Source: Promethearchaeota archaeon Loki_b32 | GTDB taxonomy: Archaea; Asgardarchaeota; Lokiarchaeia; Sigyniarchaeales; SOKP01 | Assembly (NCBI GenBank): GCA_005223125.1 | Contig: NJBH01000017.1 | Coordinates: forward strand, 19,891-83,890 | DNA length: 64,000 bases | Reading direction: 5' to 3' | Part shown: positions 1-64,000 of the stretch, piece by piece | How positions within the stretch are numbered: the stretch's first letter is position 1 | Layout of the letters: each line of letters starts with the position of its first letter | The notes under the pieces: model-generated | Databases searched by the model: none | Seen by the model: only the letters and a program-made list of their open reading frames with translations | What the model was told of the DNA's origin: nothing | Made by a program: the position numbers and the translations under genes

Positions 1-2
1 AT

Positions 3-922
3 CCTGGAGAAATAATTGAAAGATATGGAGCAGATGCAGCAAGATTCTTTATTTTATTTGGAGCAAGTCCATCATCAGGTTTAGAATGGTCTGAAGAGGG
101 TGTAGATTATGCTTATAAGTTTATTAAAAATACATTTATTTTGTTATCTGAACCTCCTAAAATTATACATAAGAATTTATCGATAAGAGATACATTAATC
201 CAATATTATTTAAATAAGACAATTAAAGAATTTACAGATAATATGAAGAAACTCGCAATTAGAAATGCTGTAAATAATTTGATACAATTTACGTCAGAAT
301 TTGGAAAATACAAAAATGAAGGGATAATCGAAGAGGTTTTTGAAGATTGTAAGGAAAAATTAATCCTATTATTTCATCCTATAACCCTCATATGACAGAA
401 GAAATCTGGGAAATGATTGGTAAAAAAGGTTATGTGAGTTTAACATCATGGCCTTCTTACGATAATGAATTACTTACACAAGAATCTGATTACAAATGGA
501 ATCTGATGAATAATATCATTGATGATATTAATAAGATAAAGCTTGCTCTGAAAAAAGATTCTTTAGAAAAGATCTCCATAATTATAGCAGATCAGTGGAA
601 ATTAAGGTTTTATTCTAAATTCATGTCATTATTAGAAGAAACTAAGAATCAAGGAGAAATAATAAAAATTTTAATGCAAGATAATGAATTAAAAATGTAT
701 GGGAAATTCATAAGTCAAAATGTTGGTAAAATACTGAAAAATGTAGGAAAATACCCAAAATTTACACTCCCCTCGAAAGAAGAATTTCTATTTTTTAATG
801 AAATAAAACCTGTAATAGAGAAAAAATTCCGCTCTGAAGTACAAATCAAATTTGAAAAAGATTCAAATGAACAAAAAGCAGCCCAAGCACTCCCTGGTAA
901 ACCAGCGATCGTTATTTTTTAA
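3..922 (+). CDS. leuS: Leucyl-tRNA synthetase, C-terminal part (5' end outside window; apparent frameshift at ~385-387)
   Basis: Frame from nt 3 reads PGEIIERYGADAARFFILFGASPSSGLEWSEEGVDYAYKF (post-KMSKS region). It continues ...LLFHPIT, then in another frame HMTEEIWEMIG..SWP...ALPGKPAIVIF. One extra C in the CCC run at 385-387 restores HPITPHMTEEIW. Confidence 0.85.
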
Positions 923-1086
923 AAATTTTTATTGAAAGAATGAAATCAAATTATGTAATAGGTTAAATTTCTATACGATTTTATTAACTTAAGATTAAAG
1001 AAATTATTATAAATTTAAATATATTAAATTTTGTAAAAAAAACAGTGAATTAATTAAAAAATATAAGAATATTATTTCAAAAATAA

Positions 1087-1956
1087 ATGACTATATATGA
1101 ACTTAGTATTATTTCTACTACTGGATTTCCTTACTTCAATACATTAATTAAACCTATCCCGGAAGGTGTAAAAATATTTCTTAGATTTTTTGATTTTTCT
1201 AAAGAAATGTCTATAGTTCAAGATCAACTAGATATGAACTCAAAATTCGACCTTACTGCGGGCTTAATATCGGCCCTTTTTGAATTTGCTAGAAATATTG
1301 ATAAAAAAATAGAAGTACTTGAATTTAAGCCTAAAAAAGAAAAAGAAATACATAAAGATTTCAAAAAAAAAGGGAAGTATCAAGGAGATGTATTAATCAC
1401 CACACAGACAGAATCATTTCTATTACATAAATCAGTTAGAGAAAAAACCAAACTAATCTATACTAATTTTATAAATTCTAAAATTCCACTTGATTCTGCT
1501 GAAGTGATTTATGAAAATGAAGAAAATAAAATAATTGACATTTTAACAGATTCCAAAGCAAGAAAAAAAATATCAAAACATCGAAATGATATTAAGCGTA
1601 TCGCAAATGATTTCTTGAGTGAAATGAAAGATTATGGTTTATGGGGTATTTGTATCACTTCTTTTGATCTTTCTCCATTAGTCACTTTTGGGAGAAAATA
1701 TTCATTAGAAAATGTATATGAAATTTTAAGACATATTGGATATATTCCTGAAATAGTTCCTTTGGAATGGATATATAGACAATCTTTTTTTTCTGATGAA
1801 CAAATTCAAGTTTGCATTGTTAAATCAAATGTTGGCCCTACAATTGAAAATATTTTGTTTGAACCATACTTTTATTTGCTGTTTGCAGATCCTCAGAGTT
1901 ATTTTGGTGAGTTTCCAGCAAAACTTACTTCTTCTTTTAGTACAATTCTAGGATAG
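1087..1956 (+). CDS. Hypothetical protein, possible longin/roadblock-like domains
   Basis: 289-aa ORF; N-terminal IYELSIISTTGFPYF strand and LTAGLISALFEFAR helix resemble Asgard longin-like domains. Confidence 0.45.
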   Translation: MTIYELSIISTTGFPYFNTLIKPIPEGVKIFLRFFDFSKEMSIVQDQLDMNSKFDLTAGLISALFEFARNIDKKIEVLEFKPKKEKEIHKDFKKKGKYQGDVLITTQTESFLLHKSVREKTKLIYTNFINSKIPLDSAEVIYENEENKIIDILTDSKARKKISKHRNDIKRIANDFLSEMKDYGLWGICITSFDLSPLVTFGRKYSLENVYEILRHIGYIPEIVPLEWIYRQSFFSDEQIQVCIVKSNVGPTIENILFEPYFYLLFADPQSYFGEFPAKLTSSFSTILG

Positions 1957-2030
1957 TAAAATATATTTACAAAGATACTATGAAAAGCTCTAATAAAATA
2001 AGATAAAAAAATATAAAATTTAAAAAGTTT

Positions 2031-2801
2031 TTATCTAATTGATTTGTCAGCAGCTTCTATTATCTGAAAAAATGAATTTGCTTGTAGTGAAGCCCCTCCA
2101 ACTAGGCCTCCGTCGATATTATTTTTATTAAACAAATCTTCTGCATTATCTGGTTTAATTGAGCCCCCATATTGTATTCTGATGGAGTCGGCAGTCTCTT
2201 TATCAAATTTTAGACTCAAAAGATCTCGAATGAACATATGAATTTCTTCTGCTTGTTCTGGAGTAGCAGTTTTTCCAGTACCTATCGCCCAGATTGGCTC
2301 ATATGCTATAACAGTTTTTATCATCTCTTCTTTTGAAAGATCTTTAAATGTTTCATTAATCTGATACTGTATAATATCTTTTGCTTTTCCCGTCTCTCTC
2401 TCTTCTAGATGTTCCCCTATACATACAATGGTTTTTAAATTCATAGATAAAGCTTTTTTGAGTTTTTTATTAATTAAAGCATCTGATTCTTTAAAGATGT
2501 CTCTTCTTTCACTATGGCCAAGAATGACAAATTCTACTCCAATTTCTTTTAAAAATTGTGGTGAAATTTCACCAGTATAAGCTCCTTTATCTTTATAATA
2601 CATGTTTTGTGCTCCTAACTTGATGTCTGTATTCTTTAAAACCTTATAAGCACTAGTTAAAACTGTGAAAGGTGTTGCTATTACTATATCGACAGAATCA
2701 ATTCCTTCTACCTGTGGAATTAAACTTTCTAACATTTCTACTGTTTCATTGGGGGTTCCTCTATTCATTTTCCAATTTCCCCCAACTATAGGTTTTCTCA
2801 T
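2031..2801 (-). CDS. tpiA: Triosephosphate isomerase (bacterial/eukaryotic type)
   Basis: GNWKMN, ILGHSERR, AYEPIWAIGTG, YGGS and DGGLVGGASL motifs; 256 aa. Confidence 0.97.
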   Translation of the reverse strand: MRKPIVGGNWKMNRGTPNETVEMLESLIPQVEGIDSVDIVIATPFTVLTSAYKVLKNTDIKLGAQNMYYKDKGAYTGEISPQFLKEIGVEFVILGHSERRDIFKESDALINKKLKKALSMNLKTIVCIGEHLEERETGKAKDIIQYQINETFKDLSKEEMIKTVIAYEPIWAIGTGKTATPEQAEEIHMFIRDLLSLKFDKETADSIRIQYGGSIKPDNAEDLFNKNNIDGGLVGGASLQANSFFQIIEAADKSIR

Positions 2802-2927
2802 CTTTTTTCCTCTGAAATTTTATTAATTCTGCATTAATTTCACGGTATAATTCAATTATAGAATTAGTCTATAAAATTCTAACGAATCTTTAAATAAAAT
2901 TTTCCAGCAAAAAGAAATAAGAAAAAA

Positions 2928-3431
2928 TTATTCTGTTTTAGGAAGTTTTTCACTTAATTTTGTTGCTTCTAATAATTTTTTTACTTCACTCACATCGGGA
3001 TTCATGATTGCGGGTAATCCCAATTGAGTACGTCGCCTTTCAATAGCGGGTTGCATAGGAATGGCTTTGCCATGTTCCAAAACAGTTGAAGCTTGGCCAG
3101 TATAATGAGTGGGGGCTTCCCCTCGCTCCACGCTCATGTTTTTTAGAATTGTGAAAATTTCTGTAAGCTCAACTTTCTGAGGACATACTTCATCACAAGT
3201 ATCACATACAGTACAACCCCAAATGCTAAATGAATTTTCTGAACCAAATATTTTTTCCTTAAGTCCTAATAAAGCATCTAAAATTAAACGTCTTGGGTTA
3301 TATCTGCCTTCAGTTACTTGTGCTACAGGACACGCACCACTACAAGTAGCGCATTGATAACAATATGCGAGAGTATTACCAATATCATTACCAAGAATTT
3401 GATTTCTGAAATTAAAATCTATAGTTGCCAT
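2928..3431 (-). CDS. hdrC: Heterodisulfide reductase subunit C-like 2x[4Fe-4S] protein
   Basis: CYQCATCSGACP, YNPRRLI and WGCTVCDTCDEVCPQ motifs; RRTQLGLP C-terminus. Confidence 0.88.
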   Translation of the reverse strand: MATIDFNFRNQILGNDIGNTLAYCYQCATCSGACPVAQVTEGRYNPRRLILDALLGLKEKIFGSENSFSIWGCTVCDTCDEVCPQKVELTEIFTILKNMSVERGEAPTHYTGQASTVLEHGKAIPMQPAIERRRTQLGLPAIMNPDVSEVKKLLEATKLSEKLPKTE

Positions 3432-3659
3432 TTGAGATGATCAGTTTGTAATAATATTATATAATATAACTTATTGTTGATTTTAAAATTAATTCTTTTA
3501 AAATCGCGTTTTTAAATTGGAATTAGTCTTTTCTTTTATTTATTTTTGGAGAAATGATTTTTTATTGTAAATGAAATTAATAAAAGTAATTAAATATTTA
3601 TTCTCTCAATAATATTTTAAAACAAACTTAATAGGAAATTATTTAAAAATTGAGATGAT

Positions 3660-4016
3660 ATGACAAATATAGAAGAACTAAAAGAATTTGGATTCGAAAT
3701 TACGGAGGAAATGAAACAAGGGAAGGTCATTATAGATGTCTATACCACATGGTGCGGACCCTGTCGTTTTTTAAGCCCAATTTTAGAAAAATTGGATGAA
3801 GAAGGATTAATAAAGCTATTGAAAGAAGATCTTGATCAAAATAAACCTCTTGGAGAGAAATTTGGAATTACAGCAATACCTACACTCCTCCTCTTCAACA
3901 ATGGTGAACTCTTGAATCATCCTATAGAAGTTCAAGGGCAATTACTTGTAAGAAATGGAATTATGGTTGGTTCAGCTGGAGAACAAGTTCTTAGAGAAGT
4001 AATTGAAAAAATGTAG
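3660..4016 (+). CDS. trxA: Thioredoxin
   Basis: WCGPC active site and cis-Pro motif AIPTLLLF. Confidence 0.9.
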   Translation: MTNIEELKEFGFEITEEMKQGKVIIDVYTTWCGPCRFLSPILEKLDEEGLIKLLKEDLDQNKPLGEKFGITAIPTLLLFNNGELLNHPIEVQGQLLVRNGIMVGSAGEQVLREVIEKM

Positions 4017-4280
4017 GCAATAACCTCAATTTAAAATTAATTTAAAAATTTCCAATTCCTTTTTAAAAAGAGATTATGGATCTCCTATATCAATGATAGA
4101 TTTTCTGATTTTTTTGATGAAAATATTTAATAGATAATGGGATTAATTAATGGAAATTATCCTTAATTAATTAAAGAAACATAGTTTTAATAGAATTTAG
4201 ACCTAATTTAGAAATCATACAAATAATCTATTAATCAGATTAAAAATTTTTTATTTAATGTAAGATTTCATAATAGAACT

Positions 4281-4793
4281 ATGAATTATTCAAGGAAAGA
4301 TTTAGTACAAACTGATGCCACTATGAATCAAATGCGTAACAGCATTTACATTCTAGAGCGCTTCATGGAAAAAAACGGAGTTCTTGATTTGAAAGAAAGA
4401 TTAAGAAAAATGGGACTAAATATAGCTAAAACTTATATTCGATACTGGAAACCAACAAATGTTGTCACAAGTTCGAATTTAAAAGATGTTATTACAACTA
4501 TTTATCAAAAAGTACTTAACAGTTCTACTTCAATTGAAATAGATGATACGGAGAATTTAATTAGAGTTCAAGACTATAGATGTGCATTATGTAAATATCA
4601 TTATGATGATATTGAAATTGCTGGATGTGAAATTACTTTAGGAATGGTATCTGGAATCATTTCTCTTATTAGTAAAGAATCTAGCGATCCTTCTTCTATA
4701 TTTTTAGAACCATATGAAGTAAAAGAATCTCGAGCATTAGGAAACAAAACATGTATTCAATTATATAAATACGAAATAGGGAGGAAACTCTAA
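4281..4793 (+). CDS. V4R-domain (Bet3/TRAPP-fold related) protein
   Basis: CALC...GCEITLGMVSG...KESRALGNKTC pattern typical of V4R. Confidence 0.7.
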   Translation: MNYSRKDLVQTDATMNQMRNSIYILERFMEKNGVLDLKERLRKMGLNIAKTYIRYWKPTNVVTSSNLKDVITTIYQKVLNSSTSIEIDDTENLIRVQDYRCALCKYHYDDIEIAGCEITLGMVSGIISLISKESSDPSSIFLEPYEVKESRALGNKTCIQLYKYEIGRKL

Positions 4794-4795
4794 AA

Positions 4796-6268
4796 ATGGG
4801 AGCATTTCAGTGGCTAATGAAGAAGATAACAAAAACTTTTGGGCGTTCTACTAACGCTTTATATTATACATTACTTTATAGAGAGGTTCTTAAGGAGATC
4901 AATGAGATTACTAAAAATGAAGAAGATAGCTTAATTATCCTTAGAGAAATCGGAAAGAGAGCTGCTTATGAATCTTGTGAACGGCATTCAAGTATTTTTA
5001 AATTTATGCCAGGATCTCCTAAAAAAGTTTTGGATTATTTCGAGATTCTCTGGGTTGTAGTATTTGGGAGAGAACTAGAAGATTATACCTATGAAGAGAT
5101 ACTTAAAGAGGGTTCAAAATATAATGATTATGTTTTAAAAATCAAAAATTGTCCGATCTGCGCAGATTATGGCCAAGATAATGAAGATATCTTTACTTTT
5201 GAAAAGTTAAAGGATAGAAATACAGAAGGATTGGCTTGTGGACTTTGCGGAATGTTAGAAACTGTAGCTAACTTTATATTAAAAATAAAAAGGAATAATT
5301 ATAGGATTCAAATTGTGGAACAAGCATGTATTGCTAAAGGAGGAGATTCCCTACAATTTATCTGTAAAATACACGATCTAAAAGAATGGAATGACCTTAT
5401 GGATTCAAAAATTCAAGAGAAAAGTATATTAAGAAAATATTTTGGAGAAACTATTAAAGAAGAAGAAATTGTTCAAGAAACTAAACTTGATATTATCGAT
5501 AAACTACAAGATATTATTTCAATTGACAAATTAGAGGAATATCTTGATGAACCATTAGAAGGTATTAAGGAGAGACTTTCAGATATCATTAAAGATAAAT
5601 TGAATATGGAACCCGAGCACTTTTTTGATTATTTTAGGAATTATGAGGATGACATGATTCGGATTATTGGGTACCTCGGAACTCATCTCTTAAATGAATA
5701 TGGTGGATTATTGGAAAAATCTCTCCAGAACGAATGGTTTGCAAAAATTCTTGGATATGTTTTTAAACAATTAAAAGAAATGACTTTATTATTCATTCCT
5801 CTTGATGTAATACGAGATTATAATTTATTACTTGTAAGTTTTCTAGAGGGTTTAGCACCACAAGAAATGGTTGATAATGTGAAGCTCTTTACTGCCAAAG
5901 ATACAATTAACTATCTTTTTGATGGTGCCCAAATGGCTCTAGAAAATTTGGGTATTAATTTTTCTGAATTAAAAGAAAATATTTGGGAAGAATTAAAAGA
6001 AGAACGCGAGAACGGATTAATCTCGTCAGAAACATCTACTATTGATAGATCTCGTGAGAAAGTGCCTCAAATCATCAATATTATTCAAGAATTCTTGATG
6101 GTACTCAATGATATACTAACTTTACCAATAAGAGTCTTAATATCAGAAAGCCATTATGGATTAAAAACAGCGATTAATTCAGTTGTATCTGAAGAAGAAG
6201 GTTTATATGGTTCAATTAGAGAACGTTTTGATAATATTTTTGATCAGATTCAAGAAGTAAGGAAGTAA
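4796..6268 (+). CDS. V4R-domain protein with long acidic helical C-terminal region
   Basis: LREIGKRAA, NCPIC, ACGLCGMLE and EQACIAKGGD motifs; 2 nt downstream of the preceding V4R gene. Confidence 0.65.
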   Translation: MGAFQWLMKKITKTFGRSTNALYYTLLYREVLKEINEITKNEEDSLIILREIGKRAAYESCERHSSIFKFMPGSPKKVLDYFEILWVVVFGRELEDYTYEEILKEGSKYNDYVLKIKNCPICADYGQDNEDIFTFEKLKDRNTEGLACGLCGMLETVANFILKIKRNNYRIQIVEQACIAKGGDSLQFICKIHDLKEWNDLMDSKIQEKSILRKYFGETIKEEEIVQETKLDIIDKLQDIISIDKLEEYLDEPLEGIKERLSDIIKDKLNMEPEHFFDYFRNYEDDMIRIIGYLGTHLLNEYGGLLEKSLQNEWFAKILGYVFKQLKEMTLLFIPLDVIRDYNLLLVSFLEGLAPQEMVDNVKLFTAKDTINYLFDGAQMALENLGINFSELKENIWEELKEERENGLISSETSTIDRSREKVPQIINIIQEFLMVLNDILTLPIRVLISESHYGLKTAINSVVSEEEGLYGSIRERFDNIFDQIQEVRK

Positions 6269-6270
6269 TA

Positions 6271-7746
6271 TTACTGTTTTTTATCATTTCTTTCATATTT
6301 ATTTACATTATTTTTGTTTTCATTCTTTAATTTTTCAGTCTCATAAATTTCATAAAACCAATTTGTTATATATTGAAAGAAAAATCTTTCCCTTAAAATG
6401 TCATAATGGGATTTTTCTTTTAGACTTGTCAATTTTGCAATATCTTCTGATTTTAATAGTCCTCTTGCAACTAAATCCATTCGAGCTTTATATTGATCCA
6501 TCATTTTTATTGGTCTCAAAATTGCATGAATTGCATTTGTAATTTTATTTTCAACTCTTTTGAGATTATTCTCTGAAAACTTTTGATATTCACCATCCTC
6601 TAATAGAAAATTTTTAATATTTCTTAAAACGGACTCTTTTTCAAAATAACTGATTAATTCTTTTTTATCCAATGCATCGATAAGGTAGTTTACAACTTTT
6701 TCGATAGTAATTTCTTTTATGTGTAAGTTTGTCATTTCTTTTCCCAATTTTTCAATAAATTGTGTTTTCAAGAATTTTTTAAACTTGATTATAATAGCTT
6801 TATTTTGTCTTGTATCTGAGCATATTTCAATTACTTCTCCTTTAGGAGTAGAATATGTAAAACCTAGACCCTGTGGTCCTAAACCTCCATGAAGAACCAT
6901 GGATAAGTTATAAAATTTATAGTTATTCTTTTTTAAAACTTTACTTAAATTTTTGATAATATTATTTGGAGATACAAGATGTTTCTTAATCTCTTGATTT
7001 TCATGTTCTTCTTCCGTATCATAATAAAATGTTCGATATCTATATAATACCTCAAATTCTAATAATTCTTTAACTTTATTGGTTAATTCTTCCTCATGTT
7101 TTTTAAATTGGCTTTCATTAAATGGATAATTCTCCTTAAAAACTTTAATAAAATTGTCAATTGGGCTTATATTTCTAACGCTAAGCCCATAAATAGAATA
7201 TTGGTTAAAAAAAATATTCTTGATATAATGCATTAGTCCATCACGATCAGGAATAAAAGAAATTGGACTTTTTATAAAAAACTCGTAAAGTTCTTGAGGC
7301 ATTACTTTATAAACATATAAAATAAATGAATTCGACACTTTGCCAAATAAATCATTTAAATTTGCTAAAAACAAGGTATCTTTCTTAAGATTCCTTAGAC
7401 TATATTTTTCTAAATTGCTTATATCTCTTTCTAAAAAATTATATTCATTACAAAATCTTAAAGTATCAAGGATTTCTCCTAATGCTGAAGTTTGATATCC
7501 AGTGGATATTTTATCAATGCTATTTAAAAGTAATTTTGAAATAATATCAAATCTGTTGGGAATTTTTTTAATATCAATAAAAAGATTGAAATCAACAGAC
7601 GCATTGAATAACAATTCGAAAGCTTTAAATTTCCTAGCTTTAAGACATTTGGTAAGTTTTTCGTAATAAACTCTTTCAAGTTTATTTTTATCTTTTATCT
7701 TTAATAATTCTGTTTTAAACTCGATAAAAAGTTGATTTGATATCAT
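6271..7746 (-). CDS. Hypothetical protein
   Basis: 491-aa ORF; Gly-rich motif GGLGPQGLGFTYSTPKGEVIEICSD; no family recognised. Confidence 0.6.
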   Translation of the reverse strand: MISNQLFIEFKTELLKIKDKNKLERVYYEKLTKCLKARKFKAFELLFNASVDFNLFIDIKKIPNRFDIISKLLLNSIDKISTGYQTSALGEILDTLRFCNEYNFLERDISNLEKYSLRNLKKDTLFLANLNDLFGKVSNSFILYVYKVMPQELYEFFIKSPISFIPDRDGLMHYIKNIFFNQYSIYGLSVRNISPIDNFIKVFKENYPFNESQFKKHEEELTNKVKELLEFEVLYRYRTFYYDTEEEHENQEIKKHLVSPNNIIKNLSKVLKKNNYKFYNLSMVLHGGLGPQGLGFTYSTPKGEVIEICSDTRQNKAIIIKFKKFLKTQFIEKLGKEMTNLHIKEITIEKVVNYLIDALDKKELISYFEKESVLRNIKNFLLEDGEYQKFSENNLKRVENKITNAIHAILRPIKMMDQYKARMDLVARGLLKSEDIAKLTSLKEKSHYDILRERFFFQYITNWFYEIYETEKLKNENKNNVNKYERNDKKQ

Positions 7747-7817
7747 AGCATTGCTATCAAGTCATAGGAAACCTATGAAAATAAAATTTTGTATAAAAAA
7801 ATATTAATGAATAATAA

Positions 7818-8189
7818 CTAATCTAATAATTCCGCGATTTTCCTAGAAACATTCTCAATATTTAAGAAAACCATCCCAAGCGAAGCATCATTTTTTGTAA
7901 GAGTACATAATATAGCGTTTTCTCCTGCTTTTGATAAAATAATTTTGCCATCAACACCTTCTATAAGAATTCTCTTTAGATCTCCTCGAGCAAGTTCTTC
8001 TACGGCGCGTTCTGAAACACTTAAAATAGCAGCACTCATTGCACTTACAATCCCGTCATTAACATCTCTAGCAAGAACAGAACAGATGGGTAAACCTTGA
8101 ACGCTAACGATAGCGCTGCCTTGAATATCGGAGTTGACTGCTTCCATTCGCCTCAAAAGGTCAATGAGTTCGCTGATATTTTCACTCAA
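7818..8189 (-). CDS. Roadblock/LC7 (MglB/LAMTOR-like) domain protein
   Basis: GSAIVSVQGLPI, VSAMSAAILSVSERAVEEL and LGMVFL pattern; TTG start behind AAGTTGA. Confidence 0.92.
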   Translation of the reverse strand: MSENISELIDLLRRMEAVNSDIQGSAIVSVQGLPICSVLARDVNDGIVSAMSAAILSVSERAVEELARGDLKRILIEGVDGKIILSKAGENAILCTLTKNDASLGMVFLNIENVSRKIAELLD

Positions 8190-8354
8190 AGATTTATCAA
8201 CTTGAACAAATAGTAGGTTATTGATCTAATAATATAATAATATTATAATATTATTTTTATTTTTAATTTTAATCTAATTTTAATAAAAACTTTATTAATA
8301 AAGTTAATACTTATTTAAAAAATATTTTTATCAAAATCCACATTAGTTATTATA

Positions 8355-9332
8355 ATGACTGAGAATGAAAAAATAAAAAGCGAAACTCAAGAAGAAAAAA
8401 GTAAGGAAGAATTGGATAAAGAAAAAGAAGAAAAATTAAAAATAGAATCACTTCAAAAAGCCGGGAAAATTGCACAAAAAGTTAAAGAGTATATCAAGCC
8501 TAAAATTAAAGTTGGGGCGAAAGTGTTTGATTTAATATCTGATACCGAAGCAAAAATCGAAGAATTAGACGGATTATGCGCTTTCCCTGTAAATTTAAGT
8601 ATAAATAATATTGCAGCACATTATACCTCTCCTATAAAAGACGATGGCTTAGAAATAACCGAAGAAGATTTAGTTAAGATTGATTTAGGAGTGCATATAA
8701 AGGGATATATTGTAGATACTGCTTATTCTGTAAATTTTAATGAAGATGAATCACTTGAAAATATAATTCAAGCAACTGAAGTAGCTCTTAATGCTGCAAA
8801 GATGATGGTTAAGCCAAAAACAAATACCCAAGATATAGGTAAAAAAATTGAAGATATTGTTAAAGGTTTTAAATATAACCCAATTAGAGAACTTGGTGGT
8901 CATCAAATTGAAAGATGGACTGTTCATGGTAAAAAACAGTTACCCGAATTAGGATCTCAAGGTGGTGATATAATGGAAGAAGGTGAGGTTTTTTCTATTG
9001 AAATATTCGCTAGTACTGGTGAGGGCTCAGTTCATAACACCCAATATTCATACATTTATGAAATTAACCCTTATGCTGGGAGAGTACCATTACGCAGAAA
9101 GACGTCTAAACAACTTCTTGGCTTTATTAATAAAAATTATAAAACTCTTCCATTTGCAGAGAGATGGTTAGCAAAAGAATTTAGGTTGGGGGTAGCTTTT
9201 GGACTTCAAGAATTAATACAACAAGGGAAATTACAAGCTCATTACGTACTATCAGAAAAAAAAGGTGCTTATGTAGCTCAATCAGAAGAAACAATCTTAG
9301 TAACTGAAGATGGGTATGAACAATTAACTTGA
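8355..9332 (+). CDS. map: Methionine aminopeptidase type II
   Basis: AFPVNLSINNIAAHYT, KIDLGVHIKGYIVDTA, GHQI, EIF and AQSEETI motifs. Confidence 0.95.
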   Translation: MTENEKIKSETQEEKSKEELDKEKEEKLKIESLQKAGKIAQKVKEYIKPKIKVGAKVFDLISDTEAKIEELDGLCAFPVNLSINNIAAHYTSPIKDDGLEITEEDLVKIDLGVHIKGYIVDTAYSVNFNEDESLENIIQATEVALNAAKMMVKPKTNTQDIGKKIEDIVKGFKYNPIRELGGHQIERWTVHGKKQLPELGSQGGDIMEEGEVFSIEIFASTGEGSVHNTQYSYIYEINPYAGRVPLRRKTSKQLLGFINKNYKTLPFAERWLAKEFRLGVAFGLQELIQQGKLQAHYVLSEKKGAYVAQSEETILVTEDGYEQLT

Positions 9333-9373
9333 ATTAATCATTATTGATACTCACAAGACCTTTCTAATTCAAA

Positions 9374-10486
9374 ATGGATAAATTAAATATATGTTTCGTT
9401 TCTTTAACATTTGCTCCTGATGCTCAAGACGGAGCAGCTAAATTTTTCACTGGGATTTATAATTATTTTAAAAATCAAGGTCATAATGTTAAAGTTATTA
9501 CGGGGAAATGGAATAAAGAAATTTTAGATCCAGATATTTTACAAATTGAGATAATTAGAAGACGATTTTTTTGGTTTCCACAATTTAATTTACACACTAT
9601 AAAATATCTAATGAAAAATGAATTCGATATCATTCATGGAAACAGTCCTAAAGGAGTTTTGCCTATAATCTTAGCTAATAAGAAGCAATTCATATCTACG
9701 ATTCATGATTTAGGCCCATTCGAGACGACCTTTACGAGAATTCCAATTGAAAAATTGTTGATTAAATACGCAGTTAACAAATCGACTTATATTACAACGT
9801 GTTCTGAATTTATAAGAAGAGAGATCAAGTATTACATACCAAAAGTTGCTATTAATAAAATCTTCAATCTCTATTCTGCGATTGAAGATAAATATAAACC
9901 TCTTCCTAAAGAAGCTCAAAAATTAAAAGAAGAATTAAATATAAGAGGCCCAATTCTTTTATATATAGGGCGTATAGCTAAATATAAAGGAGTAAGTGAT
10001 ATTATTAAAGCTTATCAAATAGCAAAAAAGGAAATACCTGAGCTTAATTTAGTCATGGGAGGTAAACCTGACTTTTACATGGAAAATACATACCAAGAAT
10101 GGAAACAGAAATACAAAGATATCTATTTTGCTGGTTTTATTTCTGAAAAAGAGATTCCTGCATATTATTCGATGGGAGATATATTTGTGACATATTCATA
10201 TGCTTCTGAAGGGTTTGGTTTAACACCAGTCGAAGCGATAGCATGCGGAACTCCTGTTATTTGCTCATCAATGGTTGCTTATAGAGAGGTTTTAAAAGAT
10301 AATGCCATTTTAGTGCCTCCTAGAAAACCTAAACAATTAGCAGAAGAAATTATTAATTTGTTGAAAAATGATTCTAAAAGACAAATGTTAATTGAAAAAG
10401 CTCAGGAATTTGTAAAAAGATATACATGGGATGAGGTTGGTAAAAGACTTGAAGTTCTTTATCAAAAATTTATCAATAATAAATAA
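9374..10486 (+). CDS. GT4 family glycosyltransferase
   Basis: YIGRIAKYKG and EGFGLTPVEAIACGTPVI motifs. Confidence 0.92.
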   Translation: MDKLNICFVSLTFAPDAQDGAAKFFTGIYNYFKNQGHNVKVITGKWNKEILDPDILQIEIIRRRFFWFPQFNLHTIKYLMKNEFDIIHGNSPKGVLPIILANKKQFISTIHDLGPFETTFTRIPIEKLLIKYAVNKSTYITTCSEFIRREIKYYIPKVAINKIFNLYSAIEDKYKPLPKEAQKLKEELNIRGPILLYIGRIAKYKGVSDIIKAYQIAKKEIPELNLVMGGKPDFYMENTYQEWKQKYKDIYFAGFISEKEIPAYYSMGDIFVTYSYASEGFGLTPVEAIACGTPVICSSMVAYREVLKDNAILVPPRKPKQLAEEIINLLKNDSKRQMLIEKAQEFVKRYTWDEVGKRLEVLYQKFINNK

Positions 10487-10504
10487 AATTTAACTTGAAG
10501 TAGT

Positions 10505-11614
10505 TTATTTAGCTATAAGTCTGTTCTTTACATGTTGAAAGCAAATTACATTAGGATTATCAAATTGGTTAATTTTTTCTTTAAACGAACTTATCTTAAA
10601 TCTATCTGGAGTAGGATTTTGATTAAGAATATCAATAGCTCTTCTACCTATTTGATTTGAATCTCGCAAATGTTCTAAAGGAAACCCATTATTTATTAAA
10701 AATTTATCCTGTGGAGCTGACTCTCCTGGAAAAAACTCTATACTAGGCACATTCAATAAACTAGATTCTCTCACAATTGTTCCTCCTCCGCTTATTACTA
10801 ACGCTCCATAGAAGCATAAATCCAATAGATTTGGCAAATATTGGGTTATAATAACATTTCTTTCTTTACTAAGACTTTTAAGCCCTTTAGAAAGAAACAT
10901 TTCTTGTTTTTTTGAACGAACCAAAAGGAAGTATTTATAATTAGGGAATTTTTTGAATATGGGGGGAAAAAACTTTTTTATCTGAGTTTCTTCCGGTTTA
11001 ATTTTATGAATTAGATATGAAGCATGAGTGGGTTCAGTTCTTATTATAACATATTTTCCTTTTTCTACATTAATATTTTTAAGAATATCTGGATTGGGAG
11101 TGTATTCTGAAATCCATGCAATCTCATCAAGACCATTATACCTGATAATTTTCTTTGGATCAGCATAAAGTTTTATATACAAATCTTTAGGTATGCATTC
11201 GGGAGTGATAATATTTTCAATATAAGGGTGTATTAATTTACATACAGGTTCATTTCGCGGTTCATCATTAAATCCTATCGAAGGAATTTGTAATCCATAT
11301 GCGATCCTTGTACCTTCTACAGAAAGAAAAGTAACAAAATAATCGGGTGAAAATTTCTTAATTACAGGAAAAAGTTGATTCAAACGGTTTATATAGGTAT
11401 TTAACTTTTCTTCTAGTTTTTCACCACCATGTTTTCCAATTTTTTTGTATTTTACTCCAAAATCATCTAGAATTTGGTATGTAGAATCATAATCTCGGGC
11501 TGTGATTAAAAGCTCTGGATCTTCTTTTTCAAACAATTTAAATAGTGAATTAAACATTATGGCAGTTTTAGGTTGTTCAACGTCAATCCATATTCTTTTT
11601 CCAGAAAGACTCAT
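10505..11614 (-). CDS. DUF354 family GT-B-fold protein
   Basis: IWIDVEQPK, ITARDY, IGKHGG and GGGTIVRESSLLNVPSI motifs; ATG at 11614 preferred over the upstream GTG. Confidence 0.8.
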   Translation of the reverse strand: MSLSGKRIWIDVEQPKTAIMFNSLFKLFEKEDPELLITARDYDSTYQILDDFGVKYKKIGKHGGEKLEEKLNTYINRLNQLFPVIKKFSPDYFVTFLSVEGTRIAYGLQIPSIGFNDEPRNEPVCKLIHPYIENIITPECIPKDLYIKLYADPKKIIRYNGLDEIAWISEYTPNPDILKNINVEKGKYVIIRTEPTHASYLIHKIKPEETQIKKFFPPIFKKFPNYKYFLLVRSKKQEMFLSKGLKSLSKERNVIITQYLPNLLDLCFYGALVISGGGTIVRESSLLNVPSIEFFPGESAPQDKFLINNGFPLEHLRDSNQIGRRAIDILNQNPTPDRFKISSFKEKINQFDNPNVICFQHVKNRLIAK

Positions 11615-11739
11615 AGTAAGCACTAAAATGATGATAAAATTTTAATATTTTTTGTAAATGTTTCAATATTTATTAGAAAATTTGACACTATATTGAAACT
11701 TTGATTAATATCAATTTAAATCTTATATTGAAAAAAAAG

Positions 11740-12033
11740 TTATTTCTCACAAGCACATGGTTTTGCTTTGCATTTAATACATATACCAGGATATTTTTTT
11801 GAAACTGCAGATTCAAGATCGATTTCTAATAAATTTGCTAGGGAATTTGTCCAGGCAATTATATCGGCTAATTCTTCTGAAGCATTTTTTTCATCAATTG
11901 CTTTATTTCTTAAAATATGAGCGAATTCACCAATTTCTTCTATTAACCAAATAAAAGTACCATTAATTCCTCTATTTAGATCTCTTTTTATGTAAATATC
12001 TTTAATTAACTTTTGAAATTCTGAAATTTTCAT
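11740..12033 (-). CDS. MazG-like nucleotide pyrophosphohydrolase
   Basis: WLIEEIGE and EELADIIAW motifs, C-terminal CxxC..CxC. Confidence 0.9.
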   Translation of the reverse strand: MKISEFQKLIKDIYIKRDLNRGINGTFIWLIEEIGEFAHILRNKAIDEKNASEELADIIAWTNSLANLLEIDLESAVSKKYPGICIKCKAKPCACEK

Positions 12034-12067
12034 TCATTTTCAACAATAAACAGTTATTTATCATAAA

Positions 12068-12289
12068 TTATCCCCCACCAGGTGTGAATAACCAATTAAA
12101 CACACCTATGTGTGCTAATATCACAATCAGTATTAGTGTTATCGATAATATAACTGTACTTATAGGTCCTATTTTAATCCCAACTGAGCTATCCTGAAAA
12201 AATCTCATCAAACCTGCTCCCCCCATTGGCATCGGGGCACTACCACTTCTTCTTTTTTTACGTCTTGACTGAGTTCCACGAGATGACAT
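12068..12289 (-). CDS. secG: Preprotein translocase subunit Sec61beta/SecG
   Basis: Basic N-terminus, AGLMRFF...KIGP motif, single C-terminal TM helix. Confidence 0.9.
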   Translation of the reverse strand: MSSRGTQSRRKKRRSGSAPMPMGGAGLMRFFQDSSVGIKIGPISTVILSITLILIVILAHIGVFNWLFTPGGG

Positions 12290-12448
12290 AATTAAAAATA
12301 GTACTAAAATTTGTAATAACTTTGTTTTAAAATAATTGCCAAAACCATATAAAATTTTATCTTGAAATTAAAAAAAAAAAATTGGTAAATTTTTATATCT
12401 TGTTTTAATTATTTTTAGATAATTTAAGGAATAAAAGGTTGTCATTTA

Positions 12449-14296
12449 TTGAAAAGAAAAGATTTTTTATTAATTTTAATGGGTTTACTGTTAATTATAG
12501 TAACATTCTCATTTGTGTTTGATAATTCAGAAATAGAGTTAACAGATTATAATAATAATAATAAGAATCCACAATTTTCTGCCGACTTGGATGGAATCGA
12601 AAATATTATAATAACAAAATTATATAGGAACGCTAACATAACTACATATGGGTTATTATATATAGAAGATACTATAACATTTAAAAATTTAAATAATCAC
12701 CCTATAACTTCAATATTTTTGGGGATTCCTATAGATGTAACTGAAGATCTAATCTTTTTTAAAGCCACTGGAACTAGTGATAATACTCTACTATCTGACT
12801 GTTCATCGATGATAATGAATGGAAATCAGATGGTAGTAATTTATTTTGATTCTCCTTTGTTACCATATCAAATTAGGGATGTTAAATTTACACATACATA
12901 TAAGAATATTATTTCATACTCCTTATTAGAAGATGATCAACACGTAGTTTTTTATCCAATAGTTTATCCATTGGCACCATATAATATAGAAGGTGAAGCT
13001 TCTGCGATCTTCAATTATCCTGTAGTGGCAACATCAGTAGATGGAGGATGGGGTTTTGTAAATCCTGCACTTTCTCGTATTTCATATGATTTTGATTCGA
13101 TTAAAGATGAATTAGAGATTGATTTTATATCCCCATTTTTAGAAAATTTGGGTGAAAAAAAGGAAGCCCTCATACATTTCATTGATAATGATAATTCAAA
13201 ATTAGAGATGGAAGAAGTTAATCGTGAAATTTTTATCTCTCCATGGGGGATTATTAAAGTAAAAGAGAAGTTCTCATTAGTAAACTTCGGATATAAAGAT
13301 ATTAATGTATTCACAATAAAAATTCCTAAAGCTGCAACAAATCTTTATGTTTTTGATGATTTAGGTGAAATCCAAGGTACAGAGATAATTGATCAAGGTG
13401 AATCAAATTATAAAACTGTACAATTTCTCTTATATATTAATCGAGTAATTCTTAAACCAAATACAAATTTTGAATTTACTGTTGAGTATAACTTACCATT
13501 TGAAAATTACGTTTCTTTAAATTGGTTTGAACAATCAATTCAAATTGATTTATTAACAACAACTTATGACTTTCTTGGCAAAAACCAGATTATCAACGTT
13601 ATTATAGATGCCTGTAGCAGTATTAATTTAATTACCGAATCTCCTACAGCTATTACGCGGTCTAAGGGTGCTACAACTCTTTCATTCCTATCTGAAACGG
13701 TTTGCCCTTTGGAAAGAAAAATAATACAATTTACATTTACTATTGATGTGTTCGATATATTATTGAGACCTATTACATTCATATTAATAATATCACTGAT
13801 TGCTTCAACATATGTATTACTAATTAAAACAATAAAGAAAGCCGATACTACAATTTTATCAACAAAATATATACCGGTTAATGAAATTAGGGAGTTCTGT
13901 TCTTTATATGAAGAAAAAAATGCTTTAACCTTAGAAATTAGACTAGCAAAAGATGATGCTAAAAGAAAAAAGATAGCAAAAAAAAAGTATAAAAATATTT
14001 TAACTAAAAATGTTTCAAAAATTGATGAAATTCAAAAAGAAGTAACTCCTTTTAAGAAAGTATTAATGGAAACAAGTGAGATCTTTGAAACTATTGTAAA
14101 GCGATTAGATATTTTAGAAGCAGAGAGAATAAGTGTTAAGGACAGTTTAGCTCTGTTAGAATCCAGGTATAGAAGAGGAAGATTACCATCCAGAGCGGCA
14201 TATCTAAAATTATCAGATGATTTTATAAAAAGAAGGAAAAAGATTGATAAAACAATTGACAAATTAATTCAGCAAATGAGGAGCTATCTATTATAA
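12449..14296 (+). CDS. Ribophorin I (OST1/RPN1)-like oligosaccharyltransferase subunit
   Basis: Signal anchor, lumenal beta-rich repeats with REIFISPWGIIKVKE (compare RPN1 IEVSHWG), one TM helix, cytosolic coiled coil. Confidence 0.8.
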   Translation: MKRKDFLLILMGLLLIIVTFSFVFDNSEIELTDYNNNNKNPQFSADLDGIENIIITKLYRNANITTYGLLYIEDTITFKNLNNHPITSIFLGIPIDVTEDLIFFKATGTSDNTLLSDCSSMIMNGNQMVVIYFDSPLLPYQIRDVKFTHTYKNIISYSLLEDDQHVVFYPIVYPLAPYNIEGEASAIFNYPVVATSVDGGWGFVNPALSRISYDFDSIKDELEIDFISPFLENLGEKKEALIHFIDNDNSKLEMEEVNREIFISPWGIIKVKEKFSLVNFGYKDINVFTIKIPKAATNLYVFDDLGEIQGTEIIDQGESNYKTVQFLLYINRVILKPNTNFEFTVEYNLPFENYVSLNWFEQSIQIDLLTTTYDFLGKNQIINVIIDACSSINLITESPTAITRSKGATTLSFLSETVCPLERKIIQFTFTIDVFDILLRPITFILIISLIASTYVLLIKTIKKADTTILSTKYIPVNEIREFCSLYEEKNALTLEIRLAKDDAKRKKIAKKKYKNILTKNVSKIDEIQKEVTPFKKVLMETSEIFETIVKRLDILEAERISVKDSLALLESRYRRGRLPSRAAYLKLSDDFIKRRKKIDKTIDKLIQQMRSYLL

Positions 14297-14320
14297 GAGC
14301 ATTTGAATGTGAATGAATTT

Positions 14321-14944
14321 ATGAAACCATGGTTATTTGACATATTAGCATGTCCTATTGATAAACAATTTCCATTAAAATTATATATTTTTTCTTTTGA
14401 AAATAAACCAGAAGAATTTCAATCTATTATTGATATTTATAAAAACAGAGATATCAACATTATTAAAAAAGAAAAAATAATTGAGGTTTTTCAAGAAAAT
14501 GACGAATATTTCTTAAGGGATAACATAGTCATTGAAAAAACCAAACTTAAATCCTATCTTGAGTTAATAATTTCGAGTATAAATGAATTTGAAAATGTCT
14601 TTAATAATTCTACAAACCAATTGAGTAAAAAAAGTTTTCAAATCATAAATTCTGAAGTTAAATCTAAAATTTTAGAACTTTTTAAAGATTTAAAATTCCA
14701 TCATATTGAAGATATATTTCCTGAGTTATATTTTATAAATAAAGTAAAATTAGACATTGAAATTGAATCAGGTATATTATTTTGCAGCAAATGTAACCGT
14801 TGGTATCCTATTATAGATACAATTCCACAGATGCTCCCTGATAAGTATCGTGATGAAAGAAAAGAAATTGAATTCCTTGAAAGCAATAAAAATTTATTAG
14901 ATGAAAAATTTTTTAATCAAGATCTTAAACCATTTAATATTTAA
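14321..14944 (+). CDS. trm112: Trm112 family methyltransferase activator with large insertion
   Basis: MKPWLFDILACPIDK ... EIESGILFCSKCNRWYPIIDTIPQMLPD; ATG at 14321 preferred. Confidence 0.85.
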   Translation: MKPWLFDILACPIDKQFPLKLYIFSFENKPEEFQSIIDIYKNRDINIIKKEKIIEVFQENDEYFLRDNIVIEKTKLKSYLELIISSINEFENVFNNSTNQLSKKSFQIINSEVKSKILELFKDLKFHHIEDIFPELYFINKVKLDIEIESGILFCSKCNRWYPIIDTIPQMLPDKYRDERKEIEFLESNKNLLDEKFFNQDLKPFNI

Positions 14945-14991
14945 GAATTAAATAACATAAAATCTATGAACTGTTTCAAATACAAACTCTT

Positions 14992-15123
14992 AGCCCGGTG
15001 GTGTAGATTAATACATATATTATGTATTGAGTAAATTGGCCAAGCATTTGGGGCTTTGAACCCCGCGACCACGGTTCGAATATTAAAAAGGTTTCTGATT
15101 AATCGAAATTCCGTGCCGGGCTA
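14992..15123 (+). tRNA. tRNA-Gln(UUG) with two introns (15007-15036 at position 15/16; 15081-15109 at position 59/60)
   Basis: Removing both introns gives AGCCCGG TG GTGT AGTGGCCAA GCAT T TGGGG CTTTGAA CCCCG CGAC CACGG TTCGAAT CCGTG CCGGGCT A, with all four stems pairing and an A1-U72 pair. The T-loop intron forms a perfect BHB. Confidence 0.93.
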
Positions 15124-15477
15124 TTATTTTTAATAATACTACTTAAAAAAATTTTTCAATTGCCGGTATTTTTAATTTTTTCTTTTTGACTAAAAATTAA
15201 AAGTCATCAATTCAAGACTGATAATAATCTTGGTTATATCAATCTTTTTTATTTCGGAAGAGATAAAAATATAATTTTTGTTTAAAAAACGCTATTTTGT
15301 CACTGTTTGATTATTTAAAAATTTTAAAATTAACTCAATTCTTAATTTGTATTTATCATTTGATTATAAAAAATTTTAAATAAATCAAAAAAACCGAAAT
15401 TTATCTATAATAAGAAGAAAGATTTATTTGTCTTGTAAGTAAAATACTATTTAATTAAAATTAAAGAAAAGATTACA

Positions 15478-15663
15478 ATGCTTAACTTCAGTTGGGTAAG
15501 AAAAATAGGAAATAAAAGATTATTTATACTATGTCTTTCAATTGCAGTGATTACTACTTTATCTCTTGTTATTTTTATTGCATTTTCAAATACAACTGTT
15601 AGCCTTAATGATTCTTCTGATGATTCTTCTGATGATGGGGGAGACGATGATGATTGTTTTTGA
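15478..15663 (+). CDS. Small membrane-anchored acidic protein ending Cys-Phe-TGA (frame stays open to 15789)
   Basis: N-terminal TM helix plus DSSDDSSDDGGDDDD linker. Confidence 0.45.
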   Translation: MLNFSWVRKIGNKRLFILCLSIAVITTLSLVIFIAFSNTTVSLNDSSDDSSDDGGDDDDCF

Positions 15664-15959
15664 CATAGAATTTATGGGAGTAATCTAATGGAAGATAGTG
15701 TTCTATACAAAAAAAATTCAGTCGATAATCATAATTTTGATATAGATCTCAAAAATATTAAATCCTATTTGTATGATCCTTATAAATAAATAGTAGTTAT
15801 AAGAGGACAACCACGCAATGGTGTTGGATTTAAAAAGAAATTTTTTTTTCTTAATTTTTTTATTTGAGGAAATATTCGGCTATTGAAATATAAAGTAATT
15901 GTATAAGTAAGTTTTTTGAGAATATTTAATATTTTTTGAATAGAATTTTAGTTTAAGTT

Positions 15960-16630
15960 CTAGAAAATCAACAGATAAATTGCTAACAAAATTAAGATTG
16001 TACCATTTATTATCCTTAAATGAGTTCGATATTTCAATTGAAATTCTTTGATATTTGATGATTTTATACCTAAACAAATCAAAATTAACACATCTACGAT
16101 AAGGTTAATCATTCTTATCAAATACACAGTAATAAAAACCATTATTAATGGATTATTTCTAAAAGAGATTTTAATAAAGCTAAACAGATAGGGCTAAAAT
16201 GTTAGATTATAATCAAAACATAGCTAATTTATACTAAAAAACTATAGAATGCCGAATTTTTTTCTAAAAAGTCTTTTACAAGGTTTTTTATTTTTTCTGG
16301 GATGTTATACTTTTACTTTATTCTTTATTACATTCTATTTCTGTTATACACCAATAAAAATTAATAGTTCTGCAAATGTATATGAAAAAAAAAGGAGAAA
16401 TTTATTACTAATTATAAAAAATTGATACATAATATAGAAAAAAAAAGATAACTTAAAATTATTCCAGAAAGTAATCCAATAAAGATTTCCCAAAACTTTC
16501 TTCATTCTTCATTTAATATTAGTGATATGCCAAAAACACTTAACATTAACATTTACTTTATGAATTTACATGGTGATATCCCTTTTATAAACACAGATAC
16601 AAAAGCTATAACAATCTTAACATCAGTCAT
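15960..16630 (-). pseudogene. Degraded CcdA/DsbD-like membrane protein
   Basis: Fragments MTDVKIVIAFVSVFIKGISPC, RKFWEIFIGLLSGIILSYLFF and LRIINGTILILLAIYLLIF in different frames, separated by stops. Confidence 0.5.
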
Positions 16631-16774
16631 ATTCAATAATTTAATTATTCATACATTCCATTTTACATAACGTAAAAAATCGCAAAATATAATATTAAGC
16701 CAAATATTTTTTTTTTCAACCTCAAAGTTCAAAATATTAACATTTTCAAAATAGCTTTTAAATTTGTAAAAATT

Positions 16775-18145
16775 ATGATTCCATTATCTGGTTTGAAATG
16801 GGGATTTTTAGAAATATTTTATTTAATTATTATTTTTATTGTAGGCTTTCTAATTACTTACTTAACCCTCCCATACATAATCAAATTGATGAAAAAAAAG
16901 AATTTTGTTGGATATGACATCCATAAGAATGCTCAACCAGAAATTGCCGAGTCTGGAGGTATTAGTATAGTTATTGGTTTTTCTATTACTTCAATATTCG
17001 TAATTATATTTTTTCCTAATTTCATAAATGAAACCATTGTCTTTTTATTAACTGTTTTGATAGCAGGAGCTATTGGATTTATCGATGATAGAAAAAAACT
17101 CAGATCACGTTACAAAATAATATTATCAATTTTTTCTGGTACAACTATTTTTTTTGCTAATTTAATTGGTTTTATTACAATAACCTCACCAACTATTCCC
17201 TTCCTCGATCAAACTCGAATGACAATTATTTATCCTTTCTTAGTTCCCATTATTGTAGCTGTTTTTACCAATACAGTAAATATGCTAGAAGGTTACAATG
17301 GCGAGGGTTCAGGAACGTGTTTAATCGCGGTCTGTTTTCTTTTTATATGTAGTTTAATATGGAATTCTACTGAGGGAGTGATTTTTACAATTCCAGTCAT
17401 AGCAGTACTAATTCCTTTTTTCATATATAATAAATTTCCAGCAAAAATATTTCCTGGAGATATAGGTACATTAAGTATGGGTGCAATGATTGCATGCATT
17501 ATGTTATTTGGGTCATTGGAAGTTGCCACTTTTTGTGCTCTTTTAATTCATATATTCAACAGTTTTTATTATATTTATTCTGTACGTGGGTTTTTTGAGA
17601 GCAGTGATATTAAAGGCAGTAAAGAAGATATAATCTTACTCGAAGATGATCGAATTAAAGCTTCAGATCAAAAAGATGCAGCATTAACATTGCCTAGATT
17701 AATATTAGCAAAAGGGCCATTAACAGAACCAGAATTAATAAAAAACTTTTATGCTATTTCAATAATATGTGGTTTTTTTTCCATTCTCTCTATCTTACTC
17801 ATGCAATACAGTTTAGGGAACCTAAATATCTACATCTTAATTATTACTTTAATCGTTCTTTTAGCTCCAACTATTTTCATATTATATAAATTCCCCAGAA
17901 TTCAAGGAATAATTTTTCTGATGATGGTCCTATTAATTTCTATTTTGTCATTCCTAATATTTATTGAAGCTGTAATTATGCCACTTCCTTTTGAAGATGT
18001 AAACCTAGGGATAATAAGTATTCCAATTCATCTATTAATTTCCTTTATACTAATGATTCCTATATTGTTATTATGGTATCTAATTACAATAAAGTATTTC
18101 TGGATTGAAATTGATAAGATGAATAAAATCGAAACCCAAAATTAA
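16775..18145 (+). CDS. aglH: UDP-GlcNAc:dolichyl-phosphate GlcNAc-1-P transferase (AglH/Alg7, MraY superfamily)
   Basis: GYDIHK, AESGGI, IGFIDD, NTVNMLEGYNG and PAKIFPGDIGT motifs. Confidence 0.88.
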   Translation: MIPLSGLKWGFLEIFYLIIIFIVGFLITYLTLPYIIKLMKKKNFVGYDIHKNAQPEIAESGGISIVIGFSITSIFVIIFFPNFINETIVFLLTVLIAGAIGFIDDRKKLRSRYKIILSIFSGTTIFFANLIGFITITSPTIPFLDQTRMTIIYPFLVPIIVAVFTNTVNMLEGYNGEGSGTCLIAVCFLFICSLIWNSTEGVIFTIPVIAVLIPFFIYNKFPAKIFPGDIGTLSMGAMIACIMLFGSLEVATFCALLIHIFNSFYYIYSVRGFFESSDIKGSKEDIILLEDDRIKASDQKDAALTLPRLILAKGPLTEPELIKNFYAISIICGFFSILSILLMQYSLGNLNIYILIITLIVLLAPTIFILYKFPRIQGIIFLMMVLLISILSFLIFIEAVIMPLPFEDVNLGIISIPIHLLISFILMIPILLLWYLITIKYFWIEIDKMNKIETQN

Positions 18146-18184
18146 ATAAAGTAATCTATTAATTGACAAATTAATTAAAAAAAC

Positions 18185-20746
18185 TTGTTAAATGTTAAGG
18201 TATTTTCTTTGAAAAAAAAAATTAGATATTTACTTTTATTTTCTTATCCCTTTTATTCAATTGGAATTTTTTTAATAGTAAATTCATTTATATTAAAGTT
18301 TAATTTATTAACACTTCTAACTGATTGGACATTTTTAATAACTTTTGTTCTCTATTTATTAACTATTGAAGAATTTCTGCAATGGGCTAAAAATGGTAAA
18401 AGAAGTGAAATGAGTGATATTGTCGCAATATTTTTTTTCTTTTTTCTCATTTTTTTCTTTTCAAAAGATTTTCTAACGTCAATAATGGGCGCATTCTCAA
18501 TATATTTATGGATAGGGATATTTGAATTAAAGGATTATCCTATAATTAATAAAATTTTAATAATCTCTCTAATAACTTATAATGTTATTTTTGTTGCTGG
18601 TCTTTTTTCTTACTATTTAGGAGATCCAGTTTATATTAATACTAGTTTTGCGTTTTCTTTCTGGATAATCCTTATTCTAGGATTTTTGTTATTTGGAAGA
18701 AAATACATAATTGTCTGGCGATTTATGAGCCCTGCATATTTAACCTTATTTCTTTATATTATAGCATGGCTAGCTGTTGTATTTATTAACCAATATACTC
18801 CACTAACTTTTATTGTAGATAGACCTATTGGTTCTAGTGAATTCAAGATTACTGACCTCTTTTTTAATGTCTATTTTATATTAATTGCAGTTAATTGGGG
18901 AATTTATTTCGTATCAGGATTCATTTTGGATAAATTACTCGGAATTCATAAAGTAAGAGATGAAAATCTATTGAAGATCATAAATAAATTAAAAGTTGAT
19001 ATTGGAATTAAAGGAAAAGTTAAAGTGGGTTTTGGAAAATATCCCATATTAAATGCTATGGCTTACGGCTCTGTATTTGATAAACGAATTGCTATTATAG
19101 CTGATGATATAAATCAAATTCCTGAAGATGAATTGAAAGGCATTGTGGCTCATGAATTAGCCCACACAAAAGGAAAACATACTCTTATTTTAACTTTAAT
19201 TACTTCTGTTGATCTTTTTGTAAGAATGTTTCTTGGTATTCCTGCTACATACTATGATTATACTTTTGGAAATCCCCAGCTTCCAATGATATACTTTATC
19301 ATTTTAAATTTAGCGATATATATAATTCTTTTTATATTTGTAAGAATTTTAGAAGGAAAGGCAGATTTAAAAGCAAAGAAAGCTGGATATGCAAATGAGC
19401 TTGCCAAAGCTCTTTATACCTTAGAAAGTTTTTATTCATCTGGTCGAGAAATTGGATTGAACACTATGCTTTTAAGTGAAGAAAAAATCACAAAAGATAA
19501 CCAACTATTGGATTATATGAGTACAGCAATTTATTTAAATCGTTCAATGATAAAACCGTCAAGAGGATCACTTTTGGCTAATTTAATTAATTCTCATCCT
19601 CCTAGTTATTATAGGATTGCAGCAATTTTAGGTAATGAATTAAAACCTATTAAGGAAGCAATTCTTCCATTTATATGTCTAAAAAAATCTAAGCAAAAAA
19701 AATATGCAAAAAAATTTGAAGAAGCAAGAGTAAAATTTAAAATCTTAGCAAATAATAAATTTAAGGTTTTTTTTAAAATTGATGATATTTCTTTCTTAAT
19801 GGAGTCACTTAAAGGAAAAGAATTATATAAATTTAAAATTCAAAAGGACTTCATCTTTAGAAATCTAATTACAGATGAAATCATTGTTGGTAAATTAATT
19901 GATGTCCAATCTATTGATAATATTACAGATCCTATCCAATTTGTTATTCACAATTTAAAAACAATTCAAAATATTATCTTAAGTCCATCTTTATATTCAC
20001 ACAATCAATATGATTTGAATGGAGAGTACTTCTTGAAAAAAAATGCACCTTTTGAATTAATTGATATTAAATTGAATGAAAATAATAAAGATGGATATTA
20101 TCTTTTCTTGGACAATAATAATAATAAGATCCAAAAACCTCTTGTTAAAACGAAATTACCAAATTCTCACTTTTTTTTTAAGAATTTTAAAGATCATGAA
20201 GTTTTTCTTAAAATTAAAGGAGAATTAAAAGTTTTTAAATGTATAAATATAAGTACAGCAATAAAATTAGGTGACTTTAAATTAACAATTATAGATAATG
20301 ATAATCAAGATGCGAAACTGGTTAATTATTCTCTTAGTGAATTAATAATTCGCCCGAAAAAAATTTACTTAGCTATTAGCAAAAGCTCTATTTCTCGAAA
20401 ATCTGAAGTAAATGTAATGAAGTGGTTATCAAAAAAAAAGTTACAAACATTTATATATCTTAAAAAACCTGTTAATAATTTAGAAATTGGTAATATTCAG
20501 AAGATAGACTTTCATTCTCAGGATTTCAAGAAAGGTACTCTTAAGAGCATGAAGAAAAGAGAAGATGAAATATCAATCAATAACGTTTTTGGGAAGAACA
20601 TAAAGATACCTTATAATAAATTAGAATTGATAAGTTTTGAATATAATACAGCAATGATACAACTAAAATCATCAACAAGCTTTTCGAGTCGTTTAGGGTA
20701 TAGAATATTGAAGAAATTCAAACCAGATAGAATAATCATGACTTAA
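18185..20746 (+). CDS. M48 (HtpX/Ste24-like) membrane zinc metalloprotease with N-terminal TM bundle and long C-terminal extension
   Basis: NAMAYG, HELAH, EGKAD and SHPP motifs; true start may be TTG at 18209. Confidence 0.85.
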   Translation: MLNVKVFSLKKKIRYLLLFSYPFYSIGIFLIVNSFILKFNLLTLLTDWTFLITFVLYLLTIEEFLQWAKNGKRSEMSDIVAIFFFFFLIFFFSKDFLTSIMGAFSIYLWIGIFELKDYPIINKILIISLITYNVIFVAGLFSYYLGDPVYINTSFAFSFWIILILGFLLFGRKYIIVWRFMSPAYLTLFLYIIAWLAVVFINQYTPLTFIVDRPIGSSEFKITDLFFNVYFILIAVNWGIYFVSGFILDKLLGIHKVRDENLLKIINKLKVDIGIKGKVKVGFGKYPILNAMAYGSVFDKRIAIIADDINQIPEDELKGIVAHELAHTKGKHTLILTLITSVDLFVRMFLGIPATYYDYTFGNPQLPMIYFIILNLAIYIILFIFVRILEGKADLKAKKAGYANELAKALYTLESFYSSGREIGLNTMLLSEEKITKDNQLLDYMSTAIYLNRSMIKPSRGSLLANLINSHPPSYYRIAAILGNELKPIKEAILPFICLKKSKQKKYAKKFEEARVKFKILANNKFKVFFKIDDISFLMESLKGKELYKFKIQKDFIFRNLITDEIIVGKLIDVQSIDNITDPIQFVIHNLKTIQNIILSPSLYSHNQYDLNGEYFLKKNAPFELIDIKLNENNKDGYYLFLDNNNNKIQKPLVKTKLPNSHFFFKNFKDHEVFLKIKGELKVFKCINISTAIKLGDFKLTIIDNDNQDAKLVNYSLSELIIRPKKIYLAISKSSISRKSEVNVMKWLSKKKLQTFIYLKKPVNNLEIGNIQKIDFHSQDFKKGTLKSMKKREDEISINNVFGKNIKIPYNKLELISFEYNTAMIQLKSSTSFSSRLGYRILKKFKPDRIIMT

Positions 20747-20775
20747 AAAAATTTAATATAAATGTCTCTTTCAAA

Positions 20776-21717
20776 ATGCTTATAATGGTTAGCAAGATAA
20801 AAAGTATCTTCCATCTTTTAAGGATTCGGCAATATTATAAAAATGTACTGGTTTTTGTTGGATTTTTTTTTAGTAAACAATTGTTTGAAATAAAGCTTTA
20901 TTTTCCTTTAATACTCGGATTTGTACTATTATGTTGTGCCTCATCACTTAATTATATAATTAATGATATCAGAGATATTAAAAAAGATAGATCACATCCA
21001 GAAAAGATGAAAAAAAAACCCCTTGCTTCTGGTGAGATCTCTGTTTATTTTGCTCTAATTATAATACTCTTACTATCTGCTATAATTATTTTCTTTTTGA
21101 TTTTTGTAATCCCAAATTTGGGTTTTATCACGATGATTGTCTTTTTAATCATTTCAGGTCAACTTTATAATCATCTTTTTAAAAGGTATGCTTTTATTGA
21201 CATAATTATTTTATCTACTGGATACTTATGGAGAGCATTAGCCGGTTGTATGATAATTGAGGAATTTGTTTCTGCTTGGTTATTTTTAGCCATATTTGAA
21301 GTAGCTATGTTTTTAAGTATAGCCAAACGAAAAAGTGATTTAGAGTTTCTCGGAAAGGATAAAGCTATTGAACATAAAAAAATATATGATCAATATTCTG
21401 GTAGATTATTAGATCAATTTCATATTTTAATAGCAGGTTCATTGTTTATGACTTATTCACTTTATCTAATTCTAATTTTTAATTTAGATGAACCTGGAAT
21501 TGCCACAGTTTATGAATATATCTCAATTTTTACAATACCAATTTCACTTTATATAATCATGAGATATATGTATTTAACGTCAGCTAAACCTAAAATTGCT
21601 CGTAACCCTGAAAAAGCTTTTTTCGACAAAGGAATCATAATAGCTGGATTTACACTATTTATAATTCTATTTTTTTCTTTTTACTTTGATAAAATTGTCG
21701 AAATGTTAAATTTATAA
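20776..21717 (+). CDS. UbiA-family polyprenyl-phosphate phosphoribosyltransferase-like protein
   Basis: LRIRQYYKN, NYIINDIRDIKKDRSHPEK..KPLASG and AKRKSDL motifs. Confidence 0.85.
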   Translation: MLIMVSKIKSIFHLLRIRQYYKNVLVFVGFFFSKQLFEIKLYFPLILGFVLLCCASSLNYIINDIRDIKKDRSHPEKMKKKPLASGEISVYFALIIILLLSAIIIFFLIFVIPNLGFITMIVFLIISGQLYNHLFKRYAFIDIIILSTGYLWRALAGCMIIEEFVSAWLFLAIFEVAMFLSIAKRKSDLEFLGKDKAIEHKKIYDQYSGRLLDQFHILIAGSLFMTYSLYLILIFNLDEPGIATVYEYISIFTIPISLYIIMRYMYLTSAKPKIARNPEKAFFDKGIIIAGFTLFIILFFSFYFDKIVEMLNL

Positions 21718-22033
21718 CAAATTCCTTCCTTTTCTTCCCATCATTTCACTTTTATTAATTTTTAATTAAAATTTTAATAAAGACTACAAGTTAGAATTTC
21801 TACTAAAATGATGGATTTAATTCGATATTAGGTTTTATTTAGGCAAAACATTAAAAAATAGAAAATTTTGAAATTTTCACGTTTGAAAAGCAACTTATCA
21901 ATCTAATGTGATTTCAAAAAACAATAGAAAAAAAAAGATAAAACTTATAAGTTTACAAAATCAAAAACATATTTAACAACACATCTAATAAAAATTAAAA
22001 AAAAAAACACATAAAATATTAAGTGATTTTAAT

Positions 22034-23857
22034 ATGGAAATGGAAAAGAAAAATTTAGCCATAATTGTTTTAGCTATTGCTCTTGCTGCTTCAGGAGTTG
22101 GTAATATTATCCTTGGAATAATGACTGGTGCGATTCAAGTAGAAGCTGAGAAAAAATTAACATTAGTTTATGGATGGGCATCAAACCCAGCGGCTCTTGA
22201 TCCTGTTGATACGTGGGACGTACCTTCCCATATTATGCAACATCAAAGTACACAATCTCTTGTTGAATACAACCTATCAACTCATCCTGATTATGAAATA
22301 ATGAATGTGCTTTGTACAGACTATGTTTGGGAAAGTGATACTAGAATCAGCTTCGCAATAAGAACTGGTGTACTATTCCATGATGGAACATTAATGACTG
22401 CCGAAGATGTTAAATGGAATTTTGAAAGAGTTAATTATTTCGCTAACGTGACAGGGACTCTTCCAGCTAGTGACACATCTTGGACAGGATTTTGTGCCTC
22501 ATTATTCTACCATACTGATGGAACTCCTATCTTTGCCAGTTTTGAAGCAAATGATGCTGTAGATGCCTACAATTTCACAATAGTTTTAAGTAAACCTTTC
22601 GGAGCTTTATTAGATTTACTCTGTTTTGGTGCAACTAATATTTTGTCACCTGAGTCTACTCCTAGATATACGTATTTATCTTTAGCTGAAGATGATATAG
22701 TTGGTACTGGTGCTTATGATTATCAACACTTTTGGAGAGATCTGGAAGCAAGATTTGATAGGTTTGATGACTACTGGGGTCCTGCACCTTATTTTGAAGA
22801 GGTAGTAATGAGAATCATTGAAGATGATACAGGTAGAATGAATGCGGGTTTAACTAAAATATTTGATTATGTTGGAGGGGTCACAAAAATATATATCGAT
22901 AGATATAAAGCTGAAGCAGACTTTCATGTAGAAGATGTTGGTGAAGATCTCTGTTACTTCTATTTAGAAATTTACTGTGGTCCAAGAGATATTCTTGGTA
23001 ATATGACAATTCCGGGCAATTATCAATACCAGAAAAATCCTGCATACTTAAGACGAGCTCTAGCATTAGCGATTAACTATACATATATTTATGAAGAAAT
23101 TCTAGCTGGATATGCTGTTGAAGGAACTACAGCAGTTCCTCGACAAATGCCTGGACATAATGCATCAGTTGTACAAGCCAGTGACTCTAGCTTCACATGG
23201 GTAGCCAATGTCGTAAAAGCAAGAGAAATTCTGATAGCTAACGCCGCTGATATAGAAGATCGTGGTGGCATGCCTGCAGTTGACATTGAGGCACTTGATC
23301 CCAATAATGATGCTCAATGGATTGATTTAACAAATATCCTTGGAAGAAAACTTGAAATAAACAGACATTTTGGAAGTACCACCAACAAACGAGTAAATCA
23401 ATTAATGACTGACAACTTTGATCTGCTTGGAATTGAAATGGATGAATCTATAAGAGAGTGGGGTGTCTATTTAGACGTAGGTGAAAACACACCTTGGATA
23501 ATGGATATTGGATATATAGGATGGTGCCCAGATTATTTAAATCCATTCAATATGATTGATCCATTATTCAATTTAGCTTCTGGCTCATGCTTTTCACGGA
23601 TTAACGATACTAGTCCTGGTGGATTAACTGACTTGATGAATACGGCCGCAGCTGAAGGTGATTATAACATACAACTTGGATATTATATGGATATCCAATC
23701 ATTAATTTATGACATAAACCGCCCAATAAATCCAGCAAGCCACTGTCATATCTCAGGTTGGGTGTACTTAGTACAACAAACCCATTTAAAAACCTTAAAG
23801 GGAGTCCAATACAACGTTATGACAATGGTTGAATTTGCTCACTGGTACAGGGAATAA
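22034..23857 (+). CDS. oppA: Oligopeptide/dipeptide ABC transporter substrate-binding protein (family 5)
   Basis: N-terminal anchor; LDP, FHDGT..TAEDVKWNFER, GTGAY, LRRALALAIN and GWCPDY motifs. Confidence 0.9.
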   Translation: MEMEKKNLAIIVLAIALAASGVGNIILGIMTGAIQVEAEKKLTLVYGWASNPAALDPVDTWDVPSHIMQHQSTQSLVEYNLSTHPDYEIMNVLCTDYVWESDTRISFAIRTGVLFHDGTLMTAEDVKWNFERVNYFANVTGTLPASDTSWTGFCASLFYHTDGTPIFASFEANDAVDAYNFTIVLSKPFGALLDLLCFGATNILSPESTPRYTYLSLAEDDIVGTGAYDYQHFWRDLEARFDRFDDYWGPAPYFEEVVMRIIEDDTGRMNAGLTKIFDYVGGVTKIYIDRYKAEADFHVEDVGEDLCYFYLEIYCGPRDILGNMTIPGNYQYQKNPAYLRRALALAINYTYIYEEILAGYAVEGTTAVPRQMPGHNASVVQASDSSFTWVANVVKAREILIANAADIEDRGGMPAVDIEALDPNNDAQWIDLTNILGRKLEINRHFGSTTNKRVNQLMTDNFDLLGIEMDESIREWGVYLDVGENTPWIMDIGYIGWCPDYLNPFNMIDPLFNLASGSCFSRINDTSPGGLTDLMNTAAAEGDYNIQLGYYMDIQSLIYDINRPINPASHCHISGWVYLVQQTHLKTLKGVQYNVMTMVEFAHWYRE

Positions 23858-23935
23858 AACTAAATGGCTATAAAAGCAAATATATTTAAATGTTATTATA
23901 AAAATTTAATTAACATTTTTTTTTTTTACTTTATT

Positions 23936-25468
23936 CAGTATCTAAGTATTTATTTTTTTTCTTTTTATTTTTTATGGTCGGTACACCGACATTATTTGGA
24001 ATTTATCCGATCACCCCCTGTGATTTTTTCTCCAATGAAAAGGCTAATTGTGTTAACAAATCATTGTTTCGATTTAAGGTCCAACCTTTAGTGCTCGATG
24101 GTTTTTTTCCTAAGTTTTTAAGCAATTTTTTGTTAATTTTCCACGAGTTGTAAAGGAGCATCCTAACCAACATGTCTAAATATCTCACATTATCGTGGTT
24201 TGATTTCCATCGACGATTTATTCGATTTAAGTCGGAAAATCCCGTCTCAATATTCCATCGTTTACGATAAAATCGAGAAGTGCGGGATGCCCAAGAGCTT
24301 TGTTTTCCTTTAGGCTTCCGCGTGGTCATAATAACGAAGATTTTTTTCCGAGCATCTTCAATGGTAAGTTCGCCTTTCCTGACGGCCCTTTTGAGTCCCA
24401 ATAAAGAATATCCTCTTTTTGCGTTAAATATTAGGTAGACCTCCTGTACACATTTATGTCTCCCCCCCGGAGTAGTAGAGAATTTATAAGCGCGGGTTCT
24501 ACCACTTCTACCGCTTAAATATTCTTCGACCATCTTTTTTATTTTTTTGTACATCTTAGCAGGGATTAAACTATCACCTCCCATCGATTTTACCTCATCT
24601 ATAAGCTCGGCACGATAAAATTCGCGATCCATCATGACGAAGTCAAACTCAAAACCAATATCAAACAAATGAAACAAGAAATCATTGATGAGGGGTATTT
24701 TAGACTGCCCTTTTGCTACATGCTCTAATCCTGCAAAGAGTTGGGTGTTTCGAGAAAAAATCGAAAATCCAAGATAATGACGCATTTTCTTCGTGCCCTT
24801 CTGCCGATTTGTACCTTTTATCATATTATCTTCCCTTTTCCCGTAATATGGATGCTCTGTAAAGTCAATTAAAACACTTACTTTCTGGGAGATGATTTTC
24901 TTATCAATAGCTTCTTTTAATTGAAAGTCCAGGCACTTACGTAAGATTGTGCGTGCTTTAGTCAGTCCAATTCTGCGTAGATATTTGTTTACTTCGGTTT
25001 GATGCGGTATCATGCGTTTTCTCCTGCCATCCGCAAAAATTCTTCGCCTTCCTCTTTTACGGCTTAATTGATACTCGTTGAGCATTTCACTGGTGTCACG
25101 AATTGATCTACCAATAATTTCTGAGAAAAAGAACACCTTAAGAAAGTCTAAATCCTCATATCTCAAGTTTCTAGCCTTTTTGGTTCGCCACATGCGAGAT
25201 ATAATTTCATCACAAAACTTTTTAAAAAATGCGAGAATACTATCATTAGAGAGAAGTGATTTAATTCCTAATCCACGAAGTGGAGGCGGAAATATTTCTT
25301 GTAGTAGCATACATAAATATTATCGCTTCTTTCTAATAAACTTTGTGGTTTATAACCGAAATTATTAAATATAATAATAGAATATTTAATAATAAAAAAT
25401 TGGATACAGAATTGAATGGGACAAACTGTAGTTCAAAAGATTTTAGAGTTTAAAATCCTTTGCTACTG
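23936..25468 (-). mobile_element. ISH3-like (IS4 superfamily) insertion sequence, intact
   Basis: Imperfect TIRs CAGTATCTAAGTATTT / CAGTAGCAAAGGATTT (13/16 identical); flanking direct repeat TTTATT at 23930-23935 and 25469-25474. Confidence 0.85.
24003..25310 (-). CDS. DDE transposase (ISH3/IS4-like)
   Basis: LIDFTEHPYYG, MDREFY and YRKRWNIETGF motifs. Confidence 0.9.
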   Translation of the reverse strand: MLLQEIFPPPLRGLGIKSLLSNDSILAFFKKFCDEIISRMWRTKKARNLRYEDLDFLKVFFFSEIIGRSIRDTSEMLNEYQLSRKRGRRRIFADGRRKRMIPHQTEVNKYLRRIGLTKARTILRKCLDFQLKEAIDKKIISQKVSVLIDFTEHPYYGKREDNMIKGTNRQKGTKKMRHYLGFSIFSRNTQLFAGLEHVAKGQSKIPLINDFLFHLFDIGFEFDFVMMDREFYRAELIDEVKSMGGDSLIPAKMYKKIKKMVEEYLSGRSGRTRAYKFSTTPGGRHKCVQEVYLIFNAKRGYSLLGLKRAVRKGELTIEDARKKIFVIMTTRKPKGKQSSWASRTSRFYRKRWNIETGFSDLNRINRRWKSNHDNVRYLDMLVRMLLYNSWKINKKLLKNLGKKPSSTKGWTLNRNNDLLTQLAFSLEKKSQGVIG

Positions 25469-25476
25469 TTTATTGT

Positions 25477-25521
25477 TATTTGTAATATTATTTTGTCAGT
25501 ATTTGTAATATTATTTTGTCA
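25477..25521. repeat. 22-bp tandem duplication (TATTTGTAATATTATTTTGTCA x2) at the IS end, likely repeated transposase-binding sites
   Basis: Exact copies at 25477-25498 and 25500-25521. Confidence 0.85.
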
Positions 25522-25595
25522 CTCTTCGACTAATTTTATTTGTTGTATATTGTACATATTATTTTGATTAAAATAAAAAAAAAGAGATTTTAGCA

Positions 25596-26930
25596 TCAAA
25601 TCTTAAAGGTTAATGTCTTTAAAAGCACGCCGTTCAGGTAGACTAAAAGGTTCTTGCCTTCGTTTATTTCTTGAACCTCCACGGTCTTACCTGCCAACTT
25701 ATAATCGATGGAATAAGGTTTTCCCTGATATATGATATTATCATTACTGGTGATTTTCTGCATTTTTTGCTTCAATAATATCGGTACATTGTAAGGATGG
25801 GTGATAAGCAAACCTTCCCTATAGTATATTTCTATTTTATCCTCATATTCAATTACTTCAACTTTTGTCCCTGAATAGCCAGGAGGTACATGAAATTTCT
25901 GCGATTTATAATGGATTTCATTATACTTATTGACTTTTCTAAATTCAATTTCATGAAGCCAACGGTCCCAATTCACTTTTGCTTTCAGAGGGCGAAAGAT
26001 GCGTCCCTCCGTTTCAAGAAATCGTTTCACAGGGGAGCTATTTCCTGGTAAGCTATGGTAAGGTTTTTCAGCATTGTATCAATTCACCCAGTTTTTAAAC
26101 ATCTGATTGAAATTGGTCAACGTGGAGTTAGGATTGCTTTTCACTTTTAATCGAGCTTCTCCGAGAAACATTTGTTTTACCGTTCCAAACCAGCATTCGA
26201 GTTTATGTTTAGTTTCTGGATGCCTAGGTTTAGAAAAAATGGGTTTTATATCCAAGTTCTCTGAAAGTTTGGTATATTTCGTTCCTAATTCTCCAACAAG
26301 GTTCTTGAATTGTGTACCATTATCAGCTAAGATTTGATTCAGCCTTCCACATGCCATGACTCCATCACGTATGATTTTAATGATGTTTGTGCCTTTCTGG
26401 TTTTTGAAGTATTCTGCAGCCACGATAAATCTTGAAAAATCATCGAGTAAGGCAATTAAATAGATTTTTTCCAAGTGTCCAGCAGTTTGAACTCCTGCGA
26501 TATCAATCTGCCATAAATCATTTGGTTGTTTCCTCTCAAATTTAACATAGCCTCGTTTTGGATCTTTATTCTTATAAGTAAGGCCTTTGTCTCTGATGTA
26601 CTTGCGTATATAGATAGGGAGGGCATGTTGTTAGAAAACTCTTTTTGGAGTAATTTCCATATTACCGGAACACTTATCCCGGATAATTCTTTTTTGAGGC
26701 TAAGTATTCGATTAAAAATTTCGGAGGATATTTTCGAGCCCGCTTGTACTTCTTTTTAATTTTCTGTTGATCGGGTGATTTCTCTTGATAATTATTGTTT
26801 AGCCATCTATATATTGTTCTTTTGGCGATACCATAACGAGATGCAAGTTCTTCAATCGTAAGACCCTTATTATGATATAATTCGCGTGTTTCTTCTTTTA
26901 TGATAGATTCTGGATAGATCTAATACATTC
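25596..26930 (-). pseudogene. IS481-family (rve integrase core) transposase, frameshifted into several pieces
   Basis: HTH GLTIEELASRYGIAKRTIYRWL; DLWQIDIAG; LLDDFSRF; ADNGTQF; KLECWF; duplicated Mu-transposase-C-like tail; 5' boundary approximate. Confidence 0.85.
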
Positions 26931-27648
26931 AAAAGCACTCTTATAGGCAAAATACGATTTAGGTCATACAATAACCTATAAATTCCTTCATCGTTTGTTA
27001 CAACTCACTTCAAAGATGTTACTTTTAGTACTGATGACAATACATCAGCTGTCAAAAATGACCTGATAAAAAGCTTTGAAAAAATGAAGAATTTTGTGAC
27101 ATTTTTTAATTACTGATCACAACTTTATTATACCGATTTAATTAACTATTATTTATTTCCCCTTTTGTAATATTATAAAATTTAAAAATGATATTTTGAA
27201 TTATAATAGTTCTAAATAATAAGTTTTTTGATCACTTAAACAGCTAAAAATTTATTAGATATCTTCTAAAATTCCTAAAATCTAATAATATTTATTGATA
27301 TAAATCAATATTTCTTTTAGAATTTAAAATAGAAAGATAGGGTGATTCCAGCTAAGTAAGGGCAGATTAAGAGCCATATCACCCCTAAAATTATGAATTA
27401 TTGGGACAATTTGAAAGTTATAGTTTTAAATAAAATTAACTAAAGTCCCAAAAACCTAGTGTCTATTAAAATTTTTTGCCACCATTTAGATATGAAGTAT
27501 TAAAATATAAGGCTGTACTTGTCAAGATACCTTAATGATTTCTCAAATTGACCCAATATTTAATAAAGGATCAAATATAAATTATTTATAATTTTCAATT
27601 TACATAATAATGTATAAAGTAACTTACAAATTAGCTTGAGAATAAACG

Positions 27649-28146
27649 ATGAAATTTTCGAAAATTCAACTCGGTCGGCAAGGAAATTTTATTTTAGGAA
27701 TATTATTGCTTTATTTTGTATTATTTGGATATATATGTAATGAATATCCAAGATATTACGATGTATCACTAAAAACAACACTTCAATCACCGGTTGGGCA
27801 AAGTTTAATCTTTTTATATCAAGTATTATTTAACCCTAGTACATTCTTGTCATTTATAATTCTTTTTGCTATTATGTTTGTTGTGGCACTTAGAGAATCA
27901 TTTTACGAGTACGCAATTAGAAATAGTATTTGGTATATTCCAGTAATAATAATAATATCATGGATTTGGTACTGGATACTCTATGGCTTTGACGCTTCTG
28001 TGTTCTATATCTATTTTATCAGAGTTGAAGGTTATATTACAATAGCGACTTTATTATGTACTAATCTATTAGCCGCAATATTAGCTTCTGTAACAAATGA
28101 GAAGCGAAAATTGAAGCGAGAGAAAGAAATGGAATTAAAAATTTAA
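27649..28146 (+). CDS. Hypothetical 4-TM membrane protein at the head of the opp permease operon
   Basis: 165 aa, about four hydrophobic segments, 12 nt upstream of oppB. Confidence 0.7.
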   Translation: MKFSKIQLGRQGNFILGILLLYFVLFGYICNEYPRYYDVSLKTTLQSPVGQSLIFLYQVLFNPSTFLSFIILFAIMFVVALRESFYEYAIRNSIWYIPVIIIISWIWYWILYGFDASVFYIYFIRVEGYITIATLLCTNLLAAILASVTNEKRKLKREKEMELKI

Positions 28147-28158
28147 TGAGGTATAAAT

Positions 28159-29190
28159 ATGAGTTTAATAAAATTTATAATTAGAAGAATTATAGTAATG
28201 ATTCCTGTATTATTCGGAGTATTAACCATAACATTCATACTTTCTCGAATGATGCCTGGTGACCCTATTACAGCTCGATTGGCGGCTGCTGGTCTACATA
28301 ACCCATCAGTAGATCAACTCAACCAGTTGAAACGCCAGCTTGGACTCTTGGATCCTATAATAGTACAATATTTTCGATATTTGGGTGATCTATTTACGGG
28401 GAATTGGGGTGTATCTGTATCAATTGTAAGAAATCAACCTGTTTGGGATCTTGTTATGACAAGATTTCCTATTACAATAGATCTTACAGTATTTTCTATA
28501 ATAATCGCTTCCTATCTAGGAACTAAAGCAGGAGTTGTCTCAGCAGTCCATAGGAATAAAACACCTGATACTATTGTTAGAGGTCTTGCCTTAATAGGTG
28601 TAGCACTTCCCGTATTTTTTCTAGGAATGATACTTCAATATACACTAGGTTATCAATTAGGATGGTTTGAACCAGTTGGTTTTTTAAGTGCTGAATATGA
28701 AATGCCTGAAAGGATTACTGGTTTTATCATATTTGATTCACTTATATCAGGAGAATGGTATTTAATTGGAGATTATATTTGGCATATGTTTCTCCCTGTA
28801 TTTTGTTTATCATTTTTAATGTTGGCATCGATAACAAGACAAACACGTTCCAGCATGCTGGAAGTAATGGAACAAGATTTTGTAAGAACAGCTAGAGCAA
28901 AAGGTTGCAAGGAAAAAACAGTTATACATTCACACACGTTAAGAAATGCCTTAATTCCTACTGTAACTGTTATTGGTCTGAGTATTGCTGGTTTATTAGG
29001 CGGCGCTGTACTAACTGAAACCACCTTTGCTATAAATGGAATGGGAAGTTTATTTATTGATGCTATTTTGCAAACTGATTATTGGGTTATAGACGCCCTA
29101 GTATTTTTGATAACAATTATTTTTATAACTGCAAATTTAATAACAGACGTTATCTATGCAATGCTGGACCCAAGAATAAGATATACATAA
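28159..29190 (+). CDS. oppB: Oligopeptide ABC permease
   Basis: MPGDP, TRSSMLEVMEQDFVRTARAKG and HTLRNALIP motifs. Confidence 0.95.
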   Translation: MSLIKFIIRRIIVMIPVLFGVLTITFILSRMMPGDPITARLAAAGLHNPSVDQLNQLKRQLGLLDPIIVQYFRYLGDLFTGNWGVSVSIVRNQPVWDLVMTRFPITIDLTVFSIIIASYLGTKAGVVSAVHRNKTPDTIVRGLALIGVALPVFFLGMILQYTLGYQLGWFEPVGFLSAEYEMPERITGFIIFDSLISGEWYLIGDYIWHMFLPVFCLSFLMLASITRQTRSSMLEVMEQDFVRTARAKGCKEKTVIHSHTLRNALIPTVTVIGLSIAGLLGGAVLTETTFAINGMGSLFIDAILQTDYWVIDALVFLITIIFITANLITDVIYAMLDPRIRYT

Positions 29191-29214
29191 AAATAAAAAA
29201 GAAGTGAAAAAAAA

Positions 29215-30222
29215 ATGGAAAAACCTTATTTAGTAGTAGAAGAGGAATTAGAAGAAGCGGAAGAGAAAGAAAAGATTACAAAAAACATCATATCTTGGAT
29301 TTTTAAGAATATTAAATTTCTCATCCTTCCAGGTTCTCGAATAGAAGAATTATCAGCTCGCCAATTTGAATACGAAAAAACTATCAGTAAAAGAAGTCTG
29401 ATACGAAGATTAAAAAATCCATTGACTATTTTAGGTTTTATTGTAATATTTTTGATTATAACTTTAGCCGTATACGCTCCATGGCTCTCTCCTGAAAGTT
29501 ATAGAGATGCAATGCTCGTTCATGCTGGTTCATGGAATCCTCCATCTCCAGAATTTCCTTTAGGAAAAACGGCTATGGGGGGTGATGTATTATCACGATT
29601 AATATGGGGTGCTAGGACTTCTATAACAATCTCTTTACCATCGATTACACTTAGTGTAACTGGTGGTGTTTTATTTGGTGTTGTTGCGGCATACTATGGA
29701 GGATGGGTTGATTCTTTAATAATGAGAATCTGTGATATCATGCTTGCCTTTCCTTCATTAATACTCTCTTTAGTCCTTATTTTTATTTATGGAGGATCTA
29801 TTGAAATCATTTTGCTGGTCTGGGGATTTTTAGGAATTCCTATTTATGCAAGACTGATTAGAGGTAATGTTTTACAAGCGCGTCAACTCCCCTATATAGA
29901 GGCGGCAAGAGTTGCTGGTGCAGGAAACTTGAGAATAATGTTTCGCCACATACTACCAAATGTAATACAGCCAATTATTGTGTTTTTTACTTTTGATATT
30001 GGTGCTTATATCTTAGGATTAGCAGGGCTTTCATTTTTGGGTGTGAATCAATCTATAATGATTGAATGGGGAAATGATATTAATGTGGCAAGGGAGAATC
30101 CCTTTGATGCACCATGGGCAGGATTGTGGCCTGGATTTATGATCTTCCTAACTGTATTAGGATTTATGTTAGTTGGTGATGGTATAAGAGATGCTTTAGA
30201 TCCAAGATTGAAAAACTTATAA
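29215..30222 (+). CDS. oppC: Oligopeptide ABC permease
   Basis: DVLSRLIWGARTS, YIEAARVAGA, HILPN and GDGIRDALDPR motifs. Confidence 0.95.
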   Translation: MEKPYLVVEEELEEAEEKEKITKNIISWIFKNIKFLILPGSRIEELSARQFEYEKTISKRSLIRRLKNPLTILGFIVIFLIITLAVYAPWLSPESYRDAMLVHAGSWNPPSPEFPLGKTAMGGDVLSRLIWGARTSITISLPSITLSVTGGVLFGVVAAYYGGWVDSLIMRICDIMLAFPSLILSLVLIFIYGGSIEIILLVWGFLGIPIYARLIRGNVLQARQLPYIEAARVAGAGNLRIMFRHILPNVIQPIIVFFTFDIGAYILGLAGLSFLGVNQSIMIEWGNDINVARENPFDAPWAGLWPGFMIFLTVLGFMLVGDGIRDALDPRLKNL

Positions 30223-30279
30223 TTAAATCTTGCATTTTTTTTATTAATTTAAACTTAAAATATAGGAAAAAATGGAATA

Positions 30280-31548
30280 ATGGAAATAGCAGAAAATGAG
30301 AAAAAACCGGTAGTTCTTGCTGAAACTGAATCAAAACCTCCTAAAAAATTACTCGAAGTTAAGAATTTAAAAACATATTTTTATACTGAAGAGGGTATAG
30401 TTAAAGCTGTTGATGGTGTATCTTTTGACATTTATGAAGATGAAGTTCTCGGTCTTGTTGGTGAAACAGGATGTGGTAAATCTGTTACAGCACTTTCAAT
30501 TTTACGACTTGTAAGAGCACCAGGCAAGATTATTGATGGAGAAATTACCTTTAAAGGAAGGCAACTTTTAGAATTAAATGAAACTGAGATGCGAGAGCGT
30601 CGTGGCAAAGATATTACAATGATCTTTCAAGATCCTTTAAATTCTCTCAATCCTGTCTTTAATGTTGGTAAACAAGTATCAGAAGTCTTTATGTTACATC
30701 AAAAAACAGAGCTTAAACAAGAACTTGATAATCGTTTACTAGAAAGAAAAAAAAAGATAGAAGAAAGAAAAAATTTAGAAAAATCATTAAAGGATGAAGA
30801 AACTAGCAGCAGATTATCAGAAGAAGAAAAGAGTAACATTAAAGCAAAAATTAAAGAACTTAAAAAAGAGGTATCTCATATCACAAGATTAAATGATATA
30901 ACACTTGAGTGGACTGAAAAAATAATAACTGAAGTTGGGATTCCAGATGCAAAAGGAATACTAAAACGATATCCTTATGAATTAAGTGGTGGTATGAGAC
31001 AACGTGTAATGATTGCTATGGGACTTTCATGTAATCCAGCACTTCTGATTGCTGATGAACCAACTACCGCCTTAGATGTAACTATCCAAGCTCAAATTCT
31101 TGATTTAATGAAAGATCTGAAAAATAGATTTAAAACTTCAATTTTTATTATAACCCACGACTTGGGAATTATAGCTGAATTGTGTGACAGAGTGGCTGTA
31201 ATGTATAGTGGCAATATCGTTGAATATGCAACAGCAGAACGTTTATTCAAAAATCCACGTCACCCATATACAAAAGGATTGATTGGAGCGATTCCAAGTA
31301 TAGAAAAAAAGGATCAAAAATTACAAACTATTCGAGGAATGGTCCCAAATCTCATTTATCCCCCATCTGGTTGTAGATTCCATCCCAGATGTGATAATAG
31401 ACTTGAAATTTGTGATAAAGTCAAGCCACCATTAAATGAAATCGCTGAACGATATTTTGTGGCATGCCATCTTTTTGATACAAAATATAAAGATTCACCT
31501 AAATTTGATTGGATCGAAAAAGAAGGAGAAATTACTTCTAAGGTATAG
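30280..31548 (+). CDS. oppD: Oligopeptide ABC ATPase with charged coiled-coil insertion
   Basis: [25 protein letters not shown] and GCRFHPRC motifs. Confidence 0.95.
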
Positions 31549-31588
31549 AATTTAATTAAATTAAAATATTTAAAATAAAGTGTAAAAA

Positions 31589-32998
31589 ATGACTGTTCCA
31601 GATTTAAAAACTATAGATATTAAATTGGAGAAACCAGAAAATTCAAAAGGGGAAAAACAAGTAATTATCAGAGTAAAGGATCTTAAAACATATTTTCCTA
31701 TATATGGTGGTTTATTCAAACGTAAAATTGGTGAAGTCAAAGCTGTCGATGGGGTTACTTTTAATTTTTATAAAAATGAGACTTTAGGATTGGTAGGAGA
31801 GAGTGGGTGTGGCAAAACAACAATTGGAAATACCATTTTAAATTTAGTTCATAATAATGATGGAGAGATCTATTATGAAGACAGAAGGATTGATCATGAA
31901 AGAATGCAAGGAATATGGGAAAGAATAGCTCAAAAATTCAGCGATATGTATATCAGGGCTTTACCAATCATTTCTGGGAAATATAAAGGAAAAATCAATT
32001 CATGGATGACTAAAATACCATCTACTAAAACTTCTTCGTTTTTAATCAGTTTAGTTTTTGTTTTTTTGACAAGTTTTGGTGTGGTTTTTAGTGCAGGCTA
32101 TTTCGGAGTAACAGCAGCTTTCATAATTGGTCTAGGTCTTTTATCTATTCTAGTTATGGTTCTAGCTATCTTATCGACTAATTTTTCTTATACCAAAGTA
32201 AAATCCAGGGTTAAACAAATTCAAAAGGATTTACTGGTTGACAAATTTATTCGAAAAAGAATTCAAATGGTATTTCAAGATCCAGATGCTTCTTTAAACC
32301 CACGCTGGAAAGTGGTAAATATAATAGGTGAACCGCTAAAAATCTTAGAAGGTATAACAAAAAGAAGATTGATTAGAAAAAGAGTTCTAGAACTACTAGA
32401 AATAGTTTCAATGAAAAGAGAACACTTAGATCGATATCCACATGAGTTTTCTGGGGGTCAAAAACAAAGAATCGTGATTGCTAGGGCATTAGCATGTAAT
32501 CCTAAAGTAATCGTTTTAGATGAACCTACATCAGCCCTCGATGTTTCAGTACAAGCTCAAATTTTAAATTTATTAAAAGACCTTCAAACACAATTCGACT
32601 TATCATTTCTATTCATAACTCATGATCTTAGTGTAGTACAACATATAGCTGATAGAATTCTCGTAATGTATCTTGGTAAATTTGTCGAGACAGGAACTAT
32701 TGAGGAAGTATTTTACAATCCTACACATCCATACACTATAGCTTTATTATCAGCAAGACCCACATTCGATCCTAGTTCAAAAAGTAATAGAATTATATTA
32801 GAAGGTGATGTTCCTAGCCCTATAAATCCACCTACAGGCTGTGCATTTCACCCTAGATGTCCCGAAAAAGATAAGCATATAGGTTGTGGTGTAGAAAACC
32901 CTAGAAAAATTCATATAGGTGGAGACCATTATATAATGTGTTTACCCTTTAAGAAAGAAAGTAAATCCTATGAAGGAATGCAATATATTTCTGATTAA
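31589..32998 (+). CDS. oppF: Oligopeptide ABC ATPase with inserted hydrophobic hairpin
   Basis: GESGCGKT, FSGGQKQR, LDEPTSALD and GCAFHPRC motifs. Confidence 0.93.
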   Translation: MTVPDLKTIDIKLEKPENSKGEKQVIIRVKDLKTYFPIYGGLFKRKIGEVKAVDGVTFNFYKNETLGLVGESGCGKTTIGNTILNLVHNNDGEIYYEDRRIDHERMQGIWERIAQKFSDMYIRALPIISGKYKGKINSWMTKIPSTKTSSFLISLVFVFLTSFGVVFSAGYFGVTAAFIIGLGLLSILVMVLAILSTNFSYTKVKSRVKQIQKDLLVDKFIRKRIQMVFQDPDASLNPRWKVVNIIGEPLKILEGITKRRLIRKRVLELLEIVSMKREHLDRYPHEFSGGQKQRIVIARALACNPKVIVLDEPTSALDVSVQAQILNLLKDLQTQFDLSFLFITHDLSVVQHIADRILVMYLGKFVETGTIEEVFYNPTHPYTIALLSARPTFDPSSKSNRIILEGDVPSPINPPTGCAFHPRCPEKDKHIGCGVENPRKIHIGGDHYIMCLPFKKESKSYEGMQYISD

Positions 32999-33134
32999 TT
33001 TTTATATTTCTATTCAACTTAATATTTTTTATATTATTATTTTTACTTTATTTTTCAATTATTCTTCATAATTTAAGTTATATTTTGATTAAAATTTAGA
33101 AATAAAGTTAAATGATTCTTTTTTTTTTCACCTA

Positions 33135-34307
33135 ATGAACCCAAAAAAATCTCAAGTATTTATTGTTAAAACTTCGCCTAAAACAGTCTTGGATGATTAT
33201 AAAAATTTAATGCAACTTACGAATTATGAAAAATTATATAATAAAGATGAAAACATAATAATAAAATTAAATTTAAGTTGGTCTAAATTCTTTCCCGCAT
33301 GTTCTAGCCCACCATGGCAAGTAGAAGGAGTATTGAAAACAATGGTTGAAGATGGGTACAATCCAAAGAAAATATTCTCCGCTGAAAATAAAACTGTAGT
33401 AACAAATATAGAAAAAGGATTAAAGGGCAATAAGTGGGGCCCAATTTTCGATAAATACGGGGTGTGGTTTGTTCCTTTAACTCGAATCCCATTTGTACCT
33501 TACGAATCTCTAAGATCCAAATTTCTTACACTAAAAAATAAAAGGTTACATGCTTTAGATTCAAAAATTTTTCCCGAAGGTTTTCTTATTCCGAAGTTTT
33601 ATGTTGGCAAACCGATAATACATCTCCCAACTATGAAAACTCATGGTCATACTGGAGCTATTGGTGGGTCTTTAAAAAAGACAAGTGGAAAAATGAAGCA
33701 TGGTGGTATAACATGCGCCATGAAAAATGCTTTTGGAGGTCTTTTGACAAAAAGAAGGCATTTTTCACATCAATATATGTCTGAAGTATTAGTAGACTTA
33801 CTTATCATTCAAAAACAAATTCACCCAAACATATTAGCAATCGTAGATGGAACTGTATGTGGTGATGGAGCAGGACCAAGAACAATGATTCCCCATATTA
33901 AAAACTTTATTATTGCTGGTTATGATCAAGTTGCAGTTGATACGGTTGTAGCCAAAATGATGGGGTTTGAACCTTTAGAATTACCAGCAATAAGAATGGC
34001 TCACGAAGAAGGTTTGGGATGTGGAGATTTCAACCAAGTTGAAATTATTGGAGATGATGTATCGAATATAAACTGGAATTTTAAAGTAAAACGCAGTATA
34101 GTTATTTGGGGAGACCAAATGGTACGTAAAGGACGATTACAATTTCTTTATCCTCTTTTTAAAAACAAACTCTTCTTTTTAGGACCTACTTATGCTTCCA
34201 TGATATATCATGACATGTTCTGGTATCCTACTATTGGTAAACGAAGAATTAAGAAATTTTTTCAAACTGAATGGGGTAAAATCTTCTGTAATTATCCTAA
34301 AAAATAA
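33135..34307 (+). CDS. DUF362 family protein
   Basis: IKLNLSW, LPTMKTH, AMKNAFGG and DQVAVD motifs. Confidence 0.8.
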   Translation: MNPKKSQVFIVKTSPKTVLDDYKNLMQLTNYEKLYNKDENIIIKLNLSWSKFFPACSSPPWQVEGVLKTMVEDGYNPKKIFSAENKTVVTNIEKGLKGNKWGPIFDKYGVWFVPLTRIPFVPYESLRSKFLTLKNKRLHALDSKIFPEGFLIPKFYVGKPIIHLPTMKTHGHTGAIGGSLKKTSGKMKHGGITCAMKNAFGGLLTKRRHFSHQYMSEVLVDLLIIQKQIHPNILAIVDGTVCGDGAGPRTMIPHIKNFIIAGYDQVAVDTVVAKMMGFEPLELPAIRMAHEEGLGCGDFNQVEIIGDDVSNINWNFKVKRSIVIWGDQMVRKGRLQFLYPLFKNKLFFLGPTYASMIYHDMFWYPTIGKRRIKKFFQTEWGKIFCNYPKK

Positions 34308-34353
34308 AGTGATTTCTAAGGATAAATTTATTTTCAATATAACATAAAAACAA

Positions 34354-35136
34354 TTATTTTACAATATCCTTTATCATTTTAATGAAATTTAAACTTGCAG
34401 TATGTTTTTTCAATTTCAAATGAATAAGAAATTCTAATGAACCCTCTTTACCTAATATTGGCGATTTTATGATTCCTAATGTGAAAATTTGATTTTCTCT
34501 ATTCCATTGAATTAGATTTTTGAGAATTTCAAAAAGTTGATTAGGATCTTGTATAACATCAAACTTATCTTTTTTATGAAATTCTGTTTCAAATATTGGT
34601 TTTACTAATGCAATAATATCTCCGTCCTCTTTGAGGACTCGCTTTACATTTGGCAAAATTGTTCTTAATGAGGCAAAAGTAACATCTATCGTACAGATAT
34701 CAAGTTTTTCTTTAATGGGTATTAAGTTACGAGCATCTAGGCCAGATATAGGTATAATTTTATCTTTAATCTTTTCTTTCTTTAGTGATGGGTGAAGCAA
34801 ATCGATGGCAGTATCGATTGCATATACTCTAGATGCACCATGTTTTAATAAACAATCTGTAAAGCCACCTACAGACGAGCCAATATCAGCACATGTCTTT
34901 CCTTTTGGTGAAATTGAAAATATATTTAATGCTGCTTCTAATTTTATACCACCACGACTAACATATGGGAAATTCTTCTTTAATTGAATTTCTTGATTAA
35001 TATCTACTAATTTTCCAGGTTTTATTACTTTTTTTCCATTAATAAAGACATAACCATTTTTTATTAACCATTGCACTTTAGTTCTACTTTCCACTAAATT
35101 TTTTTCTACTAATATGAAATCAATTCGCTTTTTCAT
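34354..35136 (-). CDS. tlyA: TlyA family rRNA 2'-O-methyltransferase (S4 + FtsJ domains)
   Basis: KRIDFILV, YVSRGGIKL, DIGSSVGGFTDCLL and LVKPIFE motifs. Confidence 0.9.
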   Translation of the reverse strand: MKKRIDFILVEKNLVESRTKVQWLIKNGYVFINGKKVIKPGKLVDINQEIQLKKNFPYVSRGGIKLEAALNIFSISPKGKTCADIGSSVGGFTDCLLKHGASRVYAIDTAIDLLHPSLKKEKIKDKIIPISGLDARNLIPIKEKLDICTIDVTFASLRTILPNVKRVLKEDGDIIALVKPIFETEFHKKDKFDVIQDPNQLFEILKNLIQWNRENQIFTLGIIKSPILGKEGSLEFLIHLKLKKHTASLNFIKMIKDIVK

Positions 35137-35805
35137 TGTATATTCATCTTATTATGTCTTTTGTGTAATCTTTCTTCAACTTTCAACGCATAACCTAAGC
35201 TTAATTTTCCAATCTGCACCTTTATTGATGCCTTCCCTTCCCATGTTTTAAATATAATCCTTAATAAAATTCCCATAAATATAAATGCTCCTGCTATGAA
35301 AAACCAAATATTAATAACGTTCAATTGTTGGAAAAACAAGAAATACAAGAAATTATGTGCTAAATAAATTGTTAGAGAGTAGTATGAATAATAAAATAAG
35401 AATTTATAACTTTTGTGAGGTCTAATTATCTCAAAAACTTCAAAAATTAAAAATATAGAAATTAGAACCACATCAATTCCTATTGAATAAATTGCCCACG
35501 AAAAACTTCTTCTCATCAAAAACCTAGGAAAATTTAACAAAATACCAAAAGCTATTAAAAAGATTCCACATAATATGGAGGGAATCAAAAAGTTATGTCC
35601 AAAAGCTCTCTTTTTGTCTTCTTCACTTTGATTTACAAATAATGTATGAAAAAGAGTATCTCCAATTACGGTTCCAAATAGGAAAGAAGGGAAGAAAGTG
35701 AGTATTGGATCTTGGTTAATATTATGATATAAGATATGAAAAAATAAGCCAAATAAATTGGAATCACCTTCATATGGTAATAATATTGATAGTATAATTA
35801 CATTA
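35133..35805 (-). pseudogene. 5'-truncated paralog of the adjacent HGSNAT-like/DUF1624 membrane acyltransferase
   Basis: DPILTFFPSFLFGTVIGD and KSYKFLFYYSYYSLTIYLAHN align to the C-terminal half of 35803-36897; homology begins at the upstream gene's stop codon. Confidence 0.7.
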
Positions 35806-36897
35806 ATCTCTATTTTTCCTTTTCTCCAGTTCCTTAGATAAACCCAATGCCAATTTACCAATTTGAATTTTTAGTGAGAAAGAAGAGCCATACTTTTTAT
35901 ATAAAAACTTTAGTAATATTACATACAGAATAATTGCGACTGTTACAAAAAGCCAAAAATGACCCTCACTCATTTGACCATAAAAAAGAAAATATAAAAC
36001 ATTATGGCTTAAATAAACGGTCAAAGAAAAGTATGAATAATAAAACAAGAATTTATAACTTTTACTCGTGCTAAATATTCCATACGCTTCCAGTGTTAAC
36101 AAAACTGACATAAAAATTAAGCATACTCCCAATGAAAAATAAATCCAATAAAAGTTTTTACCTTGAAAAAATTCAGGAAATATAAATATAATAGTAAAAA
36201 CAATTAAACCAATTCCTATTATCAATGAAGGGAATAATATTTTTTTCTTAACAGCTTGCTTTTTTTCTTTTTGATCTTCCATATTAAAGATCTCTAAAAT
36301 AAGATCTCCTATCACTGTACCGATTAGGAAAAAAGGAAAAGCGGCTAAAATTGGATCTAATTCTATGGTATTGTATAAAACAAAATATAATATTCCATAA
36401 AAATTTGGCTTATTTTTGTACTGAGCTAATAACCAAAATATAAAATCGTTTAGAAAGAAAATTATTATAGCCAATATAATCCTTAATGATTTTGATTTTT
36501 TCAATAACGGCCATGCCATAAAAAGGGAAACTGCTATTGATAATAACATGAACCATGTCCATATTATTAAAGGATTCATTACTCTAATTGCTACAAAAAT
36601 GTTATAAACTAAAGCTATTGCCAAGATTAACAGGGCTCTAAAAAGATATTCATTTCTTAACATTTGTAAAGTATAAGTCTCTGATATTTTCTTAATTCTA
36701 TTATCATATGAAATGAAAGTGCTAATACCAGAAATGAACATGAACATACCACCTGAAGAACGATCTATAAAGGAACTTGTAATGATATTTAAAGTTGAAT
36801 TTGGGCCATTTATTATCCACCAATCCCTTAAATGTACCCACACCATTATGGCCAAGTTTAAACCACGAAAAATATCAATGGCTTTTAATCTCTTCAT
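35803..36897 (-). CDS. HGSNAT-like/DUF1624 membrane acyltransferase
   Basis: KRLKAIDIFRGLNLAIMVWVH and FMFISGIS motifs; multi-pass membrane protein. Confidence 0.8.
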   Translation of the reverse strand: MKRLKAIDIFRGLNLAIMVWVHLRDWWIINGPNSTLNIITSSFIDRSSGGMFMFISGISTFISYDNRIKKISETYTLQMLRNEYLFRALLILAIALVYNIFVAIRVMNPLIIWTWFMLLSIAVSLFMAWPLLKKSKSLRIILAIIIFFLNDFIFWLLAQYKNKPNFYGILYFVLYNTIELDPILAAFPFFLIGTVIGDLILEIFNMEDQKEKKQAVKKKILFPSLIIGIGLIVFTIIFIFPEFFQGKNFYWIYFSLGVCLIFMSVLLTLEAYGIFSTSKSYKFLFYYSYFSLTVYLSHNVLYFLFYGQMSEGHFWLFVTVAIILYVILLKFLYKKYGSSFSLKIQIGKLALGLSKELEKRKNRD

Positions 36898-36923
36898 CGT
36901 TAACACATTTTTTTCTCTTGTTA

Positions 36924-37799
36924 TTAAATATAATTAAATTGGTTATAATTACTGTTTTTTGCCATTTTTATTAATTTTATAGATTTACTTAATGATAAAT
37001 TGCCCAATAAGACATTTTCAGCAATCTCAATTAGTCTTTGGTCAATTTCCTCATTATCATCCACGGAATTCTCATGAAATTCTTCAGTTTTCATCTTATT
37101 ATGGCTTTTTTGTTTTATAATCGTTTGATAATTCTGAGATGTAATTTCAAAACCGTCTCTGAGTGAGATAATCAAGGCAGCTGCTTCATCTTTTGGAATT
37201 TTTTTTTTAGATTCATCTCGAATTTTATATTTGGAAGTTTTTGATTCATCGATTAATAATACTCTCAACCATTCTTTATTAAAATTTTTAAATATTTCCT
37301 CAATTAGTTTTTGAGTTATAGGCATAATACCTCTTCCAAATTTAAATATTAATTTTAAGGGATTTGGATTGCCTTCTTGAAGTGCAAAAAAATATGTCTG
37401 GATTATATTAATTAATTTATCATAATCATAAATCGTATGAGAATTTAAATAATAATCATCTAGAAAAATAACTAACCCTAAATGTTTCGTGCCAGGGTCA
37501 ATTGAAAAAATTAATTCTGAATAATTTTTTTTCCCTATTTTTTTTCCCGCTAAAACTTTTACAATATATTGCTCAAAATTGTCTTCTTTCGCATAAGGGA
37601 GGATCTTACTTTTTATCTTATCTACATTTTTAAAATTATTCATTTCTTTTAAAGTTGAAAGAATAATAGAGTTTGGAATATTTGGGATTTTGTTTCCTAT
37701 ATTTAACACTTCAAATTTAACTTGTAGACGTTCTAACTCCTTATTTAATCGATAGAAAAAATTTAAATCCTCCGTTAACACAAATATATTAGTTCTCAA
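36924..37799 (-). CDS. Hypothetical protein with RNase H-fold (YqgF/RuvC-like) motif
   Basis: FSIDPGTKHLGLV, IDESKTS and DEAAALII motifs. Confidence 0.65.
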   Translation of the reverse strand: MRTNIFVLTEDLNFFYRLNKELERLQVKFEVLNIGNKIPNIPNSIILSTLKEMNNFKNVDKIKSKILPYAKEDNFEQYIVKVLAGKKIGKKNYSELIFSIDPGTKHLGLVIFLDDYYLNSHTIYDYDKLINIIQTYFFALQEGNPNPLKLIFKFGRGIMPITQKLIEEIFKNFNKEWLRVLLIDESKTSKYKIRDESKKKIPKDEAAALIISLRDGFEITSQNYQTIIKQKSHNKMKTEEFHENSVDDNEEIDQRLIEIAENVLLGNLSLSKSIKLIKMAKNSNYNQFNYI

Positions 37800-37843
37800 A
37801 TTATAATTATAAATATTAGATAAAATTAATAATTTCTAATTAC

Positions 37844-38533
37844 ATGAAATTTCCCACTTTAGAGTTAAATAAATGGATTAATTCCATAAAAATTTTGAAA
37901 GGAATTTTTTCAGTATTTGGGGATTTTGGTGTTGGAAAAACTACATTTGCGCTCCAAACTGCAATAAATACAGCTAAAATTGGAAAAAATGTTATATATG
38001 TCTATACTAAACCCAATTTCCCCTCGGAAAAAATCCAATTGATTAAGAAAGACTCTAAAGAAATTTTAGATAACATAATATTTGTTCATATAACAAATTT
38101 TGATGAATTATATCGTGTTATTTTTAATTTCGAATTTTTAGTATTAAACTTCTTGAATGAGAAAATGAACAAATTGAACTTTATTATAATAGATTCAATA
38201 ACGAATTTGTATAATTTAGAATTAAATAAAGATAATAAAAAAAAGAATTATAACCGAAATTATCAACTAAATCAAATTTTGGCTAACTTAACTTATCTAA
38301 ATGAAAGTTATGGCATTGAAATATTGATAGTTAATGAGATAAGCAGAAAAATTAGAGAGAATCAAATAATCGAGGTTCAAAGTGGAGGAAAAGTTATGGA
38401 ATTCTGGGTAAAATATAATTTAAAAATAAATAAGACCAACAAATTAAATGAGAGAAAATTCATTTTCAACAATATTCCAGAAAAGCAATCAATTGTATTC
38501 AATTCAAATTTGAGAGAAAAAGGATTTGAATAA
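37844..38533 (+). CDS. radB: RadB-like RecA-superfamily ATPase
   Basis: GDFGVGKT Walker A, IIIDSIT Walker B, SGGKVMEFW. Confidence 0.7.
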   Translation: MKFPTLELNKWINSIKILKGIFSVFGDFGVGKTTFALQTAINTAKIGKNVIYVYTKPNFPSEKIQLIKKDSKEILDNIIFVHITNFDELYRVIFNFEFLVLNFLNEKMNKLNFIIIDSITNLYNLELNKDNKKKNYNRNYQLNQILANLTYLNESYGIEILIVNEISRKIRENQIIEVQSGGKVMEFWVKYNLKINKTNKLNERKFIFNNIPEKQSIVFNSNLREKGFE

Positions 38534-38585
38534 TATTAATAAGTCAATTTCGGTTGTTTTCAAATAATTTATTAAATAGTGAACT

Positions 38586-39815
38586 ATGTTAAAAAAAGAT
38601 CTTATTTTAATTAAAGAAGGTTTAACAGAATTTTACATCCATAATATTGATCAAGAAGCAGTCCCCTCAAAGTCAATGAATGTCTTTTATAATAAGCGAA
38701 TGGAGATTAACCGTGATATTTCAATTTTGGCCATTAATGCGTATAATGAATTATATCACCAAAAAAATCTTATCATTATTGATTCTATGGCAGCATCAGG
38801 GATTAGCTCAATTAGGATGATAAATGAATGCAAGAATATTAAAAAGATTTTTATTAATGATATTAACCCTGAAGCTGTTAAACTAATAAAGAAAAACATT
38901 AAATTAAACAATCTTGAAAAAATCCCAATTCAAATAGAAATCAGCCAAAAAGATGCAAATCTCCTTTTTTCTGAAATTGCCACTAATAAAGGTAAACATT
39001 CAAGTGAAACAGAAAAAAAACCAAATGTAATTTCAATTGATCCTTTTGGTACTCCAAATCTTTATACTGACTCTGCTTTCAAGGCATTACAAAATATAAA
39101 TGGTTTAATGTGTATTACCGCTACAGATACAGCGGTTTTATTTGGAGTACGCCCCAATGTATGTTTTAGGAAATATTTGGCTAAACCGCTTTATACAGAA
39201 TATTCTAAGGAAATTGGAGGACGAATTTTATTATATTTCATTTCTCGAATAGCTAATATTAATAAGATGGGAATAATACCCTTATTAACCTTCTACTCTG
39301 GTCATTTTATCAGAGTATTTTGTTTAACATTTAAAAATAAAAAGCAAATTTCAAAATCTTTTGAAAATTTTGGGTATATTATTCACTGTAAAAATTGTGG
39401 ATATCGATCCTCTATTAATAATAGTATTTTAAAAATACCCAAAGAATGTCCTGGATGCAGGAATAGAGAAAATCTTGATTATGCTGGCCCTTTATGGATA
39501 GGTAGAATTCATGAAATTAATTTTATTAATAAAATGCTTAAATTAAATGAAATTTCTAAAATAAATTATAAAAAAAGGATAGAAAAACTCTTAACATTCG
39601 CTATTGAAGAAAATAATAAGCCCCTTTCTTATTTCAACCTTCATAAACTCAGTCAAATTTTAAAACTTACTTCTGTTCCAAAAATTAAAAATGTCATCAA
39701 TATAATTAAACAAAAGGGTTACCAAGCTTCGAGGACTCATTTTGATTTATTGTCAATAAAAAGTGACTTGGATATATCCTTATTAAAAAAAATTCTAATC
39801 GATACACAAAAGTGA
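38586..39815 (+). CDS. trm1: tRNA (guanine26-N2)-dimethyltransferase
   Basis: VFYNKRMEINRD, IDPFGTP, TATDTAVL, GPLWIG and SRTHF motifs. Confidence 0.95.
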   Translation: MLKKDLILIKEGLTEFYIHNIDQEAVPSKSMNVFYNKRMEINRDISILAINAYNELYHQKNLIIIDSMAASGISSIRMINECKNIKKIFINDINPEAVKLIKKNIKLNNLEKIPIQIEISQKDANLLFSEIATNKGKHSSETEKKPNVISIDPFGTPNLYTDSAFKALQNINGLMCITATDTAVLFGVRPNVCFRKYLAKPLYTEYSKEIGGRILLYFISRIANINKMGIIPLLTFYSGHFIRVFCLTFKNKKQISKSFENFGYIIHCKNCGYRSSINNSILKIPKECPGCRNRENLDYAGPLWIGRIHEINFINKMLKLNEISKINYKKRIEKLLTFAIEENNKPLSYFNLHKLSQILKLTSVPKIKNVINIIKQKGYQASRTHFDLLSIKSDLDISLLKKILIDTQK

Positions 39816-39829
39816 TTATGTAGTATAAA

Positions 39830-40468
39830 ATGGCAAATCATAAAGATTTTCATAAAAAAGAAACCTATTACAAACAAGCCAAAGTAGATGGCTATCGCGC
39901 AAGATCTGCCTATAAATTATTTGATATTCAAAAAAGGTTCAACATTTTTAGAAGAGCATTTTATATATTAGATATAGGATGCGCTCCGGGTTCATGGTTA
40001 CAAGTAGCAAAAAAGTATGCCGAAGAGAATCTAGTTAGATACAGCGATCAACACTATCATCGAGATCATTATAAGATAATGGGTGTTGATATTAAGAAAA
40101 CATCACCTATTGAAAATGTTAATATTGTAAAAGCAGATATTACGAAACTAGAAATCCAAACAAAATTTAATCTATTCTTTCAAAGTAAATTAGATTTAAT
40201 CTTATCAGATGCTTCAATAAAGAAGACTGGAAATAAATTCACTGACCATTTAAAACAATTAGATCTTTGTTATAAAATAATGGAAATTGTAAGAAATAAT
40301 TTAAAATTTAAAGGTAATCTAATACTTAAGGCTTTCCAAGGTTCCGATTTTGTTAAATTTACCAAAGAAGTGAAACCATTATTTAAAATTTTAAAATCAT
40401 ATAAACCTATGTCTTCCAAAAAAAAAAGTAATGAGATTTTTATTATTGGTTTACAAAAAAAAAATTAA
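39830..40468 (+). CDS. rlmE: 23S rRNA Um2552 2'-O-methyltransferase (FtsJ/RlmE)
   Basis: GYRARSAYKL, DIGCAPGSWLQV, LSDA, KAFQG and SNEIF motifs. Confidence 0.93.
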   Translation: MANHKDFHKKETYYKQAKVDGYRARSAYKLFDIQKRFNIFRRAFYILDIGCAPGSWLQVAKKYAEENLVRYSDQHYHRDHYKIMGVDIKKTSPIENVNIVKADITKLEIQTKFNLFFQSKLDLILSDASIKKTGNKFTDHLKQLDLCYKIMEIVRNNLKFKGNLILKAFQGSDFVKFTKEVKPLFKILKSYKPMSSKKKSNEIFIIGLQKKN

Positions 40469-41076
40469 ATATCTTGCAATCTAGCCTCAATTTCATCAAA
40501 ATTTATGCTATAGTCTTCTCCATTTGAAGCTAATTCAATCCATTCAGTTAACCAAGGGCAATGTTGTGGATTAAATTGATCAAGATTAGTGTCGTTACAT
40601 TTATCTCGAAAGGGACATATGAAACAAGGCTGTCTAGAAAACATAATCCAAATAAAATCCTTTTCATTTTTATTAATTTTCAGATTTTTAATTTTTACAT
40701 CAATTTCCTCAAGTGCATAGATATGTTTTGTCCATGAGGCATCAACTAATTCTCGGATCATTTTAATTTTTGATTGTAATAATAATAATTCTAAGATAGT
40801 TTCTAAATCGTTACGTTTTTTATTACTTAATTCCATTAACCTGTTAAATAGTATATCTTTTTCGCGATTTATTATATTTAGAACTGTTTTTTCATCTTTT
40901 CTTAATGTTCGGTTGAATTTTTTCTTTTTTTCTTCAATTCTTTCTATTCTTCTCTCAACGTCCGATTTTTCTTCTAAAGGGCCTTCAACACGTTCTTTTA
41001 TTTTACATTTATGACGTGATAAATAAGCAAACCCTTTACCACAATAAGGGCAAATTTCTCTTTTTTTTTTTGCCAT
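40465..41076 (-). CDS. TFE beta / RPC34-like protein (winged helix + Fe-S cluster) with extra N-terminal zinc finger
   Basis: C-terminal PCFICPFRDKC...NPQHCPWLTEW Cys cluster; N-terminal CPYCGK..HKC. Confidence 0.7.
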   Translation of the reverse strand: MAKKKREICPYCGKGFAYLSRHKCKIKERVEGPLEEKSDVERRIERIEEKKKKFNRTLRKDEKTVLNIINREKDILFNRLMELSNKKRNDLETILELLLLQSKIKMIRELVDASWTKHIYALEEIDVKIKNLKINKNEKDFIWIMFSRQPCFICPFRDKCNDTNLDQFNPQHCPWLTEWIELASNGEDYSINFDEIEARLQDI

Positions 41077-41264
41077 TGTAATGATTTGAGTTATTTTGAT
41101 AAGTTTAAATTAAAATCATAAAAATATAAGGACTATGATATAATCTTTATGAATATTTTAAAATTAATTTTACGATTTTTTAAGATTTAACATATATTTA
41201 TGGCTAATTTTATATTAGTAATTTTAAATTGTATTTAAACTAGAGAGTTCATTAATAAATAACA

Positions 41265-42092
41265 ATGATGATCAATCAAATATTAGGAATCGATAAGCAT
41301 CAAGTAATTAAACTACAAAATATACATGATACTCTCGAAATTAATAGAAATAAAATATATATTTTAGCTTCAGGAGCAAAAAATTTTGATGATACTATTG
41401 GAGGTGGTTTTTACAAAGGTAATAAATATTTGATTTTTGGAGCTAATAAAACAGGTAAAACCCAGTTATGTCATCAACTATGTGTTCAAGCTTTTATACA
41501 ATTCTCTAAAATTGTTAATAACTCTAAAATTAAGAATAAGCAATTTGTATTTTATTTTGATACGGAAAATACATTCAGACCTGAAAGAATAAAGGAGCTA
41601 ATATTAAAGTATAATGTCAATTACGATAAAATACTTAAAAATATTTTAGTTTCTAAAATTATGAGTAATTCTGCCTTCTTACTTTCATTAAAAGAACTCG
41701 AAAAATTCTTAGAAAAAAATACCATTACCATACTTATAATTGATTCAATAAATAACTACTATAATTCTGATTTAGCCAATAAAAGCATTTCCGTTAATAA
41801 AGCTAAAGAGATTTTTTTGAGAATCTTAGCTTTAATAAATAAACTCACTTTAGAATATAGTTTAATTACCATAACTACAGCTCAAGTAACTTTAAATTTA
41901 AATAAAGATTCCCCCTTAAGAGTGCTTCCTGTCGGTAACTCCATTTTAAACCACTTTTTTTCAGAATATGTATATTTGGATTATAAAGAACAAGATAAAA
42001 GATATGTTCAATTAGTAAATTCTATTAATCTTCCTGAAAAAAGACTACTTTACAAAATAACTTCTTCTGGAATTCAAGATTATAAAATTTAA
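41265..42092 (+). CDS. RadA/Rad51 paralog lacking the N-terminal HhH domain
   Basis: GANKTGKTQLCHQL, DTENTFRPERI and IIDSI motifs. Confidence 0.85.
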   Translation: MMINQILGIDKHQVIKLQNIHDTLEINRNKIYILASGAKNFDDTIGGGFYKGNKYLIFGANKTGKTQLCHQLCVQAFIQFSKIVNNSKIKNKQFVFYFDTENTFRPERIKELILKYNVNYDKILKNILVSKIMSNSAFLLSLKELEKFLEKNTITILIIDSINNYYNSDLANKSISVNKAKEIFLRILALINKLTLEYSLITITTAQVTLNLNKDSPLRVLPVGNSILNHFFSEYVYLDYKEQDKRYVQLVNSINLPEKRLLYKITSSGIQDYKI

Positions 42093-42102
42093 TTTTTTAG
42101 TA

Positions 42103-42930
42103 TCAGAAATTCAAAAATTCTTCTATTGAAAGATGAACAAAATCACTTATTCTATTCTCAGAATTAACAAAATATATAGGATTTATTATCATTTTTTTCA
42201 ACCATTTTATTAGTTTTAATGCATAAGAGAGTTTTTTTAGTTTGGTGGGACTTGCTTCTTGATTTATTTTCATGTCTAACTTGGAATACTTCCCTATGAT
42301 ATTTCCAAAATCCATCCCTATTAGAAATAATCTATGAAATGAAGATAATAAAGTTCGTAAAAAAAAAAGTATTCTATCTCCATCAGTAAACCCTCCTGGA
42401 TTTATAATGTTTTGTATTGGGTCTACTTGTGTAGTTCCTATAATATTTTTAAATTTTATTATATTTTCTTCAAAAAACCATAATTTCCTAATGTTGTCAC
42501 CATGGGCATGGACTATGTTGAATCTTGCATATTCAAGTTCATTTTTTGTAATCCCATCTAAATCTGAAAAAATAGCATCAATATGAATACCTTTTTTCTT
42601 TAGTAAGATTGAGGCACCATCTGCTGCTAAAATGATATAATCTTTAAAAAAATTTGCCCCTTTTTTTCCCCCAATAATATCAATAGTTTTTTCTAATGAT
42701 GGACCGCATCCAAATATTAGAAGTGATGATTTTGTTAAAAGCCTTTCTTTAAACAACTTTAAAACATTATTTATTTCCCAATTTTTATTTTTCTTTGAGA
42801 GGATTAGCGATAAATAATCACGAGCCTCACAATCCTTTTGATAGTCAAATTTGAAATCATTTTTTATCTGATTATACCAATCTTTGAATTCGGTATAAAA
42901 ATTTAGTTGATCCTTTAGATTAAAATCCAT
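42103..42930 (-). CDS. mptE: 6-hydroxymethyl-7,8-dihydropterin pyrophosphokinase (DUF115)
   Basis: GCGPSL, AADGA, SDLDG, VHAHGDN and GGFTDGDR motifs. Confidence 0.88.
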   Translation of the reverse strand: MDFNLKDQLNFYTEFKDWYNQIKNDFKFDYQKDCEARDYLSLILSKKNKNWEINNVLKLFKERLLTKSSLLIFGCGPSLEKTIDIIGGKKGANFFKDYIILAADGASILLKKKGIHIDAIFSDLDGITKNELEYARFNIVHAHGDNIRKLWFFEENIIKFKNIIGTTQVDPIQNIINPGGFTDGDRILFFLRTLLSSFHRLFLIGMDFGNIIGKYSKLDMKINQEASPTKLKKLSYALKLIKWLKKMIINPIYFVNSENRISDFVHLSIEEFLNF

Positions 42931-43059
42931 ACTTCCTAAATTATATCTTTGAAAAAAGCAATCATAAAATTTTAAATTATTACCTTAATTAATAAAAACA
43001 TACTATTTAATACAATATTATTATAATTCATAAATTTAATAAAAAAGAGTTAGGTAAAA

Positions 43060-43452
43060 ATGGCTAAATGGTTTACTAAAACACATCAATGGTTTGATGA
43101 TGCTACAAAAATGGTTGGACTTACACCCTACGCAGCAGAACAACTTGGAGAAATCAGTTTTGTTGATGTGGAAGGTCTTGAAGGTGCTACACTTGAACAA
43201 GTAAAATTAGATGGAGATGAACCATCAAGCGATCCAATTGATTGCACAGTTGAATCAAGTAAAGCTGTTGGCGATATTTATTCGCCTGTAAGTGGTAATG
43301 TTATTGAAGTTAATTCTGACTTGATGGATGAACCAGAAAAAATTAATGAAGATGCTTTTGCAGCTTGGCTATTTAAAATCGAGCCATCAAATTGGGATGC
43401 TGAAAAGGGAAACTTATTAGACGAAGGAGTATATAACGCTTTTATTGGGTAA
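43060..43452 (+). CDS. gcvH: Glycine cleavage system H protein
   Basis: THQW, AAEQLGEISFVD and lipoyl-Lys motif VESSKAVGDIYSP. Confidence 0.93.
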   Translation: MAKWFTKTHQWFDDATKMVGLTPYAAEQLGEISFVDVEGLEGATLEQVKLDGDEPSSDPIDCTVESSKAVGDIYSPVSGNVIEVNSDLMDEPEKINEDAFAAWLFKIEPSNWDAEKGNLLDEGVYNAFIG

Positions 43453-43618
43453 TATAAATAATATTTTTTATTTAATTTCTCTAAATAACTTTTTCTTTTT
43501 TTTAATTTTTATCAAAACCTCCAGAAAAATTTAATAAATTCATTTTAGTCTTAATAATGGATCCAAAATGAATTTTAAACATAATTTGATAGAAAATTAT
43601 TATGAATCTATAATTTAA

Positions 43619-44110
43619 TTACATTTTTACATCTAACATATATTGCAATAGGATAAATGATATAATTATCATCATTAACCCAATTACTAAAATCGAAACT
43701 GCCATCTTTTTATCATATACATATTTAGATGCTTGAAACAATGCTATAAATCCTATTGAACAAAAAAGAATCAAAATAGAAGCTACAATACCTTCAATAA
43801 TAAAACTTTCATGAATACTATTATAAATAAATATAGGATCTCCAGCGCTATTAGCCCCTAACGCAGGAGGGCCTCTAACTAGGAAATATACTGCTCCAGT
43901 TTGAAGAACAAATAAAATTATAAAAATAATTATTAAGCTTAAAGATCGGGAGGGCATTGGAAAAGATATTCTAGGAAGTTTTAATCTAGGATAACTAATT
44001 TTTGGCTTTCTTAATGAATTTCCAAAAATCCAAGGAGTTCTGCTTTTAATTTTTTCAAAAACAGTTTCAGAACCAATGATTTCCTCTTTTTTAGATGTTT
44101 CTTTTTGCAT
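43619..44110 (-). CDS. OST3/OST6-like oligosaccharyltransferase membrane subunit (TM part only)
   Basis: Three TM helices; GAVYFLVRGPP...IFIYNSIHESFIIEG resembles the OST3/6 loop motif. Confidence 0.6.
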   Translation of the reverse strand: MQKETSKKEEIIGSETVFEKIKSRTPWIFGNSLRKPKISYPRLKLPRISFPMPSRSLSLIIIFIILFVLQTGAVYFLVRGPPALGANSAGDPIFIYNSIHESFIIEGIVASILILFCSIGFIALFQASKYVYDKKMAVSILVIGLMMIIISFILLQYMLDVKM

Positions 44111-44179
44111 AGGCTATGAAATAATTATTAAACGAAATTTATTAAGTTTTTCAAAGAGTTATAAAATAACTCTAATAAT

Positions 44180-45676
44180 CTAATTTAATTTTTTTAGTAG
44201 ACTAATTAGAACATTCCAAACTTTTTCAACAGATTTAATTAATACGCGTTCATCTGGCGAATGTGCACCTTCATTAGTAGGTCCAATTGAAATCATTTCC
44301 ATATTCGGAAATTTTTTTTTAAGAATTCCACATTCTAAACCAGCATGAATAGCTTTAATTTTTAAATCTTCATTATACATTGCCTTATATGATTCTTTAA
44401 ATTTTGTCAAAAGCTTGGATTGGAAATTTGGTGTCCACCCAGGGTAATCAGAATCTCTTATTATATTGATATCTAAATCACTCAAGTCCAATAACGCTTT
44501 AGTTTTTTCCCAAATTACAGTTTTAAAATATTCACTCAAACTTCTTTGGCTTATTTTGATTTCTATATCATCATCTCTCGTTGTGATTGTCCCGAAATTA
44601 GAAGAATTAAATACTAATCCATCAATTCGAGGATGCATCGACAGAAGACCATTCGGTATTAGATACATTATATTTAATAAATCGTTCTGAACCTTATCTG
44701 ACAAAACCCTATTATCAGTGTAATCATCCAGTTTCTCTATCAATATATCTAAATTGAGCTCGATACCATCAAATATAATTTTTATATCATTAAATAGGTC
44801 CTGTGTAAATAATAATACTTCTGAAAATTTGTCCTTTTCGATATAGATTATTGCAGTCACTTCTCTAGGTATCGCATTAGTTCTATTTCCCCCATCTATT
44901 GAACAAAGATGAATTGGATATTCTTTATTTAATTTCCAAAGAAGTTGACCAATGATTTTTAACGCATTCCCTCTTCCTAAATGAATATCTACCCCTGAAT
45001 GCCCTCCTAATAATCCAGAAATAAAGATCTTTACTGGTAGGAAATTATTATCTTTTAAATTTAATTCTATTGTACTCTTTTTAATTTCAATAAAGTGAAC
45101 CAGCCCACCAGCACATCCTATTGTTGCAGCGTCATCTTCTTCTGAATCCAGATTTATTAAGAAATCTCCCTCTAAAAAATCTTTCTCAATTTTAAATGCA
45201 CCTCTAAGACCTTGCTCTTCATCAACAGTAAATAATAATTCAAACCCTAATGAATCAAAATTTAATTCTCCTTTCTGAATTTTATTCATTAGAGTTAACA
45301 TATAACATATGCCTACACCATTGTCAGCGCCTAATGTTGTTCCTTCAGCCGTAAGCCATTTCTCATTTTCAATTTCCTCAATTTTTAATTTCAATGGATC
45401 TTTTGAAAAATTATGTATTATTGATTCATTTTTTTCGCAAACCATATCCATATGGCATTGTAGCACTCCAGTTAATTTTTGATTTGATTTGGCAGGTATT
45501 TTTACTACAAGATTTCCAATCGAATCAATCTTACTTTTATACCCCAATTTCTCTGCTTCTTCCTTTATGAATATTCTTATCTTTTCTTCCTGCTCAGAAC
45601 ATCTAGGAATTTTAGATACTTTTTCGAAATATTCCCAAAATTCAAACGGTTGTCCTAAATCTTTTAAATTTAACAA
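44180..45676 (-). CDS. pepD: Aminoacyl-histidine dipeptidase (M20C)
   Basis: LQCHMDMVCEK, TTLGADNGVG, TVDEEQG, NLDSEE, IHAGLECG and HSPDE motifs. Confidence 0.93.
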   Translation of the reverse strand: MLNLKDLGQPFEFWEYFEKVSKIPRCSEQEEKIRIFIKEEAEKLGYKSKIDSIGNLVVKIPAKSNQKLTGVLQCHMDMVCEKNESIIHNFSKDPLKLKIEEIENEKWLTAEGTTLGADNGVGICYMLTLMNKIQKGELNFDSLGFELLFTVDEEQGLRGAFKIEKDFLEGDFLINLDSEEDDAATIGCAGGLVHFIEIKKSTIELNLKDNNFLPVKIFISGLLGGHSGVDIHLGRGNALKIIGQLLWKLNKEYPIHLCSIDGGNRTNAIPREVTAIIYIEKDKFSEVLLFTQDLFNDIKIIFDGIELNLDILIEKLDDYTDNRVLSDKVQNDLLNIMYLIPNGLLSMHPRIDGLVFNSSNFGTITTRDDDIEIKISQRSLSEYFKTVIWEKTKALLDLSDLDINIIRDSDYPGWTPNFQSKLLTKFKESYKAMYNEDLKIKAIHAGLECGILKKKFPNMEMISIGPTNEGAHSPDERVLIKSVEKVWNVLISLLKKLN

Positions 45677-45772
45677 TATTATCCCTTCTCATTAAAATAT
45701 ATATATTGATTCATTTATAATAATTATAAAATAACACTAAATTCTTTATAACTTTACTTAAAGGCTGATCAC

Positions 45773-46900
45773 ATGAGTTGGAAAGATCTTTATTCAGAAG
45801 TGAAGAAACGTAAAATGGAAGCATTGGATAAAAAAGATGTTGTGCAAGCCGTTGAAAAACATGGAAAAATATTAGCTGTAAATGGAAGATATGAAAAACC
45901 AAAAAAAGTAATTGAGCATATGTACGCTTCATTAAAGAACGTCATTAGAGAAAAAGAAATGATGAAAGAAGATTTGTCTCAGTATGATGTAGTACTTATC
46001 GGTTGTCCTGGTAGCGATATCCCTTATGCATCTCATCCAAAAGTGAGGGATTTTGTCATGAATGGGGGATGGTTAATTACAACTGATTGGGCTCTACGAA
46101 GCATCATTGAAAATATTTTCCCGGGATATATACGTTGGAATCAAGCCAAAACGGCTGATGCTGTTGTCGCCTGTCAAATTATTGAACCAAATCACCCTTT
46201 TTTAGATGGGGTTTTAACAGAAATTCAACAAAGTAAGTGGCAAAAACAAACAGCAAAAAATACAAAGAAAAGTGAATTTCGTTGGTGGTTAGAAACACGA
46301 TCATTTCCAATACAGATTGTAAACCATCAAGCAGTTAGAGTATTAATTGGTTCATGGGAAATTCAAAATAAATGGGGAGAATCTCCAGTACTCGTAGAAT
46401 TTGATTATGGAAAAAAGGGAGGAAGAATAATTCATATGATTAGCCATACTCACTTACAGAAAGGTGGAGCCAAGGGAAAATACGCGTCCGCTTTAATATT
46501 AACAAATATTTTAGATGAAAAAGTATCCCAAAAAATGGGTATTTCTAAAAAGCAACCCACCGGATATGTTGCTGATTGGCAACAGTCACAACCTCAACAA
46601 CAAAGTTATCAACATCCTTTAGAAGAACAATGGGTTTCGCCGCCTCCGCAAACTAACTACTTAACTCCTACAACAGAAGGAAGTGGGCTAACGCAAACTT
46701 CTCAAATAGTTGAAGTAGATGTAAATAGTTCCAATTTCTCATTTGCAAATAATTGCATTTATTGTGGATATGATTTCACAGAATATTCAGGAAAAATATA
46801 TACCTGTCAATCATGTAAAGCCTTATACCATGAAAATTGTATAAATAGTCAGATCAATGAAGGAATATGTAAAAATTGTAGCAGAATATTATTATGGTAA
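45773..46900 (+). CDS. Class I glutamine amidotransferase-like domain + Q/P-rich linker + C-terminal C4HC3 RING/PHD-like finger
   Basis: DVVLIGCPG and FVMNGGWLITTDWAL motifs; CIYC..CQSC...HENC..CKNC. Confidence 0.65.
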   Translation: MSWKDLYSEVKKRKMEALDKKDVVQAVEKHGKILAVNGRYEKPKKVIEHMYASLKNVIREKEMMKEDLSQYDVVLIGCPGSDIPYASHPKVRDFVMNGGWLITTDWALRSIIENIFPGYIRWNQAKTADAVVACQIIEPNHPFLDGVLTEIQQSKWQKQTAKNTKKSEFRWWLETRSFPIQIVNHQAVRVLIGSWEIQNKWGESPVLVEFDYGKKGGRIIHMISHTHLQKGGAKGKYASALILTNILDEKVSQKMGISKKQPTGYVADWQQSQPQQQSYQHPLEEQWVSPPPQTNYLTPTTEGSGLTQTSQIVEVDVNSSNFSFANNCIYCGYDFTEYSGKIYTCQSCKALYHENCINSQINEGICKNCSRILLW

Positions 46901-47010
46901 TTTTCTTTTTTATTGTTTAATAGTAATCTTTCACACAATTTTTTAACACTATCTTTCTTTTACTAATAAACATTCATGATATCATTAAAAATGATAAGGA
47001 GTCGATAGAA

Positions 47011-48300
47011 ATGGTAGATCTCAATAAAATATATGAAGAAGTTGATAATTTAGATAGAGAAAGAATTATGGATTTAATGAGATCTCTAATTAGTATTGAC
47101 ACTTCAGTACCTCCAGGAAATTCATACAGAAAGTATATAGATACAATTTCGCCTTATTTTAAAGAGTTAAAATATGATCTCGAAGAAGTCATTGTTCCAG
47201 AAGAACTTATTAACCAAATTCTATTACCATTAGAAGGCCCAAGAATTAATCTTGTTGCTACAAAAGAATTCGGAATAAAGAAAAATATTACTTTTTGTGG
47301 TCATATGGATGTTGTTCCCGCCACAAACGAAGGAAGTCAAAAATGGAAATTTCCCCCTTTTGAAGCTACAATGATTAAAAGTGGAAAGATCTATGGTAGA
47401 GGAGTCGGTGATAATAAAGGACCAATGGTTTGTTTAATTATAGCACTTCAAATTATAGATAAATTAAATCTTAGACCCAAATATAATATTAGAGTTCTGA
47501 ATTGTACTGATGAAGAAATTGGGGTTTATCCTGGAATTCGTTATTTAGCGGAACATGGATATGTACAAGGGACTGTATTTTCAATAGATTATTCTATTGA
47601 ACCAATTATATTAATGGGTACTGCAGGAGATTTAGAAATTGAAGTTGAAACAATTGGAAGGAGCTCACATTCAGGTCTCAGTCTTTTAGGTGTCAATGCT
47701 CTAGAAGAAATGGTAACAATTTTAGTAGAACTAATGAAATTGAAGAAAAATGTGGAATCACGTCAAAGTATAGATATTCCAGGTTTTCCAGATCCTAAAA
47801 CAAAAGAAAAACGTAATTTATCTCCATTGTTTAACTTAGATATAATAAAATCTGGTGAAAAAGCTAATATTATCCCAGATATATGCAAATTAACAATAAA
47901 CCGACGAATAATACCTGATGAAACTATTGAAGAAGTAACAAAAGAAATAATTGACGCAATAGAATTAGGTAAAACAAAAAGTAATGCATTAGATGTAAAA
48001 ATTTCATTTAAATATTCATATCCTCCATTAAAAGTCGATATTAATAGCCCAGAAATCAAAAGGATTAGTAAAGTTATACAGTTAGTACATAAAATTCCTG
48101 AAGAAAAAATTCGCAAAACTGGAATGACACTTACTTTTGATGTAGGTTTTGTAGCACAAATTTTAAAAACTCAAGAGATAATACTTCGCGGTGTTGCTAC
48201 TGCAGGTTCTAACACTCATGGTGTAAATGAAACGATTAGATTAAAAAATATCAAAAAATTTATAAAAGAAATCATCATATTTCTATGCGCTGATTTATAA
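47011..48300 (+). CDS. M20/ArgE-DapE family metallopeptidase/deacylase
   Basis: GHMDVVP, GRGVGDNKG, DEEIG and HGVNE motifs. Confidence 0.9.
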   Translation: MVDLNKIYEEVDNLDRERIMDLMRSLISIDTSVPPGNSYRKYIDTISPYFKELKYDLEEVIVPEELINQILLPLEGPRINLVATKEFGIKKNITFCGHMDVVPATNEGSQKWKFPPFEATMIKSGKIYGRGVGDNKGPMVCLIIALQIIDKLNLRPKYNIRVLNCTDEEIGVYPGIRYLAEHGYVQGTVFSIDYSIEPIILMGTAGDLEIEVETIGRSSHSGLSLLGVNALEEMVTILVELMKLKKNVESRQSIDIPGFPDPKTKEKRNLSPLFNLDIIKSGEKANIIPDICKLTINRRIIPDETIEEVTKEIIDAIELGKTKSNALDVKISFKYSYPPLKVDINSPEIKRISKVIQLVHKIPEEKIRKTGMTLTFDVGFVAQILKTQEIILRGVATAGSNTHGVNETIRLKNIKKFIKEIIIFLCADL

Positions 48301-48362
48301 ACATTAAACAAAAATAGAAAGAAAAAATAAAAAAAATAAATTTTTTACCTTGTACTATAAAA

Positions 48363-48560
48363 TTAGTTTTCGATTATCTCTATTGCCTCTTCAGGACATT
48401 GAGTTTCGCAAGCCCTACAACCTACACAGTCTTCTCTGTTTTCTTCAATAACATTTACTTTACCTCCCTCAGGTTCGCCAAAGTTTTCAGAAGGGCACAC
48501 TTCATAACATGTACCACATCCAGTACATGCATCCATATCAAGCTTTATGTCAAAGGACAT
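48363..48560 (-). CDS. 2x[4Fe-4S] ferredoxin
   Basis: CTGCGTCYEVCP and CVGCRACETQCP motifs; SD-like AAGGAG upstream. Confidence 0.93.
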   Translation of the reverse strand: MSFDIKLDMDACTGCGTCYEVCPSENFGEPEGGKVNVIEENREDCVGCRACETQCPEEAIEIIEN

Positions 48561-48742
48561 TGTTTTTTGACTCCTTTCTGTTCTTATTTCTTAATTTCTA
48601 AATTATGATTATTTTATAATAATCCTAACTTTGATAATAATATAAAAAATATAAATTTCGTTTTTATTAAGAAAAATTATCTATTAATTATTATGTTTAA
48701 TTGTAAAATATATCGTTTAATAAAAAACTGTCATTCTAAGCC

Positions 48743-49867
48743 TTGAAAGTAACAGAACTCTGGAAATTCAAATACAAAGCGTCCATTCTTGGAATTGAAG
48801 TGGCTGATATTAATGGTAATGGTCAATCAGAAATAATTGCTTATACTAGAACCGGAATTTTATTATTCATATCCCTAAGTGGTAAATTATTGCATGAAGA
48901 AATAATTTCAAAAGATTTACCACTTTGGCATTTAAGAATATGCGATATTGATGATGATGGGAGATTGGAATTAATTTTGGGGGGGATGGATGGCATATTA
49001 CGAATTTTTAAATGTAGTTTTGCTTATAATTTGGAGCTTTTCTGGACTCACAAATTGAACTCTTCTATTAGCGGAATTCTTATAGGTGATATAAATAATG
49101 ACAATAAAAATGAATTAATTGTATTTTCTCTTGATAAAACTTTAAGAGTTTTAAATCCGTATGATGGTAAATTAGTTTGGGGACAAGTTTTTGAAGACGG
49201 TGTAGGAGATGCGAAGATTTTTATAAATGATAAAAATTTTCATAAAAAAGAAATCCTAGCATGTGGAAATGATGGAACTATCAGAAATTTTGAGGGAACA
49301 GATGGAAATCTATTATGGTTTAAAAAATACTCTGATAAAATGCGAGCTATTGCTTATATGAATACAACTAAAGGACAAATAGTAATATATGGAGGAGATG
49401 ACAAAAAATTACATATGATAAATAAAAATACTCAAGAGGAAATTAAAACTAAGGAATTTGACGATTATATATGGAAATGTATATCTTATCCATCTCCAAT
49501 TTTTAATAATGCTCTTGTCAGTTCTTATTCATTTGTCTATTTTGATGAATCAATACCCTTAGAAAAAACTGAATTTACATCACAATTAATTTGCTTAGAT
49601 CAATCTCTTAGTATTAATTGGGAATTAATCGGATATAATATTGAATTTCTAAATATAATTGGAAAATTTGATGAGTTTTATATTTTTGCCGTTACAACTA
49701 AAGGAGAGCTACTAATTATTGAAGAACAAACAGGAAAAATATTAATTAATAATATATATAATTCTTGTGCAAATATGATTCAATTTCTTACAAAAAAGAG
49801 ATTATTATTGAGTTGTTTTGATGATGGAACGATTATTACATATAAACTAGATGAGCATTTAGATTAA
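48743..49867 (+). CDS. Cytoplasmic beta-propeller protein with FG-GAP-like (DxxxDG) repeats
   Basis: ADINGNGQSEII, DIDDDGRLELILG and GDINNDNKNELIV repeats; no signal peptide. Confidence 0.75.
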   Translation: MKVTELWKFKYKASILGIEVADINGNGQSEIIAYTRTGILLFISLSGKLLHEEIISKDLPLWHLRICDIDDDGRLELILGGMDGILRIFKCSFAYNLELFWTHKLNSSISGILIGDINNDNKNELIVFSLDKTLRVLNPYDGKLVWGQVFEDGVGDAKIFINDKNFHKKEILACGNDGTIRNFEGTDGNLLWFKKYSDKMRAIAYMNTTKGQIVIYGGDDKKLHMINKNTQEEIKTKEFDDYIWKCISYPSPIFNNALVSSYSFVYFDESIPLEKTEFTSQLICLDQSLSINWELIGYNIEFLNIIGKFDEFYIFAVTTKGELLIIEEQTGKILINNIYNSCANMIQFLTKKRLLLSCFDDGTIITYKLDEHLD

Positions 49868-49948
49868 AATGTGACTAAATTCTGAAATAACGTGAAATCA
49901 AGTTAATTTTAAAATTTAAAATAAAAAAAAGAAAGTTTTATTAATGAC

Positions 49949-50257
49949 TTATTCTTCTTCTGCTGCCAATTCCTCCTCTAATTCTTCAAGTGGAACTGGT
50001 GCTGGTGTTGTTAACATGCTGTAACCAATCCAAATCGCGATAATTGCTATGAGAATCACTAACAGCCAGAGAGGTGCTACAACAAATAATCTCCAATCAA
50101 GCCAATCGATATCTAAGATATTAAGGAAGGAATCCCAATCTGGGTTATTCCAAATCGTGTCAAATAAGAGATCGACAATTGAACCCATGGTATAAATGAT
50201 AGCGATTAGGATACCAACAATCATGACTAGAGCCCCAATTACTTTATCCTTTGCGAT
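49949..50257 (-). CDS. Small two-TM archaeal membrane protein; probable ATC start (ATG at 50224 lies inside TM1)
   Basis: (I/M)AKDKVIGALVMIVG...WIGYSMLTTPAPVPLEELEEE; AGGAGTTGA 6 nt before ATC, with an in-frame stop just upstream. Confidence 0.7.
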   Translation of the reverse strand: MAKDKVIGALVMIVGILIAIIYTMGSIVDLLFDTIWNNPDWDSFLNILDIDWLDWRLFVVAPLWLLVILIAIIAIWIGYSMLTTPAPVPLEELEEELAAEEE

Positions 50258-50348
50258 TGTAAGTCAACTCCTATATTTTTTTTTAACTTTTGATTCATTT
50301 AATTTAAATTAAATTTAAACAAAAGATTTGTTTAATATTAATGTTAAA

Positions 50349-50403
50349 AAATTATTCAATTAAAACCATTCTATTGAATTAAATTATTCAATTAAAACCA
50401 TTC
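50349..50403. repeat. 23-bp direct repeat (AAATTATTCAATTAAAACCATTC x2, period 32) in a divergent promoter region
   Basis: Exact copies at 50349-50371 and 50381-50403. Confidence 0.8.
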
Positions 50404-50507
50404 GATCAAAGCTATATTGGATCGTAAATAAGATATTTGGATGATCCACAAATAGACTATATAGGAATAATAAAATTATAAAGATAGTAAAACTAAATAC
50501 TAAATTT

Positions 50508-51488
50508 ATGTCTGAAGAAACTGAAACTGAAACTGAATATGTCCTTATTATTGGTTCAAGCAATATGGATTTAAATATTTATTCTAAAAGATTACCAAAT
50601 CCAGGAGAAACAGTAACTGGAGGGACATTTAAACAATTTTTAGGAGGAAAAGGGGCGAATCAAGCTGTCGCATCAGTGAGATCAGGAGCTAGAACTATTT
50701 TCATTGGAAAGATTGGAAATGATTTATTTGGTGATAAAATGATTTCTCGATTGACAGATGAAGGTGTTAATATGGATCATATTTTCAGAGATCCTCAAGA
50801 ACCAAGTGGAGTGGCATTTATCTTAATTGATGAAAATGGTGAAAACATGATAAGTGTAGCACCTGGAGCAAATTTTAATCTAAAACCAGATGAAATTAGA
50901 TCTAAAACTCAAATCATTAAAAATTCATCTTCGATCGTTGTTCAGATGGAAATTCCGATGGATACCATTCAAGAGATATTTAAAATAGCTTCTGAAGGAA
51001 AGGCAATTAAAATTCTAAATCCCGCACCATTAAAAACCATTCCGATTGAAGTTTTACGCAATGTCGATATCATAATTCCTAATGAGGGTGAACTTTTTCG
51101 TTTACATTCTCTATTAGGTTTCAATAATTTAAAAGAAGAGGGAAAACAAAAAATAATTCATATTTCAAAAGATCTTACTAATATAGGGGTAGAATATATC
51201 ATTACAACATTAGGAAACAAAGGATGTATAATTTTTGAAAAAAAGACAGATAAGATTTTTGAAGTAAGTGCTCCTAAGGTTGATGCCGTAGATACAGTTG
51301 GGGCCGGGGATTGTTTTATAGGGGTTTTAGCAAGTATGTTAAGTAAGGGTGAGACTATCTTAAATGCTGTAAACTATGCAACTACAGCAGCTTCAATTGC
51401 GGTTACAAGAAAAGGGGCTCAAGAATCTATGCCTTCTTTAAGCGATATTCAAAATAAATTAGAAAAATTAAATTTAAATGAACAATAA
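50508..51488 (+). CDS. rbsK: Ribokinase
   Basis: GSSNMDL, GGKGANQAVA, LNPAP, PNEGE and DTVGAGDCF motifs. Confidence 0.93.
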   Translation: MSEETETETEYVLIIGSSNMDLNIYSKRLPNPGETVTGGTFKQFLGGKGANQAVASVRSGARTIFIGKIGNDLFGDKMISRLTDEGVNMDHIFRDPQEPSGVAFILIDENGENMISVAPGANFNLKPDEIRSKTQIIKNSSSIVVQMEIPMDTIQEIFKIASEGKAIKILNPAPLKTIPIEVLRNVDIIIPNEGELFRLHSLLGFNNLKEEGKQKIIHISKDLTNIGVEYIITTLGNKGCIIFEKKTDKIFEVSAPKVDAVDTVGAGDCFIGVLASMLSKGETILNAVNYATTAASIAVTRKGAQESMPSLSDIQNKLEKLNLNEQ

Positions 51489-51500
51489 TAGGAGATTAAT

Positions 51501-52175
51501 TTGCAACAAGAAGATATTCACACTAAAAGAAGTACTTTATTGAGAAAGAATAATTCACAAGAATTAAAAATAGAAATAAACCAGAAAAATCTGGAAGATA
51601 TTTTCTTAATCAATGGATCACATTTTATAACTGAAGGGATTCTAAATTCAGATTTAATAATCAAGCCTAAAACTTGTTACATGATAATAAATAATGGAAA
51701 AACCCTACTTAATATCCACTATAACCAAGATATTTCAAACCATAAAATAATGTATGATCCTTATAAATATGAATCATTACAAAGGATTTATTTTAAACCA
51801 GAAATGTTTGAAGAAAGGTATAATATCCCCGAAGGATATATTGACACACTTCCGAAGTGGTATAGCTTTAAATTTACATATCCAGATTATAATTTAATTT
51901 TTATTCGCCCAGAATTTGGTCTCTCAATTCAAACCCATAAATTTAGAAATGAATCTTGGGAAATATTGGAAGGTAAACCAATTATAATCAATGGAGATAA
52001 AGTGTATTATTATGTTGAAACAGGTCAATTATTTCAAAACCCAATTAATACTTATCATTCTATTATTAATCCCAATAAAGATCATAACAAATTTGTAGTG
52101 ATTAAAGAAAGATGGAATGGAAAATTTGACGAGAATGATATAGATCGCGTTTTTAATCCAAATTATTATGAATAA
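51501..52175 (+). CDS. Cupin (type II mannose-6-phosphate isomerase-like) domain protein
   Basis: LSIQTHKFRNESW..H..FDENDIDRV motif. Confidence 0.7.
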   Translation: MQQEDIHTKRSTLLRKNNSQELKIEINQKNLEDIFLINGSHFITEGILNSDLIIKPKTCYMIINNGKTLLNIHYNQDISNHKIMYDPYKYESLQRIYFKPEMFEERYNIPEGYIDTLPKWYSFKFTYPDYNLIFIRPEFGLSIQTHKFRNESWEILEGKPIIINGDKVYYYVETGQLFQNPINTYHSIINPNKDHNKFVVIKERWNGKFDENDIDRVFNPNYYE

Positions 52176-52403
52176 CTCTTTTTTACCTATAAAAAAAGTA
52201 GACAAAAAGCTGTTTCTAATTTAATGTATTAAGATAAGTGAGATTCTCTTCAAAATTTCATCTAACACTTATAAGTTTTATGATTTTTGTTAACCTAACC
52301 TAAAAGTTAAAATTCTAAATAACACTACAAACCTTACCGTAATATGATTTATAAGAAAAAATTTACTTAATAATATAAATGGAATAAGCAGATTGGTTTA
52401 AAA

Positions 52404-52976
52404 ATGGCTCCTGATGAAAAATCTGATGAAGGAAAACAAGAAGAAACAAAACTGGAATCTGGAAATGATTCAGAAGAAAAATTGGATCCTGAAAAAGAGC
52501 TTGATAAGGGAAAAGAATCAGAAGAAGAGGAAATATCTACAACAGAAGAATTAGATACAGAAGCAGAGCTAGACCGACTACGATTCAAATATCGAGGACA
52601 TACATTAGAAGAATTAAAAAAAATGAATATGGATCAATTTATACAATTATTACCAGCTAGAGCAAGACGTTCTTTAAAGCGAGGTTTACCTCCCAGACAA
52701 AAGAAATTACTCGAAAGGTTAAGAAGAGCATATAGAGCTAAGAAAAGAGGGAAGGATTTACTTACTAGAACACATGTTAGGGATATGATAATATTTCCCG
52801 AAATGGTCGGTCTTAAAATTGGTGTTTATAACGGTAGAATTTTTGAAATTGTTGAAATAAAACCAGAGATGATTGGACACTATCTAGGAGAATTTTCTCT
52901 TACAAGAAGACGAGTACAGCATGGATCACCTGGAATTGGAGCCACAAGAAGTTCAAAATACGTTCCATTGAAATAA
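52404..52976 (+). CDS. rps19: 30S ribosomal protein uS19 with acidic N-terminal extension
   Basis: [20 protein letters not shown] and [18 protein letters not shown] motifs. Confidence 0.97.
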
Positions 52977-53002
52977 AAATAATTTAAATGAGATGATAAT
53001 TA

Positions 53003-53482
53003 GTGCCAACTTGGGGTTATTCTTTTATAGAACAGAAATATGATGCAGATCGATTAGCAAAAGCATCTGGTCGAGATATTAGAATTAAACCGAAACACGC
53101 AAGAGAAATTTGCGCTGTAATTAATGGTATGAAAGTAGAGCAAGCAAAAACATTTTTGGAAAAAGTGATCCGCTTAGAACAATCAGTTCCTTTTAGAAGG
53201 CATAAGAAAAAGGGAGCACATAGAAATGATTTAAAACAATTTAAATGGTACTCTGGAAGATATCCTCAAAAAGCAGCAGCTAGAATATATGAAATTCTCA
53301 CATCTGTAGAATCAAATGCAGAATACAAAGGTTTAGATATAGATTTATGCAGGATTATTCATGCCGCAACACATCATGGAAGAATAATAAAAAGATATAT
53401 ACAACGAGCACATGGACGCAGTACAGCGAAATTTAAACATCTTTCTCATGTAGAACTTATCATTTACGAATTCCCGAGTTAG
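53003..53482 (+). CDS. rpl22: 50S ribosomal protein uL22
   Basis: KHAREIC, GRYPQKAA and RAHGR motifs. Confidence 0.97.
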   Translation: MPTWGYSFIEQKYDADRLAKASGRDIRIKPKHAREICAVINGMKVEQAKTFLEKVIRLEQSVPFRRHKKKGAHRNDLKQFKWYSGRYPQKAAARIYEILTSVESNAEYKGLDIDLCRIIHAATHHGRIIKRYIQRAHGRSTAKFKHLSHVELIIYEFPS

Positions 53483-53532
53483 GTTAATTTATGATAAATT
53501 TAAAGTAAGAATTATGAAATAATTGAAAGAAA

Positions 53533-54324
53533 ATGAGTCCATTAGTAAAAAATTTCATTGAACAAGGGATTAAATTGATGCAAATAAATGAATACTTACG
53601 TTCAGAGTTAGTTCGCGCAGGTTTTGCTGGTATCGAGCTACAACGTACACCACTGGGTGTAAGAATTACATTAAAAACATCACGCCCTGGTCTAGTGATC
53701 GGAAAAGGCGGAAAACGAATTCAAGAAATTACAGACATTCTACAAGAAAGATTCAGTCTAGAAATGCCCCAGATAGAAGTTGAAGAGGTCGCAGAGCCTG
53801 ATCTTGATGCTCAAATCATGGCAGAAAGATTAGCTTATTCATTGGACAGGGGAAGGCACTACAGAAGGGCAGGTTATTACATACTCAGAAAAGTAATGGA
53901 TGCTGGGGCTCGTGGTGTAGAAATAATTATCTCTGGTAAAGTTACTTCACAACGTGCACGGGTTCAAATCTTTAGAGCAGGAACTATGTCGAAGAGTGGT
54001 CAATCTGCCCAAGAAGGTGTAGATAAAGGTGTTGCTCAGTGTATACAAAAATCAGGAGTTTTAGGGATAATTGTGAAAATAATGCGAGCTAATACAAGAA
54101 TGGGCGATGATATTAAAATCAAGGATGATCTTTTAACTAAAGCACAAGCAGAACAAGAAGCAAAATTAGTAAAAACACGAGCAGATTATGTGATTGAAGC
54201 AGAAGAGGGTGTTTTAGGCGAAGAAGATAAGAAAATAATTGATGAGGTAGATGAGGAAGAAATTTCCGAGATTTCACTAACTCCGGATATAGAAGATGAA
54301 AAAGTGGAATCAGATAAAGAATAA
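53533..54324 (+). CDS. rps3: 30S ribosomal protein uS3 with acidic C-terminal tail
   Basis: KH domain RPGLVIGKGGKRI; GARGVEIIISGK. Confidence 0.97.
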   Translation: MSPLVKNFIEQGIKLMQINEYLRSELVRAGFAGIELQRTPLGVRITLKTSRPGLVIGKGGKRIQEITDILQERFSLEMPQIEVEEVAEPDLDAQIMAERLAYSLDRGRHYRRAGYYILRKVMDAGARGVEIIISGKVTSQRARVQIFRAGTMSKSGQSAQEGVDKGVAQCIQKSGVLGIIVKIMRANTRMGDDIKIKDDLLTKAQAEQEAKLVKTRADYVIEAEEGVLGEEDKKIIDEVDEEEISEISLTPDIEDEKVESDKE

Positions 54325-54353
54325 TTACATTAATCAAAAAATAGTGGTAAAAT

Positions 54354-54554
54354 ATGGATATTGTAACGGCTGAACAAGTAAGGCAAATGGATGAAAGAGA
54401 AAGAGAAAGAACCTTAATGGATTTAAGAGAAGAATTAATGATGCTTTACTCAATGCAAACTGGTGGAGGGCTTGCTGACAATCCAGCTAAAGCAAAATTA
54501 TTAAGAAAACAAATAGCAAGAATATTAACAATAATGAATGAAGAAAAACGATGA
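54354..54554 (+). CDS. rpl29: 50S ribosomal protein uL29
   Basis: NPAKAKLLRKQIARILT motif; operon position. Confidence 0.95.
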   Translation: MDIVTAEQVRQMDERERERTLMDLREELMMLYSMQTGGGLADNPAKAKLLRKQIARILTIMNEEKR

Positions 54555-54865
54555 GTGATCCAAAATATTTAATATACCAAGATTTAATTGGAAATGTTGT
54601 CTACGCCAAACCCAAATCAAAATCATTTGATAAATCATTTTTAGATATAGGTGTTGTTATCGATGAAACAAGAAATATGTTAATTACTAAAAGGGATAAT
54701 AAGATTAAGAAATATATTAAAAAAGATTATATCTTTAGATTTAAAATACCAAATTACACAAATAATAATGAGGATTATTATTTAGAAGTCCATGGGAATG
54801 AAATTGTTGGACTTCCTATAAATAGACTAAGAAGTTTAAAGAAGAAGAGATGGTTAAATAAATGA
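54551..54865 (+). CDS. rnp1: RNase P protein Rpp29/POP4
   Basis: DLIG and GVVIDETRNML motifs; position between uL29 and uS17. Confidence 0.88.
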   Translation: MSDPKYLIYQDLIGNVVYAKPKSKSFDKSFLDIGVVIDETRNMLITKRDNKIKKYIKKDYIFRFKIPNYTNNNEDYYLEVHGNEIVGLPINRLRSLKKKRWLNK

Positions 54866-55215
54866 GCAAAAACATTGGTATCCCTGGTGTTGTTCCTCCA
54901 AAAGTTAAACCTGAAGAATGTAAAGATCTTTCTTGCCCATTTCATGGAAAAACAAGAATTAGGGGAAAAATTACACAGGGAATTGTAGTTAGTAAGAAAT
55001 CAAAAAACACCGTCATTATAAGACGAGATTATGTTCAATTTATTAGAAAATATCAAAGATATGAGCGTCGTAATACGCGGTTAGCATGTCATTTAACAGA
55101 ATGTTTAAGTAATGAGATAGAAATTGGAGATTTAGTAAGAGTTGGTGAATCTAGAAAGATTTCAAAAACAAAAGCTTTTATAGTTCTTGAAAAAATTACA
55201 GGTGGGGCGGTTTAA
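54862..55215 (+). CDS. rps17: 30S ribosomal protein uS17
   Basis: CPFHG, KYQRYERR and ISKTK motifs. Confidence 0.97.
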   Translation: MSKNIGIPGVVPPKVKPEECKDLSCPFHGKTRIRGKITQGIVVSKKSKNTVIIRRDYVQFIRKYQRYERRNTRLACHLTECLSNEIEIGDLVRVGESRKISKTKAFIVLEKITGGAV

Positions 55216-55641
55216 ATGGGAACGAGGAGGAAATTAGGAAGAAAAACATACAATAAAGCACGCACTAGTTATGGATTATGTAATGGATCAAAAATTATTA
55301 TAGCAGATAATTCTGGAGCTAAAATTGCTCAAATAATTAATGTAGACGGTTTCAAGACACGGTTGAGAAGACTGCCAAAAGCTTCTGTTGGAAGTGTTTG
55401 TACTGTCACAATAAAAAAAGGAAAGCCTGAATTGAGAGGAAATATAGTAAAGGCAGTAATAGTTAGACAGAGAATGATTTATAGACGATTAGATGGGACA
55501 AGACTTTGTTTTGAAGATAATGCAGGAGTAATAATCACTAAAGAAGGAGAGCCTAAAGCCACAGAGGTGCGAGGTCCAATCGCTCGAGAAGCAGCAGAGA
55601 TGTTTCCAAGACTAGCTTCTATATCATCATTAATAATATAA
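55216..55641 (+). CDS. rpl14: 50S ribosomal protein uL14
   Basis: ADNSGAK, FEDNAGVI and GPIAREAAE motifs. Confidence 0.97.
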   Translation: MGTRRKLGRKTYNKARTSYGLCNGSKIIIADNSGAKIAQIINVDGFKTRLRRLPKASVGSVCTVTIKKGKPELRGNIVKAVIVRQRMIYRRLDGTRLCFEDNAGVIITKEGEPKATEVRGPIAREAAEMFPRLASISSLII

Positions 55642-55655
55642 TAGAAGGGTTAAAA

Positions 55656-56084
55656 ATGAAAGTTAAATCAAAACAACCTAGCAAACAGAGAAAAGCATTG
55701 TTTAATTATAGTAATCATCATCGTTCAAAGCTACTTAGCACTAGGGTAGCTGATTTTCTTCGAGATGAATATGGGATAAAAAGACTTCCACTTAGGGTTG
55801 GTGATCAAGTTCGAGTGTGCAGAGGTGAATTCACGGATTTTGAGGGTGAGGTACTTGAAATAACCAAAAATCAAAGATGTAAAATTAAAGAATGTACCTT
55901 TGATAAAACTGATGGAACTCAATTTCATCCTGCAATCCATATATCTAATCTAGTAATTACAAAATTTACTAAAGAAAAAAAAATGGACCCATGGAGAGCT
56001 ATTATGATAGAAAGAAAAGTTTTGTATGGATTTTATGAAGAAGAATTAAAAGGACCAAAGAAAGAGAAAGAGGTGGAAAAATAA
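55656..56084 (+). CDS. rpl24: 50S ribosomal protein uL24
   Basis: SKQPSKQRK, GDQVRVCRG and IHISNL motifs. Confidence 0.96.
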   Translation: MKVKSKQPSKQRKALFNYSNHHRSKLLSTRVADFLRDEYGIKRLPLRVGDQVRVCRGEFTDFEGEVLEITKNQRCKIKECTFDKTDGTQFHPAIHISNLVITKFTKEKKMDPWRAIMIERKVLYGFYEEELKGPKKEKEVEK

Positions 56085-56086
56085 AA

Positions 56087-56842
56087 ATGACTCGACATGG
56101 AACTCAAAAAGTTTTAAAAAGGCTTAATACTCCTGCTTTCTTAAAAATAAAAAGAAAACATGGTAAATTTTTTGTAAAAGCTGCTCCCGGACCACATTCT
56201 AGCAGATTATGTCTTCCACTTCTTCATATTGTTAGAGATCTACTCAAAATTGTTGATACTCATAGGGAAGCGAAAAAATTAATTGTTGCGGGATACTTTA
56301 AAGTTGATGGAAAAAAAGTGAGAAATAAATCATTTCCAGTTGGACTAATGGATGTTATATCGATCGAAAAATTGAATTTACATTATAGAATTTTACCTGA
56401 TTCTCATCATGGCTTAATTTTACACGAGATATCCGAAGAAGAGAGTGGTTTCAAACTATGCAGGATAAATAATAAAAAGACTGTAAAGGGAGGTCATATT
56501 CAATTAAATCTGCATGATGGAAGAAACATTTTGATTAAAGTTCAAGAACCTAGAACTCCAAAGGAGGATATTTACAAACGAATGGACGTGTTGAAAATTT
56601 CTCTTCCTGAACAAGAGATCCATAAAATCCTAAGATTTAAAGAAAATAATATTGCGATTATTATGTCCGGAAAAAATATTGGACAAGTAGGAAAGATTAC
56701 TAATATTTTGAAAAGATTTGGACCAAAAGCTAGTACAGTTTCAATTCAGCAAAATGGGGGTCATACAGAAACCCTATATGATTATACATTCATTATTGGA
56801 GAAGAAAATTCTGAAATAAATATACCTGATTTAGAAAATTAA
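56087..56842 (+). CDS. rps4e: 30S ribosomal protein eS4
   Basis: PGPH, FPVGLMDVI and QLNLHDGRN motifs. Confidence 0.97.
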   Translation: MTRHGTQKVLKRLNTPAFLKIKRKHGKFFVKAAPGPHSSRLCLPLLHIVRDLLKIVDTHREAKKLIVAGYFKVDGKKVRNKSFPVGLMDVISIEKLNLHYRILPDSHHGLILHEISEEESGFKLCRINNKKTVKGGHIQLNLHDGRNILIKVQEPRTPKEDIYKRMDVLKISLPEQEIHKILRFKENNIAIIMSGKNIGQVGKITNILKRFGPKASTVSIQQNGGHTETLYDYTFIIGEENSEINIPDLEN

Positions 56843-56871
56843 ATTGAATAAATAAAAGAAGTGAAAGAATT

Positions 56872-57465
56872 ATGTCAACTAAAACGAAAACTAAAATTCC
56901 GCTCGCACTTTCAAAAGAATTTGACGAAAATTGGAAAAATCCTATGAAAAAACCATATTTAGAAAAGTTGGTTTTAAATATAGGTGTTGGTGTTGGAGGA
57001 CAAGAATTAGAAAAAGCAGCTACCGTTTTAGAAACAATTGCAGGTCAAAAGGCAATTAAGACACTATCAAAAACAAATGTGAAAGAATTTAATTTAAGAA
57101 AAGGACGCCCAATTGGTACTAAAATAACTATTAGGGGTCAAAATGCTGAAAAATTACTTAAAAAATTACTTATTGTAAATAATAATAAGATTTTAAGAAG
57201 AAGTTTTGATAATTATGGAAATTTTGGTTTTGGAATTATAGAACACATTTCTATCCCTGGTATTGAATATGATAATACGATTGGTATATGGGGTTTAGAT
57301 TGTGTAGGTAGAGTAGTAAGACCGGGGATGCGAGTTAAATTTAGAAGAAAAGCGCGTATCAAAATACCCAAACATCATTATATATCACGAGAAGAAACCC
57401 AATATTTTTTAATACAGAAATTTGGAGTTGAAATTGTACAAAAATTAGATTTAGAATATATTTAA
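56872..57465 (+). CDS. rpl5: 50S ribosomal protein uL5
   Basis: NPM, KLVLNIGVG and GNFGFGIIEHI motifs. Confidence 0.97.
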   Translation: MSTKTKTKIPLALSKEFDENWKNPMKKPYLEKLVLNIGVGVGGQELEKAATVLETIAGQKAIKTLSKTNVKEFNLRKGRPIGTKITIRGQNAEKLLKKLLIVNNNKILRRSFDNYGNFGFGIIEHISIPGIEYDNTIGIWGLDCVGRVVRPGMRVKFRRKARIKIPKHHYISREETQYFLIQKFGVEIVQKLDLEYI

Positions 57466-57484
57466 TGAATTTAGGTGAAAAAAA

Positions 57485-57634
57485 ATACCACAAGGGAAAC
57501 ATTACGGTAAAGGCCAGAGAGAATGTAGAAGATGTCATACTCACAGAGGAATAATACGGCGTTACGGATTATATATATGTAGACGCTGTTTTTATGAAAT
57601 AGGAAAAGACATTGGATTTAAAAGATTCGAATAA
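57485..57634 (+). CDS. rps14: 30S ribosomal protein uS14 (zinc-binding type); no in-frame ATG/GTG/TTG
   Basis: [49 protein letters not shown], between uL5 and uS8; missing from the ORF track. Confidence 0.95.
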
Positions 57635-57668
57635 AAATTAAATAAATTGAAAAAAAAAGTGAAAATCT

Positions 57669-58052
57669 ATGGTAAATACAGTATCCGATGCATGTTGCGC
57701 AATCAAAAATGCAGAAAGAGCACGTAAAAATGAAGTGATAATTAATCCAGCTTCTAAGATTCTTCAACAAATTCTTCGAATATTTCAAAAATATGCCTAT
57801 ATTGGAGAATTCGAAAGATATGATGATGGAAGACAAGGTAAATTTAAGATAGCATTATTAGGTAAAATTAATGAGTGTTCAGGCCTAATGAGATTGAATT
57901 ATAAGATTTCTCAATTTGAGATGTTAGAAAGAAAACTATTACCTGCTCCTGGTTTAGGAATAATAATTCTAACAACAAATCAAGGAATAATGACAATGAA
58001 TGAAGCAGAAGAAAAACAGATCGGTGGTCATGCTTTATGTTATATTTATTAA
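57669..58052 (+). CDS. rps8: 30S ribosomal protein uS8
   Basis: IKNAE, YIGEFE..DDGRQGK, LLPA and TTNQG motifs. Confidence 0.97.
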   Translation: MVNTVSDACCAIKNAERARKNEVIINPASKILQQILRIFQKYAYIGEFERYDDGRQGKFKIALLGKINECSGLMRLNYKISQFEMLERKLLPAPGLGIIILTTNQGIMTMNEAEEKQIGGHALCYIY

Positions 58053-58074
58053 AATACTACGAGGTAAATACTAA

Positions 58075-58653
58075 ATGGTAAAGATAGCGTTCTTTAAGGA
58101 AGAATTGGAAATTCCTTCAGATGTAAAAGTTACCTTGGAAGGTGGGCATCATATTCGAGTTAAAGGACCAGAAGGTGATATTACAAAAGATTTCTCGCAT
58201 ATTAGAGGTATCAAAGTCTCAATTGATAAAAATCATATTATTTTTACCACTAACTTTCCTAAAAGTGGGACTTTAGCATTAATTAAAACAGTAGTCAGTA
58301 TTATTAACAATTTAATTATTGGCGTTCAAACAAATTACAAATTTATATCAAAAATTTGTTACTCACATTTTCCTTGCAATTGTGAGGTGAAATCAGATAA
58401 AAAAGAGATTCACGTAGTAAACTTTTTAGGAGAAAGAGCCCCAAGAAAGGCTAAGTATCCCGAAAATGTAAGAGTAGAAGTAGAAAGTGATGATGTATAT
58501 TTTATAGGTCCAGATAAAGAAGCCTTAGGACAAGCAGCAGCTAATGTTAAAAGAGCTTGTCGTATTAGAAAAAAGGATCCCCGTGTTTTTCAAGATGGAG
58601 TTTACTTATACAAAAAAATGCGTGGAGATGAAATTATCTGGGAAATAACATAA
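58075..58653 (+). CDS. rpl6: 50S ribosomal protein uL6
   Basis: YSHFP, NFLGE and KDPRVFQDGVY motifs. Confidence 0.97.
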   Translation: MVKIAFFKEELEIPSDVKVTLEGGHHIRVKGPEGDITKDFSHIRGIKVSIDKNHIIFTTNFPKSGTLALIKTVVSIINNLIIGVQTNYKFISKICYSHFPCNCEVKSDKKEIHVVNFLGERAPRKAKYPENVRVEVESDDVYFIGPDKEALGQAAANVKRACRIRKKDPRVFQDGVYLYKKMRGDEIIWEIT

Positions 58654-58668
58654 AACAAGGTGACTTTT

Positions 58669-59187
58669 ATGGTACAAGATAAAAGATTAATGGAACTTCG
58701 AAAAAGAATGAATAAAAAAAGACCTTCATTTAGACGGGTGGAATCTTGGAGATATAAAAGAGTAAAAGATTCATGGAGAAAAGCTAGGGGTATTGATTCA
58801 AAAACTAGAAAGAAAAAAAAATCTGGAGTAAAATCTCCAACTGTTGGATATAGATCCCCAAAAAAAGTAAGAGGTTTACATCCGTCAGGTTATATAGAAG
58901 CAAGAGTCACCACAATACAAGAATTAAATAATTTAAATAAAAATCAACATGCTATTAAGATTTCTGGCAAATTAGGAGCAAAGAAACGTTTAGCTCTAAT
59001 CGATTTTTGTCAAAAAAGGGGTTTTAAAATATTAAACCTTGGAATATCACAAAAAGAAATTGAAAGTTTAGAAGCGATGGCAGAAGCTCCGATATCTGAG
59101 ATGGAAGACGAAGAATTTATTGATGTTGATGATTTAGAAGATTCTATAGATATGGAAGATAAAATTACTAAGAAACAGAGGAGATAA
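58669..59187 (+). CDS. rpl32e: 50S ribosomal protein eL32 with acidic C-terminal tail
   Basis: WRKARGIDSK and GYRSPKKVRGLHPSG motifs; ATG 5 nt after GGTGA. Confidence 0.96.
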   Translation: MVQDKRLMELRKRMNKKRPSFRRVESWRYKRVKDSWRKARGIDSKTRKKKKSGVKSPTVGYRSPKKVRGLHPSGYIEARVTTIQELNNLNKNQHAIKISGKLGAKKRLALIDFCQKRGFKILNLGISQKEIESLEAMAEAPISEMEDEEFIDVDDLEDSIDMEDKITKKQRR

Positions 59188-59190
59188 AAT

Positions 59191-59652
59191 ATGAATCTTA
59201 AACCACAAAAAAGAATGTCGGCTGAAATTCTTAAGTGCGGAGAGAATAGGGTTTATTTTGATCCTTACTTAATAGAAGATATTTCACTAGCGATTACTCG
59301 AGAAGATATTCGCAATTTAATAAAACAAGGTGTAATACAGAAAAAATATAAGAAGGGTGTCTCGAAATACAGAAAAAACTTAAGACATGAAAGAAAGAAA
59401 AAAGGAAGAGGTAGAGGGTTTGGAAAACGAAAGGGTACAAAGCATGCTAGAACTCCAAAAAAGAGAGCTTGGATTAGACGTATTCGCCCAATTAGACGAG
59501 AATTGAAAAAACTTCGGGATCGAAAATTAATTACAGTAGCTAACTATCGAAAATTATATAAGAATGCTAAAGGTGGAATGTTCAATAGTGTTGCTCAAAT
59601 GAATAGATATATAAAAGAAAAAGAATTGATACGAAGAGGAAGAGGTAGTTAA
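59191..59652 (+). CDS. rpl19e: 50S ribosomal protein eL19
   Basis: QKRMSAEILKCGENRV, AITREDIR and KGG motifs. Confidence 0.97.
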   Translation: MNLKPQKRMSAEILKCGENRVYFDPYLIEDISLAITREDIRNLIKQGVIQKKYKKGVSKYRKNLRHERKKKGRGRGFGKRKGTKHARTPKKRAWIRRIRPIRRELKKLRDRKLITVANYRKLYKNAKGGMFNSVAQMNRYIKEKELIRRGRGS

Positions 59653-59654
59653 AA

Positions 59655-60248
59655 ATGGCAAGAGGTCCAAGGTATAGAAGATCGTTTCGACGACGTAATG
59701 ATGGTAAAACAGATTATCATAAAAGGTTAAAATTGTTAAAATCAAGAAAACTGAGAGTAGTTATTCGAGCTTCAAATGATCATATTAGAGTTCAAATTAT
59801 TCAATCAAAATTAGGTGGAGATAAAGTCTTAATCTCTACTTTTTCTAAAGAATTAACTTCAAAATATGGATGGAATGCTAATACTGGAAACATCCCCGCG
59901 GCTTATTTAACTGGTTATTTAGCAGGACTAAGAGCAAAAAATAAAAATATACAAGATGGAATTTTCGATTTAGGTATCTTTTATCACAGAAATCGAGTAC
60001 TTGCAGCTTGTAAAGGATTAGTAGATACCGGAATAAATATTCCTTATCGGGAAGAATTTTTTCCAAAAAGTTTAGAAAATAGAATTAAAGGTATTCACAT
60101 TGAAGATTATGCGAAAACTTTAAAGTCAGATGAACCGGAAATATATGAGCAGTTATTTTCTGGTTACTTAAACAAGAAAAAAATAAATCCATTGAAAATA
60201 AGTCAAATGGTTTCAGATTCATTAAAAAAAATTGAAAATAGTATTTAA
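59655..60248 (+). CDS. rpl18: 50S ribosomal protein uL18
   Basis: RRRNDGKTDY and NIPAAYLTG motifs. Confidence 0.97.
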   Translation: MARGPRYRRSFRRRNDGKTDYHKRLKLLKSRKLRVVIRASNDHIRVQIIQSKLGGDKVLISTFSKELTSKYGWNANTGNIPAAYLTGYLAGLRAKNKNIQDGIFDLGIFYHRNRVLAACKGLVDTGINIPYREEFFPKSLENRIKGIHIEDYAKTLKSDEPEIYEQLFSGYLNKKKINPLKISQMVSDSLKKIENSI

Positions 60249-60259
60249 AAGTGAAAGAA

Positions 60260-60874
60260 ATGAGTCGTTTAAGAAATATTGATGAAGAATGGATCCCAAA
60301 GACACGCTTAGGCGAGTTAGTTCAACAAGGGCTTATGACACTAGATAAAATATTTCAAAATAATTTAGTAGTTAAAGAAAAAGAAATTATAAATATTCTC
60401 CTGCCACAATTACGTGAAGATGTTGTGACAATCAAGATGATTCAGAAGATGACAGCTAGTGGACAACGCAGTAGATTTAAAGCAGTTGTAATTGTCGGTG
60501 CAGATAGTTTTCTTGGTGTTGGAGCATCTAAAAGTAAAGAAGTTGGCCCCGCTATTAGGAAAGCAATTGATAAAGCAAAACTTTCTGTTGTTCCAATCCT
60601 TAGAGGTTGTGGTAGTAAGGAATGTGGATGTGGGGGAACTCATAGTATCCCCTTTAAAATTAAAGGAAAATGCGGTTCAGTTCGGATTCAATTAATACCC
60701 GCACCAGTAGGAGTAGGTTTAGCTTGCGCAGATAAAGTTAAACAAGTATTAAGATTATGCGGCATTGAAGATGTCTGGAGTAAGACTTTTGGTGATACAA
60801 GAACAAGTGAAAATCTAGTTAAAGCAACATTTGACGCATTAAAAAAAGCTCATAAATTTAACTTTAATATATAA
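60260..60874 (+). CDS. rps5: 30S ribosomal protein uS5
   Basis: WIPKTRLG, QKMTASGQR, GKCGSVR and NLVKATFDAL motifs. Confidence 0.97.
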   Translation: MSRLRNIDEEWIPKTRLGELVQQGLMTLDKIFQNNLVVKEKEIINILLPQLREDVVTIKMIQKMTASGQRSRFKAVVIVGADSFLGVGASKSKEVGPAIRKAIDKAKLSVVPILRGCGSKECGCGGTHSIPFKIKGKCGSVRIQLIPAPVGVGLACADKVKQVLRLCGIEDVWSKTFGDTRTSENLVKATFDALKKAHKFNFNI

Positions 60875-60891
60875 AAAAGAGTGATGTAAAA

Positions 60892-61416
60892 ATGGCTATG
60901 GCAAAAAAAAAATCGAAATCAAAGGAAACAAACCTTACTCCAAAATTATACTTCGCTGTTCGCATCAGAGGAGCTCCAGGGATGAGAGGAAAAATATTAG
61001 ACACCTTAAAGATCCTTAGAATGCATAAAGTAAATCATGGTGTGCTCCTATGGGGTACTTCTTCGTATAGGGGAATGCTTTTAAAATGTAAAGATTATAT
61101 TGCTTATGGAGAAATTGATGCAAAAACACTGATTAGATTATTAAGAGTAAGGGGAAAAGTCGAAGGTAATAAATCACTAACAGAGGAGCATATAAGGAAC
61201 CTAACTAATTATAAAAATTTTAGAGAACTAACTAAAGCACTATTAAATGGAGAAATACAATATCGAGAAAAAGATATCTATAAAATAAAACCAGTATTCC
61301 GATTACATCCTCCAAGAAAAGGACATAAAGGCACTATAAAGAAACATTACAATGAAGGTGGGACTCTTGGTAATGTTGGAATATTTATTAATGTATTAAT
61401 TCATAAAATGATATAA
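60892..61416 (+). CDS. rpl30: 50S ribosomal protein uL30
   Basis: AVRIRG, YIAYGEI and FRLHPPRKG motifs. Confidence 0.96.
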   Translation: MAMAKKKSKSKETNLTPKLYFAVRIRGAPGMRGKILDTLKILRMHKVNHGVLLWGTSSYRGMLLKCKDYIAYGEIDAKTLIRLLRVRGKVEGNKSLTEEHIRNLTNYKNFRELTKALLNGEIQYREKDIYKIKPVFRLHPPRKGHKGTIKKHYNEGGTLGNVGIFINVLIHKMI

Positions 61417-61432
61417 TCAAAAGGTGACAACT

Positions 61433-61915
61433 ATTACAAGAAAATATCCAAAAAAAGCCCAGAAAATGAGAGGAAGTCGTACTCATGGTTATGGGAGAGT
61501 AGGCCAACATAGAAAAACTGGTCAACGTGCAGGGAGAGGGAAGACTACTCAATGGAAAAAAAGTAAAAAGAGTTATTATTTAAAACAAAAAGAACTTGGA
61601 TTTCCAGATCCTGATTGGGATATGGGAAAGAAAGGTTTTAAAAGACCTCAAGATATTGTCAGGATTTATCAGGTAAATACTATTAATGTTAAAGATTTAG
61701 ACCAAAATATTGATAATTTCGTTATAGATAAAAAAGCTACTAAATCTGGAAATACTTACAATATTGATTTAAACAATATTAATATACAGAAGATTTTGGC
61801 TCGTGGTGAACTCAACAAAACAATAAATATAACCGTCAATAAAGCTTCAAAAAGAGCGATTGAAAAAGTAGAAGCTGCAGGTGGTAAACTAACTATATTA
61901 TCTCAAGCAGAATAA
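61433..61915 (+). CDS. rpl15: 50S ribosomal protein uL15 (start probably ATT at 61433; GTG at 61424 lies within the SD-like motif)
   Basis: RGSRTHGYG, GKKGF and ASKRAIEKVEAAGG motifs. Confidence 0.95.
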   Translation: MTRKYPKKAQKMRGSRTHGYGRVGQHRKTGQRAGRGKTTQWKKSKKSYYLKQKELGFPDPDWDMGKKGFKRPQDIVRIYQVNTINVKDLDQNIDNFVIDKKATKSGNTYNIDLNNINIQKILARGELNKTINITVNKASKRAIEKVEAAGGKLTILSQAE

Positions 61916-61980
61916 TATCAAACTTTCAATACTTATTCTTTATAATTTATTTTAATAGAACTTACTTAAGAGATTATAAG

Positions 61981-62124
61981 ATGGATAAAGAAACTCTAAA
62001 TGAGAATGAAACTGATAATAACATTGAAGAGAGAAGAAAAAGAAATACTTGCTTGTTAATCTGTTTAATTTTAATTCTAGTTATGATGTTACCATCAACA
62101 ATGGCATTATTAGCGATTTTTTGA
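61981..62124 (+). CDS. 47-aa small protein with C-terminal TM helix
   Basis: MDKETLNENETDNNIEERRKRNTCLLICLILILVMMLPSTMALLAIF*; positive-inside RRKR before the TM helix. Confidence 0.55.
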   Translation: MDKETLNENETDNNIEERRKRNTCLLICLILILVMMLPSTMALLAIF

Positions 62125-62138
62125 AATCATCTGATGTT

Positions 62139-62783
62139 CTAAAAAAGCATTTTTCTTATTAACTGGATTAATCCAGGTAATATAAAAATAAATCCAAGAG
62201 TATTTCCAATAATATGTATAGCAGTAAATATTGAACCTGTAAGAAAATAAGGTAAAAATTCATCTAAACTCCCTAAAAAAGAAAGAACATAAATAAATGA
62301 TGAAAAAATTTGAAAATTTGTCGTAATTAACGCACCAATAATACCCAATAATGCCACTATAGAAAATTTGTAGAGATCCTCGCTTGGTTTAAATGATTTC
62401 TTTCTTTGTAGAAGATCACTTGTCAATGCACCTAAAAATCCTGTTATAGAATAATGAAATAATTGGAATGCTAAAAGTGGCAATGGAGAAGAACCAAAAG
62501 GATTAAAATAACAAAATATAAATGAACTTAATAACCCAATCATCATTCCATCCCTCTTACCTAAGATAAAACCTGATAAAAAAATCGTTAGTGTAAAAAG
62601 TTCTATATTAGGAATATGTGCTAATAAATATCCCAATACTATTGCTAAAGCAGAAAAAGTGCTGATTAAAGCTATTCGAAATGAATTTCTTTCTAACCAA
62701 ACTGAATGGTTTTCTTTTTCTTGTTCAATATCTGGTATTACTACTTGTTCACTAGGTTTATTAACTTCTGATTTTAATTCCAA
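62139..62783 (-). CDS. ECF transporter S component
   Basis: IALISTFSALAI..LAHIPNIEL..SGFILG motif; about six TM helices; HIIGN. Confidence 0.8.
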   Translation of the reverse strand: MELKSEVNKPSEQVVIPDIEQEKENHSVWLERNSFRIALISTFSALAIVLGYLLAHIPNIELFTLTIFLSGFILGKRDGMMIGLLSSFIFCYFNPFGSSPLPLLAFQLFHYSITGFLGALTSDLLQRKKSFKPSEDLYKFSIVALLGIIGALITTNFQIFSSFIYVLSFLGSLDEFLPYFLTGSIFTAIHIIGNTLGFIFILPGLIQLIRKMLF

Positions 62784-62916
62784 TTTTATTCAGTTTATAT
62801 AACAATTTTGGGTATTATATTCTATAATTTAACATATTTTTTAAATATATAGGTTAAGTTTCCTACAGACTTCGTGCTTCTACACTTCAAATAATGAGAC
62901 TAGAGGGCGTGTTTTT

Positions 62917-63324
62917 TTAATGCTGATTAGCATTGAAGAAGTCTTTAAGATTCATTATATCTGATTTTATCGATTTTGGCTTATTATGATAAACTTCACC
63001 TGGATAATTTCTTAAAGAAAATTTTGCTAATTCAAAAAGAATTTTATTTAGAGCTAGCCCTTTTTTGGTTAATGAATATTCAATCACTATTGGTGTAGTA
63101 GTAACAATAGTTTTTTTAATTAAATCTGATTCTTGTAATTCTTTTAATCTTATTGACAACATCTTTGTACTAATTTGAGGATTAGTTATTAAAAAATGTG
63201 AAAACCTCTTCTTCCCTTTAAATAAATCTCTAATTATCTGCATTGTCCATTTCTTTCCTAAATAATTAAGTGCTATTTCAATTGGGCAATTTTTCATATT
63301 GTTTAAATCTTCCCAGACTTCCAT
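62917..63324 (-). CDS. HxlR family winged-helix transcriptional regulator
   Basis: CPIEIALNYLGKKWTMQIIRDL, ISTKMLSIRLKEL and EYSLTKKG motifs. Confidence 0.92.
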   Translation of the reverse strand: MEVWEDLNNMKNCPIEIALNYLGKKWTMQIIRDLFKGKKRFSHFLITNPQISTKMLSIRLKELQESDLIKKTIVTTTPIVIEYSLTKKGLALNKILFELAKFSLRNYPGEVYHNKPKSIKSDIMNLKDFFNANQH

Positions 63325-63465
63325 TTTTCTCACAATATTACCAATTAGTTACTTCATAGTTTAAATAGTTAAAAAGTTTTGTTACTTTGTTATAGTTGGT
63401 TACTAAAATATATAAACAAAAAAACTTATAGAAATATCAATAGAATATGAGCTTGGTATTTAAAA

Positions 63466-63930
63466 ATGGAAAACATTATCAAAATTAAGGAAGAAATAGA
63501 ATGTGATATATCTACCGCTTTTAAAATGTTTACCACCAATAAATCATTAGAGAGTTGGTTAACTGAAGTAGCTGATGTAGATCCTGAACTTGGAGGCAAG
63601 TATGAACTTTTTTGGGAACCAAACAATAAAAATATTAATAGTACTATAGGGTGTAAAATTACAGGAATCGAGAAAGACAAATTTATTTCATTTGATTGGA
63701 AAGGACCAGTTGATTTTCAAGATTTTATGAATTCTTCTGATCCTCTTACGCATATAATAGTATTTTTTTCTCAGAATGATTCTGATTCAAATAGAACAAA
63801 TATTCATTTATTCCATACTGGTTGGAGAAATGATTCTGAATGGGAAAAAGCTCGCAACTATTTTGAGAAGGCTTGGTCAAAAGCATTCCAAGGTTTAAAA
63901 AATAAAATCAAAAATAAAGAATTACCTTAA
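63466..63930 (+). CDS. SRPBCC/AHSA1-like (START fold) protein
   Basis: LESWL, GGKYELFW, ISFDWKGP and HTGW motifs; divergent from the HxlR gene. Confidence 0.85.
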   Translation: MENIIKIKEEIECDISTAFKMFTTNKSLESWLTEVADVDPELGGKYELFWEPNNKNINSTIGCKITGIEKDKFISFDWKGPVDFQDFMNSSDPLTHIIVFFSQNDSDSNRTNIHLFHTGWRNDSEWEKARNYFEKAWSKAFQGLKNKIKNKELP

Positions 63931-63952
63931 AATCTTAAAAATTTTTTGTTAT

Positions 63953-64000
63953 TTATTCTACAATTTCATTTTCTTTTCTTTCGAGTGGAACTTCTTCTCT
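63953..64000 (-). CDS. 3' end of a gene continuing beyond the window
   Basis: Open frame REEVPLERKENEIVE* ending at 63953. Confidence 0.35.
   Translation of the reverse strand, partial: REEVPLERKENEIVE

Follow-up and report, generated by a model that had tools for sequence, protein, structure and literature searches.

A tRNA-Gln(UUG) gene with D-loop and T-loop introns in a Promethearchaeota genome, and the intron combinations of its orthologues

The window analysed here, a 64-kb stretch of DNA from a Promethearchaeota (Loki-type) metagenome-assembled genome (MAG), contains a tRNA-Gln(UUG) gene that is interrupted twice, in the D-loop between positions 15 and 16 and in the T-loop between positions 59 and 60 (Table 1). 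We conclude that the locus is a real gene, and probably an essential one. From comparison with relatives and with the genome's set of splicing genes, its two-intron precursor is very probably spliced by EndA and RtcB to a 73-nt tRNA-Gln(UUG). An earlier note, made from the letters of the window, had proposed this gene and both intron sites, and our analysis arrived at exactly the same coordinates and, after splicing, at a perfect 73-nt cloverleaf. The window lies on contig C11 of an assembly of 4.13 Mb in 71 contigs that is rated 95.5% complete. The assignment of the DNA to Asgard archaea also held up; the close relatives of the EndA gene are mostly from Promethearchaeota/Promethearchaeia MAGs.

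Table 1. Coordinates of the features discussed (window positions unless a contig of the genome, G000, is named)
Feature	Position	Strand	Description
ORF upstream of the tRNA gene	14303-14944	+	213 aa
tRNA-Gln(UUG) gene	14992-15123	+	three exons, two introns; unspliced length 132 nt
exon 1	14992..15006	+	15 nt; acceptor 5' strand, U8, G9, D-stem 5' strand GTGT, A14, G15
intron 1 (D-loop, 15/16)	15007..15036	+	30 nt, A+T-rich
exon 2	15037..15080	+	44 nt; remaining D-loop, D-stem 3' strand, anticodon arm, 4-nt variable loop, T-stem 5' strand, T-loop through A59
anticodon TTG (UUG, glutamine)	15056..15058	+	U33 at 15055 just before
intron 2 (T-loop, 59/60)	15081..15109	+	29 nt, A+T-rich
exon 3	15110..15123	+	14 nt; U60, T-stem 3' strand, acceptor 3' strand, discriminator A73; CCA not encoded
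T-rich run TTATTTTT	15124..15131	+	directly 3' of the discriminator; likely oligo-T transcription stop
EndA alpha	G000:C18:184174-184782	+	202 aa; best match Aeropyrum pernix EndA catalytic subunit 3p1z_B, E 2e-35
EndA beta	G000:C2:78428-79045	-	205 aa; best match Methanocaldococcus jannaschii EndA
tRNA-Sec candidate (rescan)	G000:C57:28520-28639	-	boundaries approximate
initiator-like tRNA-Met candidate (rescan)	G000:C48:102863-102951	+	boundaries approximate

The restored tRNA and its visibility to standard finders

Joined in silico, the three exons form a sequence of 63% G+C, against 29.9% for the genome, which ARAGORN folds as tRNA-Gln(UUG) with all four arms intact. The fold contains no anticodon-loop intron, in agreement with the earlier claim that a canonical intron at 37/38 is lacking. 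The acceptor stem has 7 bp, the D-stem 4 bp, and the anticodon stem and T-stem 5 bp each; the anticodon loop is 7 nt long and carries U33 followed by UUG, and the core bases U8, A14, G18-G19 and the T-loop GTTCGAAT are all present. So is the combination of an A1-U72 pair with A73 that is typical for archaeal tRNA-Gln, the A1-U72 pair having a role in recognition by GatDE.

The gene is intergenic and lies downstream of an ORF on the same strand. A T-rich run also follows the gene in many of its orthologues, if not in all. No promoter could be defined, either in a bacterial-type scan of the locus or as a clear box common to the upstream regions of the orthologues. In some orthologues (L006, L010, L011, L014) the tRNA starts ∼8 nt past the stop codon of the upstream ORF, a spacing that may point to co-transcription with that gene or to a tRNA promoter within the ORF.

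The standard finders do not see this gene. ARAGORN, run on the whole window with the intron search on and off, reported no tRNA at the locus, and neither did Rfam at its gathering score or, over 321 bases, at E<=10. ARAGORN likewise made no call on the unspliced locus by itself or on a form from which only the D-loop intron had been removed, and with the intron search on it miscalled the form lacking only the T-loop intron as an 89-nt tRNA-Ala(GGC). The suggestion that standard scans can miss such a gene was thereby confirmed for ARAGORN and Rfam. In this genome the tRNA that reads CAA is thus invisible to both programs, as are many other tRNAs. CAA is expected (codons uncounted) to be a common codon in a genome of 30% G+C.

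The silence of the finders, together with the fact that the assembly is unclosed, would also be compatible with a decaying pseudogene that has received two insertions, CAA being read by another tRNA. We regard this reading as scarcely credible. BLAST with the spliced tRNA returned this locus and a diverged tRNA-Gln(CUG) paralogue on contig C22 and nothing else, and across the 71 contigs BLAST, ARAGORN, Rfam and the splice-and-rescan procedure described below all failed to turn up a second Gln(UUG) gene. The locus hence appears to be the only tRNA-Gln(UUG) gene of the genome. An intronless tRNA-Gln(UUG) elsewhere, which the earlier note had named as the mark of a pseudogene, is accordingly absent from the assembly as it stands. 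The paralogue, which has a 29-nt intron at 37/38 and another of 29 nt at 59/60, cannot read CAA by standard wobble rules. Moreover, the exons are nearly invariant over 30 species while introns and flanks diverge, and the splicing geometry of both inserts has been kept through compensatory changes. One second Gln(UUG) candidate did come up in the rescan, on contig C48, and turned out to be a mis-spliced variant of a class II tRNA-Leu.

A separate and unexpected observation concerns the base before the anticodon. C33 replaces U33 in 12 of the 30 syntenic orthologues, including those of the three closest relatives of this genome, as well as in its own tRNA-Gln(CUG) (G000:C22, L058). On the tree of the neighbouring genes the state of this base has changed at least 8 times, and the remaining exon sequence hardly varies. 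Where a CUG gene has a 37/38 intron, U33 forms a central-helix pair with the intron, and C33 disrupts it. U33 is near-universal in tRNAs and is found in the other reliably called tRNAs of this genome. The switching might reflect a relaxed requirement for U33, or editing.

Motifs at the two intron sites

The register of both introns was taken from canonical archaeal introns, in which each strand has a 4-nt central-helix strand followed by a 3-nt bulge; the cut was assumed to fall between bulge bases 2 and 3, and the register was checked on the 37/38 intron of the genome's tRNA-Gln(CUG). In this register the T-loop intron has an outer helix CACGG/CCGTG of 5 bp, which is the T-stem, a central helix TTCG/CGAA with four of four pairs, bulges AAT and ATT, each cut before its last base, and an inner helix ATTAA/TTAAT of 5 bp. 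It is a strict hBHBh' motif, and the description of it as a textbook bulge-helix-bulge (BHB) was upheld, the motif being kept in 17 distinct homologous sequences. These include CUG paralogues, with which the T-arm is held in common. Among them the outer helix is paired throughout (100%) and the central helix in 97%, and in six inner-helix pairs both bases have changed. Shuffles never attained the observed pairing or covariation score, and slid registers fall to 27-44% pairing; since the sequences are mutually related, the shuffle counts overstate their independence, and more weight should go to the slid-register control. RNAfold favors another register for this intron, with a central helix of 5 bp and a number of pairs equal to that of the BHB register.

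The D-loop intron departs from this pattern. It has an inner hairpin of 10 bp with a 3-nt loop, and bulges AGA (A14 and G15 followed, after the cut, by A) and ATT. Its central helix, GTGT/GTAA, brings D-stem bases 10-13 against intron bases 25-28, and three of the four pairs form (G.A, U-A, G.U, U.G), the first being a G.A mismatch. With an outer helix of 0 bp it falls outside the strict hBHBh' class, and it belongs to the relaxed HBh' class, the 5' bulge A14-G15-i1 lying between the 3-bp central helix and the 10-bp hairpin and the 3' side being open. The earlier reading of a relaxed motif with a 10-bp hairpin was therefore correct and can be specified as HBh' with three of four central pairs. 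An alternative outer pairing that appears in the minimum-energy fold, of bases 8-11 with GCCA of exon 2, was discarded, as orthologues that carry A9 do not support it. Over 22 distinct sequences, compensatory changes have occurred in 8 of the 10 pairs of the inner helix. Pairs 2-4 of the central helix persist in 91-100% of the rows, by way of one-sided changes (G-C to G.U, U.G to U-A), and the first central pair (G10-i28) is unpaired in 17 of the 22.

In folding energy the full precursor stands out, being better than 200 of 200 shuffles (z -2.7). The single intron regions are unremarkable against shuffles (z -1.6 and -1.8), and our argument is consequently built on the restored tRNA and the comparison with relatives, not on energy.

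Given how relaxed the first motif is, it could be argued that the T-loop intron alone is spliced, leaving a mature tRNA whose D-loop is enlarged by the 30-nt hairpin. Three of four central pairs, the missing outer helix and the absence of the central helix from the minimum-energy fold would all suit such retention, and tRNAscan-SE does leave D-arm inserts of this kind in "mature" Asgard tRNAs (10.64898/2026.10.13.758758). We nevertheless consider it quite improbable, on several grounds. First, one clade of orthologues precisely lacks the insert but has the same D-loop in every other respect. Secondly, the 3-nt 5' bulge, the pairing of intron bases 25-27 with D-stem bases 11-13 and a length of 29-31 nt have been kept despite divergence of the sequence, which is the constraint expected of an endonuclease substrate. 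Thirdly, a 30-nt hairpin between positions 15 and 16 would occupy the core formed by the D- and T-loops. Finally, an EndA that bears the Crenarchaea-specific loop (CSL) is known to cut D-loop introns (PMC3241643).

We thus favor removal of both introns. Transcription would yield a precursor of ∼132 nt with two endonuclease-type introns. The 59/60 intron, together with the T-stem and the first four T-loop bases, would form a strict bulge-helix-bulge, and the 15/16 intron would offer an HBh' substrate in which the 5' bulge is set between a weak 3-bp central helix and a long hairpin, with the 3' side open. A heterotetrameric (alpha-beta)2 EndA with a CSL/L1 loop in its catalytic subunit would cut in each bulge, RtcB would ligate the three exons, and RNase P, 3' trimming and CCA addition would produce the finished 73-nt tRNA. 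Glu-tRNA-Gln would then be amidated, as in other archaea. In this scheme we infer the transcription, the cleavage at the predicted sites, the ligation and the order in which the introns leave. Other types of interrupted gene were set aside: a split or permuted tRNA gene does not agree with three exons that are collinear on one strand within 132 nt, and group I and group II introns were ruled out on size and collinearity.

Intron combinations among the orthologues

A DNA search of 60 relatives recovered the gene in 35 of the 36 genomes of the same genus, and the spliced tRNA was aligned to every locus with a small spliced-alignment script. All of the 30 best loci lie directly downstream of the same two genes (58-94% amino-acid identity) and are therefore orthologues. 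Their exons are identical or nearly so; their introns and flanks diverge. Three intron sites, 15/16, 48/49 and 59/60, occur in five combinations. Introns at 15/16 and 59/60 are found in 7 of the 30 loci (this genome and six others), at 59/60 only in 4, at 15/16 and 48/49 in 13 plus one locus that is cut by a contig end, at all three sites in 2, and at 15/16 only in 2. Loci that are non-syntenic, or whose synteny was unchecked, add one 59/60-only gene, two 15/16-only genes and several without introns.

Alleles that lack an intron provide a direct view of the exon junctions. The 15/16 intron is precisely absent from four orthologues (G002, G025, G024 and G019), and the 59/60 intron from two (G012 and G006) and from matching loci of G009 and G028 whose synteny was unchecked. 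In these alleles the contiguous sequence equals the predicted junctions, GTGTAG-TGGCC and TTCGAA-TCCGTG. It follows that the D-loop boundary is uniquely fixed, and that the T-loop boundary is fixed too in alleles whose intron starts with A.

An alternative reading takes the inserts for small mobile elements (MITE-like or homing inserts) that tRNA splicing leaves in place. Presence and absence do vary among the orthologues, with at least 3 changes for the 59/60 site, and two species share an identical 29-nt T-loop insert while their other introns differ. Against this, terminal inverted repeats and target-site duplications are lacking, removal of the inserts restores the exact orthologous sequence, and no further copy of either intron was found in the genome, where BLAST gave only chance-level matches of 14-16 nt. 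We judge this reading highly improbable. Even if the inserts did move as DNA, the transcript would still have to be spliced, and this reading is thus less a competitor of the splicing of both introns than a complement to it.

A quick tree built from the two neighbouring proteins requires at least one change for the 15/16 site, two for 48/49 and three for 59/60. A three-intron ancestor followed by losses fits these data as well as repeated gains. It could also be hypothesized that the 59/60 intron entered the same site more than once, in an ongoing site-specific turnover, rather than descending from a single ancient intron with repeated losses; we hold this to be unlikely. Repeated entry might proceed, for example, through a reversed cleavage-ligation reaction or through conversion from the CUG paralogue. 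If it were true, the locus would be a natural system for how such introns arrive, a matter left open by a 2026 preprint on Asgard tRNAs (10.64898/2026.10.13.758758).

Two further features of the series deserve mention. The 30-nt intron at 48/49, between the variable loop and the T-stem (L007, L009, L012, L013, L015, L017-L019, L021, L022, L024-L029), has a BHB register that uses bases 43-46 of the anticodon stem (its 3' strand) as central helix, which means that the precursor must refold before it is cut. The three-intron orthologues L017 (G032) and L027 (G001) are the ones with the identical 59/60 intron; between the two, ∼8 of the 30 positions of the 48/49 intron and 2 of the D-loop intron are different. 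The identity could be due to recent transfer or conversion, or to strong constraint.

tRNA census, splicing enzymes and known systems

ARAGORN with the intron search found 23 tRNAs in the whole genome, some of them dubious, and Rfam found 21 above its cut-off, where 40-odd would be expected of a typical archaeon. Because of this shortfall a BHB-guided splice-and-rescan was run, in which BHB-like candidates were listed, up to three were removed per region, and ARAGORN was run again. The regional G+C filter, which drops the Gln(UUG) locus, was left out, and the inner-helix rule was relaxed. A clustering of G+C-rich islands was also tried for hidden tRNAs and abandoned as too unspecific (2,143 clusters). 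The rescan picked up the Gln(UUG) gene together with about 20 more interrupted tRNA genes. The merged census holds 32 G+C-rich tRNA loci, with no intron in 10, one in 11, two in 10 and three in 1; D-loop and 59/60-type sites recur across it. At least 22 tRNA genes of the genome thus bear introns, 11 of them two or three. These figures come from a rough census and should be read with some caution: intron boundaries are only approximate, not every tRNA identity is certain, and several isoacceptors are missing (no His, Cys, Tyr, Phe and others). The reversed genome, put through the same pipeline, gave 0 tRNAs although the numbers of candidates (795,697 against 801,699) and of variants (114,726 against 117,802) were similar; the real genome had 81 hits, in 16 regions. 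The rescan also listed a candidate tRNA-Sec with two introns (D-loop and T-arm region) and a candidate initiator-like tRNA-Met with two introns and an encoded CCA at its end.

The genome encodes two EndA paralogues, alpha and beta, and a single RtcB gene. EndA alpha retains the Tyr-His-Lys residues and aligns with 3p1z_B ungapped through the CSL (L1 type), with K60 and R62 opposite K44 and R46; EndA beta has Ser in place of the catalytic His. By its sequence, therefore, the enzyme is classified as the (alpha-beta)2 type, with a catalytic alpha subunit that has the CSL/L1 loop and the K44 equivalent and a beta subunit without the His. In Crenarchaeota it is this loop that gives EndA its broad specificity. 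The EndA of A. pernix cuts a D-loop intron and relaxed motifs, and depends on the CSL and on K44 to do so (Hirata et al., PMC3241643), and (alpha-beta)2 EndA with an L1 loop has been described from Asgard archaea (Kaneta et al. 2018, PMC5829648). The earlier note, which asked for a classification of EndA, had reasoned that introns at such sites need an endonuclease of broad specificity, and a two-subunit EndA with a CSL/L1-type loop fits that need.

Much of this has precedents. Earlier work on Asgard archaea has described multi-intron tRNA genes with non-canonical sites, missed D-arm introns and (alpha-beta)2 EndA with an L1 loop (PMC5829648, PMC11291895, 10.64898/2026.10.13.758758). Kaneta et al. 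noted that incomplete Asgard tRNA sets pointed to undetected disrupted genes (PMC5829648). In Atabeyarchaeia and Freyarchaeia, 92-95% of the tRNA genes have introns and more than half of the genes have several (Valentin-Alvarado et al. 2024, PMC11291895). The 2026 preprint, which covers 90 Asgard genomes, describes hidden D-arm introns at BHB motifs and a two-subunit EndA that is widespread; Loki-type lineages are not named in its main text (10.64898/2026.10.13.758758). The present genome resembles those cases in that short introns of ∼20-35 nt at non-canonical sites, often two or more per gene, interrupt the majority of its tRNA genes, in that D-arm introns escape standard annotation, and in its BHB-type boundaries and two-subunit EndA. 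It differs in being a Promethearchaeota MAG, and in that the census here is rough and incomplete. Particular to our case is the series of 30 syntenic orthologues within one genus, with five intron combinations.

Outside the Asgard archaea the closest parallels are in Thermoproteales and other Crenarchaeota (Marck and Grosjean 2003; Sugahara 2007, 2008; PMC4090602), with which the locus shares the 59/60 and D-loop sites, the occurrence of strict hBHBh' alongside relaxed HBh' or hBH motifs, and a predicted dependence on (alpha-beta)2 EndA with the CSL; 59/60 is a listed non-canonical site, and the hBH and HBh' motifs are established (PMC4090602). The phylum is a different one, however, and the genome is mesophile-like with 30% G+C. 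Thermoproteales moreover have families of transposed introns, whereas neither intron sequence recurs in this genome. The pre-tRNA-Thr2(UGU) of A. pernix (PMC3241643) likewise combines a D-loop intron with a CSL-bearing heterotetrameric EndA, here predicted from sequence, but its D-loop intron is by description a canonical BHB, unlike the present one with its central-helix mismatch and no outer helix. Lastly, a 31-nt T-loop intron in the tRNA-Sec of Lokiarchaeota (PMC4989117) is a similarly short T-loop intron in a Loki-type tRNA. It concerns another tRNA and was reported as a single intron, whereas the rescan suggests two in the tRNA-Sec candidate of this genome.

In conclusion, the locus is a clean further example of a described Asgard type and leaves the current picture of archaeal tRNA splicing unchanged. 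The 30-orthologue series could serve for studies of how endonuclease-type introns are gained and lost and, as a strict and a relaxed motif occur together in a single precursor, of the limits of the substrates that a CSL-bearing EndA accepts. Since ARAGORN and Rfam miss this tRNA and many others of the genome, apparent gaps in the tRNA sets of Loki-type MAGs stem from the finders and not from biology. With this locus, a genus of Promethearchaeota joins the Asgard lineages in which tRNA genes rely heavily on EndA and RtcB.

Follow-up and report, generated by a model that had tools for sequence, protein, structure and literature searches.

Candidate AUA, AUU and AUC start codons behind Shine-Dalgarno sequences in ribosomal protein and membrane protein genes of Promethearchaeota archaeon Loki_b32

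Introduction

Can isoleucine codons serve as regular translation starts in Lokiarchaeia, even in genes for ribosomal proteins? The question is raised by three genes within a stretch of 64,000 nucleotides of the Loki_b32 genome (contig NJBH01000017.1; the window), for which an earlier note had proposed initiation at ATA (rps14), ATT (rpl15) and ATC (a small membrane protein gene), hereafter collectively ATH or, in mRNA, AUH. No published description of a Shine-Dalgarno (SD)-led AUH rule for Lokiarchaeia was found in the literature. The comparison of orthologues and the genome-wide scans described below make it highly probable that ATA 57485, ATT 61433 and ATC 50257 are genuine starts which are positioned by an SD and presumably read by initiator tRNA.

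Results

Organization of the three start regions

The rps14 gene (uS14; 57485 to 57634, forward strand) comprises 49 codons plus stop, from ATA 57485-57487 to TAA 57632-57634. It is preceded, with a spacer of 6 nt, by AGGTGA (57473 to 57478, forward strand), which is complementary to the 3' end of the 16S rRNA of this genome (...GGATCACCTCCT). The TGA contained in this SD (57476-57478) is in frame and shuts the reading frame upstream, and Loki_b32 has neither ATG nor GTG nor TTG in this frame over the whole gene. The gene is present in a single copy in the genome. Its product scores marginally below the cut-off of Pfam PF00253 (25 bits against 27); its identity as S14 is given by the CxxC...CxxC zinc motif and the operon position, and the cluster is named S14 by NCBI and JGI.

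The rpl15 gene (uL15; 61433 to 61915, forward strand), read from ATT 61433-61435 to the stop as (M)TRKYPKK..., lies behind AGGTGA (61422 to 61427, forward strand) with a spacer of 5 nt. Its product matches Pfam PF00828 (E = 1e-15; 58 bits, with the cut-off at 21.5). Two canonical codons are in frame in Loki_b32, namely GTG 61424-61426 within the SD and ATG 61466, located 11 codons into the gene counted from ATT; deposited L15 starts are GTG or ATG 61466.

On the reverse strand, the third gene (49949 to 50257) encodes a small membrane protein of 102 amino acids that has hydrophobic segments and whose tail is acidic. Its ATC (50257-50255) follows, after a spacer of 6 nt, the SD-like sequence AGGAGTTGA (50264 to 50272, reverse strand), composed of AGGAG (50272-50268) and TTGA (50267-50264) with TGA 50266-50264 in frame. 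A canonical ATG at 50224, usable in Loki_b32, is situated 11 codons downstream of the ATC; it is the deposited start. An AT-rich intergenic region of 250 nt precedes the gene, which shows no coupling to a gene upstream.

Thus, all three layouts are present as described in the earlier note. The GTG-N6-ATG pairs listed there (58660/58669, 60251/60260 and 63333/63324) are likewise real, and represent (G)GTGA-N5-ATG with the same geometry as rpl15. The SD matches of the three ATH sites are 5 to 6 nt long at a spacing of 5 to 6 nt. When the window was scanned for ATH codons that have an SD match of at least 5 nt at 5 to 6 nt, lie close to an in-frame stop or ORF boundary, open a frame of 45 codons or more and have no ATG next to them, these three were the only ones recovered. 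The systematic mis-annotation that had been expected from such starts holds only in part: the deposited forms of L15 begin at GTG or ATG 61466 and that of the membrane protein is 11 residues short, while the NCBI entry for S14 of Loki_b32 (49 amino acids) already begins with M at ATA 57485.

Start positions of rpl15 and the membrane protein gene in relatives

The presence of canonical codons in two of the genes allows for a reading in which only rps14 uses ATA, and in which translation begins at GTG 61424 (or ATG 61466) in rpl15 and at ATG 50224 in the membrane protein gene, the upstream ATT and ATC being plain isoleucine codons or untranslated. These canonical codons are in frame and are used by public gene calls; moreover, coupling is conceivable, as GTG 61424 is located only 8 nt past the rpl30 stop, and a reinitiating ribosome could use it in Loki_b32. 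However, this GTG lies inside the SD, i.e. at zero spacing, and in most relatives the rpl15 spacer is 6 nt long so that the TGA of GGTGA, not the GTG, is in frame. Because GTG is therefore unusable in those relatives, ATT is preferred over GTG 61424 as the rpl15 start in Loki_b32. ATG 50224 lacks an SD.

The start position itself was compared among orthologues. In 78 genomes of the family, rpl15 has ATT in 32, ATG in 45 and TTG in one, the ATG being located at the ATT position or the adjacent codon; the 32 former genomes share the motif ATT-ACN-AGA/CGA-AAA. Outgroup genes read ATG-ACG-CGN-AAN (MTRK/MTRN) and align exactly to the ATT position. For the membrane protein gene, the first codon in 24 genomes of the genus is ATG (10), TTG (4), ATA (5) or ATC (5), and the N-terminus xAKDK[VI]IGA is kept in these 24 genomes as well as in outgroup families. 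ATG is the first codon in each of the six outgroup loci displayed, five times at the aligned position and once (L086) two codons upstream of it with an extended N-terminus.

The 10 to 11 codons ahead of the internal ATGs are conserved as protein and change mainly at third positions. In rpl15, variation over the 10 codons after ATT amounts to 0.09, 0.15 and 0.30 at codon positions one, two and three, respectively, and pairwise differences over codons 2 to 11 of the membrane protein gene are 0.06, 0.00 and 0.50. In addition, the internal methionine is missing from several ATH-bearing orthologues. Four species with ATT (L302, L305, L307, L311) have no downstream Met in rpl15, and in two ATH species (L071, L084) the Met-12 codon of the membrane protein gene is replaced by one for Ile or Val. 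No canonical start is found between the upstream stop and the conserved N-terminus in rpl15 of L054/L302, L305, L307 and L311 or in the membrane protein gene of L071 and L084. Restriction of ATH initiation to rps14 is thus considered unlikely.

The gene tree of rpl15, built on 148 columns and poorly resolved, requires eight switches between ATT and canonical starts, of which at least three are forced by well-supported branches. As the compared genomes are relatives and not independent, all species counts given here exceed the number of evolutionary events.

Conservation of the rps14 start and absence of a conserved slippery site

In the genus, ATH was found at the rps14 start in 32 of 32 genomes (ATA 18, ATT 12, ATC 2), including two closed single-contig assemblies (G006, G023), and the AGGTGA is kept in all of them. 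Widened to 63 genomes of the family, the comparison gives ATA (24), ATT (14), ATC (2), ATG (15), TTG (6) or GTG (2) at this codon; other genera contribute ATG, TTG, GTG, ATA or ATT.

In Loki_b32, a run of eight adenines (A8; 57478 to 57485, forward strand) extends from the final base of AGGTGA through the spacer of 6 nt to the first base of ATA, and A-AAA-AAA is a classical slippery heptamer. Gain or loss of a single A would bring a canonical start into frame with S14, either ATG 57465, whose sequence overlaps that of the rpl5 stop (-1 frameshift), or GTG 57475 (+1). Programmed frameshifting or transcriptional slippage at this site is contradicted by the orthologues, in which the slippery sequence is not conserved. 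The A8 run is peculiar to Loki_b32: spacers in relatives are, for example, AAGAAG, AATAAA, AATACG, AGAGGT, AGGAAG or ATTAAG, and most relatives lack an A run, although the GGTGA-N6-ATH layout is kept, and the TAATG overlap is absent in many relatives. As the spacers differ, slippage from ATG 57465 or GTG 57475 does not qualify as a conserved mechanism, and we regard it as very improbable.

Even less credible are readings of the ATH codons as errors of sequencing or assembly, or of the genes as decaying pseudogenes. Such readings could be entertained for a MAG of 71 contigs but are at odds with single-copy, essential genes under purifying selection and with the same layout in dozens of independently assembled genomes, closed chromosomes among them. 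The comparative results therefore exclude assembly error as well as frameshifting on the A8 run ahead of rps14.

Coupling of ATH codons to the Shine-Dalgarno sequence

Taken over all three loci and 63 to 78 genomes of the family (counted at the species level), ATH alternates with ATG, TTG or GTG at the homologous codon. The alignment across relatives that had been suggested in the earlier note hence yielded what AUH starts predict, and supports near-cognate initiation in this lineage, ribosomal protein genes included. A coding signature begins directly after ATH. The 6 nt ahead of it vary at all positions, i.e. the ATH codon is kept while the spacer drifts.

SD matches of at least 5 nt were found in 93-100% of the ATH orthologues, nearly always at 6 nt, versus only 7-10% of the ATG orthologues of rps14 and the membrane protein gene, in which the spacing is scattered. 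For the membrane protein gene, AAGGAGTTGA-N6 is common to all 10 ATH-bearing orthologues of the genus, and the ATG-bearing ones have AAAGGTTAT-type sites. Relaxed start-codon fidelity and translational tuning are both compatible with these sequences. The strict pairing of ATH with a strong SD, almost always at 6 nt, speaks for start sites of a defined class and against initiation that is sloppy in general.

Genome-wide occurrence of SD-led ATH codons

Alternatively, initiation might be independent of the codon, with an SD or a terminating upstream ribosome starting any codon 6 nt downstream and ATH reflecting AT-rich sequence only. This reading has in its favour that two of the genes lie inside a ribosomal protein operon and that the genome has a GC content of 30%. 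Yet, only ATH, ATG, GTG and TTG occur at the start position in 63 to 78 orthologues and other AT-rich codons never do, and the membrane protein gene is uncoupled, with the AT-rich intergenic region ahead of it.

The genome-wide scan of codons behind GGTGA motifs, also suggested beforehand, uncovered a strong enrichment of ATH. Over the whole genome, 333 instances of GGTGA-N6-ATH have the TGA in frame, and 28 of them lead into 100 or more open codons. For eight control codons after GGTGA-N6 (AAT, TAT, TTT, ACA, AGA, TTA, AAG and GAA) the corresponding number is five of 989 (Fisher p = 5e-13), and for ATG, GTG or TTG it is 23 of 167. Long open frames are thus about 17 times more common after ATH than after control codons, and AAT, TAT, TTT and TTA at equal spacing do not open long ORFs genome-wide. 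Together with the orthologue data, this leaves codon-independent initiation with a very low probability.

When SD-led codons with a nearby in-frame stop were counted, 57 were ATH and 115 canonical, compared to 104 distributed over the 58 other codons. The excess near the 5' ends of ORFs amounts to approximately 96 for ATH versus approximately 260 for canonical codons. Judged from these sequence patterns, an estimated 100 or so genes, or 2-3% of the genome, would have ATH starts. Clear further cases are ATC in uL16, ATA in a CopA HMA domain, and ATT in both a DJ-1/PfpI protein and a rubredoxin-like protein. A genome of the sister family has fewer ATH starts.

Initiator tRNA and the aIF1 gene

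A pattern search identified one initiator-type tRNA gene (C48:102823), whose anticodon is the normal CAU and whose stem is GGG/CCC. As tRNA detection was incomplete, with about 21 tRNA genes recovered, a second initiator tRNA may exist. For tRNA-Ile, ARAGORN detected candidate genes with the anticodons GAU and UAU.

The gene for initiation factor aIF1 shows no canonical start ahead of the zinc knuckle. Its start is ATT in 22 of 22 genomes of the genus; in further genera it is ATT or ATC in 10 of 11 and ATA in g19. The start is preceded by GGTNGTGA-N9, and the upstream in-frame stop is usually the TGA of this motif, or TAA in genus g1. In the sister family, aIF1 starts are TTG, GTG or ATA, with ATG in none of seven examined.

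Discussion

The three genes are best explained by the following mechanism. The SD element of the mRNA (part of AGGAGGUGA) would pair with the 3' end of 16S rRNA, and this pairing would put the codon 5-6 nt downstream into the P site, where the ordinary initiator Met-tRNA (anticodon CAU) would decode AUH despite mispairing of its third base. We infer that the first residue is Met also in this case. The combination of SD and AUH would be accepted in this Lokiarchaeial family at a frequency sufficient for essential genes with high expression, and as a result of such acceptance ATG, TTG, GTG and ATH could interchange at one start position over evolutionary time. If the start lies at ATH, the usual gene-finding rules misplace some starts in the family.

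aIF1 may set the level at which AUH is accepted, and its own ATT start may give rise to an infC-like feedback loop. Such feedback has its support in a report that aIF1 of S. solfataricus rejects AUU in vitro (PMC4705826). We tentatively propose a wider model, for which the odds appear somewhat less than even: the family would have established AUH behind a strong SD at 6 nt as a third regular class of starts (about 2-3% of genes, core ribosomal proteins included), and aIF1, with its family-wide AUU behind a sub-optimally spaced SD, would set acceptance through feedback of the infC/eIF1 type in an archaeon closely related to eukaryotes. If true, near-cognate initiation gated by a factor would either be older than the eukaryotic system or be a parallel to it.

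In bacteria, infC, encoding IF3, has an AUU start with translational autoregulation (Butler et al. 1987, reviewed in PMC4705826), and an ATT start is known for ebpA of E. faecalis (PMC4447247). The Loki genes resemble SD-led AUU/AUA initiation in bacteria in that AUH follows an SD, is presumably read by initiator tRNA, and is conserved as AUU in the gene for a fidelity factor. They differ in the archaeal, eukaryote-type machinery (aIF1, aIF1A, aIF2, unformylated Met-tRNAi) and in extent, with an estimated 2-3% of Loki genes including those for uS14, uL15 and uL16 compared to one or two regulatory genes in bacteria; unlike that of infC, autoregulation of aIF1 is a prediction.

Near-cognate initiation in eukaryotes is gated by eIF1, which autoregulates via the poor context of its own start (PMC4705826). 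Here the likeness lies in a homologous e/aIF1 that polices codon-anticodon pairing in the P site and in a weak start on the factor's own mRNA, which in Loki would likewise give feedback. In contrast to the SD-led sites of Loki, eukaryotes locate starts by scanning and Kozak context. The efficiency of AUU and AUA in yeast was reported to be below 1% of that of AUG (PMC4705826), whereas Loki AUH sites serve essential ribosomal protein genes.

Within the Asgard archaea, a single "rare ATT start codon" was proposed for the AtubA tubulin gene of a Kariarchaeaceae MAG (PMC13394414). As in the present cases, the deposited N-terminus of an Asgard gene was too short and was mended by moving the start upstream to an ATT plausibly spaced from a ribosome binding site. 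That proposal is a methods-section remark on one gene and comprises neither a lineage-wide rule nor ribosomal protein or aIF1 cases nor a comparative test.

Finally, AUA, AUU and AUC are routine starts in animal mitochondria (NCBI tables 2 and 5), where the code is changed (AUA = Met) and tRNA-Met is modified. The AUH codons of Loki would likewise be used routinely; unlike mitochondria, Loki_b32 has candidate tRNA-Ile genes for both GAU and UAU anticodons, and its ATH sites depend on an SD.

Putative AUH start codons in three genes of Loki_b32

Orthologue comparison was used to follow up the proposal of an earlier note that near-cognate AUH codons (AUA, AUU or AUC; ATH in DNA) serve as start codons in this lineage. 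All three layouts described there are present in the sequence. In rpl15 (plus strand), the Shine-Dalgarno (SD) site AGGTGA (61422-61427) is followed by CAACT and by ATT (61433), ACA, AGA and AAA, with ATT standing in place of ATG; GTG 61424, located inside the SD site, and ATG 61466 are in frame. In rps14 (plus strand), which lies downstream of rpl5 (stop codon at 57463-57465), AGGTGA (57473-57478) is followed by six A's and by ATA (57485), CCA and CAA. The TGA of this motif is in the S14 frame, and no ATG, GTG or TTG occurs in the frame up to the stop codon at 57632-57634. In the gene of a small membrane protein (minus strand), the SD-like AGGAGTTGA (50272-50264) precedes ATC 50257 by six bases; TGA 50266-50264 is in frame, and ATG 50224 lies 11 codons downstream of ATC. 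A geometry like that of rpl15, (G)GTGA-N5-ATG, was likewise seen in rpl32e, rps5 and an HxlR-like gene. As the 16S rRNA of Loki_b32 ends with ...GGATCACCTCCT, AGGAGGTGA is the right template for scoring SD matches.

Judged from sequence comparison, the best reading of the ATA, ATT and ATC of the three genes is that they are genuine AUH start codons and belong to a defined, SD-dependent class common in the family. When the loci were aligned across relatives, as the note had suggested, the isoleucine codon alternated with ATG at the same position in all three genes.

Conservation of the start positions

The N-terminus of L15 was located in relatives by tblastn anchoring. Among 78 family genomes (public MAGs fetched by name, labelled Promethearchaeota or Promethearchaeia), rpl15 starts with ATT in 32, with ATG at the same or a directly neighbouring codon in 45, and with TTG in one. 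In two outgroup genomes the ATG of ATG-ACG-CGN-AAN-TTT (MTRKF or MTRNF) aligns with the ATT of Loki_b32. Four ATT species (L302, L305, L307 and L311) have no Met ahead of the conserved RG.R.HG motif. On the L15 protein tree, which is weakly resolved (148 columns), eight switches between ATT and canonical codons were needed, at least three of them forced by well-supported branches; the switch count is to be reduced by one, as locus L283 had wrongly been scored as ATT. A doubt remains for rpl15 of Loki_b32 alone, where translation may start at the in-frame GTG 61424 instead of ATT. In most of the genus the layout is AGGTGA-N6-ATT-ACN-AGA-AAA with TGA in frame, and GTG is therefore not available there; a second ATH codon often stands immediately before the ATT.

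MAGs with an L15 79-86% identical to that of Loki_b32 have been deposited as Hermod-, Hod-, Odin- and Thorarchaeota as well as Promethearchaeota. Loci under differing phylum names include L248, L249, L254, L259, L264 and L269, among others, and such titles look unreliable for the family.

For rps14, 40 relatives and later 80 family genomes were searched, and nearly all genomes with a match carry one copy. The codon before Pro-Gln of S14 is ATA in 18, ATT in 12 and ATC in two of 32 genus genomes, two closed chromosomes included, and nothing else was found at this position. At most genus loci the open frame comprises only 51 codons, as in Loki_b32. Twelve other genera of the family have ATG, TTG, GTG, ATA or ATT at the same codon, giving family totals (63 genomes) of 24 ATA, 14 ATT, two ATC, 15 ATG, six TTG and two GTG; in other families of the order the N-terminus is longer and an ATG is present. 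Between GGTGA and the ATH codon the six-base spacer drifts freely (e.g. AAGAAG, AATAAA, AATACG, AGAGGT), and the A8 run of Loki_b32 is thus an accident of this genome. Frameshifting or slippage on this run, from ATG 57465 or GTG 57475, was rejected on these comparative grounds, since a mechanism depending on so variable a spacer is not conserved. Editing of AUA to AUI (A-to-I) was dropped because it leaves the ATT and ATC starts unexplained. ATG 57465 overlaps the rpl5 stop codon (TAATG) and opens a 30-codon frame (57465-57557, plus strand) across the rps14 start region; this frame is probably meaningless, as it is not conserved in relatives.

The N-terminus xAKDK[VI]IGA of the membrane protein is kept throughout the genus (24 of 24 genomes) and in other families. 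Its first codon in the genus is ATG (10), TTG (four), ATA (five) or ATC (five), and ATG in six of six displayed outgroup loci; in one outgroup (L086) the N-terminus is extended and the ATG stands two codons 5' of the aligned position. The codon aligned with ATG 50224 encodes Ile or Val in two ATH species. A 250-nt AT-rich intergenic region precedes the gene, which is therefore not translationally coupled to its upstream neighbour. The protein (49949-50257, minus strand) is conserved across the order. Its Pfam match to PIG-P, which in eukaryotes is a subunit of the GPI-GlcNAc transferase, is weak and falls below the threshold (PF08510; E = 7e-4, 19.9 bits vs a cut-off of 39.3).

Onset of coding and coupling to the SD site

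Coding onset was measured as mean pairwise differences at codon positions 1/2/3. Values were 0.09/0.15/0.30 for the 10 codons after the ATT of L15, 0.06/0.00/0.50 for codons 2-11 of the membrane gene and 0.10/0.11/0.45 for codons 2-11 of S14. In the 6 nt before the start they ranged over the three genes from 0.11-0.33/0.36-0.57/0.63-0.66. This substitution pattern indicates that the sequence 3' of ATH is translated and that the spacers 5' of it are untranslated.

ATH codons were tightly coupled to the SD site. In S14, a match of at least 5 nt preceded 96% of ATA and 93% of ATT starts (spacing mostly 6 nt) and both ATC starts (5 and 6 nt), vs 7% of ATG and 17% of TTG starts with scattered spacing; these percentages, like those for the other two genes, come from related genomes and describe a pattern, not independent trials. 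The corresponding values for the membrane gene were 10/10 for ATH (6 nt in all) and 1/10 for ATG (mostly 5 nt), and those for L15 were 100% for ATT (6 nt in 27/32) and 82% for ATG (2 to 9 nt). Such coupling would be expected of a weak codon that requires an optimal SD site.

Genome-wide occurrence of probable ATH starts

The genome of Loki_b32 (4.13 Mb, 30% GC) was scanned for codons following GGTGA-type motifs, a further suggestion of the earlier note, and ATH proved enriched relative to control codons. When the TGA of GGTGA is in frame, a frame that opens 6 nt further on must start there. At least 100 open codons followed such a GGTGA-N6-codon arrangement at 28 of 333 ATH sites, 23 of 167 ATG/GTG/TTG sites and 5 of 989 sites of eight control codons (p = 5e-13). 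A stricter class (SD match of at least 5 nt at 5-7 nt, in-frame stop codon at most 6 codons upstream, at least 80 open codons) contained 82 ATG, 31 ATT, 26 TTG, 18 ATA, eight ATC and seven GTG; the remaining 58 codons together contributed 104. Binning SD-led codons by distance to the upstream stop codon gave an excess at ORF 5' ends of about 96 ATH vs about 260 canonical codons. ATH-started genes would thus number roughly 100, i.e. 2-3% of about 4,000 genes and about one in four of the starts led by a strong SD site. The SD-preceded fraction of each codon, calculated over the opening 12 codons of long ORFs (ATA/ATT 1.8-1.9%, ATG 6%, background about 1%), gave a weak signal, diluted by codons beside real starts and by ATGs that are not starts; the in-frame-TGA test and the nearby-stop class were used in its place. 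Clear ATH starts elsewhere in the genome include those of uL16 (ATC), a CopA HMA domain (ATA), a DJ-1/PfpI protein (ATT) and a rubredoxin-like gene in which the next canonical codon lies 162 codons downstream.

As 400-kb samples of two other genomes did not suffice for a comparison, that of the sister family was extended to 1.2 Mb of the closed genome G032. Here the stricter class comprised five ATH vs 37 canonical codons, compared with 57 vs 115 in Loki_b32 (p = 0.007). A few of the five sites look real, and the ATH habit is therefore weaker in the sister family, yet present. Three probable ATH starts outside the family were noted in G032 (positions 98101, 351766 and 826344 of the concatenated sample); they comprise an FtsX-like permease (AGGTGA-N6-ATA), a ribbon-helix-helix-like protein (AGGAGG-N8-ATT) and a third ORF (AGGTGA-N6-ATT).

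Annotation and previous reports

The predicted systematic mis-annotation was borne out in part. The deposited membrane protein (91 aa, from ATG 50224) is 11 residues short, and L15 has been deposited with two starts, GTG 61424 (163 aa) and, by other pipelines, ATG 61466 (149 aa); S14 in NCBI (49 aa) already has its M placed at ATA. Gene finders restricted to ATG, GTG and TTG shorten or miss proteins in Asgard MAGs, and structure prediction, inference of eukaryote-like proteins and completeness estimates are all affected by missed AUH starts. In reviews of archaeal initiation, AUG, GUG and UUG are the only start codons given (PMC7531240, PMC4705826). Near-cognate sites were seen yet set aside in a profiling study of H. 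volcanii (PMC7261190), and a single 'rare ATT start codon' was proposed in a paper on Asgard tubulin (PMC13394414). The literature searched, itself incomplete, yielded no description of a lineage-wide AUH start rule.

Initiator tRNA and aIF1

In the simplest model, the SD site would anchor AUH in the P site, where Met-tRNAi would read it with a third-base mismatch. A pattern search identified one initiator-type tRNA gene (A1, GGG/CCC anticodon stem, CAU anticodon, introns). It is located on contig C48 (102823-102970, plus strand), with two apparent introns, the first 3' of the anticodon loop and the second in the region of the T arm. No second initiator-like tRNA with another anticodon was found by this search of a genome in which tRNA detection is incomplete: ARAGORN and Rfam recovered only 15-21 tRNA genes although the genome is 95% complete, and so low a yield (about 21) suggests that introns probably interrupt most of the tRNA genes. 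ARAGORN also called an intron-containing tRNA-Ile with anticodon UAU (C38:42157-42260, minus strand), which would read AUA directly, and a 'tRNA-Stop (tta)' (C48:118159-118320, minus strand), a doubtful call containing an intron of 78 nt.

In 30S complexes of S. solfataricus, rejection of AUU has been attributed to aIF1 (PMC4705826). The aIF1 gene of Loki_b32 has no canonical start codon ahead of the zinc knuckle. In the genus, all 22 genomes have GGTTGTGA-N9-ATT, and a TAA stop codon stands two codons before ATT. Further genera of the family have GGTNGTGA-N9-ATT in 10 of 11 cases (most of genus g16 have ATC), usually with the TGA of the motif in frame, and genus g19 has ATA. The seven sister-family genomes examined have TTG, GTG or ATA, and no ATG. 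The conserved ATT parallels the AUU start of bacterial infC (IF3) and the poor start context of eIF1; by analogy, we infer that aIF1 may feed back on its own start. Family-wide use of AUH by essential r-protein genes and aIF1 would mean that a system of the aIF1/aIF2 type is able to relax or tune its discrimination at the third base, and the family may offer a natural setting in which to study the control of start-codon stringency by e/aIF1 close to the archaea-eukaryote transition.

Some family genomes contain a second aIF1-like copy, about 60% identical (G007 C18:24883-25194, G060 C2:79571-79882 and G083 C23:10882-11193); that of G007 has two in-frame TAA codons.
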